Origin: an uncultured bacterium
GTDB taxonomy: Bacteria > Verrucomicrobiota > Verrucomicrobiia > Limisphaerales > J093
Assembly (NCBI GenBank): GCA_963735925.1
Contig: CAVTMT010000009.1
Coordinates: 100,696-164,695, forward strand
Direction of reading: 5' to 3'
Length of the DNA stretch: 64,000 nt
In this document: positions 1-64,000 of the stretch, in pieces
Layout: every line of letters begins with the position of its first letter
How positions within the stretch are numbered: position 1 is the first letter of the stretch
Notes under the pieces: generated by a model
Databases searched by the model: none
Told to the model about the DNA's origin: nothing
What the model saw: the letters and a program-made list of their open reading frames with translations, nothing else
Program-made: the position numbers and the translations under genes

Positions 1-2037
1 CAGATTCAGTTCAAGACCTTCGTGTTCATGCAGGGCGCCGCGATCCACCAGAAGTACAGCAACGTGGACGACAACACCGGCGCGAATCCCGACAACCTGT
101 TCAGCGATCCCCGGTATCCAGGCGCTCCCGACCGCACCGATGTCATGGTGAGCTGGGAGTATCCGGCCGACGGCGCAGGCCGCGTGGCCGCCGACCCGGC
201 GCGAAACTACTTTGACTCGATCCAGGGCGTCTTCATCCCGCCCACGACCGGCAACTACGTGTTCTTCACTGCCGGGGCCGACCGCTGGTGGCTCTACCTG
301 AGCACGGACGAGAATCCGGCGAACAAGGTCCTGATCGCGGCGGAGCCCGGCGGCTGGAGCGACCCGCGCGGCTGGGTGCAGGCGTATTCCGGGAGTCTGG
401 AGCGGCGCCGCTCCGACCTCTCGACTGACGCCGCCAACAACTGGCCCAACGGCAACACCATCACCCTCACCAAGGGCAACCGGTATTACATGGAATCCGT
501 CCACCACGATCCGAGTTGGTGCGGTGCGGATGACTTCGGCGTGACCTACATCATGGCCGGCGACACCGATCCGGTGAACGGCACGGCGCCAACGGTGACC
601 GGCGCGGTGATCGGCACCTACCTGGACCCGAACGGGGCGTCGATCGACATCACGCAGCAGCCGGTGGACACCACGGCGCAGGCGGGCAAAACCGCGGAGT
701 TTACCGTGACTGCAACCGGGATTTCGACTTACGGCAACACCGTGATCTACCAATGGCAGAAGGCGCCGCCGGGCAGCGGCACCTTTACCGACATTCCGGG
801 GGCCACGGCGTCCTCCTACACGACGCCGATCCTGCTGCTCGCTGATTCGGGCACGAAATACCAGGTGATCTGCAGTGTGCTCCCTATCTCCGTACCCAGC
901 GCGGCGGCGACCCTGACCGTGGTGGTGGACAACGTGCCGCCGAAGATTGCCGGGGCGTCGGCCGTCGCGAGCCAGACCGGAAACACCTTCGACGTGGGCG
1001 TGAGCTTCGACGAAGTGGTGGATGCGACCTCGGCCGGCACTCAAGCCAACTACGCCTTGTCCGCCGGCTCCATCACCGGCATCAAGTTCTACGCGGGCTC
1101 TCCCGGCGTGGTCTTGACGGCCTCGGGACTGACGGTCGGGAGCTCCTACACGGTCACCGTGACCGGGGTGAAGGACGTCTCGGGCAACGCCATGCCGGCC
1201 ACGACCAAAGACTTCAAGGTCTCCGCGATGAAGTGGGGCGTCGTGGGTGGCGACGAACTGGCCTTGGGCAACGGCGTCCTGGCGACGGCCGAAAACGGGT
1301 TCGACGTCTATAGCGACGGCATCGGGGAATGGGGCACCTACGACGAAGCGGCGTTCGTGTACGAGCAGGTCACCGGCGACTTCGACAAGGTCGTGCGCGT
1401 GGAGTATCAGGACGCCTCCAGCCAGTGGGCGCGGGCGGGCCTGATCGCTCGCGACGTGACGAACTTCGGCGTTGACCGGACCGCGCAGGACGGTGGGGCG
1501 GCCGGGCGCTATCAGAAGGTGCATGTGAATCCGGTCACCACGGTGATGGGCACGGCCGGCAACAACAGTTGGGAAGGCAACCGGCGCCTGGCGACCGGCG
1601 CCGCGACCACCACGGCCGGTGGCGGGGGCACACCGTTGTATCCCAATGCGTGGTGCCGTCTGAAACGGGCCGGTGACCTCTTCACCATCTTCCGGAGCGA
1701 CGACGGGGCGACCTGGACCCAACTGGGCACGACCACCTTTGACTCACCGATGCCGGCGACATTGTTTGTGGGGCCGGAATACTCTCCGGAGAACGGCAAT
1801 ATCACCGATGTCGGCCTGCAGGGTATGTTTGTCGCCAAGTTCCGTGACTACGGCAATTACAACCCGGTGGTGACCCCCACCATCGGCATGAGTGCGGCAG
1901 GCGTCATCACTTACTCCGGCGTGCTGCAAAGCTCGCCGACCGTCAAGGGCACGTACGCGCCGGTGGCCGGAGCCGTCAGTCCGTACACGGTTCCCAAGAC
2001 CGGTGCGGCCATGTTCTATCGCGCGGCCAGTCAGTAA
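1..2037 (+). CDS. Secreted surface protein, PA14-like plus Ig-like repeats plus jelly-roll-like C-terminal domain (5' end outside window)
   Basis: The frame is open to nt 1. It has a PA14-like segment (GVFIPPTTGNYVFFTAGADRWWLYLS) and Ig-like segments (ITQQPVDTTAQAGKTAEFTVTATG; VDNVPPKIAGASAV...TVTVTGVKDVSGN). An intrinsic terminator follows. Confidence 0.6.
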   Translation, partial: QIQFKTFVFMQGAAIHQKYSNVDDNTGANPDNLFSDPRYPGAPDRTDVMVSWEYPADGAGRVAADPARNYFDSIQGVFIPPTTGNYVFFTAGADRWWLYLSTDENPANKVLIAAEPGGWSDPRGWVQAYSGSLERRRSDLSTDAANNWPNGNTITLTKGNRYYMESVHHDPSWCGADDFGVTYIMAGDTDPVNGTAPTVTGAVIGTYLDPNGASIDITQQPVDTTAQAGKTAEFTVTATGISTYGNTVIYQWQKAPPGSGTFTDIPGATASSYTTPILLLADSGTKYQVICSVLPISVPSAAATLTVVVDNVPPKIAGASAVASQTGNTFDVGVSFDEVVDATSAGTQANYALSAGSITGIKFYAGSPGVVLTASGLTVGSSYTVTVTGVKDVSGNAMPATTKDFKVSAMKWGVVGGDELALGNGVLATAENGFDVYSDGIGEWGTYDEAAFVYEQVTGDFDKVVRVEYQDASSQWARAGLIARDVTNFGVDRTAQDGGAAGRYQKVHVNPVTTVMGTAGNNSWEGNRRLATGAATTTAGGGGTPLYPNAWCRLKRAGDLFTIFRSDDGATWTQLGTTTFDSPMPATLFVGPEYSPENGNITDVGLQGMFVAKFRDYGNYNPVVTPTIGMSAAGVITYSGVLQSSPTVKGTYAPVAGAVSPYTVPKTGAAMFYRAASQ

Positions 2038-2066
2038 GGCTTGCGTGACTTGTCTGAGAGTGTCAC

Positions 2067-2098
2067 AGAGACCGGGGTTCGCCCCGGTCTCTTTTTTT
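2067..2098 (+). terminator. Rho-independent terminator
   Basis: The sequence is agagaccgggg-ttcg-ccccggtctct followed by tttttt, 30 nt after the stop at 2037. Confidence 0.75.
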
Positions 2099-2129
2099 AC
2101 CGGCGGCCAAGCGGGCATCCAGTCACTCG

Positions 2130-4439
2130 GTGAAACGGATTCGACAGGCGGCAGTGACCCCGGTCCCCCCACCAGGGCCGGCGCAGGTTCCGCCTTCCGC
2201 CGGGCCGCCCGCGCTCCCGCCCCGTCGTCGCCGGCTGTTCCGCCTCGTGGCCACCGGGGCCGTGCCGCTGCTGCTTCTAGTTCTGCTGGAAGTCGCCTTG
2301 CGCCTCGCCGGCTCTGGGCACGCCACGTCGTTCTTTCTCCGAACGACCCGCGACGGCCAGGAGTTCCTGGTGGACAACACCTGGTTCGGGCTGCGTTTCT
2401 TTCCTCCGGCGCTCTCCCGCAGCCCGGCGCCGACCTCGCTGCGTCGGCACAAGCCGCCCGGCGTGTATCGGATCTTCCTCTTCGGGGAGTCGGCCGCCTT
2501 GGGCGATCCGCGGCCGGCCTACGGGGCCGGGCGGTACCTCGAGGTCATGTTGCGCGAACGGTTCCCCACGCGGGAGTTCGAGGTGGTTTGTGTCGCGATG
2601 ACCGCCATCAACTCCCACGCCATCCTTCCCATAGCCCGCGAGTGTGCCCGCTACGACGGCGACCTGTGGATCGTCTATGCCGGGAACAACGAAATGGCCG
2701 GTCCCTTTGGCGCGAACACCGTGTTCGGACCACAGGCCCCTCCGCTGTTCGCCGTGCGTGCCTACCTGGCCACGCAACGCCTGCGCATCGGCCAGTTCAT
2801 CGCCAACTGGCGGCACCGGCTCGTGCGGGAGAACGGTCCGCCCGCGGCGTGGGGTGGATTAAAGATGTTCCTCGATCGCCAGTTGCCGCTCGATGATCCC
2901 AACAGGGAACGGGTCTATGACCATTTCCGCCAGAATCTTGCCGACCTGCTCCAGGCGGGGCGCCGGGCGGGCGTGTCCGTTCTCCTCAGCAGCGTCGCGA
3001 GCAACCTGAAGGACTGCGCCCCGTTCGCCTCGACCCCGGCTCCGGCCGCCGGCGGGCCGGACCGGGCGGCTTGGGAAGAACGCGTCCAGAACGGCGAACG
3101 GCTGGCCGCCCAAGGGCGCTGGGCCGAGGCCGCCGCGCAATTTCAGGCGGCCCTCGAGCAAACCCCACGGTTCGCTGAACTCCATTTCCGGCGGGGCCAG
3201 TGCTTGCTGGGCCTGGCGAATGTGGACGCGGCGCGCGGGTGTTTCGAGCAGGCCCGCGACCTCGACACCCTGCCGTTTCGCGCCGACTCAACCATCAACG
3301 CCATCATCGAGGAGACGGCCCGTCGCCAGGCGGGCGAGGGCGTGCTGTACGTGGATGCGGCCGCCGCCCTGGCCCGGGAGAGCAGCGATTCGATCCCTGG
3401 TCAGGATTTGTTCTACGACCAGGTGCATCTGAATCCCGAAGGCAACTATCGCCTCGCCCGCGCTTGGGCCGAAGCGATCGCGCCCCGGTTGGCAGGTCTG
3501 GACACCAACGGGCCAGCCACTACCTGGGCGACGCCGGCGGACTGCGCCCAACGCCTCGGGTTGACCGATTGGAATCGCCAGGCGGCCCTCGAGGAAATGC
3601 TCCGTCGGTTGCTCGACGCGCCGTTCACGAGCCAGTGCAACCACACGAACCAGCTCGAACAACTCCGCGGGCAACTGGCCGATGCCCGTGACCGGCTGCG
3701 ATCCCGGTCGCCGCCAGACCTCCGCGCCGGCTACGAGACGGCGATTCGGGATCGTCCCACCGACCACTGGCTGCATCACAACTACGCCGAGTTCCTCAAG
3801 CACGTGGGGGATTTGGCGCAAGCCACGGTCGAAATGCAACGGGTGCGCGATTTGATGCCCCACCATTACGCGGCCTATCTGCATCTGGGCCAACTGCTCG
3901 CCCGCCAGAAGCGATACGCCGAAGCCCGGCAGTCGTTGACGGAAGCTTTGCGCCGGCGCCCGGACCTGTCCGATGCCTGTCTCGAACTCGGTCAGATCGC
4001 CGCCAGCGAGGGGAGGTTGGAAGCGGCCCTCGCCCAGTTCGAGGCCGCCATCGACCGCCGCCCCGAAAGTCTGGGCGTTTACCTGCGCCGGGCCGACGTC
4101 CTGATGGCGTTGAAGCGGCGCGACGCGGCGCTCGAAAGTCTGCGCGACGCCATCCGGCTCCAGCCCTCGTTTTGGGAGGCCCGTTACCTCCTGGGCATCC
4201 AACTGGCAACCGACGGGAACGTCGCCGACGCGCAGACGGAACTCGCCGAGGTCGTGCGCCTGCGACCCGAACACGTTCTGGCCCGTTTGAACCTGGGCAA
4301 CCTGCTGGCCCGACATGGGCGGTTTGACGAGGCACTGGTCCAGTTTCGCGAAGCCGTGCGCCTGGATCCGTCGAACCCGACGGCACGGGAATCCGTGGCC
4401 ACTCTCGAACAACGACCCGCGGGCGCGGCACCGCCCTGA
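2130..4439 (+). CDS. SGNH/GDSL-like hydrolase domain fused to TPR repeats, membrane-anchored
   Basis: It has a GTG start and an N-terminal TM helix (AVPLLLLVLLEVALRL). SGNH-like blocks are present (YRIFLFGESAALG; DQVHLNPEGNYRLA). The C-terminal ~350 aa are TPR-like repeats. Confidence 0.7.
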   Translation: MKRIRQAAVTPVPPPGPAQVPPSAGPPALPPRRRRLFRLVATGAVPLLLLVLLEVALRLAGSGHATSFFLRTTRDGQEFLVDNTWFGLRFFPPALSRSPAPTSLRRHKPPGVYRIFLFGESAALGDPRPAYGAGRYLEVMLRERFPTREFEVVCVAMTAINSHAILPIARECARYDGDLWIVYAGNNEMAGPFGANTVFGPQAPPLFAVRAYLATQRLRIGQFIANWRHRLVRENGPPAAWGGLKMFLDRQLPLDDPNRERVYDHFRQNLADLLQAGRRAGVSVLLSSVASNLKDCAPFASTPAPAAGGPDRAAWEERVQNGERLAAQGRWAEAAAQFQAALEQTPRFAELHFRRGQCLLGLANVDAARGCFEQARDLDTLPFRADSTINAIIEETARRQAGEGVLYVDAAAALARESSDSIPGQDLFYDQVHLNPEGNYRLARAWAEAIAPRLAGLDTNGPATTWATPADCAQRLGLTDWNRQAALEEMLRRLLDAPFTSQCNHTNQLEQLRGQLADARDRLRSRSPPDLRAGYETAIRDRPTDHWLHHNYAEFLKHVGDLAQATVEMQRVRDLMPHHYAAYLHLGQLLARQKRYAEARQSLTEALRRRPDLSDACLELGQIAASEGRLEAALAQFEAAIDRRPESLGVYLRRADVLMALKRRDAALESLRDAIRLQPSFWEARYLLGIQLATDGNVADAQTELAEVVRLRPEHVLARLNLGNLLARHGRFDEALVQFREAVRLDPSNPTARESVATLEQRPAGAAPP

Positions 4440-4456
4440 TCCTCCGGAGTGCGCCT

Positions 4457-7400
4457 ATGGTCCTGCTCTCGTACTCCCTGCGATGTGCCGTCCGTGGTCT
4501 GGCGGGATGGATGGTGTTCGCGGCCGCGGCCGCGCCGGCCCGGGACAGAGAAACCGCTGGTGACTGGCGTATCACGCCGCTCGCGGTCGCCTCGGCCGGC
4601 CGGACCGGATTCGCGCTGCTCCCTCCGTCGCGGACCGGGATTACCTTCACCAACGTGCTGCCCGAGTCGCGCTTCGTCACCAACCAGGTGTTGCCCAACG
4701 GTTCGGGCGTCGCGGCGGGCGACGTGGATGGCGACGGCCGGTGCGATCTTTTCTTCGGCGGGCTGGGCGGCGGGAGCCGGCTCTACCGGAACCTCGGCGA
4801 CTGGCGTTTCGAGGACCTCACGGCGACCGCGGGGGTGGCCTGTCCCTCGCTCGATGCCACGGGCGCGGCGTTCGCGGATTTGGATGGCGATGGCGACCTC
4901 GATCTGCTGATCAACTCGATCGGAGGCGGAACCCACCTCTTCTTCAACGACGGCCGCGGCCACTTCACGCCGGAGACGGCCGTGCTGAACCCGGGGCGCG
5001 CCGGCACTTCGCTGGCCCTGGCTGATGCCGACGGGGATGGCGACCTGGATTTGTATGTGGCCAATTACCGGACCTCGACCTTGATGGATGCGCCCGGGAC
5101 GCGCTTCACAATCAAGGTGGCCGATGGTCGCCCGTTTGTGGCGACCATCAATGGCCGGCCGCCGACGGATCCGGAGTGGACCAACCGGTTCCGGTTCCAG
5201 TTCGGGCTCGGGGCTGGCGGCCAGGGACGATTCTCCCGCGAGGAACTGGGCGAGCCGGACGTGTTCCTGCTCAACGACGGCCACGGTCAATTCACGCCGG
5301 TGCCGTGGACCGGCGGGGCGTTCCGGGATGAGGATGGTCAACCGCTGGCCCAGCCGCTTTTCGATTGGGGGCTGTCGGTGGCGTTCCGCGACTTCAACGG
5401 CGACGGCCGCCCGGATCTCTATGTCTGCAACGATTTCGCCACGCCGGACCGTTTCTGGCTCAACGAGGGGCAGGGCCGGTTCCGGCTCGCTCCCCGCCTC
5501 GCGCTTCGACAAACCAGCCTGGCGTCGATGGCGGTGGACGTGGCGGACCTGGACCGCGATGGCAACGACGATTTCCTGGTGGTGGAGATGCTGAGTCGCG
5601 ATCACCGTCACCGGTTGACCCAGCGAAACGTCGTGCAAGGCGAAACCCCCGCGGGTTCTCGGATCGAAGGGCGCCCCCAGTACCCGCGCAACACCCTGTT
5701 CTGGAACCGGGGCGACGGCACTTACGCCGAGATCGCCCAGTATGCCGGTCTCGAAGCGTCCGAGTGGTCGTGGGGGCCGGTCTTTCTGGATGTCGATCTG
5801 GACGGGTACGAGGATTTGCTGGTTCCGAACGGGTTCGAGCGCGACAACATGAACGCCGATGTCCAGGCCCACATCCGCCAAGCAACGGCAGGCCGGCGGA
5901 TGCTGACGGCGGACGAGCTCCAACTGCGCCGCATGTTTCCCCGCCTCAACACGGCGAATCTGGCCTTTCGCAACGGGGGCGCGCTGAAGTTTGCGGAGTG
6001 CAGCCGGGAATGGGGCTTCGATCAAGCCACCATTTCCCAGGGGCCGTGCCTCGCGGATCTCGACAACGACGGCGACCCGGACGTGATCGTGAACAACCTG
6101 AACAGCAGCGCCGGCATTTACCGCAACGACAGCTCCGCGCCCCGCGTGGCGGTGCGCCTGCGCGGCCAACCGCCCAACACCAGGGGCGTCGGCGCGCGGA
6201 TCACCGTGGCGGGCGGTCCGGTTTCGCAGAGCCAGCAGATCGTTTGTGGCGGGCGCTACTGCTCCAGCGACCAGGCCCAGCGCACCTTCGCTGCGGGCTC
6301 CGCCGCGTCGCTTGAAGTGCGCGTGCGTTGGCGGAGCGGACGCGAAACCGTCGTCTCGAACGCCCCGCCCGATTCCCTCGTTGAAGTGTTCGAGCCGGCC
6401 GGCCCCATCCCAGCCGCGGCGGCGAGTGATTCCAATTCGGCGGCGGTCGTGACGGCCTCCGGCCTCCGTTTCACGGACGTGAGCGAGGCCATCCGCCACG
6501 TTCATCAAGATGCGCCGTTCGACGATTTCGAGCGCCAGCCGCTGCTGTCGCGCAAGCTCAGTCAACTGGGCCCCGGCGTGGCCTGGTGGGATCTGGACGG
6601 CGACGGACGCGAAGACCTGGTGATAGGCAGCGGTCGCGGCGGGAAGCTGGCCTGGTTCCGCAACCTGGGCGCGGGACGCTTCGAGCGCGGCAACGTCCCG
6701 GCGTGGGACGCGCCGCTCGAGCGCGACGCGGCGGGTTTTGCGGGCGTGGCGCCCGGTGCCTTGCTGGTGGCGTTGGCCAACTACGAGGACGGCGCGACGA
6801 ACGGCCCCGGTGTGCTGACGTTGGGCCCGGCCGCGGCCACCCCGGCGCTGCCGCTGGCGGGACCCAGTTTCGGACCGCTCGCGGTGGCCGATTACGATGG
6901 CGACGGCAGCCTGGACTTGTTTGTGGGCGCACGCGCGGTGAGTGGGCGCTATCCGGCGGCGGGGGCGTCGCAACTTTACCGGTGGCGAAACGGCGCGCTT
7001 GTGCCCGACGCAGAGAACACCCGGGCGCTGCCCGAAGCCCTGGTCAGCAGCGCCCTTTGGACGGACCTCACCGGCGATGGCTGGCCCGAACTGGTACTCG
7101 CCTGCGACTGGGGCGGGATCATCCTGCTGCGAAACGAACACGGCCGGCTCGTGCCTTGGGAGGCACCGCTCACCTGGCCGGAAAGCGCGCCAGCCCATGA
7201 CGGCCGGGACACGATCGGCAGGTTGACGGGGTGGTGGAACGGCGTCGCGGCGGGCGATTTCGACAACGATGGCCGGCTCGATTTCGTGGCGGCGAACTGG
7301 GGCGAGAACTCGCGCTACGAGCATTCGCGGCCCGCGCCGTTGCGCCTCTATTTCGGCGATTTCAACGAGGACGGCGGGGTCGCGGTGATCGCGGCCCACC

Positions 7401-8227
7401 TGGCGCCCGAGTTGGGGCAGTACGCCCCGGACCGGATGCTCGATGCGGCCGCGCGGAGCATCCCGCGGCTGGGCGCGCGCTTCACGAGCCATGCGGCCTG
7501 GGCCAACGCCGGCATGGACGAGGTGCTCGGTGAAGCGCGGCGCACCGCTCAGTATCGCGAGGCAGCCTGGCTGGAATCGACGCTGTTTCTGAACCGCGGC
7601 GACCATTTTGAAGTCCGCGTCCTGCCGGCCGAAGCCCAGTTCGCGCCGGCGTTCGCCGTTTGCGTGGGCGACGCCGACGGCGACGGCAACGAGGACGTTT
7701 TTCTCAGTCAGAACTTCTTCGAAGTGGACTCCGACACGTCGCGCTACGATGCGGGGCGCGGACTCTGGCTGCGCGGCGATGGGCATGGCGTGCTGATGCC
7801 GGTGCGCGGGCAGGATTGCGGGGTGCGGGTCGATGGCGAACAACGCGGCGCCGCGCTGGCGGACTACGACGCCGACGGGCGCGTGGACCTGGTTGTGACG
7901 CAGAACCGTGCGGAGACAAGACTGTTCCACAACACCGGCGCGAAACCCGGTTTGCGCGTGCGGTTGGCGGGGCCGCCCGGGAATCCGGCCGGCGTGGGGG
8001 CGGTGGTGCGGCTGCGTTTCGGCGAGACGACGGGACCGGCACGAGAAGTCCCGTCCGGCAGTGGCTATTGGTCGCAAGCCAGCCCGGTGCTCGTCCTGGG
8101 GACGCCGCAGTTGCCGACGGCGATTCAGGTCCGGTGGCCGGGCGGGCGGTTGACGGAAGGCCGTGTGCCGGCGGGCGTCCGCGCAATCACGGTTCGCGAC
8201 GACGGGCGGGTCGAAGCCGGCCCGTGA
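4457..8227 (+). CDS. FG-GAP/VCBS repeat protein with ASPIC/UnbV domains (CRTAC1 family)
   Basis: It has many DxDGDGxxDL calcium-binding repeat motifs and two ASPIC/UnbV-like segments (NTRGVGARITVAGG...GGRYCSSDQ; NPAGVGAVVRLRFG...GSGYWSQAS). Confidence 0.8.
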   Translation: MVLLSYSLRCAVRGLAGWMVFAAAAAPARDRETAGDWRITPLAVASAGRTGFALLPPSRTGITFTNVLPESRFVTNQVLPNGSGVAAGDVDGDGRCDLFFGGLGGGSRLYRNLGDWRFEDLTATAGVACPSLDATGAAFADLDGDGDLDLLINSIGGGTHLFFNDGRGHFTPETAVLNPGRAGTSLALADADGDGDLDLYVANYRTSTLMDAPGTRFTIKVADGRPFVATINGRPPTDPEWTNRFRFQFGLGAGGQGRFSREELGEPDVFLLNDGHGQFTPVPWTGGAFRDEDGQPLAQPLFDWGLSVAFRDFNGDGRPDLYVCNDFATPDRFWLNEGQGRFRLAPRLALRQTSLASMAVDVADLDRDGNDDFLVVEMLSRDHRHRLTQRNVVQGETPAGSRIEGRPQYPRNTLFWNRGDGTYAEIAQYAGLEASEWSWGPVFLDVDLDGYEDLLVPNGFERDNMNADVQAHIRQATAGRRMLTADELQLRRMFPRLNTANLAFRNGGALKFAECSREWGFDQATISQGPCLADLDNDGDPDVIVNNLNSSAGIYRNDSSAPRVAVRLRGQPPNTRGVGARITVAGGPVSQSQQIVCGGRYCSSDQAQRTFAAGSAASLEVRVRWRSGRETVVSNAPPDSLVEVFEPAGPIPAAAASDSNSAAVVTASGLRFTDVSEAIRHVHQDAPFDDFERQPLLSRKLSQLGPGVAWWDLDGDGREDLVIGSGRGGKLAWFRNLGAGRFERGNVPAWDAPLERDAAGFAGVAPGALLVALANYEDGATNGPGVLTLGPAAATPALPLAGPSFGPLAVADYDGDGSLDLFVGARAVSGRYPAAGASQLYRWRNGALVPDAENTRALPEALVSSALWTDLTGDGWPELVLACDWGGIILLRNEHGRLVPWEAPLTWPESAPAHDGRDTIGRLTGWWNGVAAGDFDNDGRLDFVAANWGENSRYEHSRPAPLRLYFGDFNEDGGVAVIAAHLAPELGQYAPDRMLDAAARSIPRLGARFTSHAAWANAGMDEVLGEARRTAQYREAAWLESTLFLNRGDHFEVRVLPAEAQFAPAFAVCVGDADGDGNEDVFLSQNFFEVDSDTSRYDAGRGLWLRGDGHGVLMPVRGQDCGVRVDGEQRGAALADYDADGRVDLVVTQNRAETRLFHNTGAKPGLRVRLAGPPGNPAGVGAVVRLRFGETTGPAREVPSGSGYWSQASPVLVLGTPQLPTAIQVRWPGGRLTEGRVPAGVRAITVRDDGRVEAGP

Positions 8228-8306
8228 GGCGACTTCCGGGCAGCTTCCGGGCCGGGCTTGACTCTCCCCCCCGCGCAGACAAGGATTCGCGCCCGGTTCG
8301 AACTTT

Positions 8307-9896
8307 ATGATGACTTCTGCCATCGACAGCCGATCGCAGCTTCACGCCCTGCTCTGGTATGGCGTGGTGGCGCTCGCGCTGCTGATCAGCACCATGCTGC
8401 TGGCCACGAACTGGTTTCTGGCCGGCATTTTGGTAGCGGGCATTTGCTGGCTCGTGACGCTGCCGTACCACACGCAGCTCACGTTCATGATCGCCACGGT
8501 GACGTTCAGTTCCGCCTTGATCGTGCCGTTCGCCCCCGGCCGTCCGTTCGTGTGGGAGGCGGCGGCCTTTCTGGGCTGGAGCGGGGTGTTGATCAGCGTG
8601 CTGTTGCGACGGTTTCCGCCGGATTTCAAGTCCACGATCCGGCGCAACCGCTGGGTGTTCTTCGGGGCCGCGCTGTTCAGCCTGGTGCTCGTGTTCAGCA
8701 TGCGCTATTACGGCGTGGGGTTGAACGTGCTCGGTTCGGACAAGACGGGGGGCCGCTACTACGTGCAGCAGATCGCCTCCGCCGTGTTCCCGTTGATCTT
8801 CGCCCTCCAGCCGCTCAATGGCTTCAGCGACGAACGCTGGCTGCCCCGGCTCATCCTGCTGCAATGGCTGCTGAGCGGGACTTTCATCATCTCCGACCTG
8901 GCCTATGCCTTCGGCAGCGGCGGTCTGCAGAACCTGCTTTACTTCTTCGAGGTCCCCTACGACGCGGGCAATTTCGAAAACGCCAGCGAACGCTTCGGGA
9001 TCCGGCGCTTCCAGTCCTTCGCGCTGGCCGGCGTCCCGTGGCTGCTGATTCTCCTGGCGAAGAACGATCTGAAGGACTTCGCCAGCCGGCGGACCATCTG
9101 GTTGACGCCGCTGTTTCTGGCGGTCCTGATCTTCGGCATGCTGAGCGGACACCGCACGGTCATCTTCGAGGTCGTCGGCACCCTCGTGGTTCTGGCCTAT
9201 GCCCAGCGCACATTCACCGCCCGCGTGGTCATCCTGGGACCGCTGATTCTCCTGTTCGGCCTGATCCTCACCTACGGAATGGCCGAGCGGCTGCCCTTGG
9301 CGGCGCAACGGGCGATCTCGTTCCTGCCGGGCATTCAGGTGGAGAGCCAGGTCAAGGTGGACGCCAACAACACCCTGGTCACGCGCAGTCTGCTGCGCGA
9401 GGCCGGCCTGCGGATGATCCCGGATTACCTGCTGATCGGGCGCGGCTTTCGCCGGTTCGACGACCAGATCATCCCCGCTTTCGATCCGACCGGCGTGGCG
9501 ATGTTTGTCGAGCAGGGCCAGTTCTACAACGCGCCCATCGGATTGATGGTGAACTCGGGCGTGTTCGGAACCTTGGGGGCGTTGGCGTTCCTGCTGGGCG
9601 GAACCTTCTGTGCCGGGCGGATCATCCGGTACACGCGAAGATACGGGGCCACGGACACGCTGGAGCGGGTCAGCACTGTGTCGGCCGCCTACTGGTGCGT
9701 GTTCGTGGTGTTCTTCGTCTTCATCCACGGGGACAGCGACATGATCATGCGCTCCTTCTCGGTCCACTGCGGCGTGCTCATCGCCTGCGAGAGACTGCTC
9801 AACAAGCGCGTGGTCGAACGGGAGGAGGCCGTGCAGGAAGCGGCCGCGGAATCCAAGGCGGAGCTGGCGCTCGAGCCGGTTGCGTTGCCCACCTGA
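8307..9896 (+). CDS. Polytopic membrane protein, O-antigen polymerase/ligase (Wzy)-like
   Basis: A 529-aa ORF with about 10 or more hydrophobic helices that heads a glycosyltransferase cluster. The family call rests on architecture and context only. Confidence 0.5.
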   Translation: MMTSAIDSRSQLHALLWYGVVALALLISTMLLATNWFLAGILVAGICWLVTLPYHTQLTFMIATVTFSSALIVPFAPGRPFVWEAAAFLGWSGVLISVLLRRFPPDFKSTIRRNRWVFFGAALFSLVLVFSMRYYGVGLNVLGSDKTGGRYYVQQIASAVFPLIFALQPLNGFSDERWLPRLILLQWLLSGTFIISDLAYAFGSGGLQNLLYFFEVPYDAGNFENASERFGIRRFQSFALAGVPWLLILLAKNDLKDFASRRTIWLTPLFLAVLIFGMLSGHRTVIFEVVGTLVVLAYAQRTFTARVVILGPLILLFGLILTYGMAERLPLAAQRAISFLPGIQVESQVKVDANNTLVTRSLLREAGLRMIPDYLLIGRGFRRFDDQIIPAFDPTGVAMFVEQGQFYNAPIGLMVNSGVFGTLGALAFLLGGTFCAGRIIRYTRRYGATDTLERVSTVSAAYWCVFVVFFVFIHGDSDMIMRSFSVHCGVLIACERLLNKRVVEREEAVQEAAAESKAELALEPVALPT

Positions 9897-10000
9897 ACTC
9901 CGCGCCGGGCGGCAACCGCAAACGCAGGCCGTGACCCGCCATTGCGTTGCCGCTCCGAAACGCCGTCCCAACGCCCAATCCCAAGCCCTCGAGGGCACCG

Positions 10001-11284
10001 ATGAGCGAGCTTCTGTCAGGCGGCGGTCAGACGATGGCCGGGGGATCCCCCCCAGAAACCCGGATGGTCGTCTTCGCCCATGTGCCGCCGCCGCATCACG
10101 GGCAGAGCGCCATGGTGAAGTTGATGCTGGACCTGCTCCAGTGCGCGCCGGGCAACGGTACCGCCACTTCTCCGGCCAACCCGCTGCGGCTTTTCCACGT
10201 CAACGCGCGGCTTTCGCGCGAGATGGACGATGTGGGCAGCTTTCAATTGCGCAAGATTCCCTCGCTCCTGGGGTATTGCGCGCAGGCGATCTGGCTGCGC
10301 CGGCGGCACGCGGCCCCGGTCCTGTACTACGTCCCGGCGCCGCCGGCGCGCGTTCCGCTCCGGCGCGATCTGCTGGCCCTCGCGATCTGCCGGCCCTTCT
10401 TCCCGAAGCTCGTTCTGCATTGGCATGCCGGCGGCCTGGCCGAGTGGCTCGAGACCCAAGCCCACCCCTGGGAAAAGCGTTGGTGCCGGCGACTCCTCGC
10501 CCAACCGGATTTGAGCGTGGTCTTGCGGCCGTTCAACCGCCGCGATGGCGAGTACTTCCATTCCCGCCGCATCGAGGTGATCCCCAACGGCATTCCGGAC
10601 CCGTGTCCGGACTACGTGGGGTCGCTCGAACCCCACCGGATCCACGCCCCGGCATTGCGCCGCCGGACGCTCGCGGCTTGCGGCCAAGGAAGCAGACCGG
10701 GACCGCCCGACTCCGGCCCGGTGGTTTACCGCGCCCTGTTCCTGAGTTTTTGCCGACGGGAAAAAGGGCTCTTCGACGCGCTGGACGCCGTGGCGCTGGC
10801 CAATGCCGAATTGCGCGGCACGCCGCTGCGGGTGGAATTGACGGTCGCCGGCGAGTTCTGGTCGCCGCTCGAGCGCGAGGAATTCGATCGCCGGCTGCAG
10901 GCGCCCGACCTGCAACGCGGCACGCCGTTGGTGCGCTACGTGGGTTTTGCCTCCGGGGCGGTCAAGGAGCGGCTCCTGCGCGAAAGCGACTGCCTGTGTT
11001 TTCCCACCTACCTGCCGGAAGGCTTTCCCGTGGTGCTCGCGGAGGCGATGGCGTACGGCCTCCCGCCGATCATCAGCAACTGGCGGCAACTGCCGGAAAT
11101 CCTGCCCGCCGGCTATCGGGGCGTGATCGAGCCGCGCTCGCCCGCCAGCCTCGCCGCGAAACTGATCGAGTTCGCCCGGCAGGATTACGATCCGGGCCTG
11201 CGCGAGCATTTCCTGGCGAACTACACCGGCGAGCGTTTTGCCGAGCGGTTGCGGGCGGCCTTTCTGAGCGTCAACCGCGCGTGA
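10001..11284 (+). CDS. Glycosyltransferase family 4 (GT-B fold)
   Basis: It has a C-terminal GT4 motif region (CLCFPTYLPEGFPVVLAEAMAYGLPPIISN). The ATG at 10001 is preceded by GAGGG; the ORF could start as early as 9947. Confidence 0.75.
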   Translation: MSELLSGGGQTMAGGSPPETRMVVFAHVPPPHHGQSAMVKLMLDLLQCAPGNGTATSPANPLRLFHVNARLSREMDDVGSFQLRKIPSLLGYCAQAIWLRRRHAAPVLYYVPAPPARVPLRRDLLALAICRPFFPKLVLHWHAGGLAEWLETQAHPWEKRWCRRLLAQPDLSVVLRPFNRRDGEYFHSRRIEVIPNGIPDPCPDYVGSLEPHRIHAPALRRRTLAACGQGSRPGPPDSGPVVYRALFLSFCRREKGLFDALDAVALANAELRGTPLRVELTVAGEFWSPLEREEFDRRLQAPDLQRGTPLVRYVGFASGAVKERLLRESDCLCFPTYLPEGFPVVLAEAMAYGLPPIISNWRQLPEILPAGYRGVIEPRSPASLAAKLIEFARQDYDPGLREHFLANYTGERFAERLRAAFLSVNRA

Positions 11285-12380
11285 TCTGCCGGTAAAGCTG
11301 GAGGTACTCCGCGGCCACCGCCGTGGCGCTCCGCGGACGGACACTCTCGCGCACAACCGCCGGACTCGCCACGGACACCTCGCCGCGGGCGATCCGTCCC
11401 AGGCACCCGGCCAGGCTGGACACGTTGTCCGGCTCGAAATACAGCCCCGTCTGGCCGTCCCGGACGATGTCGATGTTCCCGCCGCTGGCCGAGACCAGCG
11501 CGGGCAGGCCCAGCGCCAGGGCCTCGATCAAGGCCACCGAGCACGGTTCGTTCGTCGAGGGCAACACGAACCAGTCCGCGGCGCGTAACTCGTCCTCCAC
11601 CTTCAGCGACAGCCCGTGAAAGTACCCGTACCGGGTCAGGTCGCGGCTGGCGAGCAACCGGTCGATCTTCCCCGCATAAGCGACGCTGGCTTCGTCCTGC
11701 GGCACCGTTCCCCAGTGATGGAACTCCAGCCGACGCCGCTCCGGCTCCGGGAGGCGGGCCAGCGCTTCGAGGATGAGGTGCCAGTTCTTCCAGCCCACCA
11801 CGTTTCCCAAACCAATCAAGCGGAGCGGACGGCCCGGCTCGACAGGCTGGCTCCGCGCCAGCGGCCGCTCGAAGAAGGCGTCGGCACAGCAGGCCGAGAT
11901 GACGCGGACGTTGGGGGGCCTGGGGTCCAGACCGTAATGCCGGGCCATGTTGGGCGTGAGGACGCACATGTGCAGGCGACGCCGACCGGCCGCCCAGCGA
12001 TACATGCCCCGTCGCCGGGCGTAACCGTGATTCGTAAACACAATCGTCCGGCGACCGATCGTGGCCAGCGCCACGGCGATCGGGAGGGCGCCCCGGGTGT
12101 GGGCGTGGAGGACGTCGAAGGTTTCCTGGCGCAGCAGGGCGCGCAGTTCGGGCAGGGCCCGCCACGCGCGCAGACCCAGTTCCAGGTGGCTGGGCAAATC
12201 CTGGAGCAAATACCGGCTGAAGCGATACTGCATGGCCGGCTGGCGAACCTCGCGGTACGCGGCGTTGACCCACAGCACGTGTTCGCAGCCCGCGCCGGCG
12301 GTCGCCGTCTGGAGGTTGCGCAGGACCGTGAAGATGCCGCCGATGTCCTCGTTGGACCCCAGCAGGTGCAGGATTCTCAT
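11271..12380 (-). CDS. Glycosyltransferase family 4
   Basis: It has the N-terminus MRILHLLGSNEDIGGI and the GT4 motif FVLPSTNEPCSVALIEALALGLPALVSASGGNIDIV. The longer track ORF (to 12998) only adds translation of the tandem repeat array, so codon 207 (ATG at 12380) is preferred. Confidence 0.75.
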   Translation of the reverse strand: MRILHLLGSNEDIGGIFTVLRNLQTATAGAGCEHVLWVNAAYREVRQPAMQYRFSRYLLQDLPSHLELGLRAWRALPELRALLRQETFDVLHAHTRGALPIAVALATIGRRTIVFTNHGYARRRGMYRWAAGRRRLHMCVLTPNMARHYGLDPRPPNVRVISACCADAFFERPLARSQPVEPGRPLRLIGLGNVVGWKNWHLILEALARLPEPERRRLEFHHWGTVPQDEASVAYAGKIDRLLASRDLTRYGYFHGLSLKVEDELRAADWFVLPSTNEPCSVALIEALALGLPALVSASGGNIDIVRDGQTGLYFEPDNVSSLAGCLGRIARGEVSVASPAVVRESVRPRSATAVAAEYLQLYRQITRG

Positions 12381-12483
12381 GATGGCTATCCGCCGCGCTC
12401 TAGTTGATGGTCGCCCCCCACGGGTTTGCGACCAACCTGTGCCCGGCATCGTGCCGGGAATGCGCCCGCCGGGCAAGCGGGGC

Positions 12484-12890
12484 CGAACTCCAGGTGTCCC
12501 GATTCGGTGGAGGCGGTGCCGCCGCACTGCCTTGCGCCGCCGCAGCGGCGCAGCTACCAACCAGAAACCAGGGCACGATCCGGACTCCGGTACCGTCCGT
12601 ACTTGGGTGGAGGCGGTGCTGCCGCACCGCCCTGCGTCGCCGCAGCGGCGCAGCCACCAACCAGAAATCAGGGCACGATCCGGACTTCGGTACCGTCCGT
12701 ACTTGGGTGGAGGCGGTGCCGCCGCACCGCCCTGCGCCGCCGCAGCGGCGCAGCCACCAACCAGAAACCAGGGCACGATCCGAACACCGGTACTGTTCCG
12801 GACTTGGGTGGAGGCGGTGCTGCTGCACCGCCCTGCGTCGCCGCAGCGGCGCAGCCACCAACCAGAAATCAGGACCCGATCCGGACTCTG
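12484..12890. repeat. Tandem array, about 4.2 copies of a ~100-bp GC-rich double-hairpin unit (REP/BIME-like)
   Basis: The unit core 'ggtggaggcggtgc' starts at 12506, 12606, 12706 and 12807 (period 100-101). A partial unit lies upstream of 12506. Each unit contains GGCGGTGC-nnnn-GCACCGCC plus a CTGCG...CGCAG stem. Confidence 0.85.
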
Positions 12891-12936
12891 GCCGCGGAAT
12901 GCCGAGGCTTCACCCGGGCCGGACGCACGGCTCCGC

Positions 12937-14331
12937 TCAGACAGCGCCTTCCAAGTCGGGCGAGCCGGTCGTTGGCATGGCCGGCCCCGGGGCGGCAACC
13001 TCGCTCAACACATAGCGGAGTTTGCCGCCGCGCGGCGGGATTTCCGGCACGGACATGACGGTGACCGGAACTTCCTGTCCGCCCTTGTCGGCCAGATTGG
13101 ACCGAACCCGGGCCAGCGTCTCCTCGAGTCGGGGCCAGGCGGGGTTCGGGACGACGCGAATTTCGATGGAATGGTCCTTCCGCTGGTACACCTGGAATTG
13201 CCGCACCGCGTCCGGGCAATCGTCGAACAGGGTGGTCAGGTAGTCGCCGGCGATGCACCGACCGCTCGGCAGCCGCAAAAGGTCGGAAACGCGCCCGCGG
13301 ATTTTGTCCATCAGCGGCAGCGTACGTCCGCACGGACACTGACCAGGCCGGGCGCGCCCCTGGTCGCCGTTCAAATAGCGAATGATGGGAAACAGCCGGT
13401 TGTGCAGGTCCGTCAGCGCGATGTCGCCATAGGCTCCGTCGGGCACCGGCCGGTGATCCGGGCCAAGAAACTCGATCCGCCGGCTGTCATGAAACCGGTG
13501 CAGGCCCTCGCGGGCCGGGCATTGCGCGGCCAGGTAATAGACTTCGCAGCAGCCGTACTGGTCGAAGACCGGCGCGCCAAAGGCGCGTTGAATGCGCCGC
13601 TCCTGCACGGCCGTGGTCGGCGAGGACGTCAGCCAGATGGCCTGCGGCGCGTGGACCGTGAGCCGACCTTCCAGGACGTACGCTGCCAGGTGATCCACCG
13701 CGCCGACATAACCGTGCAGGAGCGGCGGCCGGACGCGGTTGAAGCGCGCCAGGAATCGATCCATCGCGCCAGCATCCAGGTGGGTGGCGTCCATAAACAC
13801 GCGCCGGACCGGCCAGTCAATGGCGCGGGAAACCAGCCGGTGTTTCCAGTTGTCCGGCTCACGGTACACGGTGGCGTAATCGGTTCCCGGCGGGAGGTTC
13901 CACCAGCTCTCCATCTGCCAGAGCATGGCGGCGCGCGGCACGTTGCGCTGATGGTACACCTTGGCCGGTCGCCCCGTGCTGCCGCCCGTCGTGACGAGAT
14001 TCAGGTCCCGCGGACGCGCCTCGACGGAGACGAGGTCCTGGAAATGGTCGTGCAGGTCCTGTCGGGTCAGCACCGGCACGGCGGCGAAGTCGCCCGGCAG
14101 GCGGAGGTCGTCGGGGCGCAGACCGGCTTCGTCGAAGCGACGGCGATAATACCGCGTTTTCCGATAGGCGTAATCGAGCAACCCTCGCAGGCGACTCCAA
14201 TGCAGCGCCTCGAGCTCGTCCGCGGAAAGCCGTTCGTTCCGCAACGCGAGGCGAAACGCCGCCGCCGCACCCGGCTTCAGGAGCGAGTACTTGGCGAGAT
14301 AGAGGTTCGATTTGAGTCCGGCGAGGCCCAT
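12937..14331 (-). CDS. Adenylate-forming enzyme, phenylacetate-CoA ligase/CapK/F390-synthetase-like
   Basis: A 464-aa ORF. 'VTTGGSTGRPAKVY' matches the AMP-binding P-loop-like motif of PaaK/CapK-type ligases. Confidence 0.7.
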   Translation of the reverse strand: MGLAGLKSNLYLAKYSLLKPGAAAAFRLALRNERLSADELEALHWSRLRGLLDYAYRKTRYYRRRFDEAGLRPDDLRLPGDFAAVPVLTRQDLHDHFQDLVSVEARPRDLNLVTTGGSTGRPAKVYHQRNVPRAAMLWQMESWWNLPPGTDYATVYREPDNWKHRLVSRAIDWPVRRVFMDATHLDAGAMDRFLARFNRVRPPLLHGYVGAVDHLAAYVLEGRLTVHAPQAIWLTSSPTTAVQERRIQRAFGAPVFDQYGCCEVYYLAAQCPAREGLHRFHDSRRIEFLGPDHRPVPDGAYGDIALTDLHNRLFPIIRYLNGDQGRARPGQCPCGRTLPLMDKIRGRVSDLLRLPSGRCIAGDYLTTLFDDCPDAVRQFQVYQRKDHSIEIRVVPNPAWPRLEETLARVRSNLADKGGQEVPVTVMSVPEIPPRGGKLRYVLSEVAAPGPAMPTTGSPDLEGAV

Positions 14332-14467
14332 GCCGCGAGGAGGCTAAGGCGGGAGCCGGACTGAGGCAATCGACCGTTTGCGTGCGCGTTTGCGTGCCGA
14401 TCTCGCGCGAGCGGGTTCGCTGCGCGGCGGCATTCGATGACGACCCGGAGCGTCGGCAGCCGCCGGC

Positions 14468-15046
14468 TCAATCGTGTCCGCAACCACAGGCCACCCTCAC
14501 CGGCGAGGCGGAGTCCAGTCCGCGCACGAACTCGAGCCGCCAGGTGCCGTCGTCGAGCTGCTGCGTCTGGCTCGTGAAACCCTGGGCGCGCAGCTTGGCG
14601 TAGAGCGGGACCGGCTCGAAGGGCACGAGCAGCACGAGGGATTGGCCGGGGGCGACGCTCGCGACGGCGGCATCGATGGCTTCGCAAGGCGTCTCCCCGC
14701 GCGCGAAAATGGGGCGCACATCCAGCACGACGGGCGCGGCGGCGCGCGCCGGGAGCGGTTCCGGCTTCGCCATTTTGGCCGCGGGCACGTAACCGGGGTC
14801 GGCGAACCGGCCCTTGGTGATCCGCACCCGCCACGTTTCGGGGCCTTGTTCGAGGTATTCCCACCGAAACGTCCCGCCGTGCTCGCACGCGAATTGGTAG
14901 TACAGCGGCACGGGATCGTGGTCGTTGACCAACACCAGGGCTTCGCCCGCGGCGAGAGAGTTCCAGGTCGCGAAGATCGCCGCGTGCCGGTTTCGGGCCG
15001 GCAGGGCGCGGACATCGATCTCGCATTCGTTTGCGATTCCGTTCAT
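14468..15046 (-). CDS. DUF2249 domain protein (two tandem DUF2249-like halves)
   Basis: The two halves are IDVRALPARNRHAAIFATWNSLAAGEALVLVNDHDPVPLYYQ and LDVRPIFARGETPCEAIDAAVASVAPGQSLVLLVPFEPVPLY. Confidence 0.6.
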   Translation of the reverse strand: MNGIANECEIDVRALPARNRHAAIFATWNSLAAGEALVLVNDHDPVPLYYQFACEHGGTFRWEYLEQGPETWRVRITKGRFADPGYVPAAKMAKPEPLPARAAAPVVLDVRPIFARGETPCEAIDAAVASVAPGQSLVLLVPFEPVPLYAKLRAQGFTSQTQQLDDGTWRLEFVRGLDSASPVRVACGCGHD

Positions 15047-15071
15047 GGAATGAGGTTAGGGCGCTCCGCCG

Positions 15072-15107
15072 GGCCGCGCATTGATGTGCGTCAACCAATG
15101 CGCGGCC
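15072..15107. promoter_or_regulatory. Perfect 12-bp inverted repeat with 12-nt spacer between ilvB stop and DUF2249 start
   Basis: The sequence is ggccgcgcattg-atgtgcgtcaac-caatgcgcggcc, flanked by direct copies of gcgctccgccgg. No U-tract follows on either strand. Confidence 0.4.
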
Positions 15108-15148
15108 GCGAGGCGAGCTGCGCTCCGCCGGTCGGCCGGGCCGGTTCG

Positions 15149-16972
15149 TTACTGCCAGATCATCTCGTTGACCGTCTTCCCGGCGGGGATGAAGGGCAGC
15201 ACGTGCTCGGTGTAGGGCGTGATCACGTCCAGGACGTACGGCTGATCGGAATCCAGCATCCGCTGGATGGCGGCGCGCAGGTCGCGGCGGTACATCACCC
15301 GCTCGCACGGGACGTTGAACGCCTTGGCGATCGCCACGAAGTCCGGATAGACCTGCTGACGCAGGTTGGGATCGCCCAGGTAGGTGTGGCCACGGTTGCC
15401 CTGGTAGAAGCGGTCCTCCCATTGCATCACCATGCCGAGGTGCTGGTTGTTCAGGATCATCGCCTTGGCGGCGATACCATCGATGTGCGCCATCGCCAGT
15501 TCCTGCACGTTCATCAGGAACGACCCGTCACCGTCGATGTCGATGACCTGCCGGTCCGGTCGGGCCACCTTGGCGCCCAACGCGGCCGGGTAGCCGAAAC
15601 CCATCGAGCCCAGCCCGGCACTGGTCACGAACTGGCGCGGCTCGTCGAACTGGTAGAACTGCCCCGCCCACATCTGGTGCTGACCCACGCCGGTGGTGAT
15701 GATGGCCTCGCCTTTCGTCAACTCGTACAGCGTGGCGATGGCCTCCTGCGGGAGCACCACCTGGCTGGCGTCGCCGCCCATGTGATCGCGCACGTGCTGG
15801 GACTTGAGCACTTCCTCGGTCAGGCGCCAGTTGAGCGGTGCCTTGGCCTTCAGTTCGGCGACGCGCTGTTGCCAGGCGGTGAATCGCTTCGCGACGGGCC
15901 GGTCGGCCAGGATGGCGTTCAGGCGGCCGAGCGCGTAGCGAATGTCGCTCACGATGGGCAGGTGGACGGACCGGTTCTTGTTGAGCTCCGAAGGGTCGAT
16001 GTCCACGTGCACGATGGTTCCGTGCTCGCAGAACTTGTCCACCTTGCCGGTGACGCGGTCGTCGAAGCGCACCCCGAAGGCCAGCAACAAATCGGCTTCC
16101 GCCACCGCCCAGTTCGCGTAGGCACTGCCGTGCATGCCCAGCCACTTGAGCGACAGCGGGTGCGTTTCCGGGAACGCGCCGCAGCCCATGATGGTGGTGG
16201 TCACCGGAATGCCGGTCGCATCCGCGAACTTCCGCAATTCCGCCGCGGACCCGCTGCTGAGGATGCCTCCGCCGCAGTACAGCACCGGACGCTCCGCGCG
16301 GTCGATCAAGGCGAGGATCTCGCCCAAGGCCGCGTCGTCCGCGCGCCGGTCCGGTTGGTAACCGCGCAGCGTGACTTCGGTCGGAAACACCGGTTGCGCG
16401 CGCTGCTGCTGCACGTTCTTGGGCACGTCGATCAACACCGGACCGGGCCGCCCCGATTGGGCGATGTGGAAGGCTTCCTTGACCACGCGCGGGATCGTGT
16501 GGATGTCCGTGATCAGATAACTGTGTTTCACGACCGGCAGGGTCATCCCGAAGATGTCCGTTTCCTGAAAGGCCCCTTTGCCGATCATGGCCTGCGGCAC
16601 CTGGCCCGTGATGGCGACCAGCGGGACTGAATCCATAAAGGCGTCGGCGATGCCGGTCACCAGGTTCGTGGCGCCGGGCCCGCTGGTGGCCATACAGACA
16701 CCGGCCTTGCCCGAGACGCGGGCGTAGCCTTCGGCGGCAAACACGCCGCCCTGCTCGTGGCGGGGCAGGTAGGTGCGGATCTGGCGCGAGCGGGTCAGGG
16801 CCTGGTGGATTTCCATGCTGGCGCCGCCGGGGTAGGCGAAAATGGCTTCGACGCCTTCGCGTTCGAGGCATTTCACCAGGATCTCGCTGCCCATCGGGGC
16901 GGCGCCGGCTTCGCCCACGGCGGCGGTCGCCGGCGGCGTGGTCTGGGGGTTCGCTTTCGTCGTTTTGCTCAT
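15149..16972 (-). CDS. ilvB: Acetolactate synthase (acetohydroxyacid synthase) large subunit
   Basis: It carries [47 protein letters not shown] and the ThDP motif [18 protein letters not shown]...[15 protein letters not shown]. The ATG at 16972 (MSKTTK) is preferred over the track start at 17020. Confidence 0.9.
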
Positions 16973-17004
16973 GGGTGCTTTTGCGGTTCGGGCCGGCCGC
17001 CGGG

Positions 17005-17042
17005 GTAACAAAAAACCCACGACTGGCGACCAGCCGTGGGTT
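17005..17042 (-). terminator. Intrinsic terminator/attenuator hairpin immediately upstream of ilvB
   Basis: The minus-strand RNA is AACCCACGGCUGG-UCG-CCAGUCGUGGGUU (13-bp stem with one G.U) followed by UUUUGUU. It lies 41 nt before the ilvB ATG. Confidence 0.6.
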
Positions 17043-17060
17043 CTTTGTTGAAATCTTGAG

Positions 17061-17141
17061 TCACGCCCAACAAAGCCCAGCGGCGACGCCGTGGCCTACG
17101 ACGACTACCAGCAGCAGGGCTTGTCGGACATTCACCGTCAT
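17061..17141 (-). CDS. Candidate ilvB leader peptide (26 aa, Leu/Val-rich)
   Basis: An ATG..TGA ORF encodes [26 protein letters not shown], with LLL followed by VVVV. It ends 18 nt before the terminator hairpin. Confidence 0.5.
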
Positions 17142-17674
17142 TTTGCGGAGCACAGCGTTAGCGGGTCCGGCACGGAGGTCAAGCCCACAATTGCGCCGGC
17201 TTCCGATCGCGTCACGATGGGCCAGGATGAAAGCCGAGGACGGCTGGACGACGGTGGTGCCTCCAATGGCATCGCATTGCCCAGACCTGCGCCTCGACGT
17301 CCAAACCCGACGCAATGAAAACCGATGCCCTGAGGGAATTGACGATGAGTACACCCGTATTCAGGAACCTCGCGAATTCGTGGGTTGCGGCTGAATAGGG
17401 GTCAGTTCTTGATATTGGTAATTGAGACTGAATGGGGGCACCCGCAATGGTCGGCAGGTTGAGGGTTGAACCTGTCGGCGAAGCGCCACGCTGCGCACCG
17501 CGTACATCGCGATAGCAAGTCATGTCAAGAGTATCCATTATCAAGAACCGACCCCTTTTCGGCGGCCATTCGGCGGCCAACAGGGCATCCCGACTTGGGC
17601 CGCGCTCCAAGGGTTTCTGCGCCAGCAATCGCGCTGAGCTGCTTCACCCAGGGAATTGGCGACGTGGAGGCAGG

Positions 17675-17905
17675 TCACAAGGTGTCGGCACTTTCGGAAT
17701 CAACGGGAACGAAATAGGTTTTCTCCGGGCAGGCGAGCAACCAGTCCACCAATCCTTCGTTGGCCGGCGGCGTGCGGCGCACCAGCCGGTACTCGCCCCG
17801 GTCCAGCCGCTCGATCTCGAATTCCTGGCCTGCCTCGAAGGCGTCCTGCAGATGGATTTCCACCGGCAGCACGATACGACCCTCCCTAGCAACGCTCGTT
17901 TTCAT
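17675..17905 (-). CDS. AbrB/MazE/SpoVT-family antitoxin (VapB-like)
   Basis: It has the SpoVT-AbrB N-terminus MKTSVAREGRIVLPVEIHLQDAFEAGQEFEIERLDRGEYRLVR and a tail NEGLVDWLLACPEK typical of this antitoxin family. The track start at 17914 is a TTG. Confidence 0.75.
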   Translation of the reverse strand: MKTSVAREGRIVLPVEIHLQDAFEAGQEFEIERLDRGEYRLVRRTPPANEGLVDWLLACPEKTYFVPVDSESADTL

Positions 17906-17944
17906 GATTGGCAAGTCACCCGCCTTGACGTAGTTCCTCGGTGG

Positions 17945-18109
17945 TCACTGTCGGTCGAATCCCTCCCGACCTTCGTCCAGAAGTCGCTCTAGTTCCTGCG
18001 TTGCGACGACTTCATTGAAAGCGTGTCCGGCCATGTTATTGAGAACTCGCTCCGCCAGTCGTACGCGTTGGGTCGAGGACACGCACGGTCCCGCGGGCAC
18101 ATCTTTCAT
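17945..18109 (-). CDS. Small ORF (54 aa), unknown function, possibly a DNA-binding ribbon-helix-helix-like protein
   Basis: It falls below the track cutoff and I found it by hand translation: MKDVPAGPCVSSTQRVRLAERVLNNMAGHAFNEVVATQELERLLDEGREGFDRQ. AGGA lies 6 nt upstream of the ATG, and the ORF starts 12 nt after the stop of the 301-aa gene. Confidence 0.3.
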   Translation of the reverse strand: MKDVPAGPCVSSTQRVRLAERVLNNMAGHAFNEVVATQELERLLDEGREGFDRQ

Positions 18110-18120
18110 CCTGTCTTCAT

Positions 18121-19026
18121 TCAGACACTCGCAGTCCCAGGGAATTCTGGATGGTTCAGTTGATTCTCGTGCTTGTGGACCTCGACAATGCAGTGCTCGG
18201 CTTTAAGCTCTCTGCCTTCCATCCACTGTCGAGTCCGCAACGTGACGTGCAGAATATCGCCCTTGCGGAAGGCTTCCGAGCCAGTGTTCACTTTCGCCAG
18301 GAACGCTTGGTCTTCGATACCTACCCAGAACGGACCAGTGCCGCCACTGACTTTCCACTTGTTTCCTTCGGAGAATGAGGGCGAAAGGAGTACCAGAATG
18401 GAATTCGGGTTTTCATGAACCTGCTCATTCTCGTTCCCTTCAGGAGCTTTGAAGTATGGCGCTTCCTCTTTGGTCACTTCGAGCACTCGTTTACCGTCCC
18501 TTTTCAGTTCCAACCGTTCGATTCCCTCGCGCTCCAGCGGACGAATGATCTGCTCAACGGATCTTCGCACGCCCGGATGACTAAACAAAGCCCACAACCC
18601 ATTTGGCACATCCGAAGGATCCTCCCCTTCGAATTGAATCCGTACCTTCTCTGAGCGCTCGATTTCCAGCACCTTTGGTTTCCGCGCCCTAGCGCGTTTG
18701 ATGAATTGGAGCAAGCCCCCCACTCCCGAAATGCCCAGCAAGGTGAACAATGCGTTCCATGCTTGGACATGACCGCCACTGAAGAGACCGACGAACTTGT
18801 CGTAAGCTTGCGCCAGTTCCAAGGTCACGTCGAACGAGCCTTTCCTGAAAGTCGGGCGCACCCTGATGGTAACTGCCGGAGCTTCAGGAAAGAGCACCTT
18901 ACCACCGAAATCGACCAAGTCAGCGAAGGCGATCAGCGCGGGTGCGAGGTCTCTGGCATCTATGGATCCGACGTCCAAGTCCTTTCCGTCGTAGATAAGA
19001 CTAAAAGCGAATTCGTCGTTGGCCAT
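18121..19026 (-). CDS. Hypothetical protein (301 aa), no family recognised, in low-GC island
   Basis: A long ORF with ordinary globular composition (MANDEFAFSLIYDGKDLDVGSIDARDLAPALIAFADLV...). The local GC is about 50%, against about 65% in the flanks. Confidence 0.6.
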   Translation of the reverse strand: MANDEFAFSLIYDGKDLDVGSIDARDLAPALIAFADLVDFGGKVLFPEAPAVTIRVRPTFRKGSFDVTLELAQAYDKFVGLFSGGHVQAWNALFTLLGISGVGGLLQFIKRARARKPKVLEIERSEKVRIQFEGEDPSDVPNGLWALFSHPGVRRSVEQIIRPLEREGIERLELKRDGKRVLEVTKEEAPYFKAPEGNENEQVHENPNSILVLLSPSFSEGNKWKVSGGTGPFWVGIEDQAFLAKVNTGSEAFRKGDILHVTLRTRQWMEGRELKAEHCIVEVHKHENQLNHPEFPGTASV

Positions 19027-19073
19027 TTCTTACCTTTCGCTTGCGACTGTTTGTTACCGAACCTCGTCGGACT

Positions 19074-19901
19074 CTACGCGAGGCCGTTGAGGTGCTTGAT
19101 CGACCGTTCCGCCTGCTCGATGGTGCCGCATTCGACGGACAGGACGATGTCGCGCGGGCAGTCTTCCCTTACGATCTCGATGACCTTTTTCCAATCCACG
19201 ACGCCATCGCCGCAGGCGCAGCCCACGGGCGTGCCGGTCACCTTGCCACGTTCGGCGGAGGCGTGCTCGACCGAGATGTCCTTGGCGTGGAGGTGGACCA
19301 GGCGCTTGACCACGCGCTTGAGCCACTTGATCGGATCGTGGCCGCAGAGGAAGGCGTTGCCGGTGTCGTAGTTGATGCCCACCGCCTGGCTTTTCACGAG
19401 CTTGTAGATGCGGTCCAGGCCTTCGGGCGTCTTGCTGTACTGCTGGTGGCATTCGAGGCCGAGCAGGATGCCGCGCGGTTCGGCGACCTTGGACGCCTCC
19501 ATGATCGTGTAACGCATCAGAGTGAAATCCTCGTCCTCGGTCGTCCACGGCTGCTTGGGGCCTTCGTCGGTGTTGACGACCGGAGCGCCGCACTCGGCGG
19601 CGAAGCGGATGGCCTGCTTGAGGTACTCGACGCCGATTTCGGGTTTGGTCAGCGGTGTGTGGGCGGACAGGCCGGACAGCTTGATGCCGGCCTGCTCGCA
19701 GGCGCGTTTGAGGCGGAGCGGGTCGTCGAGCATCGAGACGCTGTGGAAGTAACCGGCCTCGCTGAGGAGTTCGCGGCCCCAGTGGACCATCGGCTCGACG
19801 TGAGTGTAGCCGAGTTCGGCGGCCTTCTGGACGCCCCACTCGAAGTTTTTATCCGCGTGGCGGACGAATTCCATGTTAACGCCGAAATAGACTTTGCCCA
19901 T
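19074..19901 (-). CDS. Sugar phosphate isomerase/epimerase (xylose-isomerase-like TIM barrel)
   Basis: A 275-aa ORF: MGKVYFGVNMEFVRHADKNFEWGVQKAAELGYTHVEPMVHWG...LHAKDISVEH. Confidence 0.8.
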   Translation of the reverse strand: MGKVYFGVNMEFVRHADKNFEWGVQKAAELGYTHVEPMVHWGRELLSEAGYFHSVSMLDDPLRLKRACEQAGIKLSGLSAHTPLTKPEIGVEYLKQAIRFAAECGAPVVNTDEGPKQPWTTEDEDFTLMRYTIMEASKVAEPRGILLGLECHQQYSKTPEGLDRIYKLVKSQAVGINYDTGNAFLCGHDPIKWLKRVVKRLVHLHAKDISVEHASAERGKVTGTPVGCACGDGVVDWKKVIEIVREDCPRDIVLSVECGTIEQAERSIKHLNGLA

Positions 19902-20216
19902 AGGTGGTTAGGTTTGAGTTTTGCGTGCTTGAGAAGAAGCAACCGCAGCGCGGCAGCGAAAGCAATTCAGAAACCCTCGAAACCGCGAATGAACGCGGCT
20001 GGACGCGGATGAAACCGGTCCGGATCGCGTCACTGAAAAGGGGAGCGCGACCGTCGCGGTCGCGGGCATCGGCGTCCCGCCGATGGCTCGGGGGGCATCG
20101 GGGTGGCGCAAAGTACAGCACCACGGGCGGCGGCGGATCGGGTCGGCGCGATGCCGACCCGGTCGCGCGGGAAGCACGCACTCCCCGAACACAGCGCTCT
20201 TCTCCACCCAACGCCA

Positions 20217-21504
20217 TCAGATGACGATGTCCAGTTTGTCGGCGTCGAACGTGGCGACCTTTTTGTTCAGGAATGCGAGCATGGACATGTTCATCGCCGC
20301 CTGCACATACAGGCCGAACTCGACGTCGCTGACCGGCTTCTCCCGGGTGCGCACGCAATGCAGGAAGTTCTGCCAGTGCAGCAGCGTGGTGTTCGGCTTG
20401 CTGCCCGGAATGACCGTCTTTTCGCCTTTGCGCGGGATGAAGGTGACGCTGTCGAACCCACCCTCGAAGGCCGGACCTTGCATCGTGATGGTGCCTTCGT
20501 CGCCGCGAATCGCCGGGTCGGTGGGGAACTCGTTGGCGAGCGTGCAGACCAGAACGATCGAGAGCTTCTGCGGGTAATCGACGCACATGTTGAACGTATC
20601 CGGCACCTCGCGATCGTAGGTGTCGTACTTGAAGATGCCGCCGGAGGCGACCGCCAGCGACGGGAACTTCAGGCCCAGCAGGCTGATGAAGGGCGTGAGC
20701 ACGTGCGGGAACAGGTCGGTGCACGGGCCGCCGGCGTAGTCGAGGTATTTCCGCCAACTGAAGAACCGGTCCACCGTAAACGGCACCTTGGGCGCGTCGC
20801 CCGAGGAAGCCTTCCCAGTCGCAGTCCGGACCAGGCTTCGCGTTCGGGTCGGCGATCGGCATGCGCTCGCCCCAATCGCCGTAGCGATAATACCCGGCCT
20901 CGACGTGTTGCGGCCGGCCGATGGCGCCTTTCTGGATCAGGTCGCGCACCTGCTTCCAGGCGACGTTCGAGTTGCCCTGATTGCCGACCTGGACGACGCG
21001 CTTGAGCTTCACGGTCTCCTGGTAAAACTGCCGGCTGAGCGCGAACTGGCTCCAGTGGCCCATCGGCTTCTCGCAATAAACGTCCTTGCCGGCGCGAATG
21101 GCATCGATCGCCTGCGGGACGTGCAGCCGGTCCGGCGTGGCGATGAGGACCACGTCGATGGCGGGGTCCGCGAGGAGTTCGTGATAGTCCGCGTAGGCCT
21201 TGGCCTTGGCGTGCTCGGCGGCGGCGCGCTTGCGCGGGCCGTAGGTGTCGCTGAGGCCGACCACCTCGAGCGGCTCGCCCTGGTTGATCATGCCCAGGAC
21301 GACGTCGAGGTGGTAGCGGCCACGGCCGCCGACGCCGATGAAGCCGACGCCGAGCCGTTCGTTCGCGCCCAACACGGAGCGGCTGGCGACGAACGGCGCG
21401 GCGACGAGGCCCAGCGCGGCGGCGCTGGAGGTGGTTTGGAGGAACTGGCGGCGGCTCACGGGAGAGCCTGCGCCACTGCCGGAATGGGAGTTCTCGGAGT
21501 TCAT
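20217..21504 (-). pseudogene. Gfo/Idh/MocA-family oxidoreductase with TAT signal, frameshifted near 20801-20803
   Basis: It has a TAT signal (SRRQFLQTTSSAAALGLVAAPFVA) and a Rossmann motif (LGVGFIGVGGRGRYH). The N-terminal part ends ...DWEGFLG. The C-terminal part continues in the ORF 20217..20786 (..APKVPFTVDRFFSWRKYLDYAGG..). One extra G in a GGG run restores the frame if removed. Confidence 0.8.
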
Positions 21505-21616
21505 GGTGTGTGCGAGTCCAAGCCCGCGGCGCCGGGTTGTACTTGATGTTCGTCAAGCTCCCGGCACTTCCGGCGGCTTCAATCCGCCCGCCTGCGGCCC
21601 GGCTTCCCGCCGCGGC

Positions 21617-22390
21617 TCACTGCCCGCCAACGTCCGGCTTCAGCCACGGCGTGCCGGACCAGAACCATTTCCGCGGCTGGAGACTCTCGACGTGGCCGTC
21701 CACGAAGGCGATGGCACTGCGACCGCCATGCCGCGGGTGCGGCCCGCCCCAGTTCGGGTCGTCGGATGTAACCCCGCCGGTGTTGGGCGCGTCGTTGCCG
21801 GGGTCATGCACGATCCAGCACCCGGGTTTCTCGGGCGAGGTGTCGGTCACGCACTTGAGCGGGTCGGTGGTCCTCAACGGCTTGGTGCCGGCGTCGGTCA
21901 GATAGACCGTCGCGGTGGGCACGCGCACGGCGGCGTCGCGCACCGGCGGCCAGTCCTTCACGTCCCAGACGTTGGGCCAGTCGCAACCGCCGAGGCGGAA
22001 GTTCATGCCGTAATTGGAGATCGCCTTGTCGCCGGTGTCGCTCGGGTAGTTCTGGAGGAACTCCTTGAATTTGCGGCTGCGTACCGGGCAGAGGAGCAGG
22101 TTGGTCGCCTGCTGATAAGGTTGCAGGAAGTTGAACCAGGCCCGGCGCGTGACGTTGTTGCCGCGCACCTGGAACGTGAACGGGTAGCGCGCGTCGAAAT
22201 CGTCGCCGTACAGTTTCGTGGCGAGGGTCATCTGGCGGAGGTTGTTGACGCAGGCCGTGGCCTGGGCCTTTTGCTTGGCCTTGGCCAGGGCGGGCAACAA
22301 CATGCCGGCGAGGATGGCGATGATCGCGATGACCACGAGGAGCTCGATGAGCGTGAAACCCGCGAGCCCGGGTCGGTTGGGTGATTGCAT
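21617..22390 (-). CDS. DUF1559 / prepilin-type N-terminal cleavage-methylation protein (H-X9-DG)
   Basis: It has the N-terminus [29 protein letters not shown] and the C-terminus [17 protein letters not shown]. Confidence 0.85.
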
Positions 22391-22520
22391 GACCGACTTC
22401 TTACTCGCTTATGTCCATCGCGCAAGTCCGCGCGTGCCTCCGTCTTGACCGCCCCCCCAAGCGGCGCAAAACATCCTAAGAAATTCCCGGCTGAGACGTT
22501 GAACAGGTGAACGGCGCAAC

Positions 22521-23093
22521 ATGCAGGAAACCGACCAGACGACCGGCAACGACGTTGCCACCGCGGAGGGCGATTGGGTCCGGGAGGCCTTTCGCCGGCA
22601 CCAGGGCGCGTTGGTGGGCTACGTCCACCAGATCCTGGGCGAACTCGAGCCGGCGCGCGACGTGGTGCAGGAGGCGTTCCTGCGGTTGTGCCGCGAAGAC
22701 GATTCCGGCCTACGCGACCGCGTCGCGCCGTGGTTGTACACAGTGTGCCGGCGACGGGCCCTGGACCTCCTGCGAAAGGAGCGTCGTATGCAACCGATCA
22801 ACGAAACCCAGACGGAGCAGTGGGCCAGCCGCGAGCCGACGCCGGCGGACGCGGCCGAGACGAACGACCAGACCGGCCGCGCCTTGCGATTCCTGCAACG
22901 CCTGCCGGAAAACCAACGCGAAGTGGTGGTGCTCAAATTCCAGCACGCGCTCAGCTACCAGGAAATCAGCGGCGTCACCGGCCTGTCGGTCAGCAACGTC
23001 GGCTTCCTGATCCACACCGCTTTGAAGACCCTGCGCCGCTGGCTGAACGTGGAACCCGCGCCCGCGGCCCAACCCGAACGGAGGTCGCCATGA
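22521..23093 (+). CDS. ECF-type RNA polymerase sigma-70 family factor
   Basis: It has region 2 (PWLYTVCRRRALDLLRKE) and a region 4 HTH (LSYQEISGVTGLSVSNVGFLIHTALKTLRRWL). Confidence 0.85.
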   Translation: MQETDQTTGNDVATAEGDWVREAFRRHQGALVGYVHQILGELEPARDVVQEAFLRLCREDDSGLRDRVAPWLYTVCRRRALDLLRKERRMQPINETQTEQWASREPTPADAAETNDQTGRALRFLQRLPENQREVVVLKFQHALSYQEISGVTGLSVSNVGFLIHTALKTLRRWLNVEPAPAAQPERRSP

Positions 23094-25336
23094 AGCTTAC
23101 CCCCGACGATCCCAAACTCACCGCGTACGTGCTCGAGGAACTGGACCCCGCCGAACAGGCGGCCGTGGGTGCCGCAATCCAGGATTCGGCCCCGCTGCAC
23201 GAGGAAGCGACACAGATTTACGCCACCGCACGCTGGCTGGTGGACGGGCTGCAGGGAGCCCCCGAGTCTGGCTTGGATGCCGACCGCGAAGCGCTCGTCG
23301 CCGAGGCGATCAACCAGCGAGCGGCCGCGGGCGGCGAAGTCTTCCCGGCGGCGGGTGAAACCGAAACCGCGCCAAACGTGCTGCCGTTCGCTGCCTGGGT
23401 ACGGCGCTGGGGCCCGGCCGTGATCGCCCTGGCGGCCTGCCTGGTCCTGGGCTTTCTGAGCTGGCAGCGCTGGGGGAAGCCCCAATTGCATTCGCTGGTG
23501 GCCATGACCGAAAAGCCGGAACCGCCCGCGTCCACGAGTCTGCCGCCGGCGTCGCCGTCGGTCGATCCCGCCGCGGGCGGTCCGGCGGACCAAAGTCACC
23601 AACCGTCGCCTCGCGGTTCCGTTGCGGAACCCAATACGGGGATTCCGGCAGAGTCTTCGCCACCCGCCACGAATCCGCCGAAACCGTTGAACATGGACAT
23701 CCGGATGATGATCCGGTACGGGCTGGTGCCGAAAGGGTTCAAACTCGACCCGAATTCCGTTCCGGCGCAGCCGCCGCCCGCGACGACGCCCCCGCAAGCA
23801 CCGCCCGCCTACGATCCGAGCACACGGCTGTGGCGTTACCGGGCCGGCGATCCGGCAAACGACACGTCGGCATTGCGCTACCGGCACCTGCCGCCGCCGC
23901 GCCCTCCCGGCACGGAATCCTACGCGCCGATCCGCGAGAACGGCTTTCTCGATCCGCTGAACGACCCGCTCTCGACCTTCGGGCTGGACGTGGACACCGC
24001 GTCCTATGCGCTGGTCCGGCGCTTCTTGAACGAGGGTCGCTGGCCGCCGCGGGACGCGGTGCGGATCGAGGAAATGATCAATTACTTCGCCTACAATTAC
24101 GCCGCGCCGCGGGATGACACGCCGGTCGCCGTGAACTTCGAGGTCGCCGGCTGCCCGTGGAACGTCGGGCATCGCCTGGTGCGGATCGGCGTCAAGGCGC
24201 GCGAACTCGCCCGGGCCGACCAGCCGCCGTGTAATCTGGTCTTCCTCGTGGACGTGTCGGGCTCGATGGCGTCGGCCAACAAACTGCCATTGCTCAAGCA
24301 GGGCTTGCGAATGCTCGTCGAACGTCTGCGACCGCAGGACACCGTGGCCATCGTCGTGTACGCGGACAATTCGCGCGTCGTGCTGGGGCCCATGCACGGC
24401 GACCAGAAGGCGTGGATCCTGCGCGCGCTCGATCGGCTGCAGGCCAGCGGCTCGACCAACGGCGGCGCCGGCATTCAGACCGCTTACGAAGAGGCGCGCG
24501 TGAACTTCAATTCCGAAGGCGTCAACCGCGTCATCCTCTGCACCGACGGCGATTTCAACGTCGGCCTCACCGACCCGCTGGCGCTACAGCGGCTGATCCA
24601 AAGCCAGGCGGCTTCCGGCGTGTACCTGTCCGTGCTGGGCTTCGGCGTGGGCAACTACAAGGATTCAACGATGGAGCGGCTGGCTGATTCCGGCAACGGC
24701 AACTACGCCTATGTGGACACCCTGGCCGAGGCGCACAAGGTGTTGATCGAGCAGATGAGCGGCACACTGGTGACGGTGGCGAAGGACGTGAAGGCGCAGG
24801 TCGAGTTCAACCCCGCCACCGTTCGCGAGTATCGCCTGATCAGCTACGAGGACCGCGCGCTCCAGCCGCAGGATTTCAACAATGACCGCAAGGACGCCGG
24901 CGATCTCGGTGCCGGCCACACGGTGACGATGCTTTACGAAATCGCCCCGAACGGCGACCGGTCCGGCGCTTCCGACGTGGACCCGCTCAAGTACCAACCT
25001 TCCCCGCAGCCACCGCGGCCGGACGTGGCCAACGACGAATTGCTCACGGTGAAGCTCCGCTACAAAGAACCGGATGGCGCGACGAGCCGGTTGCTCGAGT
25101 TTCCGCTCAAGGACAGCGGTCGGACTTATGCGCAGGCCTCGGCCGATTTCAAATTCGCCTCGGCGGTGGCGGCTTTCGGCATGATCCTGCGCGGCTCGCC
25201 CTACCAAGGCTCGGCGACGCTGGGCGGCGTGCTCGAACTCGCCGGGGAAGGCATCGGCCCCGATCCGAACGGGTACCGACAAGACTTTCTGGACCTGGTC
25301 CGGCGGGCGGAGAGCCTGAGACCGTTGCGGCCGTAA
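23090..25336 (+). CDS. Anti-sigma-like N-terminus plus TM plus Pro-rich linker plus von Willebrand A domain (YfbK/DUF3520-like)
   Basis: It overlaps the sigma gene by ATGA. It carries LTAYVLEELDPAEQAAV, the VWA MIDAS motif LVFLVDVSGSM, and ILCTDGDFNVG. Confidence 0.8.
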   Translation: MKLTPDDPKLTAYVLEELDPAEQAAVGAAIQDSAPLHEEATQIYATARWLVDGLQGAPESGLDADREALVAEAINQRAAAGGEVFPAAGETETAPNVLPFAAWVRRWGPAVIALAACLVLGFLSWQRWGKPQLHSLVAMTEKPEPPASTSLPPASPSVDPAAGGPADQSHQPSPRGSVAEPNTGIPAESSPPATNPPKPLNMDIRMMIRYGLVPKGFKLDPNSVPAQPPPATTPPQAPPAYDPSTRLWRYRAGDPANDTSALRYRHLPPPRPPGTESYAPIRENGFLDPLNDPLSTFGLDVDTASYALVRRFLNEGRWPPRDAVRIEEMINYFAYNYAAPRDDTPVAVNFEVAGCPWNVGHRLVRIGVKARELARADQPPCNLVFLVDVSGSMASANKLPLLKQGLRMLVERLRPQDTVAIVVYADNSRVVLGPMHGDQKAWILRALDRLQASGSTNGGAGIQTAYEEARVNFNSEGVNRVILCTDGDFNVGLTDPLALQRLIQSQAASGVYLSVLGFGVGNYKDSTMERLADSGNGNYAYVDTLAEAHKVLIEQMSGTLVTVAKDVKAQVEFNPATVREYRLISYEDRALQPQDFNNDRKDAGDLGAGHTVTMLYEIAPNGDRSGASDVDPLKYQPSPQPPRPDVANDELLTVKLRYKEPDGATSRLLEFPLKDSGRTYAQASADFKFASAVAAFGMILRGSPYQGSATLGGVLELAGEGIGPDPNGYRQDFLDLVRRAESLRPLRP

Positions 25337-25402
25337 GATGCCAGCTCCCGGTGGGGCGAGGCTCTGTCGAGCCCGGCGGTTTCAGCCACGGAAACCCCGA
25401 GG

Positions 25403-25503
25403 CACGGAGAGAGAATTTGGAATCCAGAAAGGCAGGAAACCCGGATCGCGACTGAGCCATTCCTGAGTTCCTGCTTTCCAAATCAGACTTCTGTGTCTCC
25501 GTG
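25403..25503. repeat. Long imperfect inverted repeat between convergent genes (bidirectional terminator-like or dispersed element)
   Basis: The arms are CACGGAGAGAGAATTTGGAATCCAGAAAGGCAGGAA and TTCCTGCTTTCCAAATCAGACTTCTGTGTCTCCGTG. They give three helices (8, 8 and 7 bp) around a 29-nt loop. Confidence 0.6.
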
Positions 25504-25555
25504 ACTCGGTGGCAATTCGCCGTTTTCTGAGTTTCTGAGTTTCGGCTGGAGGTGG

Positions 25556-26629
25556 TTACGGCTTCGCCTTCGTTTTCGTTTCCAGTTCTTTCAGCCACTT
25601 CTGGTAGCGGGCTTCGAGGAACTCGCGGGATTTGCGCTCGGGGTAGTCGAGCACGAGATAGTCGAGCGTGAACTTGTCGCCTTTCTTGTACTCGAGCGGT
25701 GCCTGGTCGAGGTTCTGCGTCGCCGACAGGTAGGCGAACGCATCGAGCATGCTGAAGAAGCAACTTTTGCCGGCGTTGTGCGGGCTGGCGAAGATCGCGA
25801 CCGTCACGGGTTGGCCGTCGATCTCGTGCTCCGTGGCGGCCCAGCGCGCGGGGATCACGTCCCCGCGCTGTTCGGCCGAGTACGGGGCGTTCTCCGAATT
25901 CAGGTGTCGGGCCTGGTGGTCGAACTCGCGCACGAACCGCATGCCCAGGCCGTGGTAGTTCGCCCCGGTGAGTTTGACGGCGTCGGCGCCCGGCCCCGCG
26001 GTGAACTCGGCGTGCCACCCCAGCGCCACTTCGCCGGCCGCCTCGTCCGCGACCAGGGTGAGCGTGCGCACCTCCCGCAGGAGCGCCCGTTCGAACCGGT
26101 CCGGGGCCTCGCGGTTGGTGTCCGCCAGCCAGAAGATGCCCTCGGTGAAGACGGCCATCGGATGTCCCTCCGGCGTGCGCGCCACGTACCGCATCGGCAC
26201 CGGCGACACCTGTTCGATGCCCGGATCGGTCGCTTCCTCCCAAAAGTTCCGGCCGTTGACGGTGATGCCGTACATGAGGCCGTGGTGATGGCGATGGTCC
26301 GGCGGCGAATCGAGCAGGAAATTCTCGCCGTGGAGCGTGCGCATTTCCCTCACGTACGGCTTGAACTGCTGGAACGACTGGGCGAACCGCAGCAGGCTGC
26401 GGTCGTGCAGCGCGACCTCGATCTCCGATTTCGACGGCTTCACGATCATCTTGATCGGGGGCAGCGTGAGCACGATGTCCTTCAGGCCATCGTTCGGCGC
26501 GATCGACGCCGGCGGTTCGGCGCCGAGTAGCGCCGCGGCCAGCGACAGGCCGAGGAGGCTGGCGGGCACCCGCGCCGGCAGGTTAGTGTGGCGTCCAGCA
26601 CAGCGAGCAGAAAGGCGATCCGGTTTCAT
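25556..26629 (-). CDS. PmoA-family / DUF6807-like protein
   Basis: It has a signal-like N-terminus and the motif DSPPDHRHHHGLMYGITVNGRNFWEE. The ATG at 26629 is preferred over the track start at 26707. Confidence 0.6.
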   Translation of the reverse strand: MKPDRLSARCAGRHTNLPARVPASLLGLSLAAALLGAEPPASIAPNDGLKDIVLTLPPIKMIVKPSKSEIEVALHDRSLLRFAQSFQQFKPYVREMRTLHGENFLLDSPPDHRHHHGLMYGITVNGRNFWEEATDPGIEQVSPVPMRYVARTPEGHPMAVFTEGIFWLADTNREAPDRFERALLREVRTLTLVADEAAGEVALGWHAEFTAGPGADAVKLTGANYHGLGMRFVREFDHQARHLNSENAPYSAEQRGDVIPARWAATEHEIDGQPVTVAIFASPHNAGKSCFFSMLDAFAYLSATQNLDQAPLEYKKGDKFTLDYLVLDYPERKSREFLEARYQKWLKELETKTKAKP

Positions 26630-26631
26630 AT

Positions 26632-28965
26632 TCAAAGCGTGTCTTGCGGCGCATTCTCGCGCGCGCACGGCGGTTTGACCAGTCCCAACCCCGGACCGCT
26701 CAACCACGCCGGCACCAACACCAGCACCGAGGCCTGGGCGGCGACGAACGTACCGGCCAGCAACAGCCCGAAGTGCACCACCGGCGGAAACGACGAGAGC
26801 GTGAACAGCCCCAGCACCGCCACCAGAATCACCGTGGTCCAGATGATGGGCGGACCCTTGACGCGGAGCGTCTCCCGCACCGCCTCGGCCGGGGAACGGC
26901 CCGCCCGCCGCTCTTCGCGCCAGTGGGTGAGAAAGTGCACCGTGTCGTCCTCGACTATGCCCAACGCGACCGCGCCGACCATGACGGTGATCGAGTTGAG
27001 CGGCAGTTGGGCGAAGCCGGCGCAGGCCAGCACGAGCGCGACCGGCACGGCGTTCGCAATCACCGCCAGCGCGGCCAGCCGCACCGAACGCCAGAGCGCC
27101 GCCAAGAGGACCGCGATGAGCGCCACCGCACCCGCCGCGCTGTCCACCTGGCTGCGAAGGATCCGGCGGTCCGCCTCGAGAATCGAATGCATGCCGCGCG
27201 CCGCGGATACACTCACGCCGGCGGGTGCGGTGCGGGTCGCGTAATCCTGGATTTCACGGATCAGATGCAGGTACCGCGACGCCGGCAGATCGCGCGTGCG
27301 CACCACCAGTTCCGCCGTCCGCGCCGCCGGATCGGCCAGCGCGGCCAGGAATGGGAAGTTATACGAGCGGATCGCGGTGGTGAAGAGACCGATCAGGAGC
27401 GGATTCTCCGGGAGCTTCAGCGCCTCCGGTCGGCCGCCTTCCCAAATCTGATTCACCATCGCCAGCAACTGCGGGTACGAAAAAGCCCCGGTGGTTTCGG
27501 GTCGCGACTCGGCAAAACGGTGCACGGCTTCGAGGTAGCGGAGGAAGACCGGGTCGTTGAGGCCGTTGGCCCGGCCGGAGTCGAAATCGATCTGCACCAC
27601 GTTGATGCCGCCATAGACGCGGTCGAGTTCCTCCAGGGCCTGCCGGGTCGGACTGGCCGGCGACAGGGTCTCGATCATGCGCACGTCCGTTCGCACGCGC
27701 GTCAATCCCCAGGCGGCGAACACCGCCGTGAGCACGGCGACAGACACGATCCAGCGTCGTCCGGCTTGCACGCAGCCCACCCAGCGCCCGGCGAAGTCGC
27801 CGGTAACGGACCCGTCGACGGACACGGAGATGGCGCTGCGCCGCGCCAACGGCCAGCGGGTGGCCACGAGCTTGAGCATTGCCAGTCCGGGGCCAAAGGT
27901 GAACCCATGCACAACCGCCAGACACAGGGCGCCCAGCCGGCCGAATTCGATCATTTGCGGCACGCCGCCGAATGTGAGCGACACCAGGCCGAGGACGGTG
28001 GTCAACGTCGAGAGCGCCGCCGGTCGCAGCACCGTTCTCAAGGCGGCGTGGATGGCTGCGTCCGCCGCCAGGCCTTCGTTCGCCGCGCGCCGGTACGCCG
28101 TGAGGAGGTGCATCAGCAAGGTGAGGTGAATGCCGGTCAGCAGCGGCAGCAGCATTACGGAGAAGACATTCAGTTGCGAACCGGCCGCCTGCACGACGCC
28201 AGGCAGGAGGGCCAGCACGGTGACCTGATTCACGAGGGTGAACAGAGTTAGCCGTACCGACCGAAACGTGAGCCAGAGCACGAGCACGACCAGGAAGCAG
28301 GCCGCGGGCAGAAAGCGAACCAGGTCGTGGCGGAGCGTGGCGCGGATTTCGTCGGCGATCAGTGGCACCGCCAGGACGCGCAGCGACAGGCCGGCCGCGC
28401 GAAAGGGGGCGAGCACCGCCTCGGCCTGGGTGCGGAAACGCTCCTGGTCCGACGGGCTGGCGGCCAGGTGGTCGTATTGGACGGTGACCAACGTGTGCTG
28501 GCCATCGGCCGCGACCATGACATTGCGCACGAGCGGGTGGGCCAGGCAGAAGCGCTTCAACTCCGCCAGTTCGGCGGCCGCGAGCCGACCGTCCGGGACG
28601 AGCGGAACCATGTCGAAACTGAGGCCACGCCGCACCGGCTTGACCGAGTGGGTGAGGCTTTTGACCTCGACCACGTCCGGTTGGCGCTCGAAGGCGTCGC
28701 TCAAGCGCCGCACCGTTTCGAGACCCGCGTTCGAGAACAGGTTGGTGAGTTCCAGGCTCACGACCAGGACGTCGGTGTCGCCGAGGATTTCGCGGACCTG
28801 CTCGTAGCTGGCCAGATTGCGCTGGTCACCCTGCAGCAACGCCTTCAACTCCGCGCTGACGCCGAAACGGGGGAGCGGGAGCAACAGCGGCAGGCAGAGC
28901 AACGCCGTGACGGCCAGCGACGCGCGCGGGAAGCGGAGGAAGGGATTCCAGTTGCGGCGCGTCAC
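26632..28965 (-). CDS. RND-superfamily / MMPL-type transporter
   Basis: A 12-TM type duplicated architecture with two large periplasmic loops. The start is uncertain: a GTG at 28965 lies downstream of GGAGGG, while the track ORF extends to 29190. The stop abuts the PmoA-like start. Confidence 0.75.
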   Translation of the reverse strand: MTRRNWNPFLRFPRASLAVTALLCLPLLLPLPRFGVSAELKALLQGDQRNLASYEQVREILGDTDVLVVSLELTNLFSNAGLETVRRLSDAFERQPDVVEVKSLTHSVKPVRRGLSFDMVPLVPDGRLAAAELAELKRFCLAHPLVRNVMVAADGQHTLVTVQYDHLAASPSDQERFRTQAEAVLAPFRAAGLSLRVLAVPLIADEIRATLRHDLVRFLPAACFLVVLVLWLTFRSVRLTLFTLVNQVTVLALLPGVVQAAGSQLNVFSVMLLPLLTGIHLTLLMHLLTAYRRAANEGLAADAAIHAALRTVLRPAALSTLTTVLGLVSLTFGGVPQMIEFGRLGALCLAVVHGFTFGPGLAMLKLVATRWPLARRSAISVSVDGSVTGDFAGRWVGCVQAGRRWIVSVAVLTAVFAAWGLTRVRTDVRMIETLSPASPTRQALEELDRVYGGINVVQIDFDSGRANGLNDPVFLRYLEAVHRFAESRPETTGAFSYPQLLAMVNQIWEGGRPEALKLPENPLLIGLFTTAIRSYNFPFLAALADPAARTAELVVRTRDLPASRYLHLIREIQDYATRTAPAGVSVSAARGMHSILEADRRILRSQVDSAAGAVALIAVLLAALWRSVRLAALAVIANAVPVALVLACAGFAQLPLNSITVMVGAVALGIVEDDTVHFLTHWREERRAGRSPAEAVRETLRVKGPPIIWTTVILVAVLGLFTLSSFPPVVHFGLLLAGTFVAAQASVLVLVPAWLSGPGLGLVKPPCARENAPQDTL

Positions 28966-29269
28966 AGCGGCGGAGACTAACCCTCCGTCCGCACGCAAGG
29001 CGAGTTTTCGCTGCTGGCCTGATCTCGAAAGGGTGGCTGCGCCGCTCTGGCGGCGCCTGCGGACGTGGTCCGCGGCGCCGGGTCCCAACGGGCACACACC
29101 ACATCGCTCGCTCGGTCTGACGCTGCTGGCGGTTCTGCCCCTGGCGCCGCGTGGGTCTGGCGGGCAGGCGCGATCGCCTTGCGCGGGCAATTACCAACGG
29201 CGCCGCGAAACGCACGAGCCGCCAGACAGGGTGGCCTTTCGGCAAGCCGCCGGCCTCTGCCTCCCGCGA

Positions 29270-29869
29270 CTACTTCCGTTGACGCTGCAGCCGGAGCCCT
29301 ACCGCGCTACCTCCGCAAAGCAGGGCGGCGAGCAGCGCGCTGGGCGGTTCGGGAATCGGAGCGGTCGTGGGCGCGGCAATATCCAGGGGCGTGCGCGAGG
29401 TGTCCGAACCGTAGGTTTCGATCGTTGGATCCGCCGAGCTCAGGTCCACCCCCAGGAATTCTTCGGCGAAGCCGAGCGTGGGGACCTCGAAGCCGTCTTT
29501 GTCCAGGAGGGCGAAGGTGAAGCGGTCCGGCGTTGGCCCGGCGTCCACTGCGGTCGTCAGCGACACGTTGAAGGACAACGCGACGCCGGCCGCGAACGCC
29601 TGCGAGAATTCCGTAAAGAAGCTGCTGTCGGTGAGGCTGACCGAAGCCGGCCCGCTCCAACTCCCGCCATGGAAGTTGAAGTTGCTGATGGTCGCGGTGT
29701 TGTTGGCGTCGCCCGTGCCCGATCCGTCGATGAATTGAAAGTCCAGCGAGAACGGACCGGACGGGCTGAGGATGAGCGCAGTGGTGTCGAGGGAAACGTT
29801 GAAGAGCGCGGCCTGGGCTCCAACCCCCCACAGGCTCAAGACGAGCGACGAGAGTATGGTTTTGTTCAT
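29270..29869 (-). CDS. PEP-CTERM sorting-domain protein
   Basis: It has the signal peptide MNKTILSSLVLSLWGVGAQA and a C-terminal PIPEPPSALLAALLCGGSAVGLRLQRQRK (PEP motif, TM, basic tail). Confidence 0.8.
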   Translation of the reverse strand: MNKTILSSLVLSLWGVGAQAALFNVSLDTTALILSPSGPFSLDFQFIDGSGTGDANNTATISNFNFHGGSWSGPASVSLTDSSFFTEFSQAFAAGVALSFNVSLTTAVDAGPTPDRFTFALLDKDGFEVPTLGFAEEFLGVDLSSADPTIETYGSDTSRTPLDIAAPTTAPIPEPPSALLAALLCGGSAVGLRLQRQRK

Positions 29870-29899
29870 AGATGCAAGGTTCGTAGGTGAGATTCCGCT

Positions 29900-31513
29900 T
29901 TACCGGGAGCCGGCACCAGCCAGGACCCGGGTGGAGTAAGTGATCCCGGCTCTGGTGGGGTTGGTAAACTCCAAAGTCACGGTCGCGACTTCGCCGGGGC
30001 TCAGGATTCCGTCGGCGCCGACATTGAGGTCAACGTACGGACTCCCTATCGGCGCGAAGTAAGCCGTCGTGCCGCTTGGGTTGTACAGCGAGGCGTTTGC
30101 GCTGAGCCCGTCCAGAACGAGTGAAACCGGCCCGCCATGCACTGCCGCACTGGTGTTCTTCACGGTTAGCACCTGAACGAACCGGCGCGTCGAACGGTTC
30201 AACCGGAATCCGCTGCGCACGATGGTCACCGCCCCGTTCAATGCCACCGGGCCGATGATCGTCAAGGTGTAGGCTTTGGTTGCCACGGCTGCGGTATGGT
30301 CGGTCACCTTGACTGTGAAGGGGAATGCCCCCACGACCGTCGGCGTGCCAGACAGGATCCCGGTCACGGGGTCAAGGGTCATACCGTCCGGCAAGGAGCC
30401 GCCGGTGATAGCGACCGTGTAGGGTTCTACTCCGCCGCTAGCCAGAGCGCGATCGACGTACGGCTCGAAGGCGTCCCCATCCTGAACGTGGTCGATCAGT
30501 CCGAGGAGATTCTCCACGTTGAACCCGGCCATCTGCGCACCGATGAAATTGCCGACTGGCTCGGGAATGGGATTCCCGTCTAGATCGGTGCAACTCGCGG
30601 GATTGTCGCATTGGGCCTCGCCGGTATCGGGATCAACCGACCCTTGGTAAACGTAGAACTCATAGCGGCGCGTGACGGTTTCGTCGCCGTTCGGCAGGAT
30701 GTCCCCCCCTTCGATCGCGCCGTCCCCGCCCGGATCGTTCGCGGGCCGCTTCTGGAAGACCTGCCACTCGACTTCCGTTTCCGGCGCGTCCACTTCACCC
30801 TGCCAAGGCGGTCTGTCGCCCGGCTTGGCCAGTTCTTCATCCAGCGGCAGCAACTCGTTAAGCTCGATCTTGTGCCCCGAGGGTTGAACGGTCGTGAAGA
30901 CCTTCACCCAGACGGGAACGCCAAAGTGGGCCTCGGGCTCGGGCACTTCCGGCGCCGGTGGTACGATCACCACCTGCACTTGCGCTGGCTGGGCCGGCGC
31001 GGGTGGCGGAACATACACGAAAGTGGGCGTCGCCACATTGACGGACGGACCCAGGATCAAGTTGCCGGGCTGGACCGGGTCGTCCACCAGCCAGTGGTAG
31101 AGTGCGAGACTCGGCGACTTGTTGAAACCAACCCCGAAATGCTCGCCCCCCAGGTTCACCCCTGGATTGGTGAAGGCGTGACCTCCGGTCGGTCCAAGCG
31201 GGTTCGCCGGGTCCTGCGGGTTCGTGTAGGAAGCGTAACTCCCGTCCGGGTTCTTCTTCGCCTCGTAGCGGACGAAGGTCTTGGGGTGGGCCGGGTCCGT
31301 GCTGTCCGTGGTAATCCGCGGAACACCATAATGGTTGTAGTCGTAGGTATAGGAAATGTCGGTGCTCTGCAAGCCATCGAGCTCAATCTCGAACCCGTAG
31401 CACTTGCCCCCGGTGTCGTTCACCACATCGAAGTTGTTGAGCGAACCGTACGCCACCGCGTGGGCGGCGTAAGGCAGGGTCAGCACGGACAGGAGGGCGA
31501 GGAATTGTTTCAT
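29900..31513 (-). CDS. Secreted protein with putative-Ig (dystroglycan/cadherin-like) domain
   Basis: It has the signal peptide MKQFLALLSVLTLPYAAHA and the segment YTVAITGGSLPDGMTLDPVTGILSGTPTVVGAFPFTVKVTD. Confidence 0.65.
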   Translation of the reverse strand: MKQFLALLSVLTLPYAAHAVAYGSLNNFDVVNDTGGKCYGFEIELDGLQSTDISYTYDYNHYGVPRITTDSTDPAHPKTFVRYEAKKNPDGSYASYTNPQDPANPLGPTGGHAFTNPGVNLGGEHFGVGFNKSPSLALYHWLVDDPVQPGNLILGPSVNVATPTFVYVPPPAPAQPAQVQVVIVPPAPEVPEPEAHFGVPVWVKVFTTVQPSGHKIELNELLPLDEELAKPGDRPPWQGEVDAPETEVEWQVFQKRPANDPGGDGAIEGGDILPNGDETVTRRYEFYVYQGSVDPDTGEAQCDNPASCTDLDGNPIPEPVGNFIGAQMAGFNVENLLGLIDHVQDGDAFEPYVDRALASGGVEPYTVAITGGSLPDGMTLDPVTGILSGTPTVVGAFPFTVKVTDHTAAVATKAYTLTIIGPVALNGAVTIVRSGFRLNRSTRRFVQVLTVKNTSAAVHGGPVSLVLDGLSANASLYNPSGTTAYFAPIGSPYVDLNVGADGILSPGEVATVTLEFTNPTRAGITYSTRVLAGAGSR

Positions 31514-31675
31514 AGGAAGCTCCGCATGAGTCAGTTGTCTGTGTATCTAGTGATCGTGTTCGCCAACGACTCCCACAGCCTACCCCTGGATTGGAACGGT
31601 TGGACGGTAGAGATTCCTTTCCGCTTGTCAACTGGGAACTTTTCACCAGGAAGCTCTGGAACCTCTCTCTCAAGC

Positions 31676-32950
31676 TCAATGGCCGTGGTCCATCGCCTTC
31701 CGGACGAAGTCCCGACCCTTCTCGCCCATGATCTCGACGGCCTGCTTCTCCAACTCCGCCCGGACGGCAGCCTCCATCCGCTGCTGCTTCTCCTCGGGTG
31801 TCCCCGTCAGCGAATTCTCCAGGTCCTTGAACTTCGCTTCGAATTCGGACTGCCGTTCCTTGATGCGGTCCATGAACTGGTTGGCCGCCTCGGCCGTCAC
31901 ACCCACCGACTCCGCGAGCGTGGCCATCCGCGCGCGCTCCTGTTGTTCGTGGCGCTGCTCTTCCTGAAGACGCTCCTGCTCCGCCTCGGCCTGCTTTTGC
32001 GCTTCCTGTTCGGCCACCCGATCGGCACCCAACGCCTCCTGGAGCCGACGCTGAAACTCCGCTTCTTTGTCCGCGGCGGCCTTCGCCAGCGCCGGCTCGG
32101 CCGGTTCGATGCCGTAACGCGCATTGAGGCCCGAATCGGAATTGGGGTCCATGCCCGTCTCGGCGGCCACCTTGACGATCGCCCGAAACTCCGCCTCTGA
32201 TTTGGCCTGCGGCAGGCGTTGAAGGACATACTGTGCTGCCGCCGAGGCGCGGTAGAGGTATTCCTCCGATTCAGACGGTGAAAGGATCTGCGCCAGCTCG
32301 GCTTGCTTCTGCCGCTTCAACTCGGCGAGTCGGGCGGCGCCTTCGGCGTCAAGACCGCCGGTCATTTGTTCCGACTCCAGCTCCCGACTCAATTGCTGGT
32401 AGCGCGTGTCCAACTCGCGGACCTGCCGGCGCTTGTCCAAAGGGAGATACTCGCGGTCGTCGCGGAATGTCGGCCCCATCAGGGTTTGGAGCCACGTGGC
32501 GTTCTGACCAAATAAGTCCTCGATCTCGGCGAACATCCGGTTCCGCAGTTGAGACCGCGCATCCTGTCGCTCCCAGAACGCTTCGGGACTTTCGTTGTGA
32601 CTGAAGTTCCAGTCCCGGGCCGCCGCCGCTTCCGCGGCAAGCAACTGGTCCCGATACCGTCGGCACACGCGGAAGACCACGAGGTCATGAATGGTTTGCT
32701 CGGGACAACCGAGGGCGCGGAGGTTGGCGATGAGCCTCGCTGGATCGCGGCTTTCGATGCGCGACCAAGGCGTGTCTAACATTGGCTGCGCCGGAACGGT
32801 CCGCGTGATTCGGACACCCCCACGTGCTGCGGGTTCACCGATCTCAGCGCGCGGCGGGCGCGGCATCGGAGATTCACGTTGACCCCGCCACAACGCCACG
32901 CCGGCGAGCACAAGATTCAGCAACACGCTGATGGCCAGGAGGCGTTTCAT
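31676..32950 (-). CDS. Membrane-anchored coiled-coil protein, unknown family (paralog B)
   Basis: It has the N-terminal TM MKRLLAISVLLNLVLAGVALW. It shares motifs with the upstream paralog (ANLRALGCPEQTIHDL; ILSPSESEEYLYR). Confidence 0.6.
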   Translation of the reverse strand: MKRLLAISVLLNLVLAGVALWRGQRESPMPRPPRAEIGEPAARGGVRITRTVPAQPMLDTPWSRIESRDPARLIANLRALGCPEQTIHDLVVFRVCRRYRDQLLAAEAAAARDWNFSHNESPEAFWERQDARSQLRNRMFAEIEDLFGQNATWLQTLMGPTFRDDREYLPLDKRRQVRELDTRYQQLSRELESEQMTGGLDAEGAARLAELKRQKQAELAQILSPSESEEYLYRASAAAQYVLQRLPQAKSEAEFRAIVKVAAETGMDPNSDSGLNARYGIEPAEPALAKAAADKEAEFQRRLQEALGADRVAEQEAQKQAEAEQERLQEEQRHEQQERARMATLAESVGVTAEAANQFMDRIKERQSEFEAKFKDLENSLTGTPEEKQQRMEAAVRAELEKQAVEIMGEKGRDFVRKAMDHGH

Positions 32951-34197
32951 GGCTTGATTTTCGCCCGGCTGACGCCGAGGACCACTCTCAGATCGCGGCG
33001 AATCGCGAGCGAAGCTTTCTCTCCCAGCACGCCTCTCAAACGACGATCAGTCTCGTCCTGCAAGGCCAGCATTTGCTGCTGGCGCTCCTCGGTCGCACGG
33101 GAGGTGTCCTTGGCGATCTGATCCGCCGCGGCGCGGGCTTCGCGGCTGATCTGCCAGGCCTGATCGGCGAGTTCGACCGGCAAACCCTGCGCATCCACCG
33201 ACCGTCGCGCCTGCTGGTATTCCAGGTCGGTGACGCGTTCGAATTCGCGGGCCCGTTCCTCGTCGAACAACTCGCGGATCTGCCCGGTCGCCGGTCCGCG
33301 GTTGAGGAGATCGTTCGTCGTCACCTTGCCTTTGCCGGATTCACGCGCGGCGAAGATCTGTTTGAACTCGTCGAGCGTGCAGTCGAAGTACTGGAGTTCA
33401 GTGCGCAGCATCTGGGCCTGCGGGGCATTGCGGAGCCGGAATTCCTCCACCTCCGCCGGCGAGAGCACTCTGGCGAGCAGCTTGAGTTTCTCGTCGAAGA
33501 GCCTCTGCTCGTCCTCGGACGAGTACCGGCCCTGGCTGTGCAACTCCATTTCGCGCGTGTCGAGGTCGGCCGCACCAAGAGCCTCGAGGGCCGCGGCCCG
33601 CCGGTCGTCGGGCAGGAACAGGAGCTGTTGCTCGCTGCCGTGGAGTTGCAGGAACAACGTGTCGATCCGGTCCTGTTGCGTGTATCGACCCCCAAGCAGT
33701 TCGTGAAACACGGCCCCCTGTTCCCTGGCGAGGGCCAGGAACTGCTTCATCTGATCCGGGCCGGGTTGATCGCGCTGGTACTTCTGCCAATACTCGCGTT
33801 TCCGGGGCGACCAGATGGCTCCGGCCCGCGGCGCGTACAAAGCGACCAAGTCAGCGGCGATCAGATCGCGAATCGTCGCTTCCGGACAACCGACGGCGCG
33901 CAAATTGGCGATGTACTGGCGGTAATCGGCGGACTCGACCGCGCTCCAAAGAAACGGCGGCGGCGGATTCGTGGCGTTCGCGTTCGGGCCTGGAGCAGCG
34001 TCCGGCGGAGCCAGTCCGGCCGGCGGTGGGGAACGATTTGTCGCGCTCGCGGAAACCGCAGCCGCCGTCGAGGGCGAGGTCCGCAGCAGCCACGCAGCCA
34101 GAGCGAGATTGGCCAGTAGCGACACCGCCGTCAGCCACGCCAGGTGCGGACTGGCAGACGGCTTTGCCGGGGTGGAGGACGCTGGTTTCACATTCAA
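32947..34197 (-). CDS. Membrane-anchored protein, unknown family (paralog A)
   Basis: It has the TM LAWLTAVSLLANLALAAWLL and the motifs ANLRAVGCPEATIRDL and VLSPAEVEEFRLR. It overlaps paralog B by ATGA. Confidence 0.6.
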   Translation of the reverse strand: MNVKPASSTPAKPSASPHLAWLTAVSLLANLALAAWLLRTSPSTAAAVSASATNRSPPPAGLAPPDAAPGPNANATNPPPPFLWSAVESADYRQYIANLRAVGCPEATIRDLIAADLVALYAPRAGAIWSPRKREYWQKYQRDQPGPDQMKQFLALAREQGAVFHELLGGRYTQQDRIDTLFLQLHGSEQQLLFLPDDRRAAALEALGAADLDTREMELHSQGRYSSEDEQRLFDEKLKLLARVLSPAEVEEFRLRNAPQAQMLRTELQYFDCTLDEFKQIFAARESGKGKVTTNDLLNRGPATGQIRELFDEERAREFERVTDLEYQQARRSVDAQGLPVELADQAWQISREARAAADQIAKDTSRATEERQQQMLALQDETDRRLRGVLGEKASLAIRRDLRVVLGVSRAKIKP

Positions 34198-34381
34198 CTA
34201 AACAGCATAAACTGCGCGCCAACGCAAACCGGCGGCAATCGCAACCTGTCCAGTTTGGACCGCTCCGATCCCAGAGGCTCACGGATGGTCCTGCACGTCC
34301 GGGCCGAGCCGCAGGCAGGAGCAGTGGCGCCCTCCAATCGATGCACCATGCGCCCACGGCTCCGTTAAAAAAGCCGGACGC

Positions 34382-35311
34382 CTACACGTCGCAGATTTCG
34401 ATCGATTGGAGCAGGGACGCCATGACATCCGGCCGGGCCGGGACGAATTCCTGCCCGACGAACCCTTTGTAGCCGCGGGCGACAATCGCCTTCATGACAG
34501 GCGTGTAGTTCAACTCCTGCGTGTCGTCGATCTCGTGCCGCCCAGGGTTGCCGCCCGTGTGATAGTGCCCGAAGTACTCCCCATGCTCCTGGATCGAACG
34601 GATGATGTCGCCCTCCATGATCTGCATGTGGTAGATGTCGAAGAGCAGCTTCAAGCGCTCGGAACCGACGCGCTTGCAGAGCTCGATCCCCCACGCGCTC
34701 TTGTCGGCCATGTAGCCCTTGTGGTCCACTTTGCTGTTCAGGAGTTCAAGGATCACGTTGACCTTGTGTTTCTCGGCGATGGGCACCAACCGCTTGAGGC
34801 CCTTCACGCAATTCTCCAGGCCTTCCTCGTCGTTGAGCGCGTACTCGCCCCATTTGTCCTTGCCCTTCCGGTTGCCGGAGAAGGTGATGATATTCGGAAA
34901 GCCGTTCGCAGCCACTTCCGGGATCGCCGTCTCGAACTTGGGCAGCAGGTCGTCGTGGTGCTCGACGCGGTTCCAGCCGTAGCCGATGCCGTCCGGGCCG
35001 TTGCACATGGCGCAGGTGAGGCCGGCCTTTTTCACGGCGGGCCACTGATCCGGTCCGAGCAATTCCACCGACTCGAGACCCATGCGGGCGCATTCCTGGC
35101 AGAACTCCTCGAAGGTCATCTTCGCCGGCTTGTTCCGACCGGCGTTGAACAGGCTGCCGTAACACCACGCGGAAACGGAATGGTGGATGTTCCCTTTCCA
35201 CTTCCTGGCCTCGGCGGCAAAGACCGGACCGGTGACCGAGGCCACGCCCAAGGCGGCGGCTCCGGTGGCGAAGGATTTGAGGGCAGACCGACGGGAAAGC
35301 TTCGATTTCAT
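34382..35311 (-). CDS. Hydroxypyruvate-isomerase-like TIM-barrel protein with TAT-type signal
   Basis: It carries MKSKLSRRSALKSFATGAAALGV and ...YFGHYHTGGNPGRHEID. The ATG at 35311 is preferred over 35359. Confidence 0.75.
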   Translation of the reverse strand: MKSKLSRRSALKSFATGAAALGVASVTGPVFAAEARKWKGNIHHSVSAWCYGSLFNAGRNKPAKMTFEEFCQECARMGLESVELLGPDQWPAVKKAGLTCAMCNGPDGIGYGWNRVEHHDDLLPKFETAIPEVAANGFPNIITFSGNRKGKDKWGEYALNDEEGLENCVKGLKRLVPIAEKHKVNVILELLNSKVDHKGYMADKSAWGIELCKRVGSERLKLLFDIYHMQIMEGDIIRSIQEHGEYFGHYHTGGNPGRHEIDDTQELNYTPVMKAIVARGYKGFVGQEFVPARPDVMASLLQSIEICDV

Positions 35312-35542
35312 GGGCTCAATAATTGACGTTTCGGGAATCACGGGCTGCCGCCAGTCCAAACTAAAGCCGGGACAGCGTCAAACGGGAAAAGCGGCGGCTG
35401 CCCGGGCGAGCGCACGCATCAGCGACGCGGCCGGCTTGGCGAGTTGAAAATCGAATCCCGAATGCCGCGGCCCGAGCGAAGCGCGCGTGCCGGGAAGCGA
35501 AATCCCTCCTCCACCGACGCCCGGCACGGTCCACCTTCACTC

Positions 35543-37498
35543 TCAGGCATAGACGCGGAGTTCGTAAACGCGAGCGCTGGCGTCGCCGTTCGTGGCCTGG
35601 ATTTGCAGGCGGAGCGCCCGTGCATCCACCGGCGCAAAGGTGTGCCGCACCAGGCGTTGATGATTGCGCCGCACGCGGACCAACTCGCGCCAGTCGCCAT
35701 CCGCCGCCGGCCGGCAGCTCAGCGCGTAGTCGCGCACGGTTTCGGGCTGCGGGCCGCGGATGATCTGGCGGTTCGTCGCGTCCGACGCCGAAAGCGTCAG
35801 TTCCCGGTGAAAACCGGTGTCGAACGTGATTTGCACCTGGCCGATCCGCTGCGGCTGTTCCCAAGCCAATTCCAGCCACGGCTCGCCCGCGTCGAACTTC
35901 GCGTCCCACCGATGTGTCGTCGCGCCTCGCAAGTCGCGCACGAAACCGTCGATGACTGACTCGGGGCGCGAGAGGTCTTGCGCGGTCGAGGCGGTGACCT
36001 TCGCGCCCCGCGCGAGGTCCAGCGGTTCTTCGTTGCGCCGGCCTTTAAGCGTCTGGTCGTCCCGGAGCAAGGTCTGTTGCAGTTCGCGCAGGCGGGCCTT
36101 GTCTTCGGCAAGCGCGCGCGGTTTCAGGCCGTGCCGGACGCACAGCGCGGCCGCCGTGCCCGCGGCCTGGCCGATCACCGAGCAGGTGGCCATCACGCGC
36201 GTGGAACTGAAGGCCACGTGACTCGCGCTGATGTTCCGGCCGGCCATCCAGAGGTTGCCCACGCTGCGACTGTAAAGGCACCGCAACGGAATGCTATAGA
36301 CCTCCGGCAGCGGCACCGACCGAAACGGCCGCTCCGTCCACGCGTCGAAGCCGGACGGCGGATGATCGTCCATCGGCCAGCCGCCGATCGCCACCGCGTC
36401 TTCCGGTTCGCCGCGCTGCCCTTCGAGGTCGGCCTGCGTGAGCACGTAATCGCCCACGATCCGGCGGCTTTCGCGCTTGCCCGGAATGAAGCCGATCCAG
36501 TCCATGCCCCAGTTCGCGCTGTCCGGTTTGTCGCCGGAGTTTTTGATGTAATCCCAGACGCCCAGCACGATCGAGAGCAGCTCGAAACGGATGCGCTCGT
36601 TGTCGCGGATCGAGTTCAACTGCCCGCCCCACTCGATCCACCAATAACCATACTCCCACGACGAAATGCCGCGGAACTTGAGCATCTCCTTGGTTACTTT
36701 GCGGGCCCAGGCCGGCGGCGTGAACGGAATCGGCCGGCCATAATCGCGCGCGGTGAACAGAATGCTGCTGCCTTGCGTGTGGCTATCCGCGGTGGCGTAG
36801 GCGAGCGATTCGCCGAACTCGTCTTTGGCTTCGCGGCCTTGCCGGATTTCCGCGCCCGCCTCCAGCGCGAGCCGGCAATCACCGGTGCAATCCAGGAATT
36901 GCCGCGCCGTGATCCGGTACAGGTGCTCGGTCTTGTCGCAGCGGGTGAGCACGCGTTGGATCATGCCATCCTTCGTCTCCGCGGCGAAGAGCGTGGTGTC
37001 GAGCAGCAAGGTAATGTTTGGTTCGCGTTTGACTTTGTCGTAAAGGAGGAAGTCCCAAAGCTCGAAGCTGCGATGTGGGTTGTTGACCGCGTCGTCGAGG
37101 CGGAATTCCTCGATCAAGCCGCCCTCGCGCCAGCCCGGCCGGCCGCCGTGGCAGTTGGCGCCGACGATGTGCATCTTCACCTCGCTGCAGGCGTTGCCAC
37201 CCAGTCGCGAGCGGTCCTGCACGAGCACGACTTTGGCGCCGTGTCGGGCCGCGGCAATCGCCGCGCAGACGCCCGCCATGCCGCCGCCGGCCACGAATAC
37301 GTCGCAGTCCAGGTCCACCAGCATCATGTGCGGCTCGCCGGCGAACCGGTCGCGCGCCGGCTCCGTCGGCGCGAGGCGGTCGAACTCAGTGGCGATGGCG
37401 TCGTGCGAAGGTGACGCGGCGGTGAGGCTGTCCGCTTTCACCAGCACCGAGTAACCGGCGAAACCGCCGGCGAGGGAGAGAAAATCGCGTCGCTTCAT
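35543..37498 (-). CDS. FAD-dependent oxidoreductase with TAT signal and C-terminal discoidin-like domain
   Basis: It has MKRRDFLSLAGG, the dinucleotide motif DVFVAGGGMAGVCAAIAAARHGAKVVLVQDR, and a C-terminal F5/8-type-C-like tail ending YELRVYA. Confidence 0.75.
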   Translation of the reverse strand: MKRRDFLSLAGGFAGYSVLVKADSLTAASPSHDAIATEFDRLAPTEPARDRFAGEPHMMLVDLDCDVFVAGGGMAGVCAAIAAARHGAKVVLVQDRSRLGGNACSEVKMHIVGANCHGGRPGWREGGLIEEFRLDDAVNNPHRSFELWDFLLYDKVKREPNITLLLDTTLFAAETKDGMIQRVLTRCDKTEHLYRITARQFLDCTGDCRLALEAGAEIRQGREAKDEFGESLAYATADSHTQGSSILFTARDYGRPIPFTPPAWARKVTKEMLKFRGISSWEYGYWWIEWGGQLNSIRDNERIRFELLSIVLGVWDYIKNSGDKPDSANWGMDWIGFIPGKRESRRIVGDYVLTQADLEGQRGEPEDAVAIGGWPMDDHPPSGFDAWTERPFRSVPLPEVYSIPLRCLYSRSVGNLWMAGRNISASHVAFSSTRVMATCSVIGQAAGTAAALCVRHGLKPRALAEDKARLRELQQTLLRDDQTLKGRRNEEPLDLARGAKVTASTAQDLSRPESVIDGFVRDLRGATTHRWDAKFDAGEPWLELAWEQPQRIGQVQITFDTGFHRELTLSASDATNRQIIRGPQPETVRDYALSCRPAADGDWRELVRVRRNHQRLVRHTFAPVDARALRLQIQATNGDASARVYELRVYA

Positions 37499-37587
37499 GC
37501 TGTGGCCTGACGATACGTCCCCGCCCGTCAGAGGCGAAGGCCCAATTCCCAGCCGGCTGACCGGTGTGTCAACCGGGTGGGGGCCCG

Positions 37588-37655
37588 ACTTGGCGGTGGT
37601 GGTGCCGCAGCGCTCTGCGCCGCCGCAGCGGCGCAGCCCCCCACTGCCAATCAGG
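37588..37655. repeat. Solo diverged copy of the 12.5-kb tandem-repeat core
   Basis: The sequence cttggcggtggtggtgccgcagcgctctgcgccgccgcagcggcgcagccccccactgccaatcagg aligns by eye with the unit cttgggtggaggcggtgccgccgcaccgccctgcgccgccgcagcggcgcagccaccaaccagaaatcagg. Confidence 0.6.
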
Positions 37656-37673
37656 TTGTGAACCTCCCGGAGC

Positions 37674-37735
37674 GGTTACAGCTTCCAGCCTTCGCGGTAT
37701 TGGTGGTTACAGCTTCCAGCCTTCGCGGTATTGGT
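37674..37735. repeat. Perfect 2 x 31-bp tandem duplication spanning the 3' end and stop codon of the Gfo/Idh/MocA gene
   Basis: ggttacagcttccagccttcgcggtattggt occurs at 37674-37704 and again at 37705-37735. Confidence 0.9.
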
Positions 37736-39038
37736 ACTGGATGTACTGGTCCGCCTCCGGGCAGGCCAGAGCGCGCAAGTTCGCCGCGTCCCACTCGATC
37801 CGGCGGCCCAGGCGGTAGGCCACGTTGCCCAGCAAGGCGGCTTCGGTCAGCGCGCCCGAGTAATCGAAGTTGCAGGTGGTGGTGCCGCCGTTGCGGATGG
37901 CCTCGACCCATTCCTTGTGGTGGCCGATCGAGTCCGGGATGGTCTTGGGCGGCGCCTGGAACCCCTTGAACTTATCCTCCGGCAACAACTGTCGGCGGTC
38001 GTAATCCGCGAGCAGGTTGCCCTTTTCGCCCACAAACAACACCCCGCTCCGGAAGTACTGGCGCTGCTCGTCGTCGAGGAGCGGCGACGCCGGTTGTTTG
38101 CCGCCGTGATACCAGGTGAGCGCGACGGGCGGCAGCGTGAGACTCCCGATTTGCCGGGCCGGATAGCGGTAGCGGACGATCGCCCACGGCGGCGTGGAAT
38201 CGGGATGGACCGGCGGGCCGTCCACCGGCTCGACCCAGCTTGGCGCGCGGAGATCGAGCGCCCAGTGCGGCAGGTCCATGAAATGGCAGCCGAAATCCGC
38301 GATGGTGCCGCCGCCGAACGCCCACCAGTTGCGCCAGGCGAACGGCGCGTACTCCGGATGGTACGGGCGGAAGGGCATCGGCCCGATCCACAAATCCCAG
38401 TGCAAGCCCACCGGCACCGGCACCGTGCCCTTGGGCGCGTCTTTCCCGCCATAGACGGCCCCCACCCAGACGTGCACCTCGTTAACCGGTCCGATCGCCC
38501 CGCTCTGGATCAGCTCGACCACGCGGCGGTAGTTGCCACCGGCATGAATCTGGGTGCCCAACTGGGTCACGCGCTTCTCCTTCGCGGCCAGTTCGCGCAC
38601 CGCGCGGCACTCCGCCACCGTGTGCGTGAGCGGCTTCTCGCAATAGACATGGCGCCCGGTGCGCAACGCGGCGGCGGTGGCCACGGCGTGGGTGTGATCC
38701 GGCGTGGCCACCACGACGGCGTCGAGGTCCTTCTGGTCGATGAGCTGGCGGAAATCGTTGTAGCCTTTTGCGCCGGGATGTTTGAGCCGGGCCTGGGCCA
38801 GGAAATTGTCGTCCACATCGCAGAGCGCGGCGACATTCACGGCGTCGGTGAGCCGGGCGACCTCCTCGAGGTCCGCCGCGGCGCGGTTGGCGGTGCCGAT
38901 GAACCCAATGTTGAGTCTTTCGTTCGCGGCGGCGCGGCCGATCCGGATCAGCGGACCGGTGGCGGCGAGGCCGGTGCCGAACAACACGGACCGGCGCAGG
39001 AACTGGCGGCGATTCAAGGCGGTATTCATGGGCTTCAA
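37707..39038 (-). CDS. Gfo/Idh/MocA-family oxidoreductase with TAT signal
   Basis: It has NRRQFLRRSVLFGTGLAA and the Rossmann motif LNIGFIGTANRAAADL; 443 aa. Confidence 0.85.
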   Translation of the reverse strand: MKPMNTALNRRQFLRRSVLFGTGLAATGPLIRIGRAAANERLNIGFIGTANRAAADLEEVARLTDAVNVAALCDVDDNFLAQARLKHPGAKGYNDFRQLIDQKDLDAVVVATPDHTHAVATAAALRTGRHVYCEKPLTHTVAECRAVRELAAKEKRVTQLGTQIHAGGNYRRVVELIQSGAIGPVNEVHVWVGAVYGGKDAPKGTVPVPVGLHWDLWIGPMPFRPYHPEYAPFAWRNWWAFGGGTIADFGCHFMDLPHWALDLRAPSWVEPVDGPPVHPDSTPPWAIVRYRYPARQIGSLTLPPVALTWYHGGKQPASPLLDDEQRQYFRSGVLFVGEKGNLLADYDRRQLLPEDKFKGFQAPPKTIPDSIGHHKEWVEAIRNGGTTTCNFDYSGALTEAALLGNVAYRLGRRIEWDAANLRALACPEADQYIQYQYREGWKL

Positions 39039-39238
39039 CTAAGACCGAACCGGCACGGCTGTCGAGGCGAAACCTGGGCGGACTGGACGAAATGAGGGCG
39101 GAACCGCACCTTCAAGGGCTCTGGGCATATGAAAAGATTGACATCAACTTACGCCGGGGCACACTTTCCGCAGAAGTCAATATGGCCGGCGCGGAAACGT
39201 TCAGCATACCGCTCGCTTGACGATTGAAACCGTTCGGC

Positions 39239-39586
39239 ATGGCGCACATGAAGGGTTTCCACACATTCCATTGCGATTTTGGGCCGGCTACTTGTTCCAT
39301 TGAGTTCAGCGTATCTAAGGATTGCACCGGAGATCCGCCAAACCTCCGCCCGAAGGTAGTATGGACGGGCACGCGCACAGCGGAGATTTTTCCAGCTTAC
39401 CTGACTTGGATTCACACGGTGAACGCGGCCATCAGCAGAATGCTCAACCACCAGCACGCATATGTCATTCAGGACTGGTCTTCCGATCCAGCCCACTGGG
39501 AATTCTGGGTTTACGACCCCGACGGCAGCAAGAAGTGCGTCCAGTCTGGACATGGTAGGTTTGACAAGGGATGGCTTGGACGATGA
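39239..39586 (+). CDS. Hypothetical protein (about 115 aa), low-GC island
   Basis: The ORF reads MAHMKGFHTFHCDFGPATCSIEF...WEFWVYDPDGSKKCVQSGHGRFDKGW. The + strand is preferred over the overlapping - ORF 39149..39553 because it shares orientation with the next two genes. No family was recognised. Confidence 0.4.
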   Translation: MAHMKGFHTFHCDFGPATCSIEFSVSKDCTGDPPNLRPKVVWTGTRTAEIFPAYLTWIHTVNAAISRMLNHQHAYVIQDWSSDPAHWEFWVYDPDGSKKCVQSGHGRFDKGWLGR

Positions 39587-39638
39587 GCCGCCACGGGGAC
39601 GCTGCGGCGAACGTGCACCCCGTTTTTCACATTCCCTT

Positions 39639-39989
39639 ATGCACTACACCGCATCGCTTGTCTTCACACTCTTAATCGGCGGGTCGTTACTCTTTGAATG
39701 TGGTTGCGGTCGATCACGAACCAAGACTCAAGTGCGAGCCGAGGACTTTGGAGACCGGTGGCCTCTCACGGTACCCAGTGGCCACATCTACAAGCACGAT
39801 GCCTCGTACGGTCGGAGCCAAGTCATTTTCGTTGCGCCAGATGGCAAGAAATACGGACTCAACGGGACGGCTCAGAGCGCTGGTTATCGCGACATTCACC
39901 AGATTACGAAATTCGAGAGTACTTCCTATGGTCGGAGATACGAAGATGTTAGTGAACTCATCAGCCTCGGTCTCTCTGACATCAAGTAG
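39639..39989 (+). CDS. Small secreted/lipoprotein-like hypothetical (DUF2511/YebY-like by weak resemblance)
   Basis: It has the N-terminal hydrophobic segment MHYTASLVFTLLIGGSLLFECGCG, followed by WPLTVPSGHIY...YGLNGTAQSAGY. Confidence 0.45.
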   Translation: MHYTASLVFTLLIGGSLLFECGCGRSRTKTQVRAEDFGDRWPLTVPSGHIYKHDASYGRSQVIFVAPDGKKYGLNGTAQSAGYRDIHQITKFESTSYGRRYEDVSELISLGLSDIK

Positions 39990-40160
39990 CACCATTTGAG
40001 TTGTGAAGCCCCAAAGCGTTCAAGCGCTCCCAAATGACGCGCTGGAAAGCAAGTGCTGGCCCTTCTCCGGCAAATGCCGGGCGGCCGTTCGATAGCGCTT
40101 TGCGCGCTCTACCGTCACTGCCTGCCTCAGCCGCTCACCTCTGACATTTGGCGAAACCGT

Positions 40161-40523
40161 ATGCTGTGTCATCAAGACGTGATTAGTATTGACGAATACC
40201 TTGCAGGCTTGAGCGAGGACCAACGAGCCGCGCTGGAGAGCCTGCGGCAGACCATCCGGGCGGTGACGCTCAAGGCGGAGGAGCGCATCAGTTACCAACT
40301 CCCGGCTTTTCGTCTCAACGGAAAGCTGCTGGTGGCCTTCGGCGCGACCGCGAATCACTGCGCCTTTTACCCCATGAGTGCTTCCACCGTGGCGGTCCAC
40401 CAGGACGCGCTCAAGGACTACCCCACCAGCAAGGGCACCATCCGCTTCCAACCGGACCATCCGCTGCCGGCCGCCCTGGTGCGGAAGTTGGTCAAGGCCC
40501 GGATTGCGGAGAACGGCGGTTGA
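40161..40523 (+). CDS. DUF1801 (YdhG-like) domain protein
   Basis: The sequence is IDEYLAGLSEDQRAALESLRQTIRAVTLKAEERISYQLPAFRLNGKLLVAFGATANHCAFYP...GTIRFQPDHPLP. Confidence 0.65.
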   Translation: MLCHQDVISIDEYLAGLSEDQRAALESLRQTIRAVTLKAEERISYQLPAFRLNGKLLVAFGATANHCAFYPMSASTVAVHQDALKDYPTSKGTIRFQPDHPLPAALVRKLVKARIAENGG

Positions 40524-40563
40524 GGTACAGAGCTCAAAGAGGCTGAATGTCCGAGAGGGACCT

Positions 40564-40866
40564 TCAGTCGCAGGGCGGTGGCTGAGGAGCGCACCCCGGC
40601 CTTGAGGGAGGTTCCCACCTCGCTGTCGTCCACCTCTGGGAGAACACGCCGGTGGGCAGGTCCGCGAAGGTCGCCAGTTCGAATTGCTGACCCGCGGCGG
40701 GCGTGTAGGCGCTGGCTAGCGTCAGTTTCAGCGTCCCCCCGAGGGCGGTCGCGCCTTGCACCGCCAGACTCGCCGCCTCGGAATGCGTGGCGCCGAGGCC
40801 GATCGTCGCGTCCAGCACGCTGGTGGAGGTCAATGCATGATCCCCCTGAATCGTCAAGCTGCCCAC
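40564..40866 (-). pseudogene. C-terminal fragment of a beta-strand-repeat surface protein (autotransporter-associated repeat-like)
   Basis: It reads GSLTIQGDHALTSTSVLDATIGLGATHSEAASLAVQGATALGGTLKLTLASAYTPAAGQQFELATFA with no matching N-terminal part. It abuts the transposase remnant. Confidence 0.45.
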
Positions 40867-40879
40867 ACGGCAGCGAGCG

Positions 40880-41092
40880 AAATGGCCGCTTACGCAGCTC
40901 GTTGAAGGTCACCTGACCCAGGCGGATGCGTTTGTCGTGGAAGAGGGCAACGGCCCGGAAGTGACTAAAGGCAAGCATCTTGATCCAGAGCAACGCCACC
41001 ATGGCTACCGGATGATGATGGGTGCAGTGGGTCAAGTGCCGGTGCTGGGGCAGTTCACCGAAGGCGTTGTTCTCGATCTTCCAGCGAAAATG
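40880..41092 (-). mobile_element. DDE transposase C-terminal remnant (IS4/IS701-like RWKIEN motif), truncated
   Basis: Hand translation gives HFRWKIENNAFGELPQHRHLTHCTHHHPVAMVALLWIKMLAFSHFRAVALFHDKRI, preceded by an in-frame stop. No intact transposase or terminal repeats were identified. Confidence 0.5.
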
Positions 41093-41338
41093 TCACAACT
41101 CGCGGATGTCAGAATGGCGAGGCGGGCTTGCGTTTCGCGAGCGCTGTTTCTCGCGAGTCAGCAGACGGGCGGCTGCTTGTGTGCCGGCAGCATTGTGGTA
41201 GGCTAACCCAGCTCCGGTTGGAATCAGGTAAGCGACCCGGCGCTGGACCAGCTACCTTTCGGGAGGCGTTCGAGTGGAACCAGCTCCTGGCGGGCCAAAG
41301 GGAACCCAAAGCACCGAGGTCGGCGACCTGAACCATGA

Positions 41339-42082
41339 ATGGCGAGGTGCGTTGTGACGAACTTTGAACACTTGGTCGCCCGCCAGCTTGAGCTCTGCGA
41401 ACTCAAGCGACGTCTCGAAAGCACCCCCACCCGACCGCCTCCAATCCTCGTGAAGGGCGCCGCCTATGGCCCCTGCCTGCTGGTGTCGCGCGAGTGCGGC
41501 GGCGGTGGCAACAGTCTAACGCGCCTGATCAGCGAGCGAGTGGGGTGGCAAGTGTTCGATCGCGAAATCGTCGAGGCGGTCGCGCAGAGCGCGCATGTGC
41601 GACGCCAGTTGATCGCCAGCGTGGACGAGCGGGTGCGACACGGTTGGAGCGAGTTTTGCCGTAAGCTGGCGGAAGGGGAAGGCGTTGGTCGCGAGACCTA
41701 TCTTTCGCATCTCCGACAGGTGATTCTTTCGCTGGGCCATCATGGGGACGTGATCATTCTGGGGCGGGGGGCGAATTACATCCTGCCGCCCGAGTGCGCC
41801 GTGAGCGTGCACTTGATGGCGCCGCTCGAGGTGCGGGTTCGCCGGGTGGCGGAACGCGAGCGAATCTCCGGCGATAGGGCACGGCGGCGCGTGGAGCAGA
41901 TCGACAGCGAGCGCGCCGCGTTCGTTCGCGAGGCATTTGGGAAGGATGTGAACGCGACGGAGAATTACGACCTCGTCCTGAACACGGGTGAACTCAGCCT
42001 CGAGGCCGCTGCGGAGACCGTGCTCGCGAAGTTGCAGGCGAAATTGCAGGTGCAACTGGAAAGGGCGCCATGCGCGAAGTGA
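41339..42082 (+). CDS. Cytidylate-kinase-like family protein (P-loop NTPase-like)
   Basis: It carries LLVSRECGGGGNSLTRLISERVGWQVFDREIV, VIILGRGANYIL and YDLVLNTGELS. It overlaps the first V-ATPase gene by 13 nt. Confidence 0.65.
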   Translation: MARCVVTNFEHLVARQLELCELKRRLESTPTRPPPILVKGAAYGPCLLVSRECGGGGNSLTRLISERVGWQVFDREIVEAVAQSAHVRRQLIASVDERVRHGWSEFCRKLAEGEGVGRETYLSHLRQVILSLGHHGDVIILGRGANYILPPECAVSVHLMAPLEVRVRRVAERERISGDRARRRVEQIDSERAAFVREAFGKDVNATENYDLVLNTGELSLEAAAETVLAKLQAKLQVQLERAPCAK

Positions 42083-42384
42083 TCCAGGGTTTGATCGAGG
42101 CGGAAGCCGAAGCCCGAGGCATCGTCCAAGCGGCGCGGGCAGAGGCGGAGGGTCTGGTGGCCGGCGCCGAGAAACGCGCGCAGGACCTGGTGGCCGGGGC
42201 CCGCCAGGACGCCCGCGCCGAGGCGGCGAACGCCATCGCAACCGCCGTTGAGGCTGCGCGGCAGGAGAAGGCCAGGCGGCTTGAGTCGGCCACGCTCGAG
42301 ATCCAGAGGCAGGTGCGGATGGACGATCGCACGCGGGATCGGCTCGTGGACGCAGTCGTGCGCTGCCTCCGCGATCAAGCGTAA
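42070..42384 (+). CDS. A/V-type ATPase small peripheral-stalk subunit (G/H-like)
   Basis: A 104-aa all-helical Ala/Glu/Arg-rich protein (EAEAEARGIVQAARAEAEGLVAGAEKRAQD) at the head of the V-ATPase operon. Confidence 0.6.
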   Translation: MREVIQGLIEAEAEARGIVQAARAEAEGLVAGAEKRAQDLVAGARQDARAEAANAIATAVEAARQEKARRLESATLEIQRQVRMDDRTRDRLVDAVVRCLRDQA

Positions 42385-42409
42385 CGGCGCGGAAGGACCA
42401 ACCACCGTG

Positions 42410-43471
42410 ATGCGAGGAATGACGGACAACCTGGACTTCCTCGCCGCCCGGCTGCATGGACGGCGCAGCCGGATGGCGACGGGCGAAAGGCTTGCGACGT
42501 TGTGCCAGGTCCGGACGGTGCCGCGGTTCGGAACGGAGGTTTTGTCGGTGGCTGAGGTGCTGTCGGCCACGCAAATCCAACGGCGGCTCGTGGAAGAGCT
42601 CGCCCAGGAAATGGCGGGCCTTGCGGCCCAAGTCGTCTCGACCGGCGCGGAGCTGCTCCGGTGGCTGGCCGTGCGGTTTCAAGTCGAGAACCTGAAGGTG
42701 CTGCTCCGCGGCATGCTGGCGGGCGAACGTCTGGAGTCGCTGCAGCCACACCTCGTGCCATTGCCGCGCGAGTTTACCCTGGATGCGGCGTCCCTGGCCG
42801 GAGCCAGGTCGCTGGACGAGTTCCACCTGCTCGTGCCTCGCGGACCCTTAAGGAGACGGTTCGGTGAAACCGTGGAGGTTCACGGCGACGAGAAGCGGCC
42901 GTTCTTCTTCGAATCGGCACTGGACAAAGGTTACTTCGAAGAACTGTTGGCGAGAACCGGCGCCCTCGGCGCGGAGGAGAGGGAACTCGTGAAACCGCTC
43001 GTGCTCCAGGAAATCGACACCTTCCACCTGATGCTCGTGGCGCGCGGGAAATACATCTATGGGCTCGCAGCGACGGCGTTGTTGCCGCTGCACGTCTCCG
43101 GTACGGCCATCCCGCGAGAACGCTTCGCGGCGATGCTGGCAGACGCGGATTTGCGCACCGCCGCGAGCCGGGCGCTGAACCGCGCCGTGGACTCGCTACC
43201 GGGTGCAGCGGGGGCGGGCGGCGATCCCGCAGGCGTGATTGCCCCGTCGGATCTGGAGGCGCTGGCTTGGAACCGTTTCCTGCGGCTGGCGAACCGGGCC
43301 TTCCGCCGGAGTCACATGGGTTTCGCCGCGGTGGTGGCCTTCGTGGAACTGCGGCGCGTGGAGGTCGCAAACCTCGTCACGCTCTCCGAGGGCATCCGGG
43401 CGCAGATTCCCGCCGAGAAGATTCGCGATCGGCTGATCCCGCGTCAGACGGGGGAGGTGGCGCATGTTTAG
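42410..43471 (+). CDS. atpC: V-type ATP synthase subunit C (V0 d / AC39 family)
   Basis: It reads MRGMTDNLDFLAARLHGRRSRM...VENLKVLLRGML. The call is also supported by size and operon position. Confidence 0.75.
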   Translation: MRGMTDNLDFLAARLHGRRSRMATGERLATLCQVRTVPRFGTEVLSVAEVLSATQIQRRLVEELAQEMAGLAAQVVSTGAELLRWLAVRFQVENLKVLLRGMLAGERLESLQPHLVPLPREFTLDAASLAGARSLDEFHLLVPRGPLRRRFGETVEVHGDEKRPFFFESALDKGYFEELLARTGALGAEERELVKPLVLQEIDTFHLMLVARGKYIYGLAATALLPLHVSGTAIPRERFAAMLADADLRTAASRALNRAVDSLPGAAGAGGDPAGVIAPSDLEALAWNRFLRLANRAFRRSHMGFAAVVAFVELRRVEVANLVTLSEGIRAQIPAEKIRDRLIPRQTGEVAHV

Positions 43472-45420
43472 TGCGGCACCCATGAGGCGACTCAGTGCGG
43501 TCGTGCTGAAACGCGACGGGCGCGCCGTGCTCTGGGAGTTGGGCAAACTGGGGGCGGTTCAATTGACACGGACCCAGGCTGGCGAGGCTGGCGCTCCGTT
43601 GCCGCCGCCGAATCGCACGCGGGAGATCGCGCGGTGCGATCGAATCCAGTCGCGCGTCGCTGAACTTCGCCGGGCACTCCCGGTGGGGCGGCCGGCCGGC
43701 GGCTCGCCCTCGCAGGAGTTGGCGCTTGAGACCGTCGAGGCCAGGCTGGCCGAACTGGAGTCGAAGGCACACGCGCTGATGAGTCGCCGGGAGCATGGCC
43801 TGCGACGTTTGGGCGAGTTGGACAGCACCGCCCGGCAACTGGCGGGGCTAGGCGGATTGAATTTGCCACTCGATGAGGTCGGCCGGTTCGAGTTCCTGCA
43901 CTTTGTCACCGGGAGTCTGCCGGAGGGGGCGCTGGCGCGGCTCGAGGTCGGGGACGGCGCGGCTCTGCTCCCGCTGCCGACTCAGGGAGGACGCGAATCG
44001 CTCCTCGCCGTGACGACCCGATCGCGCCGGACCTCGTTGGACGACGCTTTAGGGCGGGTCGGTTTCCAGCCCGAGAAGCTGCCCGCCGCGAACGGCGTTA
44101 CGGTCGATGAACTGGCGGCCAGAACGCAACGCGAGCGAGCGGAGATCCGTTCGGAGGTCGAGCGATCGCGTGCAGAGTTGGAGGCGCTCGCCGCGGACGC
44201 CGCCAGGCCACTCGCCGAGCTCGAAGCTTCGGCCGAAACAGAACGGCGTCTGCTGGAGGCAGAGCAATGCGCCCCGCGAACCGAGGCGACGGTCTCTGAT
44301 CACGGGTTGGATTCCGGAAGCGGCGGTGCCCGAAGTCCGGGTGCAACTGCTCGAGCGGACCGGCGGCTGCTGCGTCGTGGAAGCCCTCCCCCCCGGCGAG
44401 GTGCGGGAGGAGGACATCCCGGTGCTTTTGAGGCACTCGCGATGGCTGCGCCCCTTCGCGATGCTTGTGTCGGCGTACGGCCTGCCGAAATACGGCGAAC
44501 TGGTGCCCACGCTGTTCGTCGCGATCAGCTACTCGCTGATGTTCGGCATGATGTTTGGTGACGTGGGGCACGGCGGCTTGCTGGCGCTCGGCGGACTGAT
44601 CGCGCTGCGGCTGAGTCGCGCGCCACGGGTTCGCGACCTGGGAATCCTGCTCCTGGTCAACGGCCTTTCCAGCGCGGCGTTCGGCGCCGTGTATGGGAGT
44701 TGCTTCGGCATTCCGCGTCTCAAGGAGCACGCCTTGTGGCACGACCCGCTGGAAGCCGACCCGATGGTGCTGATGCAGCTTGCGATCGGCGTCGGCGTCG
44801 TGCTGATGAGCATCGGCCTGTGGCTCAATATCGTGAATCGTCTGCGCCATCGGCACTGGGTGGACGGCCTGCTCGGCAAGTTCGGCGTGGTGGGTGTGGT
44901 CTTCTACTGGGGCGCGCTGGCGCTCATTGCGCAGGCGGCGGCCATTCGCGCCCAGGGCTGGTGGACGCTGGCAGGGGTGGTCTTGCTCGGGCTGCCCCTC
45001 CTCTGCTGGGCGCTGAAGGAGCCGCTGGAACTCCTCCTGCGCCGGCGCGCCGGGCACGCGTCGGAGAGCGATGGCCTGGTCACCGCCGTCATCGAATCGC
45101 TCGTGGGCGCATTCGAGGGCGTGCTGCTCTACCTCGCCAACACCGTCAGCTTCGTGCGTCTGGCCGCCTATGCAATGAGCCACGCGGCCTTGCTGCTGGC
45201 CACGTTTACGTTGGCGACGGAGGTCGGGCGCGTCCCCGCCGGCGGCCCGGTGCTCAGCGTGATGGTGGTGGTCGCCGGCAATCTGGTGGCGATGGTTCTC
45301 GAGGGCATCGTGGCTGCCGTGCAGGCGCTGCGCCTCGAATACTACGAGTTCTTCGGGAAGTTCTTCTCCGGTGAAGGCAGGCCATTCAAACCTTTCTCGC
45401 TGGCTGCCGAACCGGCTTGA
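43464..45420 (+). pseudogene. atpI: V-type ATP synthase subunit I (a subunit), frameshifted near 44294-44297
   Basis: The N-terminal cytoplasmic part is in the ORF 43464.. (...APRTEATVS). The membrane part is in the ORF 44107..45420 (LITGWIPEAAVPEV...FGMMFGDVGHGG...LRLEYYEFFGKFF). Removing one nt in gtcTctg restores ATVLITGW. Confidence 0.8.
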
Positions 45421-45486
45421 CGAACGAGAACGCCTGCGCCCCGGCCATCCGGCCGGACGCGGCAAACCCTGAAAGGGAGACAACGC

Positions 45487-45822
45487 ATGAAAGAGTCATC
45501 GGACTGGTGGTTCAAGGCGCTTCTCGGGGGCGCGCTGTTGCTGGCCCCGGCGCTGCTGGCTGCCGAGTTGGGCTCCACCGCGACGGCCGACGTGAAGGGC
45601 GATGCCTACCGGACCATCGGCCTTGGCGCGGCGGCGGCGTTTGCGGTCGCCGTAAGTGTCCTCGGCGCGGGCTACGCCGTGGGCAAGATCGGCTCGGCGG
45701 CGCTCGGGGCGGCGGTCGAGAAACCGGAACTGCTCATCCGCAGCCTGCTGTTCGTGGCGCTGGCGGAAGGCTTGGCGGTCCTCGGCTTCGCCGTGGCCAT
45801 GATGCTCGTGCAGAAGATGTGA
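45487..45822 (+). CDS. atpK: V-type ATP synthase subunit K (proteolipid c)
   Basis: It has Gly/Ala-rich TM hairpins (IGLGAAAAFAVAVSVLGAGYAVGKIGSAALGA) and a carboxylate in FVALAEGLAVLGF. Confidence 0.8.
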   Translation: MKESSDWWFKALLGGALLLAPALLAAELGSTATADVKGDAYRTIGLGAAAAFAVAVSVLGAGYAVGKIGSAALGAAVEKPELLIRSLLFVALAEGLAVLGFAVAMMLVQKM

Positions 45823-45837
45823 GCAGGGAGGCCGACG

Positions 45838-46161
45838 GTGAAATTCTACTGCATCGCGGATGAGGACACGGTGCGCGGATTCCGCCTGGCCGGGGTCGAG
45901 GGCTGCGCGGTGACCTCCGCGACGGAGGCCGCCGACGCTCTCGAGGCCGCGGCCGCACGCTCCGGGCATGGCATCGTCATCCTCACGCAGCCGGTGGCGG
46001 CGTGGCTGCGCGAGCAGGTGGACGCCTTCCGGCTGGAGCGCGATGATCCGCTGCTCGTGGAGATTCCCGGGCCGGGCGGTCCGCTGGCCGGACGCCAGAC
46101 GCTGCGCCAGCTCGTGCAGTCGGCCGTCGGCATCCACATGGACCAGGGGAAGGGCGACTGA
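45838..46161 (+). CDS. atpF: V-type ATP synthase subunit F
   Basis: It has a GTG start and reads KFYCIADEDTVRGFRLAGVEG...GIVILTQ. Confidence 0.75.
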   Translation: MKFYCIADEDTVRGFRLAGVEGCAVTSATEAADALEAAAARSGHGIVILTQPVAAWLREQVDAFRLERDDPLLVEIPGPGGPLAGRQTLRQLVQSAVGIHMDQGKGD

Positions 46162-46803
46162 GTGCCCACGCCGAATTCCAACGCTCCCGAAAGGTTGCGC
46201 CAGGTGATTCTCGAAGAAGCCCGGCGGGAGAAGGAGGCACTGCTCCATCGCGCACGGCAGCAGGCGGACGCCATCGTCGCGAAGGCGGACAAGGAGGCGG
46301 GGCAATTCCGGAGAGAGCGGCTGGACGCCGCTCGAGCCGAGGCGAAGCGGCGAAGCGAAGCCATCCTCGCGACCGTGCCGGTCGAAGTCGGTCGCAGGCG
46401 CTTGGCGCAAATCGAGGTCCTGCTCCAGGCGATACACGACCAGGCCGGGGAGCGGCTCCGTGTCCGGAGCGGCTTCGACTTGCGGCAGTTCCTCATCGGG
46501 CAATCCGCCGAAGCCCTCCGGCAGATGGCGGGCGACGCGTTTCAGCTTCGGCTTTCCGTCGCCGACCGCCGCGCATTGGGCGACGGGCTGGTCGCGGAGA
46601 TACAACAGCAGCCCGGCTGCTCCTCGCTGAAGCTCCGGCTCGTCGCGGACGCCGAGCTGAAGGACGGCGACGCGCTGGTCGAAGACGAAGCCGGTTCCCA
46701 GGTCTGGAACCTGAGCCCGCCAGCGCGGCTGGAACGGTGCTGGCCGGAACTGCGGCGGCAAATCGCGGCGCACCCCGCGCTCCTGGAGCAAGGCACCGCA
46801 TGA
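46162..46803 (+). CDS. atpE: V-type ATP synthase subunit E
   Basis: It reads ERLRQVILEEARREKEALLHRARQQADAIVAKADKEAGQF, an N-terminal long helix followed by a globular tail. The GTG start abuts the F stop. Confidence 0.7.
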   Translation: MPTPNSNAPERLRQVILEEARREKEALLHRARQQADAIVAKADKEAGQFRRERLDAARAEAKRRSEAILATVPVEVGRRRLAQIEVLLQAIHDQAGERLRVRSGFDLRQFLIGQSAEALRQMAGDAFQLRLSVADRRALGDGLVAEIQQQPGCSSLKLRLVADAELKDGDALVEDEAGSQVWNLSPPARLERCWPELRRQIAAHPALLEQGTA

Positions 46804-48596
46804 ACGCCTTCCCCGACGGCACCCAGCCAACGGTCGTCCGCATCAGCGGGCCGATCGTGACCGCCGTCGGCATGCGGTCCGCCGCGATGTACGAGGTCGT
46901 GCATGTCGGGGAGGCTGGCTTGGTGGGCGAGGTGGTGCGCCTCGTGGGCGACCGCGCCACCATCCAGGTCTATGAGGACACGACGATGCTCAAGCCCGGC
47001 GCGCCGGTCCGTTGCACCGGTGCTCCGCTGTCGGTGTGGCTCGGGCCGGGTCTGATCGGAAACATCTACGACGGCATCCAGCGTCCGTTGCCGGGCATCC
47101 AGGAGCGCAGCGGCGCGTGGATTCAGCGCGGCGAGAAGGTCGATCCGCTCGATCTCACCCGGCGCTGGCCGTTCGAGCCCCACGTGCGGCGAGGCGACAC
47201 GGTCACGGCCGGGCAGGTCTTTGGGGAGGTGCCCGAAACCGAGTTGGTGCGGCATCGGGCGTTGGTTCCCCCGGAGGTCGCCGGCCAGGTGAAATCGGTG
47301 GTGCCGGCAGGCGAATACACTCTGCGCGACCCGCTGGCGGTCATCGGGACGACCGGCGGCGAGCGCGCGATCACCCTGCTGCAGCGGTGGCCCGTGCGAC
47401 AGCCCCGTCCGATTCGCGAACGCTGGCGCGTCAGCCTGCCGCTCCTCACCGGCCAGCGCGTCATTGACACGTTCTTCCCGATGGGCAAGGGCGGCGCCGG
47501 GGCGATTCCCGGCGGCTTTGGCACCGGCAAGACGATCACCCAGCATCAACTCGCCAGGTGGTCGGACGCCGAGATCATCGTCTTCATCGGCTGTGGCGAA
47601 CGCGGCAACGAAATGACGAGCGTGTTGCGCGAATTCCCCGAGTTGAAGGACCCCCGCTCCGGTCGGCCATTGATGGAGCGCACCATCCTGATCGCCAACA
47701 CGTCGAACATGCCCGTGGCGGCGCGCGAGGTGTCCATCTACACCGGGATCACGCTGGCGGAGTATTACCGCGATCAAGGCCGGAGCGTCGCGGTGTTCGC
47801 GGACTCCACCAGTCGCTGGGCCGAGGCCCTGCGCGAACTCGCGGCGCGCCTGGAGGAAATGCCCGCCGAGGAAGGTTTCCCCGCCACGCTGGCGACGCGA
47901 CTGGCGCAGTTCTACGAGCGCGGCGGCGCCGTCACGACGCTGGCGGGACAGCCGGCTTCGGTGACCATCGTCGGCGCCGTGAGTCCGCCGGGCGGCGACT
48001 TCTCCGAGCCGGTGACGCAGCACACGCGGCGGTTCATTCGCTGCTTCTGGGCGCTGGACACCGAACTGGCCAACGCCCGCCACTATCCGGCGATTCACTG
48101 GCTGCAATCCTACTCCGAATACGCCGAGAACGTCGCCGCGTGGTGGGAGCAGCAGGCGCCCGACTGGAGCGAACTGCGCACCGAGGCGCTGACGCTGCTC
48201 CAGCGCGAGGAACGCTTGCAGCAGGTGGTCCGGCTCGTCGGTCCCGACGTGCTGCCGGATTCGCAGCGCCTGATCCTGTTCATCGCCGAAATTCTGAAGG
48301 ACGGTTTTCTGGCGCAGAGCGCCTACCACGAGAAGGACACGTTTTGCGCTCCGGAACGCCAGGTGGCGTTACTGCGCCTCATCCTGACCCTTTACCGCCG
48401 GGCGCATGAACTCGTGGAGACGGGCATCGCGCTGGCGCGGGTGAAGGAGCTCCCCTGCGTGCCCCAGGTGCTGCACGCCAAGGAGACCTTCGGCAACGAC
48501 GAATTGCAGCCGCTGGCGGAACTGGAGCTGCGCCTTCGCGAGGAACTCGATGCGCTGGCCAAGCAATCCGTGAAGGAAGGGCAACCGGATGGCTGA
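46800..48596 (+). CDS. atpA: V-type ATP synthase catalytic subunit A
   Basis: It has the Walker A motif [37 protein letters not shown] and the segment [22 protein letters not shown]. It overlaps E by ATGA. Confidence 0.9.
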
Positions 48597-50024
48597 ACTC
48601 AACTTCACCGTTCACGATCGCGGCCTGCAATACGTCGGCTCGGCGCGCATCGACGGGCCGCTCGTCGTCGTCGAGCGCGTTCGCGACGTCGGCTTCGACG
48701 AGGTGGTGGAAATCCTGGATTCCGAAGGCCGCCCGCGCGTCGGGCGCGTGCTCGACGTGTCGGCGGAGCAGGCCGTCATCCAGGTGCTCGAAGGCACCAC
48801 CGGGGCTTTCCAACGAGAGCCTCCGGGCCCGCTTCCTCGGCGAGAGTTTTCGCCTGCCGGTCTCGCGGCACATGCTGGGGCGCGTCTTCGACGGCCTGGG
48901 CCGCCCCGCGGACGGCGGCCCTCCGCCGCTGTCGGCCGATCTGCGCGATGTCAACGGACGCCCGATCAATCCCTGCGCCCGGCGCTATCCGCGCGAGTTC
49001 ATCCAGACCGGCCTTTCCGCCATTGACGGCATGAACGCGCTGGTCCGCGGGCAGAAGCTGCCGATGTTCTCCGGCAACGGACTGCCCCACGACCGCGTCT
49101 CGGCGCAGATCGTCCGACAGGCGCTGCCTGCTGGAGGAGCAGACGGACTTCTCGATTGTCTTCGCGGCGATGGGCGTGAAGCACGAGGTGGCCGACTTCT
49201 TCATCCGCAACTTCGAGGACTCCGGCGCGCTGGCGCGGACCCTGATGTTCCTCTGCCTGGCCGACGCGCCGAGCGTCGAGCGGCTGCTGACGCCGCGCGT
49301 CGCGCTCACCGTCGCCGAGCACCTCGCCTTCGACTGCGGCCAGCACGTGCTCGTGCTGTTGACGGACATGACGAACTATTGCGAGAGCCTGCGCGAAGTC
49401 GGCACCGCCCGCGGCGAGATTCCCGGCCGGAAGGGCTACCCCGGCTATCTTTACTCCGACCTCGCCAGCATCTACGAGCGCGCCGGACGCATCGAAGGCT
49501 CGGCCGGCTCCATCACGCAGATGGCGATCCTCACCATGCCCGCCGACGACATCAGCCACCCCGTGCCGGACCTGACGGGCTACATCACGGAGGGTCAGAT
49601 CGTGCTGGACCGGGAACTGTTCCAGCGCGGCATTTACCCGCCGATCGCCGGCCTGCCGAGCTTGTCGCGGCTGATGAAGGACGGCGTCGGCAAGGGCTTC
49701 ACGCGCGAAGACCATCCCGCGCTCGCGAGCCAGTTGTTCGCGTGTTACGCCTATGTGAAGCAAGTCCGTGCGCTCGCCGATGTCATCGGCGAGGAGGAAC
49801 TGAACGCCCTCGACAAGCAGTACATGCAGTTCGGCGAGGCCTTCGAGCGGCGCTTCCTCCACCAGGGGGAATACGAAAACCGCTCCATCGAGACCACCCT
49901 CGAACTCGGCTGGGACGTGCTGTCAACGCTCCCCCGCGACGAACTCCACCGCGTGAGCGATGCGCTGGTGGAAGCGCATTACCGCCAACCGACGGCCCAA
50001 CCCGCAGTCGCCGAAGTCACATGA
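48589..50024 (+). pseudogene. atpB: V-type ATP synthase subunit B, two frameshifts (about 48802-48805 and 49127-49128)
   Basis: The protein is split over three track ORFs: 48589.. (...[10 protein letters not shown]), 48872.. ([11 protein letters not shown]...AQIVRQA) and 49170..50024 ([10 protein letters not shown]...[22 protein letters not shown]). A GGGG run and a CC each hold one extra base. Confidence 0.85.
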
Positions 50025-50163
50025 AGTTCGAAAGCCGCAAGCCGGAAGCCGAAGGAAGGCCCCCGCCCGGAGCCTCCGGCCGCGAATGTCGCGTTGGCGT
50101 TCCCGATTTCGGATTCCGGGTCCCGTTCGGACGCCGGACTCCGGACGCCGGACTTTCCTCATC

Positions 50164-50880
50164 ATGACCAAGCTCAACGTCCCACCCACCAAGTCCACGC
50201 TCCTGGCGTTGAAGCGCCAGCTTGCCTTCGCCGAGGAGGGCTACGACCTGCTCGACCAGAAGCGGCAGATTCTCATCTTCGAGTTGATGAGCCGCCTGGA
50301 CCGGGCGCAGGCGGCCGAGCTTCGTGTAGAGGCAGCCGTGGGCCGCGCCCACGCCGCCCTGCGCGAGGCGCTGCTGGACGTCGGCTCCGACGCCATCGAC
50401 CGCGCCGCCCTCGGCGTCCGGATGGATCACCGGGTGACGCTCTCTCCCCAGCCCCTGATGGGCCTGCGCCTGCCCCGGGTGGAGGCTGAGCTGGAGGCAC
50501 CCGGCGCGCGGTTCGGTCTCGGCGACACGTCCGCGCACACCGACCTGGCCATGCAACGCTTCGTCGCAGTCCTGCCGCTCCTGGCAGAACTGGCCGGGTT
50601 GGAGAACGCCGTCATCCGCCTGGCGCGCGAACTGCGCAAGACCCAGCGCCGCTGCAACGCCCTCTCCAAGATCTTCATCCCGGCGCACCAGGAGACGATC
50701 ACCTACATCACCGCCTCGCTCGAAGAACGAGAGCGCGAGTCCTTCACCATCTTGAAGATGATCCGTGAGCGCTATGGGGGCACCGGTCACGGCCCGCAGC
50801 CAGGCGATCGCCGTGGGGGGCAAACTGCCGGGCCCCGACATGCACTCGCGCGCCGTCGGCCGGCAGAGGCGCACCATTGA
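50164..50880 (+). CDS. atpD: V-type ATP synthase subunit D
   Basis: It reads [41 protein letters not shown]...[11 protein letters not shown]. The ATG at 50164 lies within the track ORF 49960..50880. Confidence 0.8.
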
Positions 50881-51208
50881 AACCGAATCCGCGCCGCCCG
50901 ATGACGGCGGTCGCCCCCTGCCCTTCAGCCCTCGAGGCGATACGGTGCGGTTCGGTTGCGCCTGCACGGGTCACCGCGACTCGGCACGGCCTCTGCCACG
51001 GACGCTGACGATCCGCTTTACGTGCCGCACCCCATCGCCGGGCGCGAGTGACGGATTCCGGATCACGGGTTTCGCCGGACATCACGAGGTCTGGCGGCGG
51101 TGAGTCGTGTGCACAATCCCGTTGCCGCCGAAGGCGGGCCACTGCACTGTTCATTCCCAGCCGCTCGTGGCCGGCACGCCCGTCACAGGCGGACGTGGCG
51201 GTGCAGCG

Positions 51209-53032
51209 ATGTCCTCTATGACTACATCTTCCAAGCCGGCTCAAATCGTCTTCAGCCTTTCCTTGCTGCTCGCCTTGCCGGTGCTCTGCTGGGCAGGCAT
51301 TCGGCAGGACTCCGCGGCCCCGATGCGGGCGGGTGCCAGACAATCGCCCCAGCCGGGCGACGCCGACTTTCCGACCCCGGCGCCCAGTGCGCGTCACACG
51401 GAGAAGGTCGCCGCGGTCCAGGCGGGTCACTACGATCTGGTGCTGATCGGCGATTCCATCGTTCACTCGCTCGGCGAGTTGGGCGGAAAGTACGAACCGC
51501 TCCAGTCGGTTTGGCTGCGCCACTTCGCGCCGCGCAACGCCATCAACCTCGGATATAACGGCTACCGCACGGAGCAGATCCTGTGGAATCTGCAAAACGG
51601 CGAACTCGAGTTCGGCCGCCCCCCCAAAGTCGCGATCCTGCTCATCGGCACCAACAACAGCGACGACCGGCATTTCTCCCAGGTCCACACGGCGGAGGAG
51701 ATTTTCGCCGGGACCCGGGCGATTGTGGACCTCATCCGGCAACGTCATCCGACCACAAAGATTCTGGTGCTTCGCATCTTTCCCCGGGGCGGCGACAGCG
51801 AGACCGGCGTGAGCCCGCCGGCCTTCAACTCGTCCTCGGAGTGCCTCGAAACCTGCCGCCGGGCCGGAGAACTGACGGCGCAACTCGCCGACGGGCAGCA
51901 CGTCTTCTGGCTGGATGTGAACCATGTCTTTCTGCGGCCGGACGGCACCATCAACACGGACCTGATGTGGGATCTGCTGCACCCGAGCCCCGCGGGTGCC
52001 GAAGCCTGGGCGCAGGCCATCGAGCCGACCCTGGCGCAATTGATGGGCGACCAACCGCTGGCGGTCGAGGTGCCCGGCAATTCCGCCCTGATACCCGTAC
52101 CGAAACTGGAGAATGACAGCTATGACTGGTATGCCCGTCACGCCGCTGTGCTGCGCGTCAAGGAGACCCTCCGCCCCGAAGTGGTGCTGATCGGCGACTC
52201 GATCACTCACTTCTGGGGCGGCGAACCCAAGGCCAGCCAGGCCAACGGCCCGCGGAGTTGGCAGTCCACTTTTGGCCGGTACCGCACCTTGAATCTGGGC
52301 TTCGGCTGGGACCGTATCCAGAATGTCCTCTGGCGGATTGACCACGGCGAATTGGATGGCTTGCGCCCCCGGGTCATCGTGCTTCACATCGGCACGAACA
52401 ACACCAGCGAGACGCCCAACGCCCGCCGGAATTCGCCGGCGGAAATCGTCGCGGGCATTCGGGCCATCCTGCAACGCATTCGGGCGAAGACGCCGGCCGC
52501 ACGAGTCATCCTCATGGCGGTCTTTCCACGCGAGCAGCAGCCCGATCACCCGCGCCGGGCCCTCCTTGCCGAGGTGAATCGATTGCTGACGGATTTCGCT
52601 CCGACGGCGGGAGTCACGTTCCTCGACCTCGGCCCCCGGTTGCTCCAGCCGGACGGCACCCTCTCGTCGGAGATCATGGCCGACTTCTGTCACCCGACGG
52701 AGAAAGGCTACCAAATCTGGGGGGACGCCCTGGCTCCTCTGCTTGCGGAAAGCGGGACCGCTCCGTCAGCGGCGGCCGCCGAAAACCCGCCGCCCGAGAA
52801 GGTCGCGCTCTGGGCGGATCAGGCCCCCGTGGGCGATGGGACGTTCGAGAAGGCCGACGCCTGCCTCACGGTCCATCGCCCCGCGTTCGCGAATGGCGCC
52901 GCGGCGGTGATCTGTCCGAGCGGCGGGTATGGAGGCTTGGTGACGGGCGCGGAGGGCACGGGGATTGCACAGGGGTTGAACCGCCACGGCATTACGAGAA
53001 TCGTGCTCGAGTACTCCAGGTGGACTGACTAA
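51209..53032 (+). CDS. Secreted tandem SGNH/GDSL esterase with truncated alpha/beta-hydrolase-like C-terminal stub
   Basis: It has a signal peptide and two SGNH units (DLVLIGDSIVHSLG..ILLIGTNN..DLLHPSPAG; EVVLIGDSITHFWGG..VLHIGTNN..DFCHPTEKG). The last ~75 aa (NGAAAVICPSGGYGGL...VLEY) stop abruptly. Confidence 0.7.
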   Translation: MSSMTTSSKPAQIVFSLSLLLALPVLCWAGIRQDSAAPMRAGARQSPQPGDADFPTPAPSARHTEKVAAVQAGHYDLVLIGDSIVHSLGELGGKYEPLQSVWLRHFAPRNAINLGYNGYRTEQILWNLQNGELEFGRPPKVAILLIGTNNSDDRHFSQVHTAEEIFAGTRAIVDLIRQRHPTTKILVLRIFPRGGDSETGVSPPAFNSSSECLETCRRAGELTAQLADGQHVFWLDVNHVFLRPDGTINTDLMWDLLHPSPAGAEAWAQAIEPTLAQLMGDQPLAVEVPGNSALIPVPKLENDSYDWYARHAAVLRVKETLRPEVVLIGDSITHFWGGEPKASQANGPRSWQSTFGRYRTLNLGFGWDRIQNVLWRIDHGELDGLRPRVIVLHIGTNNTSETPNARRNSPAEIVAGIRAILQRIRAKTPAARVILMAVFPREQQPDHPRRALLAEVNRLLTDFAPTAGVTFLDLGPRLLQPDGTLSSEIMADFCHPTEKGYQIWGDALAPLLAESGTAPSAAAAENPPPEKVALWADQAPVGDGTFEKADACLTVHRPAFANGAAAVICPSGGYGGLVTGAEGTGIAQGLNRHGITRIVLEYSRWTD

Positions 53033-53085
53033 GTGAACTCGGTCATGTTCGGCCGAGCCGGCGGTGGTAAACGGGAACGAGCACC

Positions 53086-55339
53086 ATGAATCAAATAGGA
53101 CCAATGAAAACGGCCTGGATCCTTCTGCTGTGGCTGGCGCTGTCCGCAACGGCGGGCGAGGCGGATGATTTGACCCTTTGGTATCAGCAGCCCGCCGCCG
53201 ACAACAAGCCCATGGACGAAGCGCTGGCCATCGGCAACGGGCGGTTGGGGGCGCTGGTTTTCGGCGCGCCCGCGCGGGAGCGCCTGAGCGTCAACGAGAG
53301 CAGCTTGTGGACGGGGGATGAGAATCCCACCGGCGATTACGACCGCATGGGCGCCTATCAGGTGTTCGGCAACGTGTTCGTGCATCTGCCGGGCCAGGAG
53401 CGGACCACCCGCTATCGGCGCGACCTCGACCTGGGTCAGGCGCTGGCCCAGGTGAGCTACGAAGTGGGGGGCGTGGAGTTCCAGCGCGAGTTCTTCTGCA
53501 GTCATCCGGCGGGCGTGCTGGTCGCGCGGTTCACGGCCGGAGTTCGCGGCGGCTACACCGGCCGCGTCGAACTGGCGGACTCGCACGGGGCCCCGACCCG
53601 GCTCAACGGCAACCGCATGACGGTGTCCGGGACACTGGCCAATGGGCTGAAGTACGAATGGCAGATGTTGGTGCTGCCCGAAGGTGGCACGGTGACGACC
53701 ACCCAGGGCGCGGCGCTGGAATTCAAGGGTTGCGACCGCCTCACCTTGTTGCTGGTTGCAGGCACGGACTACGCGATGGACTACGCGAAGCACTATCGCG
53801 GCGCAGATCCGCACGCCCGGCTGACGGACCAACTGGACGCGGCGGCGGCCCGCGACTACGCAAGCCTCCGGTCCGAGCACCTCCGGGATTTCCAGTCCTT
53901 GTTCAACCGCGTCGCCTTGGACCTCGGGAGCTCCTCGGAGGCGCAACGCGCCTTGCCGACGGACCGGCGCAAGCGGGAGGCGGTTCAGGCCGTCGATCCC
54001 GGACTGGAGCGACTGCTGTTTCAATACGGGCGCTACCTGTTGATCGGCTGTTCGCGAGCGGGAGGTTTGCCGGCCAATTTGCAGGGGCTGTGGAACGACA
54101 ACAACAATCCCCCCTGGCACGCGGATTACCATGCGAACATCAACGTGCAGATGAATTACTGGCCGGCCGAGGTGGCCAACCTGGCCGAGTGCCACCAGCC
54201 GTTCTTCGATCTCATCCAGAGCCAGCTTCCCGCGTGGCGCGCCGCCACCGCCGCTGCGCCGGAGTTTCGAACCGCGGACGGCGGGATGACGAAACGGGGC
54301 TTTGCCATCCGCACTTCGCACAACATTTTCGGCGGCCTGGGCTGGAAGTGGGACAAGACGGCCAACGCCTGGTATTGCCAGCACCTGTGGGAACACTACG
54401 CCTTCGGCGGCGACACCAATTACCTGCGGCGCGTCGCCTACCCGATCCTGAAGGAGACCTGCGAATTCTGGGAGGACCATTTGAAGACCCTGCCCGACGG
54501 CCGGCTCGTGGTGCCGAACGGCTGGTCGCCGGAACACGGGCCCGACGAGGATGGCGTCAGCTACAACCAGGAGATCGTCTGGGACCTGTTCAACAACTTC
54601 GTGCAAGCCAGCGACTGCGCTCGCCGGCGACCCGGCGTACCGGAACAAAATCGCCACGCTGCGCGACCGCCTGGTCACGCCCGGCGTCGGCAGTTGGGGC
54701 CAGTTGCTCGAATGGATGACCGAGAAAAAAGGCGAACACGCGGTCCCGGGAAGTCCCGAGCTCGACACGCCCGACGATCATCATCGGCACACCTCGCACT
54801 TGTTCGCGGTCTATCCCGGCGCGCAAATCAGCGTGGTCCGGACGCCGGCACTGGCCCGGGCGGCGAAGGTGTCGCTCGATGCGCGCGGGATCGACGCCGG
54901 GAGCGACGTGCGCGAGTGGTCGTTCGCGTGGCGCGCGGCGCTGTATGCGCGCTTGCGGGATGGCGAGAGCGCGCACCGCATGTTGCAGCAGTTGTTCTCG
55001 GCCCGGAATACGTGTCCGAACCTGTTCGGCCTCCATCCGCCGATGCAGATGGACGGCAACTTCGGGATCACGGCCGGCGTCGCCGAGATGCTGTTGCAGA
55101 GTCATGCCGGCGAGATCGAACTGCTGCCCGCACTGCCCCCGGCCTGGCCCACCGGCTCGGTCAAGGGCCTGCGCGCCCGCGGCGGCTTCGAAGTGGATAT
55201 GGCGTGGAAAGACGGAAGACTCGGCACCGCGGTCGTCCGTTCGCTGAACGGGAATCCGCTCCGGTTGCGCTATGGAAGCCGGGCGCGCGACCTGCAGGTT
55301 GCCAAGGGAGGGACATTTGAATGGAAAGAGGAACCCTGA
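53086..55339 (+). pseudogene. Glycoside hydrolase family 95 (alpha-L-fucosidase-like), frameshifted near 54616
   Basis: The N-terminus reads LWYQQPA..EALAIGNGRLGALVFG..ERLSVNESSLWTG. The frame breaks after ...NNFVQASD and resumes in the ORF 54551..55339 ([12 protein letters not shown]...[18 protein letters not shown]...[24 protein letters not shown]). Removing the t at about 54616 restores the frame. Confidence 0.8.
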
Positions 55340-55459
55340 AGACACTGCTGGCGCCTTGGACGCTGACGGGTCGCGTGCCGCCCGCCTGGCCGGGCGCAGG
55401 GGTTCGGCCCCGCGTTTTCCGTCTTGCCGGAAAACCTCCCAGCCGACATAAGCCGGGTG

Positions 55460-55870
55460 ATGGCAACGTCAGCAATCGAGACTCCCCGCGTGGCTGCGCT
55501 GGTTCGACACGAAGCCACCGCGCCCAAAGAACGCAGCGCCTGCGGCTGGCGGCATTTGCTCCTCAGCCGGCCGGATCAAGACCGCGGCCTGGCCGCCTGG
55601 GCTCACGTAGTGGACATCGACGGCGCGCGCCCACACTATCATCGGCGGAGCACCGAGCTGTACTACGTCCTCGAAGGCGAGGGCACCGTGACGCTGGACC
55701 AGGTGGAACATCCCGTTCACCGAGGCAGCCTCGTGCAGATACCGCCGGGTGTCGTCCACAGTGCGCGCGGCCGGGTCAAGGTCCTGGTCGTCGGCATCCC
55801 GGACATCGCTGAAGACGACCTCTACTTCCCGGCCGGGCAGGATGCGCATGCCGGCCCGGCCAGCGGTTGA
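55460..55870 (+). CDS. Cupin-domain protein
   Basis: It reads HYHRRSTELYYVLEGEGTVTLDQVEHPVHRGSLVQIPPGVVHSA (cupin motifs 1 and 2). The start could be 55424. Confidence 0.65.
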   Translation: MATSAIETPRVAALVRHEATAPKERSACGWRHLLLSRPDQDRGLAAWAHVVDIDGARPHYHRRSTELYYVLEGEGTVTLDQVEHPVHRGSLVQIPPGVVHSARGRVKVLVVGIPDIAEDDLYFPAGQDAHAGPASG

Positions 55871-55914
55871 GTCGCCTGGCCGGCGCTTCCGTCCGGCCGG
55901 CTGCCCGCACTTCC

Positions 55915-58143
55915 ATGGAACTCCGCGCGCTCGCTGAACGCATCCTCTTTGGAACCACGTTGGAGGAGAAACTCCAGTGCCCGGAGCTCGTCACCGACGA
56001 ACGGCCCGGCTCGCCGCTGGCGGTTCCCGCCGCTCCTGGGCGACCGCCCGGACTGCAGTTCAAGCCGGAAGGCGCCGCCCGCGCCGATTTTCCGGGCGTG
56101 CACCGGCTCGAGCACGAACGCGAGCGCGGCCGGCTGCTGCACTTCTTCGCCAACCACGAGTTGCTGGCCACGGAACTGATGGCGCTGGTGCTGCTGCGGT
56201 TCCCGGACGCCCCACCCGCCTTCCGGCGCGGCGTGCTGCAGACGCTCAAAGAGGAGCAGACCCACACGCAGCTTTACCTCCGGCGCATGCAGGCCGCCGG
56301 CATCGGCTTCGGGGAACTGCCCGTGAGTGGATTCTTCTGGCGCTGCGTCGCGCCGATGGAGAACCCGATCGACTACGTGGCCACTCTGTGTCTGACTTTC
56401 GAGCAGGCGAATCTGGATTTCGCCGGCCACTTCGCGCGCAGTTTCCAGGCCGTGGGCGACGCGGACTCGGCCCGGCTGCTGGAACGGATCTACCGCGACG
56501 AGATCAGGCACGTGGCATACGGACTGAAGTGGTTTCGCCGCTGGAAACAGCCCGGCGAAAGCGATTGGGCGGCGTTTTGTCGCACCCTCAAATTTCCGCT
56601 CTCGCCGCAGCGGGCGAAGGGCTTCACGTTGAACGTCGCGGGCCGGCGCGCCGCGGGCTTGGACCCGGAATTTATCGCCGAGTTGAATGTCTATGCGCAG
56701 TCGAAGGGCCGCACGCCGAACGTCTATGTCTTCAATCCCTTCGCCGAGGCAGAGCTCGCCCGCGGCGGGGCCTTCCAGCCGACGCGCCACCAGGCCCAAC
56801 TCGCCCGCGATTTGGAAGCGCTGCCGCAGTTCCTCTGCCGGCAGGACGACGTGGTCCTCGTGACCCGGCGGCCGTCGGTGGAGTTCCTGAGCGGTTTGAA
56901 ACAAGCCGGCTTCGCCCTGCCGGAGTTCGTCGAGTTGGGGAGTTCGTCCGCGTCCGCCCAGGCGGGTTTGAAGCGTCTGGCCACCCGCAAACTGGGCCGT
57001 CTCCGGCCCTGGGCCTGGGGCTCCGACAGCGCGCGACTGCTCGCGCCGCTCAGCGGTCAGGTGACGGGCGAACCTTCCGCCGAGCGCGGGCAGTTCAACG
57101 AGAGTCTGGCGCCGCTTTACTCCAAGGCCTGGAGCGCGGAATTCCTCCGGAACCTGCTCGCCTCGCCCCCCTCCCATCCGACGCCAGCGGCAATGGAACC
57201 GGGGGATCGCAGTCCGCCTGCCGGGTCCACCGAACCGGGGTTGCGCTGGGGAGAGGAGCCATGGCTGTGCGCCGCCCCGGAGGTCGGCGTGGCGGTGGAT
57301 ACGCTGGAAGCGGCCTTCGCGGCGATCGCTGCCATCCGCCGGCGCGGGCACCACAAAGTGGTGGTCAAGCAGACGCTGGGGGTGGCGGGCCAGAATGCCC
57401 TGCGCCTTTGGGAGCCCGACGTCCTCGAATCCCAGCGCCGCTGGCTGGCCAACGCGCTGCGCCGCGGCGCGCACCTGGTGGTCGAGCCCTGGCTCGAACG
57501 CGAGCTCGACTTCTCGGTGCAACTGGAGATGGGACCGCAAGGCCTGAAGCTCTGCGGCTACACCGGCTTGCTCAACGATCGGCGAGGCCAGTTCCAGGCC
57601 AACTGGGCGGAGTCGCATCACCACAAACGCATCCCGACCGGCGTGATCGCCTTGTTCGACGAGCCGGCGGATATTGCCAGCCGCCTGCACCGCCTCTATG
57701 CCGACATTTTCGCCCGGTTGGAAGCGCGACTGGCGGCCGTCGGCCACCAGGGGCCGGTCAGCCTCGACGCCTTTGTCTATCGCACGCCGGAGGGCACCTG
57801 CCGGCTCAAGCCGGTCGTGGAAATCAATCCGCGCTACACGATGGGCCGGGTGCTGGTGGAGTTGATGCGCCGAACCTGTCCGGGGAGCTGCGGCGTGTTT
57901 CGCCTGATCGGCCGCGGGCAGTTGCGGGCCGAGGGCACGGAGGACTTCCCGGCGTATGCGCGGGCGCTCTGCGGGCGAGATCCGCTCCGGCTCGAAGGCG
58001 CGCCGGAGCCGCGCATCCGTGAAGGCACGGTCTGCTTGAACGATCCGGCCGAAGTCCAAGCCTGTCTGGCCGTCTTCCAGGTCAGGCGCACACTGGGCCG
58101 GATCACCGACGATCAGCCGGCACCGTGCCCGGCGATCAAGTAA
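55915..58143 (+). CDS. DUF455 (ferritin-like di-iron) domain fused to an ATP-grasp-like C-terminal domain
   Basis: The N-terminal ~270 aa read LHFFANHELLATELMALVLLRF...LKEEQTHTQLYLRRM...YRDEIRHVAYGLKWF. The C-terminal part reads HHKVVVKQTLGVAGQNALRLWE...LVVEPWLERELDFSVQLE...LKPVVEINPRYTMGRV. Confidence 0.6.
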   Translation: MELRALAERILFGTTLEEKLQCPELVTDERPGSPLAVPAAPGRPPGLQFKPEGAARADFPGVHRLEHERERGRLLHFFANHELLATELMALVLLRFPDAPPAFRRGVLQTLKEEQTHTQLYLRRMQAAGIGFGELPVSGFFWRCVAPMENPIDYVATLCLTFEQANLDFAGHFARSFQAVGDADSARLLERIYRDEIRHVAYGLKWFRRWKQPGESDWAAFCRTLKFPLSPQRAKGFTLNVAGRRAAGLDPEFIAELNVYAQSKGRTPNVYVFNPFAEAELARGGAFQPTRHQAQLARDLEALPQFLCRQDDVVLVTRRPSVEFLSGLKQAGFALPEFVELGSSSASAQAGLKRLATRKLGRLRPWAWGSDSARLLAPLSGQVTGEPSAERGQFNESLAPLYSKAWSAEFLRNLLASPPSHPTPAAMEPGDRSPPAGSTEPGLRWGEEPWLCAAPEVGVAVDTLEAAFAAIAAIRRRGHHKVVVKQTLGVAGQNALRLWEPDVLESQRRWLANALRRGAHLVVEPWLERELDFSVQLEMGPQGLKLCGYTGLLNDRRGQFQANWAESHHHKRIPTGVIALFDEPADIASRLHRLYADIFARLEARLAAVGHQGPVSLDAFVYRTPEGTCRLKPVVEINPRYTMGRVLVELMRRTCPGSCGVFRLIGRGQLRAEGTEDFPAYARALCGRDPLRLEGAPEPRIREGTVCLNDPAEVQACLAVFQVRRTLGRITDDQPAPCPAIK

Positions 58144-59478
58144 TCCCGAAACGCGGCATAATCCATCGCCAGCCGGTCGTAGTCTTCGTCCAGCTTGTCC
58201 ACCGCGGCCAGACTGGGCGGCACGTCGGGTGCGAAGCCCAGCACCTGCTCGATTTCCTCCGGGAACTTCGCCGGATGCGCCGTCTCCAGAACCACCGCGG
58301 GCACTCCGTTCAGCGGTTCGCTTTGCTGGTAATCCAGGAAGCCGCGCCAGCCGACCGCGCCGTGGGGCTCGAGGAGCAGTCGATGGTCGCTCCACGCCTG
58401 CCGGATGGCGGCGCGCGTTTGTTCGTCGGAGACGCTGGTGGAAAACAGATCGCGGCGCAGCGCGGCCAGGTCCGGGGCGCGGTGGACGGCGCCGGTCTCG
58501 TCCATCCGACCGCCATAGACCGCGACGAGCCGGGCGAGATTGCTGGGGTGTCCCACGTTCATGGCGTTGGAAAGGCAGGCGCGCGACGGCTCGATTTTGT
58601 CGTAGCGACCGGTGGCGAGGAAACGCGGGAACTCGTCGTTGCCGTTCACCGGCACCACGAGCCGTCGGATCGGCAGTCCCATCTGGCGGGCGAAGACCGC
58701 GCCCATCATGTCGCCGAAGTTGCCACTCGGCACGGCGAAGACGATGGGCTCGCCGGGCTGCGCGAGTCGCGCCGCGGCGTAGAAGTAATAGACGCTCTGC
58801 GGCAGCAGCCGGCCGATGTTGATGGAGTTGGCCGAGGAAAGCGACATGTGCCGGAGCGCCGGATCGGCGAAGGCGCGCTTCACCAGCGCCTGGCAGTCGT
58901 CGAATTTGCCGTCGATGGCGATGGTGCGGATGTTGTCGCGCAGGGTGGTCATCTGTTTGCGCTGCCGGTCGCTGACTTCGCCCCGCGGGAAGAGCACGAC
59001 CACGCGGATGCCTTCCACGCCGTGAAAGGCGCTGGCCACCGCCGAACCGGTGTCGCCGCTGGTGGCGGTGAGAATGGTCAGCCGCTGGCTGATTCTCGCG
59101 CACGAACCGCCCGATCAGCCGTGCCATCATGCGCGCGGCGAAATCCTTGAACGACGCCGTGGGGCCGCGATCCAGGCGCATCACCCAGACGCGTTCGAGC
59201 CCGCGGACCGGTTCCAGGGGCACGGGGAAGTCGTAAGCGTCGCGGCAGAGCTCCTCCAGCGCCTCGTCCTCGATGCTGCCGGCGGTGAAGCGCCGGAGCA
59301 CCTCGAAGGCGATGGCGTGGTAGGGGAGCTTGGCGAACCCGGCCAGGTCGTGGTGCGTGAGCTGCGGAAACGCCCGCGGCAGGTAAAGGCCGCCGTCCGG
59401 TGCCTGGCCGATCAGCAGTGCATCCCGGAGGTTGACGTCCGGGGCCATGCCGTTGGTGCTGTGGAACAGGAGCGTCAT
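58113..59478 (-). pseudogene. thrC: Threonine synthase, frameshifted near 59087-59088
   Basis: The N-terminal part (MTLLFHSTNG...GPTASFKDFAARMMARLIGRFVRENQ) is the first ~130 codons of the track ORF 55822..59478. The rest is the ORF 58113..59039 (ASAFHGVEGIRVVVLFPRGEVS...). Removing one C gives ..ENQQRLTILTATSGDTGSAVASAF.. Confidence 0.85.
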
Positions 59479-59520
59479 GGGATCGAAAGCGGTTCAGGGT
59501 CGCGCGACGGGCGCGACGCT

Positions 59521-60846
59521 TCACTCGAAATTCTCCACCCGGATCATGACCGGGGCCGCCTTCACGACCGGCAGCCGGGCGATCTTCGCGAGCGCCTTTG
59601 CCATCGCGGCGTTCGGCGCGTCGTGGATCATCAGGATCAGTGGCACGCATTCCCCTTCGTGTCCCGCAGGTTGGATCACCGAGGAGATGCCGATCCTGGC
59701 CGTCCCCAGAATGGCCGTGATCTTGGCCATCACGCCCGGTCGATCCAGCACGCTGAGTCGGACGTAGTAGCGCGAAGACACCTCGCCGATGGGCGCGACC
59801 GAACCGGCGCGTTCGTGCGGCACAAACGGCGGCACCCGTCCGTGGCTGCCGTGTGCCAGATCGAGCGCGGCATCGGCCAGGTCGCTCAGCACGGCGCTGG
59901 CGGTGGCGTCCTTGCCCGCGCCGCGCCCGTAGAAGAGCGTGTCGCCCACGACATCGCCCCGGACGAAGACGGCGTTGAACACGCCGTTGACGCTGGCGAG
60001 CACGTGCGCATCGGGAATCAGCGCGGGATAGACGGACACCTGGATCCGTGCGCCGTTGCGGGAGCGCGTCCCCTCGGGAGCGAGTCGCTTGACGATGCCG
60101 AGCAGCTTGATGGTGTAGCCGAGTTGCTGGGCGAAATGCATGTCCAGCTTGGCGATGTGCCGGATGCCTTCGACGTAGATGTCCTGCGGTTTGACCCAGA
60201 AGCCATGCGCGAGCGAGGCGAGGATGCCGGTCTTGTGTTCGGCATCGAAACCGTCGATGTCGAGGTCCGGTGGGGTCTCGGCGTAACCGTGCTTCTGCGC
60301 GTCGGCCAGCACGTCGGCAAACTCGGCCCCTTCCTGCTTCATGCGCGTGAGGATGTAGTTGCAGGTGCCGTTCACGATGCCGTAGAGGTGCGTGACGCGA
60401 TTCCCGACGAAGGCCTCGCGCATCGCCTTGATGATCGGAATCCCGCCGGCCACGCTGGCTTCGTAATACAGGTTCGCGCCCTGCTCCCGCGCGGCGGCGA
60501 ACAACTCCTCGCCGTGCGCGGAAAGCAACGCCTTGTTGGCCGTGACCACCGGCTTGCCCAGCCGGAGCGCCGTCAGGACCATCGTCCGGGCAATGCCGGT
60601 GCCGCCCACCAGTTCCGCGACGATCCGGACCTCGGGATCGTGGACCACGCTTTGCCAATCCGTGGTCATGAGCGACCGCGGAATCGCGTACGGTCGCGGT
60701 TCGTCGCAGGCCTTGACGGCGATGCGGTGGAGGTGGAGGTCCACCCCCAGCCGCGAGGCCATCAGCCGCCCGTTCCGTTGCCAATGGTGAAAGACACCGC
60801 TGCCCACGGTTCCCCCGCCAATCATGCCCACGTTGATCTGCTGCAT
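59521..60846 (-). CDS. hom: Homoserine dehydrogenase
   Basis: It reads MQQINVGMIGGGTVGSGV...VVTANKALLSAHGEELF..YYEASVAGGIPIIKAMRE with a C-terminal ACT-like domain. The ATG at 60846 lies within the longer track ORF. Confidence 0.9.
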   Translation of the reverse strand: MQQINVGMIGGGTVGSGVFHHWQRNGRLMASRLGVDLHLHRIAVKACDEPRPYAIPRSLMTTDWQSVVHDPEVRIVAELVGGTGIARTMVLTALRLGKPVVTANKALLSAHGEELFAAAREQGANLYYEASVAGGIPIIKAMREAFVGNRVTHLYGIVNGTCNYILTRMKQEGAEFADVLADAQKHGYAETPPDLDIDGFDAEHKTGILASLAHGFWVKPQDIYVEGIRHIAKLDMHFAQQLGYTIKLLGIVKRLAPEGTRSRNGARIQVSVYPALIPDAHVLASVNGVFNAVFVRGDVVGDTLFYGRGAGKDATASAVLSDLADAALDLAHGSHGRVPPFVPHERAGSVAPIGEVSSRYYVRLSVLDRPGVMAKITAILGTARIGISSVIQPAGHEGECVPLILMIHDAPNAAMAKALAKIARLPVVKAAPVMIRVENFE

Positions 60847-61088
60847 AGAACCGGTGACTTTGCCGCCCAGGCGCCGGGCCGACAATGCATTTCCAGGCGG
60901 TGAGCGGGGGACGCGGGGGCGGGGCACGGCGGCGCGTGGAAACATCGCCAGCGCGGCGGTTGCCGTGGTTCGGCGAGCGAAGCCAGGCCGCCTCGGGGGT
61001 TCAGCGACGAACGACCGCGGGCGGACCCCGGCTTTTGCGTGGAGGCGTTTTGCTGCTGGCTCCGCCGATTCCCGCTGCGAATCCCGGG

Positions 61089-61760
61089 TCAGGCGAGGCC
61101 GACGACGCGCACAATGGAGTAGAAGGTGGTTTCCGTGGCGAAACCGAGAATCTGGCGCACGAACGGAAGTTGAATGGCCACGATGACGATCAGAAATCCG
61201 AACCGGCACATCCGGAAGTAAGTCTCGTCCCGCATCCCGATCGCGTTCTTCAACACATGGGAACCATCCAGCGGCGGGATGGGCAGGAGGTTGAAGAAGC
61301 ATAGCAGCAGGCTGATTTGGGTCATCCGCACCGCCACATCCACCATGCCCGCCCAGTGCATCGCCACGAAAAGGCGCGCCAGCACCATGAGCACGACGGC
61401 CAGCAACAGATTCATCGCCGGACCGGCCAGCGCGACCAATGTGTCGTCGCGGCGCGGCGAACGGAGGTTGTAAGGATTCACCGGCACCGGTTTGCCCCAG
61501 CCGATGATGAAGTTCGCCAGTTGCGAATTTGCGGCGCTGAGGAACACCACCAACAAGGGCAGGATCACCGTGCCGGTCAAGTCCATGTGCACCACCGGAT
61601 TCAGCGAAACGCGGCCGAGCCGGTGCGCGGTGTCGTCGCCGCATTTCCACGCCACCCAGGCGTGGGCGAACTCGTGAAATGTCAGCAGGATCAACAGGCA
61701 CAGATACGTCAGCAACCCGTCGATGATGGCCGACAGCGGAATGGCGGCGAACACGCTCAT
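61089..61760 (-). CDS. Site-2 protease family (M50) membrane metalloprotease
   Basis: It has the zinc motif HEFAHAW and NLLPIPPLDGSHV. The ATG at 61760 is preferred over 61895. Confidence 0.8.
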   Translation of the reverse strand: MSVFAAIPLSAIIDGLLTYLCLLILLTFHEFAHAWVAWKCGDDTAHRLGRVSLNPVVHMDLTGTVILPLLVVFLSAANSQLANFIIGWGKPVPVNPYNLRSPRRDDTLVALAGPAMNLLLAVVLMVLARLFVAMHWAGMVDVAVRMTQISLLLCFFNLLPIPPLDGSHVLKNAIGMRDETYFRMCRFGFLIVIVAIQLPFVRQILGFATETTFYSIVRVVGLA

Positions 61761-62109
61761 GAGCCGTGCAGAATAGCACACGCCCGCCGCTGGCAAAGGC
61801 AAAACGCCCCCCCAGTCCAGCACTTCACAGCCCGCTTTGCCCGCGTCGCGCCTTGGGCAGGGCTCCGGTCCGGCGCGGATATGCCAGCATGGCATTGACC
61901 GGCGGGGGTCCGTTCGCCGGCGACGACGTCAGTCACGAGGGGATAATCCGGCCTTTAACGGGAACGCAAGGTGCAACACCAGGAGCAGTCCGTCGGGCCG
62001 CAGACGGCGGACGGGCTCTCGCAACGCCGCCGCCGGGTCGCGGAAATGGCGAGTCCCATTGCCGGCAGGTCGAGTTCCGTCGGCCGGGCGTCGCCCCGAA
62101 CGCTGGCCG

Positions 62110-62799
62110 TCAACGCGGGCGCCGCCAACCAAGCCGGGCCGCACTGACGAGCCGATCCGCCAAGCGCGTCGGTTCCGGCAGACGGTAGCCGCCGCAGCAA
62201 GACAGCACCAGCGCGCACGCGGACTCCAGATCGATCTGGTGGCCCGGGCTGACGAAGAGCGGTTTCGTCCGCTCGCGGGTTCGCATTACCGAGCCAACGC
62301 ATTCCCCGCCCACCAACAACGGCGCGCGACTGCCTTGCTCCGGTCCGGGCATGGTGAACTCGCCGATCAGCCGGCTCTTCGCACAACCGATCGCCGGCAG
62401 ATTGCAGATCACCCCCAAGTGGCAGGCAATCCCGAACCGCCGCGGATGCGCGAGGCCCTGGCCGTCGCACACGAGTGCGTCCGGGCATTGCCGCAACTTC
62501 CTTAACGCGGCCAGCAACGCTGGCGCTTCGCGAAACGAGAGCAGTCCCGGCACGTACGGGAAGCGCAGCGGACGCGCGGCGAGGGTTTGGTCGATCACCT
62601 TGAACGCCGCCACGTCGAACAACACGGCGGCGGCAATGCACTGCTTGCCATCCGGGGAGAACGCAGCGTCCAGTCCGACCACGAACCGCAGTCCCTTGAC
62701 GGGGGCCGCCTGGACGACCCGGCCGGCCAGCCGTCGCTGCACGGCCATCGCCGCCCGTGGACTCAAGTTCCAGCGATGGGGAACGGGCGGAAGCTTCAT
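62110..62799 (-). CDS. nfi: Endonuclease V
   Basis: It reads VGLDAAF...FPYVPGLLSFREAPALLAAL...CDGQGLAHPRRFGIACHLGV...PLFVSPGH. The ATG at 62799 lies within the longer track ORF. Confidence 0.85.
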   Translation of the reverse strand: MKLPPVPHRWNLSPRAAMAVQRRLAGRVVQAAPVKGLRFVVGLDAAFSPDGKQCIAAAVLFDVAAFKVIDQTLAARPLRFPYVPGLLSFREAPALLAALRKLRQCPDALVCDGQGLAHPRRFGIACHLGVICNLPAIGCAKSRLIGEFTMPGPEQGSRAPLLVGGECVGSVMRTRERTKPLFVSPGHQIDLESACALVLSCCGGYRLPEPTRLADRLVSAARLGWRRPR

Positions 62800-62854
62800 G
62801 GCTGTCAGCCCGGCGCCCACGGGACGAACGTCCGCCGCGGGCGAGCCGGGTCGA

Positions 62855-64000
62855 TTATTGCGGTTCGGTGACCGTGCGGAAGAACTCGCCTTGAGCCGGG
62901 GGAGAATTCGTGCGTTGCAGCCAGAAATCGAGGTCCGGGTCTGCCAACGTGAACGAGCGGATCGATTGCCAGGATTCCAGGTCCGCCGAGGACTCGAGCC
63001 GGAACGACTGTTCCACCCAGCCCCGGAACGCAAACCGGTCCACGCTCAATGCGTCGCACCCGGCGTGGGCGAATTGGGTGATGGCGACCGGCGTGGCGGC
63101 GCCGAGCAACGCGCGCAAAACGACACCTTCCACGCCAACCGCGAGCACCTGGCCCGGCCGCGAGGCCAGCCCGTAGAGGGATTTGCCGGTGATCGTGCTC
63201 AGCGGCACCCAATCCACCGCGTTCGCGCTGCTGAGCAGCGTGCCTTGGGTGCCACACACAAAATAACGACCGTCCGCATAGGTGGTATCCGTCAGCCACG
63301 CGGCGGTGCCGCTGATGCGTTGGGACCAGACCGTGCCGTCCGGGCTGGTGAGGATCAGGCCGTTCTGGCCCACGGCCACGAGCACGCCGTTGAGCCGGCG
63401 CACCCGGTAAACCCAGCCGGTGGTGCCGGAATCGCGGGCGGACCAGTTCGCGGCGTCGGGGCTGGCGAAGATCGCGCCGGCGGCACCGGTCGCCACGAAG
63501 CCCGACTCGAGTGCGACGACGCAACTGAGGTTTGGCTGGCTGGCGATGCGGTGGGTGGTCCAGGTCGCACCGTTGGTGGTCGTCACAACGGTCCCGGCAT
63601 CGCCGACCACCACCACCAGGCCGTTCCGCTCGCAGACGCCCTGCAATGTGTTGGTCGTGGGTGACGGCACCACCGGCGTCCAAACCAGGCCCAGCAAATC
63701 CAGCGTGTTGGTCACCGCCACCCGGTTGGTCGTCCACGCGCAATCGGCGAAGGCCACGACGTCGTTGGTGGTCACCAGGTTGGTGAGCATTCGCTGGCTG
63801 AACATCAGGCTGCCCTCGCTGCCGGCGGCGACCACCAGGTTGGAGGAGCCGCCAATCCCGAGAAACACCGCGTTCGTGAGCGCGTCGGGGACGTACTCGC
63901 TGCGCCAATCGATCCCGTCCGGGCTGGTCAGCACGGTCGCACGATCCCCCACGGCAATCGATTGGTTGGGCAGGTTGCAGACTTCCCAAAGCCAGTCCCG
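62855..64000 (-). CDS. Beta-propeller repeat protein (BNR/Ycf48-like repeats), 5' end outside window
   Basis: It has repeated ..G..G.ILTSPDG..W.. modules (VLTSPDGIDW, VTTTNGATW, IFASPDAANW, ILTSPDGTVW, LLSSANAVDW). The frame stays open to nt 64000. Confidence 0.5.
   Translation of the reverse strand, partial: RDWLWEVCNLPNQSIAVGDRATVLTSPDGIDWRSEYVPDALTNAVFLGIGGSSNLVVAAGSEGSLMFSQRMLTNLVTTNDVVAFADCAWTTNRVAVTNTLDLLGLVWTPVVPSPTTNTLQGVCERNGLVVVVGDAGTVVTTTNGATWTTHRIASQPNLSCVVALESGFVATGAAGAIFASPDAANWSARDSGTTGWVYRVRRLNGVLVAVGQNGLILTSPDGTVWSQRISGTAAWLTDTTYADGRYFVCGTQGTLLSSANAVDWVPLSTITGKSLYGLASRPGQVLAVGVEGVVLRALLGAATPVAITQFAHAGCDALSVDRFAFRGWVEQSFRLESSADLESWQSIRSFTLADPDLDFWLQRTNSPPAQGEFFRTVTEPQ

Follow-up and report, generated by a model that had tools for sequence, protein, structure and literature searches.

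The spacer between a CapK-like adenylating-enzyme gene and a family-4 glycosyltransferase (GT4) gene holds a tandem array, probably formed by local amplification of a single element from a dispersed family of GTAG/GTGG-tagged REPs that are organized as head-to-head, REPIN-like dimers. The array lies in a 64,000-nt stretch of DNA from an uncultured bacterium, which we refer to as the window. The host is verrucomicrobial: homologues of its acetolactate synthase gene ilvB are up to 95% identical, and the named ones belong to Verrucomicrobiales/Limisphaerales. The window also encodes an N-methyl/DUF1559 protein.

Tandem Repeats Finder placed the array at 12506–12888 with a period of 100 nt, 3.8 copies and 91% matches, and gave a higher score to a period of 201 nt, with 93% matches. 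An independent repeat search recovered units beginning at 12503, 12603, 12703 and 12804 together with a fifth copy at 37591–37655 (82% identity), and the window contains five occurrences of a 23-nt core hairpin pattern, for which shuffles predict 0.07. The array fills 383 of the 556 nt of the intergenic spacer, and all of its units are direct repeats with pairwise identities of 89–96%, the highest listed being that between units 2 and 4. Units 1 and 3 agree in a CGCC loop, in the C variant of hairpin B and in the arm variant AAACCAGG; units 2 and 4 agree in a TGCY loop, in the T variant and in AAATCAGG.

These results agree with the sequence-only reading, which had described a ~100-bp tandem double-hairpin repeat lying between a CapK-like stop codon at 12937 and a GT4 ATG at 12380, and refine it in several particulars. 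It had counted 4.2 copies where there are 3.8, unit 4 being cut at 12888 after 82 nt, and what it took for a partial unit from 12484 is no piece of the 100-bp unit but the outer arm at the 5′ side of the family element (GGTGTCCCGATTC). The perfect 8-bp stem that it assigned to every unit is present in units 2–4, but unit 1 contains a G-T pair (GCACTGCC). Its second stem, given as CTGCG...CGCAG, exists but is 9 bp long (CTGCGCCGC/GCGGCGCAG); units 2 and 4 have a G-T pair in it, and unit 1 reads TTGCG. The GGTGG...CCACC bracket is likewise present and is best read as the GTGG/CCAC tags of two outward-facing stem-loops. Finally, the long open reading frames had been ascribed to nothing more than read-through of the repeats, and we concur: those crossing the array (12400–12998) are artefacts, because a period of 100/101 nt, which is no multiple of three, shifts the frame and because units 2 and 4 contain a TGA in the sole frame that resembles a peptide sequence. 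For annotators, ORFs through this interval are false. A coding or peptide repeat, suggested by the recurring FLVGGCAAAAAQGGAAAPPPP reading, was rejected on the basis of the same period and the stops in two units, and there is no start or signal region; both strands yield similar peptides because the DNA is palindromic.

Table 1. Positions of the array, its neighbours and related loci (window coordinates unless a contig label is given).
Feature	Position	Strand	Details
GT4 (family-4 glycosyltransferase) gene	11271–12380	-	array neighbour
Promoter-like motif facing GT4	12448–12476	-	TTGCCC 12476–12471, 17-nt spacer, CACGAT 12453–12448; read from sequence
Outer 5′ arm of family element	12487–12505	+	..GGTGTCCCGATTC; aligns with WY5.bin88 5′ arm GGTAGTGTCCTGGTTT
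Unit 1	12506–12605	+	GGTGG 12506–12510, hairpins A and B, CTACC 12554–12558, 3′ arm, ~26-nt linker
Unit 1 hairpin A	12512–12531	+	GGCGGTGC cgcc GCACTGCC, one G-T
Unit 1 hairpin B	12532–12553	+	TTGCGCCGC cgca GCGGCGCAG
Unit 2	12606–12705	+	loop TGCC; hairpin B T variant; AAATCAGG; nearest is unit 4 (96%)
Unit 3	12706–12806	+	101 nt; loop CGCC; C variant; AAACCAGG
Unit 4	12807–12888	+	truncated, 82 nt; repeat ends ..GATCCGGACTCTGG
PaaK/CapK_C-like adenylating-enzyme gene	12937–14331	-	array neighbour
Degenerate half copy	29004–29098	-	hairpin B and 3′ arm (..GCGCCGCCAGAGCGGCGCAGCCACCCTTTCGAGATCAGG..); blastn and covariance model R1
Diverged solo copy	37573–37669	+	hairpin B intact, hairpin A decayed; R1 56.5 bits, E ~2e-12; 82% identity
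Relatives' orthologues of window 37499–37706	L066:1203–1279; L067:2763–2839; L068:~370–500; L069:2030–2313
Other long palindromes in relatives	L063:11836–11908, 3680–3746; L064:2643–2714, 2741–2814; L063:3819–3881 with L064:332–439		arms 20–27 nt, directly after genes, e.g. ilvB; some common to relatives

The whole family element is ~95 nt long and consists of outer inverted arms of ~20 nt each (CGGGTAGTGTCCTGGTTT ... AAATCAGGACACTACCCG) around a double hairpin with the layout GGTGG-n-(GGCGGTGC nnnn GCACCGCC)(CTGCGCCGC nnnn GCGGCGCAG)-CCACC. Its consensus reads CGGGTAGTGTCCTGGTTT-GGTGG-n-GGCGGTGC tgcc GCACCGCC-CTGCGCCGC cgca GCGGCGCAG-CCACC-CATTTGAAATCAGGACACTACCCG. Two different stem-loops of 8–9 bp thus stand back to back, 0–1 nt apart, each with its GTGG tag facing outward, and the outer arms end in GTAG/CTAC. 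Array units and the copies found in a second genome (below) are predicted to fold into a three-way junction, as RNA or as DNA and on either strand. For the latter copies the folds reach −63 to −74 kcal/mol as RNA (z −7 to −9) and have z-scores of −4 to −5 as DNA, and for the array units z ranges from −1.5 to −3. The whole 556-nt spacer folds as RNA at −319 kcal/mol (z −5.2).

That second genome came from a scan for the hairpin-B core in 185,579 species, one genome each, which returned 58 loci, 10 of them (11 copies) in the MAG ‘bacterium WY5.bin88’ (JAKANS01). All 11 of these copies carry the entire element including the arms, which extends beyond the unit first recognized in the window, and the other 48 loci hold the G+C-rich hairpin alone, scattered over unrelated taxa; among the 185,579 species genomes no full element was found outside WY5.bin88. 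A covariance model built from 15 copies (R1) recovers all 15, matches 12487–12586 in the array with 80 bits, and detects one further diverged WY5.bin88 copy (L022:6740–6838); a match at 3967–4054 in the window was discarded as spurious. Scanning JGI metagenomes for the core plus the CCACC tag gave one match, which comprised the hairpin only and represents chance, and no further member. The additional copies that the sequence-only reading had predicted do exist, with three family loci in the window (array, solo copy and half copy) and at least 11 intergenic copies in WY5.bin88, as counted within fragments carrying the exact core. All family copies are intergenic and adjoin unrelated genes, and those downstream in WY5.bin88 encode IlvD/Edd, a histidine kinase, a response regulator, a MiaB-like enzyme, RecQ, an esterase, an acyl-CoA synthetase and others. 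The sequences flanking the array and the solo copy showed similarity to no other locus.

This combination of features corresponds to a known kind of element. As Di Nocera et al. (2013, PMC3733652) describe it, the REP superfamily comprises stem-loops with stems mostly of 6–9 bp and GTAG, or the variant GTGG, at one end, occurring in many dispersed, mostly extragenic copies and frequently as head-to-head or tail-to-tail dimers and tandem clusters that include flanking DNA. According to the same study, the verrucomicrobium Opitutus terrae is rich in GTAG-tagged REPs, most members of its GTAG-20 family carry GTGG instead, and dimer partners may sit 1–2 bp apart (PMC3733652). Here, stem-loops of 8–9 bp with GTGG outside the stem are found in all four array units and in 10 MAG copies: one strand has G-GTGG-n-GGCGGTGC nnnn GCACCGCC, and the opposite strand has G-GTGG-CTGCGCCGC nnnn GCGGCGCAG. 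The two form an inverted dimer with outward tags and 0–1 nt spacing, and the tandem cluster includes flanking DNA, the element plus ~26 nt being repeated 3.8 times. The likeness to REP/BIME elements that had been noted from the window alone is therefore supported, both by the tagged dimer layout (PMC3733652) and by the dispersed intergenic copies. Within this known kind of tagged REP dimer no earlier description of the sequence family was found, and it adds a family to the little-studied REP repertoire of the Verrucomicrobia. Related Verrucomicrobia contain other GTAG/GTGG-tagged long palindromes just after genes (Table 1).

Several observations count against the REP assignment. Only two genomes carry the family in the scans made, the element is more elaborate than a classic 20–40-nt REP, and its outer GTAG is exact in only 5 of the 11 MAG copies. 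RAYT genes are typically flanked by their own REPs, and no RAYT/Y1 gene was found: tblastn with eight RAYT/TIRYT queries (PMC3733652) gave no match in the window and the 10 MAG loci, 152 kb in all and a tiny fraction of the genomes, which says little because RAYTs are usually single-copy.

The same dispersed intergenic copies, the ~20-nt inverted arms and the size of ~95 nt would also be expected of a MITE, a deletion derivative of a DDE-type insertion sequence whose arms would be terminal inverted repeats recognized by a transposase acting in trans. We consider this origin very improbable. Inverted arms are the only one of the usual MITE features present: by eye, no target-site duplication borders any of the 11 MAG copies, and no related full-length insertion sequence was seen. 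Moreover, GTGG-tagged stem-loops inside and GTAG/CTAC at the outer ends characterize REPs (PMC3733652) and not terminal inverted repeats.

The absent target-site duplication fits Y1-type rather than DDE-type insertion. By analogy, a RAYT-type Y1 (HUH) transposase acting on single-stranded DNA was probably what spread the family.

Taking the array as an amplified REP dimer, its internal structure suggests how it may have arisen. The outer 5′ arm of the family is found only at the left edge of the array, where unit 1 keeps it, and units 2–4 carry the linker GTACCGTCCGTACTTG in its place; what is repeated is therefore a segment comprising most of the element and ~26 nt of its right flank. The pairing of unit 1 with 3 and of unit 2 with 4, together with the better score of the 201-nt period, suggests amplification in two steps. 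We infer that a single element was first located between the CapK-like gene and GT4, that the 100-bp segment was then duplicated and the copies diverged by a few substitutions, and that the resulting pair was duplicated again to give units 1 to 4 in their present order. Slippage or unequal recombination at the hairpins would be the likely cause.

Short-read assemblies are unable to cross the array. Two contigs from run ERR12037368 (Logan) carry the flanking genes exactly and both terminate within it, one ending 93 nt beyond the CapK-like stop and the other beginning 237 nt before the GT4 ATG, and the exact copy number derives from a single contig of 574,845 bp. Both points would be compatible with a copy number created by assembly at a locus that truly holds one or two units, which we regard as exceedingly improbable. 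The array itself is probably not an artefact, because its unit differences are nested and because the two short-read contigs enter it from opposite sides. Stutter during assembly would not yield the pattern of differences seen at several positions among the four units, and entry from both sides implies at least two units in an independent short-read assembly. The CapK–GT4 spacer is likely a copy-number-variable site, and one that breaks short-read assemblies.

The stability of the predicted folds raises another explanation, in which the units encode a structured RNA, whether a tandem sRNA, a cis-regulatory leader or a 3′-UTR element, with the double hairpin as its functional fold. One-sided changes in the inner hairpins are in keeping with such an RNA, since in the plus orientation they produce about nine G-U against two A-C mismatches. 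Over the whole structure, however, the MAG copies show 24 G-U and 20 A-C mismatches, with no strand favoured. Covariation among aligned copies had been named beforehand as a check, and no structure-preserving covariation emerged: none of 21 RNAalifold pairs shows a compensatory change, and in a 38-pair structure one pair does, with a covariation score no better than that of shuffles. Over the whole window, no Rfam family matched at its gathering threshold and no useful match appeared at E up to 10, the best score being 18.1 bits against a gathering score of 40. In addition, copies lie in both orientations relative to neighbouring genes and also in divergent promoter regions, a terminator-type U tract is absent, and the single terminator-like site detected is weak (0.3 expected); a comparison of GC skew with element orientation was uninformative. 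Nothing supports a dedicated RNA gene, and we hold this explanation to be highly improbable. The missing covariation speaks against a dedicated RNA, whereas a REP is not called into question by it. As a REP array, the repeats could still affect RNA: a CapK-like transcript running into the array would contain four very stable three-way-junction structures, and by analogy it could act as a 3′ barrier or attenuator, functions reported for E. coli REPs on mRNA.

The other two family loci in the window extend the picture of a dispersed element. The solo copy, noted earlier as a diverged intergenic copy at 37588–37655, is confirmed with a somewhat greater extent (Table 1) and lies between a Gfo/Idh/MocA gene (37707–39038, minus strand) and an FAD oxidoreductase gene (35543–37498, minus strand). 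The half copy is 84% identical to WY5.bin88 copies over 45 nt (blastn, E 4e-6) and scores 18 bits with R1 (E 0.03–0.07 over the window). It lies ~40 nt upstream of the GTG start (~28964) of an MMPL/RND-type gene in the same direction and is followed by TTGCGT. The listed ORF 26632–29190 is over-extended through the half copy.

Four contigs from relatives are syntenic with the solo locus, their FAD-oxidoreductase proteins being 83–89% identical, and in all four the outer arm ..AATCRGGACAYTACCCGG is kept at the same place before the FAD-oxidoreductase gene. Element remnants occupy the orthologous site in L066/L067 and L069, and L068 has the outer arm only. What lies inside differs between genomes: the window has a GTGG-REP dimer, L067 and L068 have a different palindrome (GGCGCGCCGGCTTCCAGCCGGCTT...AAGCCGGCTGGAAGCCGGCGCGCC), and L069 has half of hairpin A together with an unrelated long palindrome with arms of ~40 nt (..CCCTCACCCTACCCCTCTCCCCCAGGAGAGGG..). 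The comparison shows that the solo site is old, and it seems that REP-type insertions are exchanged there beside a constant GTAG-containing arm. Relatives already carry remnants at this site, and no clean empty site was recovered, which counts against the REP assignment as well. Five nucleotides from the solo 3′ arm we observed a perfect tandem duplication of 31 bp (two copies, 37674–37735), which spans the last eight codons, the stop and 4 nt of the Gfo/Idh/MocA gene and is single in L067, L068 and L069; it is a second sign of local instability.

At the array locus, no syntenic relative or usable orthologue was found among the homologue contigs compared. CapK-like homologues with 58–61% identity are followed after 1–6 nt by a GT4 gene, which is not the orthologue of the window GT4 (30% identity over 84 aa), and we therefore abandoned the idea that the CapK–GT4 junction had once been a close one. 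Relatives identified through ilvB (95–87% identity) are non-syntenic and without any copy. Some further features of the neighbourhood were observed. Just downstream of the ilvB stop, window positions 15061–15118 form a palindrome with 23-nt arms (78% complementary) and a 12-nt loop, whose sequence is unrelated to the array element. CapK-like homologues in other contigs lie within exosortase (EpsH) exopolysaccharide loci, but in the window the CapK-like gene comes after ilvB, which gives the locus a rearranged look. Near the glycosyltransferase genes of the window are genes for an FG-GAP/ASPIC-UnbV repeat protein (1256 aa; 4457–8227, plus strand) and a TPR protein with a PEP-CTERM-system PrsT-like match (769 aa; 2130–4439, plus strand).

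One regularity remains unexplained and is the sole lead that we consider worth following, namely a fixed spacing between the element and promoter-like hexamers, which would not be predicted for a purely selfish element. In 9 of the 11 WY5.bin88 copies, a TTG starts 17–19 nt beyond the 3′ arm (binomial p ~1.6e-11). Most of these hexamers read TTGACn, and five of the nine are followed 17–18 nt later by an nAnnnT hexamer; the sequence between arm and TTG is not conserved among the MAG copies. In a tenth MAG copy, L022b, this arrangement is found on the other side, towards a divergent gene, and for all 11 copies a gene starts on the same strand 10–500 nt downstream, mostly at 47–152 nt. The array shows a comparable arrangement on the side of GT4, where a TTG begins 17 nt after the arm ..GGGACAC (12500–12494), as part of a TTGCCC-N17-CACGAT motif with the GT4 ATG 67 nt beyond it. 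To judge from these motifs, transcription of GT4 probably begins at a promoter-like site of its own, which lies 17 nt past the array's outer arm. At two WY5.bin88 loci (L025:1484–1532 and L050:2955–3002), the −10-like hexamer lies only 8–9 nt before the ATG, so the mRNAs of a response-regulator gene and of recQ may be leaderless or nearly so.

Such spacing would be expected if the element were a promoter-proximal DNA module, selected or targeted so that its arm (..ATCRGGACAC) comes to lie 17–19 nt upstream of a sigma-70-type −35. The module could be an UP-like or activator-binding site, a cruciform, an insulator or the result of targeting by the insertion machinery, and the array could then be a multiplied upstream module of GT4; all of this would be compatible with a REP-type origin. 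We nonetheless think it rather unlikely. The motifs are weak, and a stringent sigma-70 scan called no promoter in 12200–13100. At the solo locus a TTGACA lies 7 nt, not 17, from the arm. Copies situated between same-direction genes are co-oriented with them in five of five cases in the MAG but in neither of two in the window (array and solo copy), although orientation is weak evidence because an element in a divergent spacer faces a gene whichever way it lies. The TTG box could moreover be a weakly conserved tail of the element itself, and this possibility, selection for a position upstream of promoters and targeted insertion are three readings that the spacing cannot separate. In its most general form, the proposal would be that a REP-derived module, in either internal orientation, places its arm 17–19 bp upstream of the −35 of many unrelated genes and acts on transcription as an activator or UP-like site, cruciform or insulator, or else that insertion measures its distance from promoters; judged from sequence, we would regard this as unlikely. 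If it were true, the four-copy array would provide the GT4 exopolysaccharide gene with an adjustable upstream region, and if the spacing held genome-wide, the family would offer a clean case for distinguishing REP-type elements recruited as promoter-upstream modules from promoter-aware insertion.

Comparison with known repeat systems places the tagged REP dimer described here among several types of intergenic repeat. Like mycobacterial MIRU VNTRs, the array is a 40–100-bp tandem repeat between co-oriented genes with a copy number that is likely variable, but MIRUs do not consist of paired hairpins, and the small overlapping ORFs that characterize them are missing from this array, where the period of 100/101 nt shifts the frame, units 2 and 4 contain TGA and the array touches neither gene. 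With the Correia elements (CREE) of Neisseria and the ERIC/IRU elements of enterobacteria, the family has in common the form of palindromic intergenic repeats of ~100–150 nt that can influence their neighbours. Those elements have a TA target duplication, whereas none is seen here, and the sequences are unrelated. Correia elements contribute promoter hexamers, but the promoter-like hexamers here lie outside the conserved element. The REP/BIME elements of E. coli are likewise intergenic palindromes in strings of genes that form inverted pairs and tandem clusters; their sequence is unrelated, and the units of the present array are all direct repeats. The REPINs of the Pseudomonas fluorescens REPIN/RAYT system (Bertels and Rainey 2011, PMC3116915) are closer, being two inverted REPs in a ~100-nt unit with a single long fold, intergenic and present as a within-genome population, and they differ in having tens of nucleotides between the two REPs, against 0–1 nt here, and in their RAYT, none having been found in the 152 kb searched. 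The last comparison is with the GTAG-17 to -20 REPs of O. terrae (Di Nocera et al. 2013, PMC3733652). The family here differs from these in its extra outer arms of ~20 nt, in always being a heterodimer of two hairpins and in sequence: the hairpin-B scan gave the element in no genome but WY5.bin88, and the peptides encoded by O. terrae intragenic REPs gave no match. Both have G+C-rich stem-loops of 8–9 bp with a one-sided tag, head-to-head dimers 0–2 bp apart and clusters that include flanking DNA, and both belong to the same phylum (PMC3733652).

Follow-up and report, generated by a model that had tools for sequence, protein, structure and literature searches.

The ilvB gene in the stretch of DNA analysed here, 64 kb from an uncultured Limisphaerales bacterium (hereafter the window), raises the question of whether its expression is set by the translation of a short leader peptide. 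A first-pass annotation had proposed that a 26-codon ORF with consecutive leucine and valine codons and a GC-rich hairpin downstream of it form an attenuator ahead of this gene. ilvB, the putative regulated gene (15149..16972, on the minus strand like all elements of the module described below), encodes a biosynthetic acetolactate synthase large subunit carrying the Pfam TPP_enzyme N, M and C domains and scoring 694.7 bits against TIGR00118 (cutoff 538.35). It stands alone, as had been noted: neither ilvN nor ilvC adjoins it, and neither gene turned up downstream of ilvB, be it in the window or among the main gene clusters that follow ilvB in its relatives.

Conservation of the ilvB leader module in Verrucomicrobiota

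The comparison set consisted of the best 80 ilvB loci from related Verrucomicrobiota, mostly of the Limisphaerales type. The module is present upstream of ilvB in 77 of these best 80 loci as well as in the window, with IlvB identities as low as 68%. A covariance model of the leader (R1), from the building of which 7 of the matched loci were left out, scored between 42 and 152 bits and gave one strong match per locus, always upstream of ilvB. In the window R1 likewise found a single strong match, the reverse strand also scoring weakly, and neither the model nor a terminator scan detected further attenuators over the 64 kb. Judged from this comparison, a chance origin of the arrangement is excluded by conservation and not by the single sequence alone. 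The genes flanking the module differ among the relatives' loci, and the stretch homologous to the closest relative is exactly 17194..15147, opening 12 nt ahead of the -35 hexamer and closing at the ilvB stop. A search of the 64 kb against Rfam, including its leader, riboswitch and T-box families, gave no match at the gathering threshold. Helix and codon counts were made on an alignment of 71 relatives.

The leader reading frame and its promoter

The leader ORF (17061..17141) runs from an ATG at 17141 to a UGA at 17063..17061 and ends 88 nt ahead of ilvB. Its candidate regulatory codons (17097..17117) comprise three CUG codons for Leu9-11 (17117..17109) followed by GUA GUC GUC GUA for Val12-15 (17108..17097), so that the sequence agrees on every statement with the 26-codon ORF, three leucines and four valines originally described. 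The idea that this ORF and its run might not be shared by relatives is contradicted by the alignment, in which a Val-run ORF of 22 to 33 codons occupies the same place in the 71 aligned relatives. Of these 71 leaders, 63 start with ATG and 8 with GTG, and the longest valine run reaches at least three codons in 66/71. The amino acid signal itself needs narrowing: valine, with a mean of 6.5 codons per leader, is the conserved component of the Leu/Val signal originally claimed, leucine (2.55) being only secondary and isoleucine (0.86) minor. The rare codon GUA accounts for 26.5% of leader valine codons versus 2.4% in the relatives' ilvB genes and 6% in the genes of the window, an approximately 11-fold enrichment in leaders.

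Two further properties of the alignment fit a coding constraint on the leader ORF and its valine run, which serves here as a proxy for translation. Codon-position entropy among the relatives shows positions 1 and 2 of the Val-run codons to be invariant and position 3 to be variable, and the spacing between regions 1 and 2 of the RNA (defined below) ranges from 43 to 67 nt in steps of 3 only, in 71/71 sequences, versus no periodicity of spacing outside the leader ORF in the same alignment. In region 2, third codon positions that lie in the helix are near-invariant (0.0-0.5 bits) and unpaired positions are variable. What is conserved in the C-terminal half of the leader tracks RNA pairing rather than codon degeneracy, with unpaired first and second positions changing.

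The 26-codon ORF is also the tail of a same-frame 97-codon ORF starting with GTG, which was absent from the first-pass annotation. As a gene, this longer frame was rejected: it has no Pfam match and no GC3 periodicity, its extension is unconserved and it extends across the limit of the region homologous to the closest relative. Two ORFs on the plus strand (16975..17394 and 17091..17318) were discarded for their lack of a Pfam match and of GC3 periodicity and for crossing the same limit. A decayed toxin gene considered downstream of a 79-aa ORF (17212..17628) was dropped, no family match being found.

Upstream of the leader ORF lie a -35 hexamer TTGACC (17177..17182) and, after a 16-nt spacer, a -10 hexamer TAACGC (17155..17160) ending 13 nt before the leader ATG. 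Both hexamers and the spacer had been recognised previously as a weak sigma70-like promoter; the label "weak" falls short, since the -35 element is nearly invariant, cTTGACc being conserved in 70/71 relatives at 34-46 nt (mode 36) ahead of the leader start codon. The relatives' -10 element reads TAnnnT after a spacer of 16-19 nt (16-18 nt in all but one) and ends 6-9 nt (mode 7) 5' of the leader ATG, a distance from which a leaderless leader mRNA is predicted in most of them. The more distant -10 of the window would leave a 5' UTR of some 5-6 nt. We infer that transcription starts a few nucleotides before, or at, the leader ATG, and the presence of a cTTGACc-16..18 nt-TAnnnT promoter directly upstream of this codon contradicts a start downstream of the hairpin. 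The window leader has no Shine-Dalgarno sequence and its -10 hexamer lacks the usual final T, so that efficient translation of the leader in this organism has to be assumed. A consensus promoter and terminator scan of the window detected neither this promoter nor the 20-bp hairpin described below, and terminators were instead sought by folding and with a purpose-made terminator scan.

Three alternative helices predicted in the ilvB leader RNA

The previously described 13-bp stem AACCCACGGCUGG / CCAGUCGUGGGUU with loop UCG (17042..17014) is present 18 nt past the leader stop, and its end lies 41 nt from the ilvB ATG (16972). It is an undersized version of the predicted hairpin, in which an A-rich stretch upstream of the stem additionally pairs with the U-run to give 20 bp over 17049..17007. 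This predicted intrinsic terminator (17007..17049) has the core CCCACGGCUGG (17040..17030), loop UCG and CCAGUCGUGGG (17026..17016), followed by the U-tract UUUUUU (17015..17010). Its energy is -31.7 kcal/mol (z = -6.5) and none of 200 shuffled sequences folded as well. The hairpin and a conserved U-tract are found in nearly all of the relatives' ilvB loci. The terminator scan identified only two clean intrinsic terminators in the 64 kb, this one and a gene-end hairpin with U-run at 2069..2099, which comes after the stop codon of the ORF 22..2037 and is a sign that such terminators are in use in this genome. The predicted terminator of the ilvB leader serves no upstream gene, the upstream genes differing among loci.

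The 5' arm of the terminator is also engaged in a second helix, and the partner of that helix in a third. The minimum-energy fold of the leader contains a hairpin of -35.9 kcal/mol (17063..17131), here termed 1:2, a putative anti-antiterminator and possible pause hairpin, whose 5' arm corresponds to codons 4-10 and whose 3' arm to codons 20-26, with Leu and Val codons enclosed; folding of the leader as a whole gives z = -4.3. The pairing of GCCCUGCUGC with GCCGCUGGGC that had been spotted by eye is real, if only the inner part of this far longer hairpin (17131..17063), in which the main pairing is that of CCGACAAGCCC with GGGCUUUGUUGG. Region 2, GCCGCUGGGCUUUGUUGGGCGU (17063..17084), has two possible partners, region 1 and region 3. 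The latter, AUUUCAACAAAGAACCCACGGC (17033..17054), is the 3' strand of the candidate antiterminator and takes in 17 of the 20 nt that make up the terminator 5' arm. Here too an earlier proposal, the pairing of GGGCUUUGUUG with CAACAAAG(AA)CCC, proved genuine and extends further, to an antiterminator of 20 pairs (17084..17063 / 17054..17033). When region 1 is absent and region 4 has not been made, 2:3 folds at -22.1 kcal/mol with 19/20 pairs joining region 2 to region 3. The antiterminator is weaker than the terminator (-31.2 kcal/mol) and must win kinetically.

The pairings 1:2, 2:3 and 3:4 were tested as named structures by counting pairs on the alignment of 71 sequences; as these sequences are interrelated, covariation was counted in cells and not as independent events. 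The outer helix of 1:2, CGACAAG:CUUGUCG, is paired in 81.5% of cells versus 39-44% in slid controls, with changes on both sides in 5/9 pairs. For 2:3 the corresponding values are 83.5% versus 31-53%, and 35 cells are changed on both sides, a figure that none of 500 shuffles reached. Pairing of 3:4 is kept in 96.6% of cells, with compensation from A-U to G-C in 4. Compensatory changes include the replacement of CUUGUCG/CGACAAG by CUUGUUG/uAACAAG, and in the clade of the window a paired one-base insertion gives CUUUGUUG/CAACAAAG. When the sequences were folded singly, 1:2 and 2:3 each formed in 71/71 and 3:4 in 69/71. RNAalifold run on the MAFFT alignment recovered the terminator alone, because the 5' half of this alignment is gappy. 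These counts show three mutually exclusive pairings, every one of them kept among the relatives with compensatory changes.

Probable attenuation by valine supply, its alternatives and its place among known systems

The conserved elements, a short ORF constrained to code and three alternative helices support the original interpretation of a ribosome-mediated leader-peptide attenuator, and we consider it very probable, from sequence evidence, that such a transcription attenuator adjusts ilvB expression to the supply of charged tRNA-Val, with tRNA-Leu in second place. Transcription would begin a few nucleotides before the leader ATG, or at the ATG itself in most relatives, and the 26-codon leader would be translated before RNA polymerase has finished with the region. 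With valine and leucine plentiful, the ribosome would reach the UGA and cover region 2 (17084..17063), leaving region 3 free to pair with region 4; the resulting hairpin and U-tract (17049..17007) would end transcription near 17010..17006, before ilvB. If the leader were not translated, regions 1 and 2 (17131..17063) would pair and the terminator would form again. When Val-tRNA or Leu-tRNA is scarce, the ribosome would stall at codons 9-15 (17117..17097) with its leading edge just ahead of region 2 and, according to this model, open the 1:2 hairpin from its position at the regulatory codons. Region 2 would then pair with region 3 (17054..17033), sequestering 17/20 nt of the terminator 5' arm, and the polymerase would read through into ilvB. 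Within this scheme the point of transcription start, leader translation, stalling, termination and dependence on the amino acids are inferences.

Could the hairpin and U-run simply be a constitutive terminator or insulator for an upstream transcript, with an ilvB promoter further downstream and an incidental short ORF? The layout of A-tract and U-tract could indeed act bidirectionally and R1 does score the reverse strand, albeit weakly, but the roughly 500 nt upstream of the leader show no coding signal, and promoter, ORF and hairpin invariably accompany ilvB while the upstream genes vary. A conserved promoter lies immediately 5' of the leader ORF, whose indels preserve the frame, and the ~35-45 nt separating the U-run from ilvB show little conservation among relatives and leave too little room for a conserved promoter. 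We therefore give this explanation practically no weight. Barely more credible is a functional hydrophobic micro-protein co-transcribed with ilvB, the hairpin being an mRNA-stabilising or processing element. It could account for the peptide pattern RQV...VVVVGDAVGACR, which is kept across relatives, but peptide length and N-terminus vary freely, the U-tract following the hairpin is conserved and, as set out above, the C-terminal half is held by RNA pairing, its paired third positions being invariant and its unpaired first and second positions variable.

The very high conservation of regions 2-4, with invariant positions in the terminator, is typical of RNAs that bind ligands or proteins, and the helices might then be a switch run by a protein, a tRNA or a small ligand (an RNA-binding regulator, a T-box or a riboswitch), with translation of the ORF not acting as the sensor. 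However, no Rfam family matches at threshold, no conserved unpaired pocket lies outside the helices, the start codon, frame, stop position and Val run are all kept, and the pairing chain 1-2-3-4, two strands of which are also coding, accounts for the conservation pattern; a switch of this kind is highly unlikely. There is slightly more room, though still little, for a leader whose translation matters without its Val and Leu codons being sensed, through the general translation rate, coupling or Rho. A mechanism of this sort has been suggested for Streptomyces coelicolor, where, as cited in PMC1262725, replacing the candidate regulatory codons of an ilvB leader of similar appearance had no effect, a precedent which, so far as that citation goes, indicates that architecture alone is no proof of mechanism; the leucine and isoleucine contents of the leaders studied here also vary. 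Yet no feature of the peptide is conserved as strongly as the Val run, which varies at synonymous sites only, the predicted stall site agrees with where region 2 begins, and the enrichment in GUA is hard to explain unless the speed of valine decoding matters, even if RNA pairing may contribute to it. Sensing of valine by a translating ribosome remains our preferred reading.

Leader-peptide attenuation is textbook knowledge for Proteobacteria, and its occurrence in Actinobacteria and in some Firmicutes is established. In Escherichia coli, ilvBN is preceded by the Val/Leu-rich leader ORF ivbL, by hairpins 1:2, 2:3 and 3:4 and by an intrinsic terminator before the large-subunit gene. The window resembles it in having a Val/Leu-rich leader ORF, alternative hairpins and a terminator ahead of the acetolactate synthase large-subunit gene. 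It differs in phylum, in the absence of ilvN next to ilvB and in a leader mRNA predicted to be leaderless or nearly so instead of Shine-Dalgarno-led, and no sequence relation between the two is detectable via Rfam (no match at threshold). The motif VVVV(V)G common to ivbL and the window leader is presumably what function alone would produce. The best sub-threshold Rfam match, His_leader (RF00514), covers 17007..17146 (minus strand) in a full-length alignment of 29.2 bits versus a gathering score of 49; the likeness is one of layout only, the run being of valine and not histidine.

[quoted passage not shown] This actinobacterial peptide has 15 residues versus 22-33 in the Verrucomicrobiota leaders, its leader region spans 292 nt versus ~170 nt in the window, it controls an ilvBNC operon versus ilvB alone, and the sequences are unrelated. 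In another actinobacterium, Mycobacterium tuberculosis, ilvB1NC follows an upstream ORF rich in branched-chain amino acids (LVVI) and then an intrinsic terminator and antiterminator; regulatory status is assigned to a GUA codon, the antiterminator is masked when a ribosome sits at the stop codon, and 3'-end mapping and reporters support attenuation (PMC13236596). The window shares with it the branched-chain-rich leader ORF, the terminator, the antiterminator and GUA codons, but the M. tuberculosis operon includes ilvN and ilvC and has experimental support, whereas the window is known from its sequence.

In a 2010 survey, leader-peptide attenuation was still unknown outside Proteobacteria and Actinobacteria (PMC2965389), and we found nothing relevant in the openly readable literature on Verrucomicrobia and leader peptides or attenuation. 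The mechanism is well known and our understanding of attenuation itself is unchanged by the ilvB leader; its occurrence in Verrucomicrobiota is apparently new, not having been described for the phylum. We lean somewhat towards regarding the window as the founding example of an undescribed family, order-wide or wider, of leaderless valine-sensing attenuators in Verrucomicrobiota and as the first evidence of ribosome-mediated attenuation in the PVC group. The ~78 instances with a promoter, a Val-run ORF and three covarying helices are enough to seed a new RNA family, and hundreds of metagenome-assembled genomes could have their ilvB mini-gene, which gene callers miss, and its RNA element annotated. 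If the reading is true, a self-contained unit of promoter, leader and ilvB stays intact while its neighbourhood changes, and PVC bacteria would possess tight transcription-translation coupling and functional intrinsic terminators. In these largely uncultured hosts, metabolic control would then draw on coupled transcription and translation, on intrinsic termination and probably on leaderless initiation.

The ilvB leader locus

The first-pass annotation had read the region 5' of ilvB as a candidate attenuator with a Leu/Val leader peptide, and its leader ORF, hairpin with U-run and promoter hexamers are all present where it had placed them on the minus strand. A -35 hexamer TTGACC (17182..17177) is followed after a 16-nt spacer by the -10 hexamer TAACGC (17160..17155), and 13 nt past the latter an ATG (17141) opens a 26-codon leader ORF ending with UGA at 17063..17061. 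The terminator hairpin begins 18 nt past this stop; its core CCCACGGCUGG-UCG-CCAGUCGUGGG (17040..17016) runs into UUUUUUGUU and, on folding, the A-rich stretch 5' of the hairpin pairs with the U-run to give a 20-bp stem (17049..17007; -31.7 kcal/mol, z = -6.5) that none of 200 shuffles equalled. The ilvB ATG lies at 16972, and the encoded protein carries the three TPP-enzyme domains and scores 694.7 bits (cutoff 538) against TIGR00118, the equivalog of biosynthetic acetolactate synthase large subunits.

Third-position GC periodicity is absent from 17000..17650. An extended leader frame (97 codons, GTG start) and the plus-strand ORFs overlapping it have no family matches and were rejected as genes. 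The ~470 nt (17200..17675) separating the ilvB promoter from a 79-codon minus-strand ORF (17675..17914) with strong GC3 signal but without Pfam match show no coding periodicity and no Rfam or Pfam match, with a G+C content of 0.53-0.55, below the window mean of 0.66. Two ORFs of ~289 codons (14277..15146) and 464 codons (12937..14331), both on the minus strand and without Pfam match, lie 3' of ilvB.

Distribution among relatives and genomic neighbourhood

Related loci were taken as the best 80 from an IlvB protein scan with one genome per species, at IlvB identities of 68-94%. Almost all of them belong to metagenome-assembled Verrucomicrobiota genomes that carry the label Limisphaerales, Pedosphaera, subdivision 3 or plain Verrucomicrobiia, Limisphaerales being placed in the Verrucomicrobiia, Verrucomicrobiota, within the PVC group. 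Five loci (L016, L029, L052, L067 and L080) are labelled Methylomirabilota, Omnitrophota, Proteobacteria, Klebsiella pneumoniae and Bifidobacterium; their ilvB is of the Limisphaerales type (69-74% identity) and is preceded by the same leader, and mistaken binning or naming probably accounts for these labels.

Leaders were recovered in most of these 80 loci by a simple search for Ile/Leu/Val runs in short ORFs, and in most of the others once the search was relaxed. The consensus peptide is roughly M-L-x-N-I-R-Q-V-x-L-L-V-V-V-V-G-D-A-V-G-A-C-R, and the leader stop of the relatives lies 85-92 nt 5' of ilvB. We built a covariance model, R1, on an alignment of 71 sequences (A1) and searched both strands of 81 sources (the window and the best 80 loci, 634 kb). 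The window and 77 of the 80 loci each gave one strong match of 42-152 bits, always on the ilvB strand and immediately 5' of ilvB, and 7 of these loci had been left out of model building; the single strong match in the window (16996..17158, minus strand) scores 117 bits. All other matches reached at most 29 bits and were nearly all the reverse complement of the palindromic hairpin, with a few scattered matches below 16 bits elsewhere in the 634 kb. R1 found no match in three of the 80 loci: in one the sequence 5' of ilvB amounts to just 52 nt, another carries a diverged leader version, and the third has lost everything 5' of the terminator 3' arm. At L059 (~2930..3000) only this arm (ACGGTCGCGGGCT) is left of the attenuator and coding-like DNA adjoins it, which looks like removal of the leader by an insertion or rearrangement; L064 (~2820..3000) has a diverged leader with an Ile-Ile-Val run and shares its ilvB-proximal sequence with L059.

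The promoter recurs as well: cTTGACc occurs in 70 of 71 sequences and TAnnnT in 69 of those 70, the spacer measuring 16-19 nt and exceeding 18 nt in a single case. In most relatives 6-9 nt (mode 7) separate the end of the -10 hexamer from the leader start codon, which places the expected transcription start at or adjoining the A of the ATG, so that, judged purely from promoter geometry, their leader mRNA would be leaderless. In the window and its nearest listed relatives this distance is 9-13 nt, and the same geometry predicts for their leaders a 5' UTR of a few nucleotides devoid of a Shine-Dalgarno sequence.

Intrinsic termination is in use at gene ends of the source genome: a terminator scan of the 64 kb found two canonical hairpin-plus-U-run sites only, the putative ilvB attenuator and GAGACCGGGG-UUCG-CCCCGGUCUC followed by UUUUUUU (2069..2099, plus strand), whose stem begins 31 nt past the TAA (2035..2037) of a 671-codon ORF (22..2037). 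When all flanking ORFs of the best 80 loci were clustered, any one upstream gene was common to at most about 6 loci. Furthermore, window positions 17194..15147 share 90% nucleotide homology with 922..2969 of L001, the closest relative among the matches listed (IlvB 94%), from 12 nt 5' of the -35 hexamer through the ilvB stop; this block comprises promoter, leader, terminator and ilvB only, and both flanks are unrelated. These homology limits and the varying flanks rule out a terminator serving an upstream gene. The attenuator and ilvB thus form a module found in different neighbourhoods in close relatives, possibly through rearrangement or some mobility of the unit, and the arrangement suggests a monocistronic ilvB in the window. 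In the same clustering, the commonest same-strand downstream gene is neither ilvN nor ilvC: a PF06439 (3-keto-disaccharide hydrolase-like) gene occurs in 24 of the best 80 loci, directly 3' of ilvB in L066 (~4893..6023) and in 23 others. Such a gene would not be expected beside one for branched-chain amino acid synthesis, and the window lacks it.

Alternative helices and coding constraint

One heptamer logic is used three times in A1. Region 1, CGACAAG, covers Arg-Gln-Val codons; region 2, CUUGUCG, covers Ala-Cys-Arg codons; and region 3 is a second CGACAAG immediately 5' of the terminator stem. The terminator 5' arm CCCACGGC has its complement in the upstream half of region 2, GCCGUnGG (Ala-Val-Gly codons). 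On A1, the antiterminator helix 2:3 is paired in 83.5% of cells (slid controls, the comparison values for these counts, 31-53%), the outer helix 1:2 in 81.5% (39-44%) and the terminator helix 3:4 in 96.6% (37-56%). Both sides of helix 2:3 changed in 35 cells, reached by 0 of 500 shuffles, helix 1:2 has a covariation score of 0.311 against at most 0.131, and an A-U to G-C change in helix 3:4 occurs in 4 sequences; covariation is counted here in cells and not as independent events, the 71 sequences being mutually related. A compensatory change from CUUGUCG/CGACAAG to CUUGUUG/uAACAAG is found in a group of about 8 sequences and a few others. The clade of the window, L001 and L004 (L002 is a partial variant) has CUUUGUUG/CAACAAAG, a paired one-base insertion with a C-to-U/G-to-A change. 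In a small clade with GGUCGGGG/CCCACGACC, regions 2 and 3 are altered jointly, region 4 (the 3' arm) is almost unchanged and both helices are kept.

Independent single-sequence folds agreed, giving the 1:2 hairpin in 71/71 (median -30.3 kcal/mol), helix 2:3 in 71/71 when region 1 was omitted and the transcript stopped short of region 4 (median 16 pairs, -22.1 kcal/mol; z < -2 in 57/71 against shuffled region 2), and a terminator of at least 10 pairs in 69/71 (median -24 kcal/mol). The corresponding energies in the window are -35.9, -22.1 (19 region 2:3 pairs) and -31.2 kcal/mol.

The 71 leaders are 22-33 codons long (median 25), start with ATG (63) or GTG (8) and contain on average 6.5 Val, 2.55 Leu and 0.86 Ile. 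Within the Val run of four codons, positions 1-2 hardly vary (0-0.5 bits; the first codon reaches 1.0), and position 3 is variable (0.8-1.7 bits). The distance from region 1 to region 2, inside the ORF, is 43-67 nt and of the same phase in 71/71, all indels there thus being multiples of 3; that from region 2 to region 3, past the stop codon, lacks periodicity (split 44/14/13). By its alignment, the leader ORF behaves like translated sequence. In region 2, helix-paired third codon positions are almost invariant (0.0-0.5 bits) and the variation at unpaired first and second ones reaches 1.7 bits, so that conservation there tracks RNA pairing and not the genetic code. The rare codon GUA makes up 26.5% of Val codons in the leaders, 2.4% in the relatives' ilvB and 6% in the window genes, a preference to which RNA pairing may contribute. 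Attenuators are known to employ rare codons for regulation. In the Mycobacterium tuberculosis ilvB1 leader, the codon marked as regulatory is GUA (PMC13236596).

Proposed mechanism and known attenuators

With the A of the leader ATG numbered as nt 1, the Leu and Val codons fall at nt 25-45 and the 1:2 hairpin at nt 11-79; the two antiterminator strands span nt 58-79 and 88-109, and the terminator nt 93-135. From this geometry we infer three outcomes. A ribosome stalled with the last Val codon in its A site would occupy the RNA as far as ~nt 57, just before region 2, and keep the 1:2 hairpin open; emerging region 3 would then be captured by region 2 and the terminator pre-empted. A ribosome at the stop codon would cover ~nt 64-93, masking region 2 and leaving the G+C core of the terminator free, which would lead to termination. 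In an untranslated leader the 1:2 hairpin would form, with termination as the outcome. The dominant signal is Val and the secondary one Leu, which fits acetolactate synthase as the enzyme that heads the Val/Leu branch and also acts in the Ile pathway. The first-pass reading needs one refinement, the conserved signal being Val and not Leu and Val equally; the attenuator reading itself is supported by the comparative evidence.

E. coli ilvBN has an attenuator of this working type, with a logic like that read here from sequence. The same likeness holds for the attenuators of Corynebacterium glutamicum ilvBNC (PMC11857589) and M. tuberculosis ilvB1NC (PMC13236596). Transcription of the former leader starts one nucleotide from its start codon (PMC11857589), the near-leaderless arrangement predicted for the relatives' ilvB leaders. 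A Streptomyces coelicolor ilvB leader calls for caution since, although similar, it is cited in PMC1262725 as giving no response to regulatory-codon substitution. Gathering-level Rfam matches are absent from the 64-kb window, the best sub-threshold one being His_leader (29.2 bits vs 49), and the ilvB leader is outside every Rfam family. A 2010 survey listed leader-peptide systems as then known in Proteobacteria and Actinobacteria only and added Firmicutes (PMC2965389); in searches of the openly readable literature, we found no report tying Verrucomicrobia to leader-peptide attenuation.

The ilvB leader possesses the sequence-testable structural features that define a classical attenuator, and the defining behaviour, amino-acid-dependent relief of termination, is predicted for it. 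We consider the attenuator reading well supported by the comparative evidence, the putative ilvB attenuator being a further case of an already known type.

Follow-up and report, generated by a model that had tools for sequence, protein, structure and literature searches.

A likely solo member of the gp29/LAPAL/PDC-S42 family next to a decayed vapBC module in a low-GC patch of a Limisphaerales contig

Layout and composition of the low-GC patch

The window analysed here is a stretch of 64,000 nt from an uncultured bacterium of the Limisphaerales (Verrucomicrobiota; GenBank assembly GCA_963735925.1, contig CAVTMT010000009.1, positions 100,696 to 164,695). Three ORFs for products of 301, 54 and 76 amino acids, which a sequence-only reading had placed on the minus strand of a low-GC island, were found at the same coordinates (Table 1), with 12 nt between the 301-aa gene and the 54-codon ORF and 39 nt between the latter and vapB. 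The drop in GC was confirmed as well, with values of 0.54-0.55 over positions 18001-19000 against about 0.66 window-wide. Windowed GC content and codon-position composition were computed and revealed a deviation from the native genes: the 301-aa gene has a GC of 0.541 and a GC3 of 0.62, while the native ilvB and isomerase genes have a GC3 of 0.88 (z = -4.0). Equally low values occur in just 0.24% of 906-nt windows. The GC dip and the GC3 contrast with native genes thus uphold the view that this DNA is foreign. Only one other patch of this kind lies in the window, at 38.9-40.5 kb.

Table 1 Features of the low-GC patch and its flanks, with positions in the window
Feature	Position	Strand	Basis or description
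ilvB leader, native	17005..17141	-	Leu/Val-rich leader peptide and terminator hairpin
Inverted-repeat element, 180 bp, abutting the pfkB remnant	17387..17566		32-nt imperfect ends, 84% complementary
pfkB-family kinase remnant, last 18 codons, convergent	17572..17625	+	tblastn with the PfkB of contig L089
vapC (PIN) stub	17641..17678	-	GTG overlaps the vapB TGA by 4 nt, followed by ~12 codons
vapB, AbrB/MazE-type antitoxin, 76 aa, orphaned	17675..17905	-	Homologues, PF04014
Low-GC cargo	17906..19073		gp29-like gene and 216 nt with the 54-codon ORF, from the isomerase stop to the vapB start
54-codon ORF	17945..18109	-	Starts 12 nt past the stop of the 301-aa gene, AGGA upstream
Gene assigned with high confidence to the LAPAL / PDC-S42 / MichelleMyBell-gp29 family, intact, 301 aa	18121..19026	-	PADLOC, NCBIfam, PHROG, hhalign
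Xylose-isomerase-like TIM-barrel gene, native	19074..19901	-	PF01261 7.3e-29, GC3 0.88

The sugar isomerase proposed for one flank proved to be a xylose-isomerase-like TIM-barrel protein, and the gene downstream of ilvB encodes a DUF2249 protein. The ilvB leader, which identifies one side of the patch as native, showed a weak Rfam match of the His_leader type (positions 17007-17146, 29 bits, E 0.04, below the gathering threshold) and is a putative attenuator. Neither phage genes nor a tRNA were found around the 301-aa gene; the flanking genes encode a TPP enzyme, the TIM-barrel isomerase, an oxidoreductase and an ECF sigma factor. A frameshift interrupts the gene of the nearby oxidoreductase.

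Family membership and gene neighbourhood of the 301-aa protein

The 301-aa protein matched the PADLOC model PDC-S42 (PDLC05015) with an E-value of 4.5e-72 (residues 6-295 on profile positions 4-298 of 302), the NCBIfam equivalog model NF053583 (LAPAL_fam) with 226.9 bits at a curated cut-off of 60 bits (residues 8-287 on profile positions 1-291 of 292) and phrog_3243 over its full length with 5.7e-56. The sequence-only reading had recognised no motif in this protein and had considered it a candidate novel effector. Neither description is compatible with these full-length matches to curated models, nor the first with the DLAPAL motif at residues 26-31 (D26-L27-A28-P29-A30-L31). Among 58 family sequences L27 and A28 are invariant, and D26, P29, A30 and L31 each occur in 90% or more. 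The 301-aa protein keeps the nine invariant residues of the family (9/9) as well as the nearly invariant ones. Matches below significance were seen to the Pfam family DUF7946 (E 0.26) and to a holin PHROG (E 0.088). A literature search for PDC-S42, the LAPAL motif, DUF7946, NF053583 and phrog_3243 returned nothing relevant.

The same models recognise gp29 of the mycobacteriophage MichelleMyBell (MMB), with 181.4 bits for NF053583 and an E-value of 1.6e-16 for PDC-S42. MMB gp29 has 310 aa and is thus nearly equal in length to the window protein; an hhalign comparison with the family profile ran end to end over 270 columns (probability 98.9%, E 1.7e-17), at an identity of only ~20%. Both genes are low-GC accessory genes outside structural genes. 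To judge from these matches, the 301-aa gene is very probably a member of the gp29/LAPAL/PDC-S42 family, and the suspected link to defence was borne out in so far as both proteins pass NF053583 and the PDC-S42 match places the window protein in a defence-associated family. The gp29/gp30 pair reportedly goes back to Dedrick et al. 2017, Nat Microbiol 2:16251, and is said to be the DefenseFinder system MMB_gp29_gp30. PMC11856565 describes gp29 as the toxic component of this prophage defence and gp30 as a putative membrane protein, and calls the mechanism unsolved. PMC6426606 describes an abortive-infection-type phenotype, and according to PMC8549241 phage Tweety plates on MMB lysogens with an efficiency lower by 4-5 orders of magnitude. 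By its sequence MMB gp30 has 67 aa and two long hydrophobic, TM-like stretches.

Family matches were obtained 138 times in genomes from many phyla and in 103 IMG/VR contigs. Relatives occur patchily in one archaeal and many bacterial phyla, far beyond the mycobacteriophages, the closest being 61-65% identical to the window protein. In MMB and four other temperate phages the family gene lies between lysis genes or a repressor and the integrase, and its neighbours in IMG/VR are chiefly HTH proteins, S24 repressors, CII, CI and integrase. Many other copies are solo genes amid housekeeping genes. The family gene is lower in GC than its own locus in 51 of the 55 viral loci and in almost every genome locus.

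NF053583 bears the name 'LAPAL motif-containing putative phage structural protein', and both its score and the DLAPAL motif fit the window protein. Taken at its word, this name would make the 301-aa protein a structural or morphogenesis protein left over from a degraded prophage, with no role in defence, and Mu-like morphogenesis genes do adjoin the family gene in some IMG/VR contigs (Phage_tail_S 5, Mu_F 4 and Mu-like_Pro 3 of 148). We regard such an origin as extremely improbable, since the five annotated temperate phages carry the gene in the lysogeny module by the integrase, outside the structural block, since repressors and HTH proteins are its commonest IMG/VR neighbours, and since many copies stand alone among housekeeping genes, the window copy likewise being without flanking phage genes. 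Moreover, the MMB member is reported as toxic and as a defence component (PMC11856565). The position of the family gene in phages and these properties of the MMB member contradict the 'structural' label.

The gene neighbourhood of the family was searched for co-occurring antitoxins, and the neighbours proved heterogeneous, with neither an AbrB gene nor the 54-aa ORF at ~170 loci. For 145 neighbours 154 different Pfam families were recorded, each in at most three neighbours; these counts, like those for the IMG/VR neighbours, are approximate because ORFs were called with a crude heuristic (length x GC-frame bias). Small downstream ORFs were not enriched beside the family gene (75/161 loci against 82/161 in the control), nor were TM-bearing ones (12/88 loci against 9/88), and these comparisons rule out a gp30-like or other small conserved partner. 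Most of the family, that is the PDC-S42 clade, appears to be single-gene.

The 54-codon ORF, the vapBC remnant and the history of the junction

The position of the 54-codon ORF directly behind the preceding stop and the Shine-Dalgarno-like AGGA were as described in the sequence-only reading. The proposed resemblance to ribbon-helix-helix proteins found no support: the product had no match at E<=0.1 in Pfam, NCBIfam, PHROG or PADLOC, and its AlphaFold2 model is a single long helix (residues 12-52, pLDDT 90), a shape that AlphaFold2 often gives to arbitrary amphipathic sequence. An exhaustive phmmer search of 1.84e9 proteins yielded no credible homologue, the lone match (E 9.5e-5) being to a repeat within a coiled-coil protein. 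GC1/2/3 values of 0.75/0.42/0.58 show a weak coding-like periodicity in a sequence that is too short, at 54 codons, for statistics of composition, and the ORF is absent beside all relatives examined (~170 family loci). The coding status of the ORF is doubtful.

The ORF might nevertheless be a real, lineage-specific partner which, as a functional analogue of gp30, neutralises or regulates the 301-aa protein in a new two-gene variant. It occupies the relative position of gp30 directly after the gp29-like gene, is preceded by AGGA and takes up the greater part of the 216-nt cargo stretch behind the 301-aa gene, its low GC2 is as in coding DNA, and the helix is modelled with high pLDDT. Against this, the product has no TM segment, unlike gp30, and no credible homologue, the family shows no enrichment of small downstream ORFs, the composition figures come from too short a sequence, and the helix is subject to the bias of AlphaFold2. 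A true partner is accordingly quite unlikely, and we see just as little probability that a soluble helical 54-aa peptide, in place of a membrane protein, would restrain a gp29-like toxin.

The identification of an AbrB-type antitoxin was supported by a set of over 3600 homologues; the majority of the listed ones carry PF04014. The best 120 of them are ~68-79% identical to the window VapB and mostly 76 aa long, except for the annotation of the source genome, which gives 65 aa with a start 11 codons late. The window VapB itself scores below Pfam reporting, whereas a close homologue (P0079) passes with 28.2 bits at a cut-off of 24.7. Wherever downstream DNA was present (three look-ups), the partner of vapB was a PIN gene. 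Indeed, the window VapB is 72-79% identical to VapB proteins whose genes overlap a 135-138-aa PIN gene by 4 nt, and the GTGA overlap of vapB stop and vapC start is still present in the window. The sequence-only reading had noted that no intact toxin follows, and only ~13 codons of vapC are left. The stub reads VTCLHVANSLGEAA where VapC has V(T/I)YLVDANVLSEAT, with Val in place of the Asp that is conserved in the LVDANVL motif. DNA homology to the vapBC locus of a related contig, L089, stops at 17641. The stub emerged only from direct comparison and from the DNA alignment to L089; a tblastn search with four VapC proteins missed it and revealed no other PIN similarity in the window. With the toxin cut to ~13 codons and the Asp replaced by Val, no toxin-antitoxin function is left, and the AbrB gene is, as judged from its sequence, what survives of an unrelated vapBC module that has decayed.

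Next to the stub, the pfkB remnant is identical to the L089 kinase in 13/18 residues (E 6.9e-4, tblastn against the whole window) and by 81% at the DNA level over 52 nt. The vapC and pfkB homology blocks are separated by 497 nt in L089 and by 18 nt in the window, which corresponds to a deletion of ~480 bp. The inverted-repeat element (17387..17566) folds with -85.2 kcal/mol (z = -5.2) and may be a MITE-like scar or a structured RNA. A repeated MITE found no support, as the element is present in a single copy in the window and in none in the 2.66 Mb of loci examined.

According to the sequence-only reading the 301-aa gene, the 54-codon ORF and the AbrB gene are one co-evolved toxin-antitoxin or abortive-infection (Abi) cassette, in which small DNA-binding proteins control a novel effector. 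The ORFs are indeed co-oriented and close, with AGGA before the middle one, a small ORF also follows MMB gp29, and the 54-codon ORF has its weak codon periodicity. This reading is nevertheless largely refuted and very improbable. Neither small ORF stands next to any of ~170 family members, including those of 61-65% identity; vapB is part of a separate, widespread vapBC with a PIN partner, and its flank is common to L089, which holds other cargo. Furthermore, the 54-aa product has only a single-helix model and no credible homologue, and GC3 is 0.75 in vapB against 0.62 in the 301-aa gene. The 54-codon ORF and the orphan VapB are thus likely to be bystanders of the gp29-like gene.

Isomerase orthologues were found at 80 loci with 78-92% identity; cargo lies downstream in 0/80 and ilvB in 0/80. 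In the nearest syntenic contig (L103) similarity breaks off at the isomerase stop. L089 has the same isomerase 3' end and vapBC with another low-GC cargo in between, and these same flanks with other cargo mark the isomerase-vapB interval as a cargo-swapping hotspot, a small and well-delimited example from two related genomes. A clean empty site was found at none of the 80 isomerase loci, nor did the exact ilvB-attenuator pattern occur in the metagenomes searched. The usual place of family members would be the immunity or lysogeny region of a temperate phage, with expression from the prophage. The window copy, free of phage genes, would have come to lie between the isomerase gene and a vapBC-pfkB locus of greater age, which would since have lost nearly all of vapC and pfkB. 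Horizontal acquisition of the 301-aa gene as a stand-alone gene is likely, and the patch is probably a scarred variable spot with one functional-looking gene rather than a system. A gp29-family gene with a wrecked VapBC neighbour amounts to a member of a known family, without a new three-gene system.

Related systems and a candidate defence role

PDC-S42 is one of 145 untested phage defence candidates (Payne et al., bioRxiv 10.1101/2024.01.29.577857) and is not mentioned in the accessible portion of the supplementary text of that paper. The window gene resembles it in the full-length HMM match, and the single-gene architecture of PDC-S42 is borne out by the neighbourhood analysis. Such candidates were nominated for their location inside BREX, DISARM or type I RM loci; the window copy, in contrast, lies in no such system. 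One phage homologue carries the DefenseFinder-style label MMB_gp29_gp30__gp29. One family therefore goes under three clashing database names, as an untested candidate (PDC-S42), as 'structural' (NCBI) and as a defence toxin with experimental support (MMB_gp29_gp30__gp29). Linking these names lends PDC-S42 indirect experimental backing and makes the NCBI name look misleading. Taken alone, the window locus matters little: it adds one copy of an accessory gene of wide distribution, next to a toxin-antitoxin module that is dead.

Unlike the MMB_gp29_gp30 system, the window locus has no gp30-like two-TM partner and no prophage context, and it belongs to another host phylum. Whereas MMB gp30 is of the membrane type, the product encoded downstream of the 301-aa gene is hydrophilic and without homologues. 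As most of the family is without gp30, the question arises how a toxic protein stays silent alone. For the window copy, in the absence of a gp30-like gene beside it, both the activity and the self-control of the solo protein are assumptions, and with ~20% identity to MMB gp29 the function may have diverged.

The AlphaFold2 model of the 301-aa protein has a pLDDT of 84.6. Its C-terminal domain is OB-fold-like (Foldseek probability 0.95-1.0, with a weak E of ~0.02). A whole-protein Foldseek match in the PDB was absent and the PDB sequence-profile search was also blank; in BFVD, matches at E <= 0.001 were obtained to four phage proteins, all uncharacterised. The peak 19-residue Kyte-Doolittle hydropathy is >= 1.6 in 32/58 family members, mostly at the central segment. 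This hydropathy is borderline for a constitutive TM helix, and charged residues break the segment in many members; it may simply be a buried part of the fold.

On the strength of its homologue, the 301-aa protein is probably a single-polypeptide abortive-infection protein that would become toxic once triggered by an infecting phage. Its C-terminal OB-like barrel, with the invariant residues W224, D239, F253 and D257, might detect a phage component, and the conserved Gly-rich hydrophobic segment with the KRxKGRK patch (~aa 85-118) might then act at the membrane. The membrane-acting step fits the pairing of MMB gp29 with a two-TM membrane protein; we put it forward tentatively, as a mechanism that is possible and on the whole rather unlikely. 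Solo LAPAL proteins could in general, though with little probability, be self-contained Abi effectors with a membrane-inserting segment of their own. If true, such effectors would carry a defence so far validated only for a mycobacteriophage into a wide range of bacterial phyla and into one archaeal phylum or more.

The 301-aa gene could also be a silent relic of the decaying junction, intact in appearance and without present function. Gene wrecks fill the surrounding 1.5 kb, among them the frameshifted oxidoreductase gene, and no promoter-like site was found for the 301-aa gene. Set against this are an ORF of full length in which the invariant and nearly invariant family residues are all kept, a plausible ribosome-binding site and possible read-through from the isomerase gene 47 nt upstream. 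A relic is thus unlikely. The gp29-like gene is the sole element of the patch with a supported defence role, and our comparison makes us lean towards such a role in the source genome as well.

The rexAB genes of phage lambda are exclusion genes of the prophage immunity region, whose expression in lysogens aborts the infection by other phages. The LAPAL family differs from them in showing no kinship in sequence or fold, and the window copy lies outside a prophage. Nevertheless, in phages the family likewise adjoins a CI-type repressor or an integrase.

Family assignment of the 301-aa protein

The three minus-strand ORFs described by the sequence-only reading are present in the sequence, and the dip in GC content claimed there was found as well (0.54–0.55 over positions 18001–19000 vs. 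about 0.66 in the window). With a GC content of 0.541 the gene for the 301-aa protein lies 4.0 SD under the mean of 906-nt windows, and its third-position GC is 0.62 vs. 0.88 in the flanking ilvB-type and isomerase genes. No tRNA gene was detected in the window. Only one other comparable low-GC patch exists (38.9–40.5 kb); it contains an ORF encoding a lipoprotein-like hydrophobic stretch followed by a Cys residue, and a DUF1801 gene adjoins this ORF.

Features of the low-GC region and of other sites in the window
Feature	Position	Strand	Remarks
Tandem DUF2249 gene	14468-15046	-	immediately downstream of the gene for the acetolactate-synthase-type TPP enzyme
Native ilvB leader, putative attenuator	17005-17141	-	Leu/Val-rich leader peptide, GC-rich terminator hairpin, T-run
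180-bp element	17387-17566		32-nt inverted-repeat ends (84% complementary); abuts pfkB remnant
pfkB remnant	17572-17625	convergent	18 codons; 13/18 identical, E 6.9e-4
76-aa ORF (AbrB/VapB)	17675..17905	-	ORF read in sequence
54-aa ORF	17945..18109	-	ORF read in sequence
301-aa ORF	18121..19026	-	ORF read in sequence
Gfo/Idh/MocA oxidoreductase gene	20217-21504	-	split into two frames, break near 20786-20800
N-terminal methylation motif/DUF1559 protein	21617-22390	-	
Second low-GC patch	38900-40500		GC 0.54-0.56
ORF in second patch	39462-39989	+	without Pfam match
DUF1801 gene	40053-40523		

Over its whole length the 301-aa protein matches PADLOC PDC-S42 (4.5e-72), phrog_3243 (5.7e-56; function unassigned in PHROG) and NCBIfam NF053583 (226.9 bits, cut-off 60), which is named 'LAPAL motif-containing putative phage structural protein'. 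The nearest of 75 homologues are 59–65% identical, the identical copy of the source genome being excluded. Residues L27, A28, R154, P163, F218, W224, D239, F253 and D257 are invariant in an alignment of 58 family sequences, and the first two fall inside the DLAPAL motif. A homologue from a Vibrio phage is annotated with the note 'MMB_gp29_gp30__gp29', a model name in the style of DefenseFinder, and this label refers to gp29 as part of a prophage defence that has been validated. The same family goes under several names: NCBIfam calls it a putative phage structural protein and PADLOC a defence candidate (PDLC05015); a paper reconciling the three labels was not found in the literature searched. 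The 145 PADLOC candidates (PDCs) were picked because they lie within BREX, DISARM or type I RM loci (bioRxiv 10.1101/2024.01.29.577857). The proposal of a novel defence effector was right in kind as to defence, but its novelty is not supported. The 301-aa gene appears to have been acquired horizontally and to be an ordinary member of a known defence family.

The family profile aligned end to end with the 310-aa gp29 of mycobacteriophage MichelleMyBell (MMB; KF986246) (hhalign probability 98.9%, E 1.7e-17, 270 columns), and gp29 itself scored 181.4 bits on NF053583 and 1.6e-16 on PDC-S42. It is followed by gp30, a 67-aa ORF overlapping the 3′ end of gp29 and containing two long hydrophobic TM-like stretches; both genes are placed between the lysis genes and the integrase. 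The MMB system consists of the toxic protein gp29 and the putative membrane protein gp30 (PMC11856565) and is typical of abortive infection (PMC6426606). Plating of phage Tweety is cut by 4–5 orders of magnitude on MMB lysogens, a defence counteracted by Tweety gp54 (PMC8549241).

Distribution and predicted architecture of the family

Among 50,697 phage records only five phages carry the family, all of them temperate and each with the gene in its lysogeny module. The gene adjoins int in Listeria vB_LmoS_188 (ORF27) and Bifidobacterium PMBT6, is placed between lysin and int in Lactobacillus A2 (ORF19) and is two genes away from int in a Vibrio element. At least 103 IMG/VR contigs hold relatives. 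The nearest ORFs on both sides were scanned in 55 non-redundant viral loci, and the first 148 of them included HTH_3 (14), S24 repressor peptidase (10) and HTH_31 (6) proteins as well as RecE, YdaT, CII, CI and integrase (3–5 each), while Mu-like morphogenesis genes formed a minority. The 138 genomic relatives come from Pseudomonadota, Actinomycetota, Acidobacteriota, Negativicutes, CPR phyla, Bacteroidota, Planctomycetota and an Aenigmatarchaeon. Their neighbourhoods are mixed (145 neighbour ORFs assigned to 154 Pfam families, none in more than three ORFs), and the family gene is nearly always several GC points lower than its surroundings. Phage position, repressor and HTH neighbours, mixed genomic neighbourhoods and low GC argue against the label 'structural protein'. 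This distribution fits a mobile single-gene accessory element stemming from prophage immunity regions.

An AlphaFold2 model of the 301-aa protein (pLDDT 84.6, pTM 0.69) shows four parts. An N-terminal strand and a long helix carrying DLAPAL come first, then a conserved pair of hydrophobic, Gly-rich helices with KRxKGRK behind it; an alpha/beta domain forms the middle and a beta-barrel the C terminus. Foldseek matched no PDB structure to the protein as a whole, and for the barrel it indicated a resemblance to OB folds (probability 0.95–1.0, E about 0.02). In 32 of the 58 members the 19-residue Kyte-Doolittle hydropathy peaks at 1.6 or more, mostly at the central segment. On this basis we propose, as an inference, a self-contained abortive-infection protein, in which a C-terminal sensor would trigger a membrane-directed hydrophobic segment. 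The toxicity of gp29 and its pairing with a membrane protein in MMB would be consistent with this proposal.

The two small ORFs and the vapBC-pfkB remnant

The three ORFs had been proposed to form one cassette, which we could not support, because neither small ORF was found beside relatives and small downstream ORFs are not enriched. In tblastn searches of 84 loci, the four closest homologue contigs and 80 viral loci the 54-aa and 76-aa products had no match, and DNA similarity to the closest relatives does not reach past the 301-aa ORF on either side. Immediately downstream, small ORFs on the same strand occur in 75/161 cases vs. 82/161 in the antisense control and show no conserved family; TM-bearing downstream ORFs were found in 12/88 loci vs. 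9/88 in the control. Accordingly, the small ORFs are probably not partners of the 301-aa gene. The 54-aa ORF gave one match in 1.84 billion representatives (E 9.5e-5), to a repeat in a coiled-coil protein, and its AlphaFold2 model is a single long helix, at odds with the suggested ribbon-helix-helix-like pattern. GC by codon position (0.75/0.42/0.58) slightly resembles that of coding DNA, but an ORF of 54 codons is too short for this to be proof, and we regard it as a small ORF without support.

Homologues of the 76-aa AbrB gene number more than 3600. Among those listed, the best 120 share about 68–79% identity (the truncated copy of the source genome aside), have a length of mostly 76 aa and in most cases contain PF04014. 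Most of those listed align from the ATG at 17905; in the source-genome annotation (P0076, 65 aa) an internal GTG is taken as the start, which is 11 codons too late. Wherever downstream DNA was present (3/3 look-ups) the partner is a PIN gene of 135–138 aa, with a 4-nt overlap between its start and the vapB stop. The window retains this GTGA overlap and about 13 vapC codons, in agreement with the earlier observation that no intact toxin follows the antitoxin. The stub reads VTCLHVANSLGEAA vs. VTYLVDANVLSEAT in VapC, with the conserved Asp of the N-terminal motif changed to Val, and no other PIN similarity exists anywhere in the window. The closest vapBC contig, L089, served as reference for DNA homology, which after the stub skips 497 nt in L089, against 18 nt in the window, before it resumes at the pfkB remnant. 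The AbrB gene is a stranded VapB, and the vapBC-pfkB remnant is decayed and unrelated to the 301-aa gene. PSD/PSCyt-domain and DUF4159 genes adjoin close vapB relatives in loci L096-L101; along with the N-terminal methylation motif/DUF1559 protein encoded in the window, they may point to a planctomycete as the source.

Flanking regions

Isomerase orthologues (78–92% identity) were found in 80 metagenomic loci, and the 301-aa gene, vapB and ilvB are absent within 6 kb in all 80. In the best of them, L103, collinearity with the window extends from position 22.3 kb (approximately) to the stop codon of the isomerase gene, and the DNA past it is unrelated. Of the isomerase 3′ end, L089 retains a 75-nt remnant; then come a Schlafen/AlbA_2 gene, a 270-aa gene (no assigned family; GC 0.554), vapBC and pfkB. 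As the same two flanks enclose different low-GC cargo in two relatives, the isomerase-vapB interval is a cargo hotspot.

In L089 (70-2787) the Schlafen/AlbA_2-domain and 270-aa genes fill the slot held here by the gp29-like gene. A DUF6932 gene upstream of this cargo matches PADLOC candidate PDC-M63A, and DUF6932 and PDC-M63 also occur beside LAPAL genes in other genomes. Beyond the isomerase, the split oxidoreductase gene, which encodes a TAT signal, a Rossmann N-domain and a C-domain, has an orthologue in L103 that occupies a single frame; the split reflects either pseudogene formation by a frameshift or an error in the assembly. A DUF1559 protein is encoded nearby.

On the ilvB side the 180-bp element lies 5 nt away from the point where the pfkB remnant is truncated. 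Its fold is a long hairpin (−85 kcal/mol, z = −5.2), it has no second copy in the window or in 2.66 Mb of fetched loci, and it may represent a structured RNA or the scar of a MITE-like element. The native ilvB leader lies beyond it, with its hairpin and T-run shortly before position 16972, where ilvB probably starts; the match to the Rfam His_leader type is weak (29 bits, under gathering). The gene next downstream of ilvB encodes the DUF2249 protein and not the small regulatory subunit ilvN, the usual follower of ilvB.
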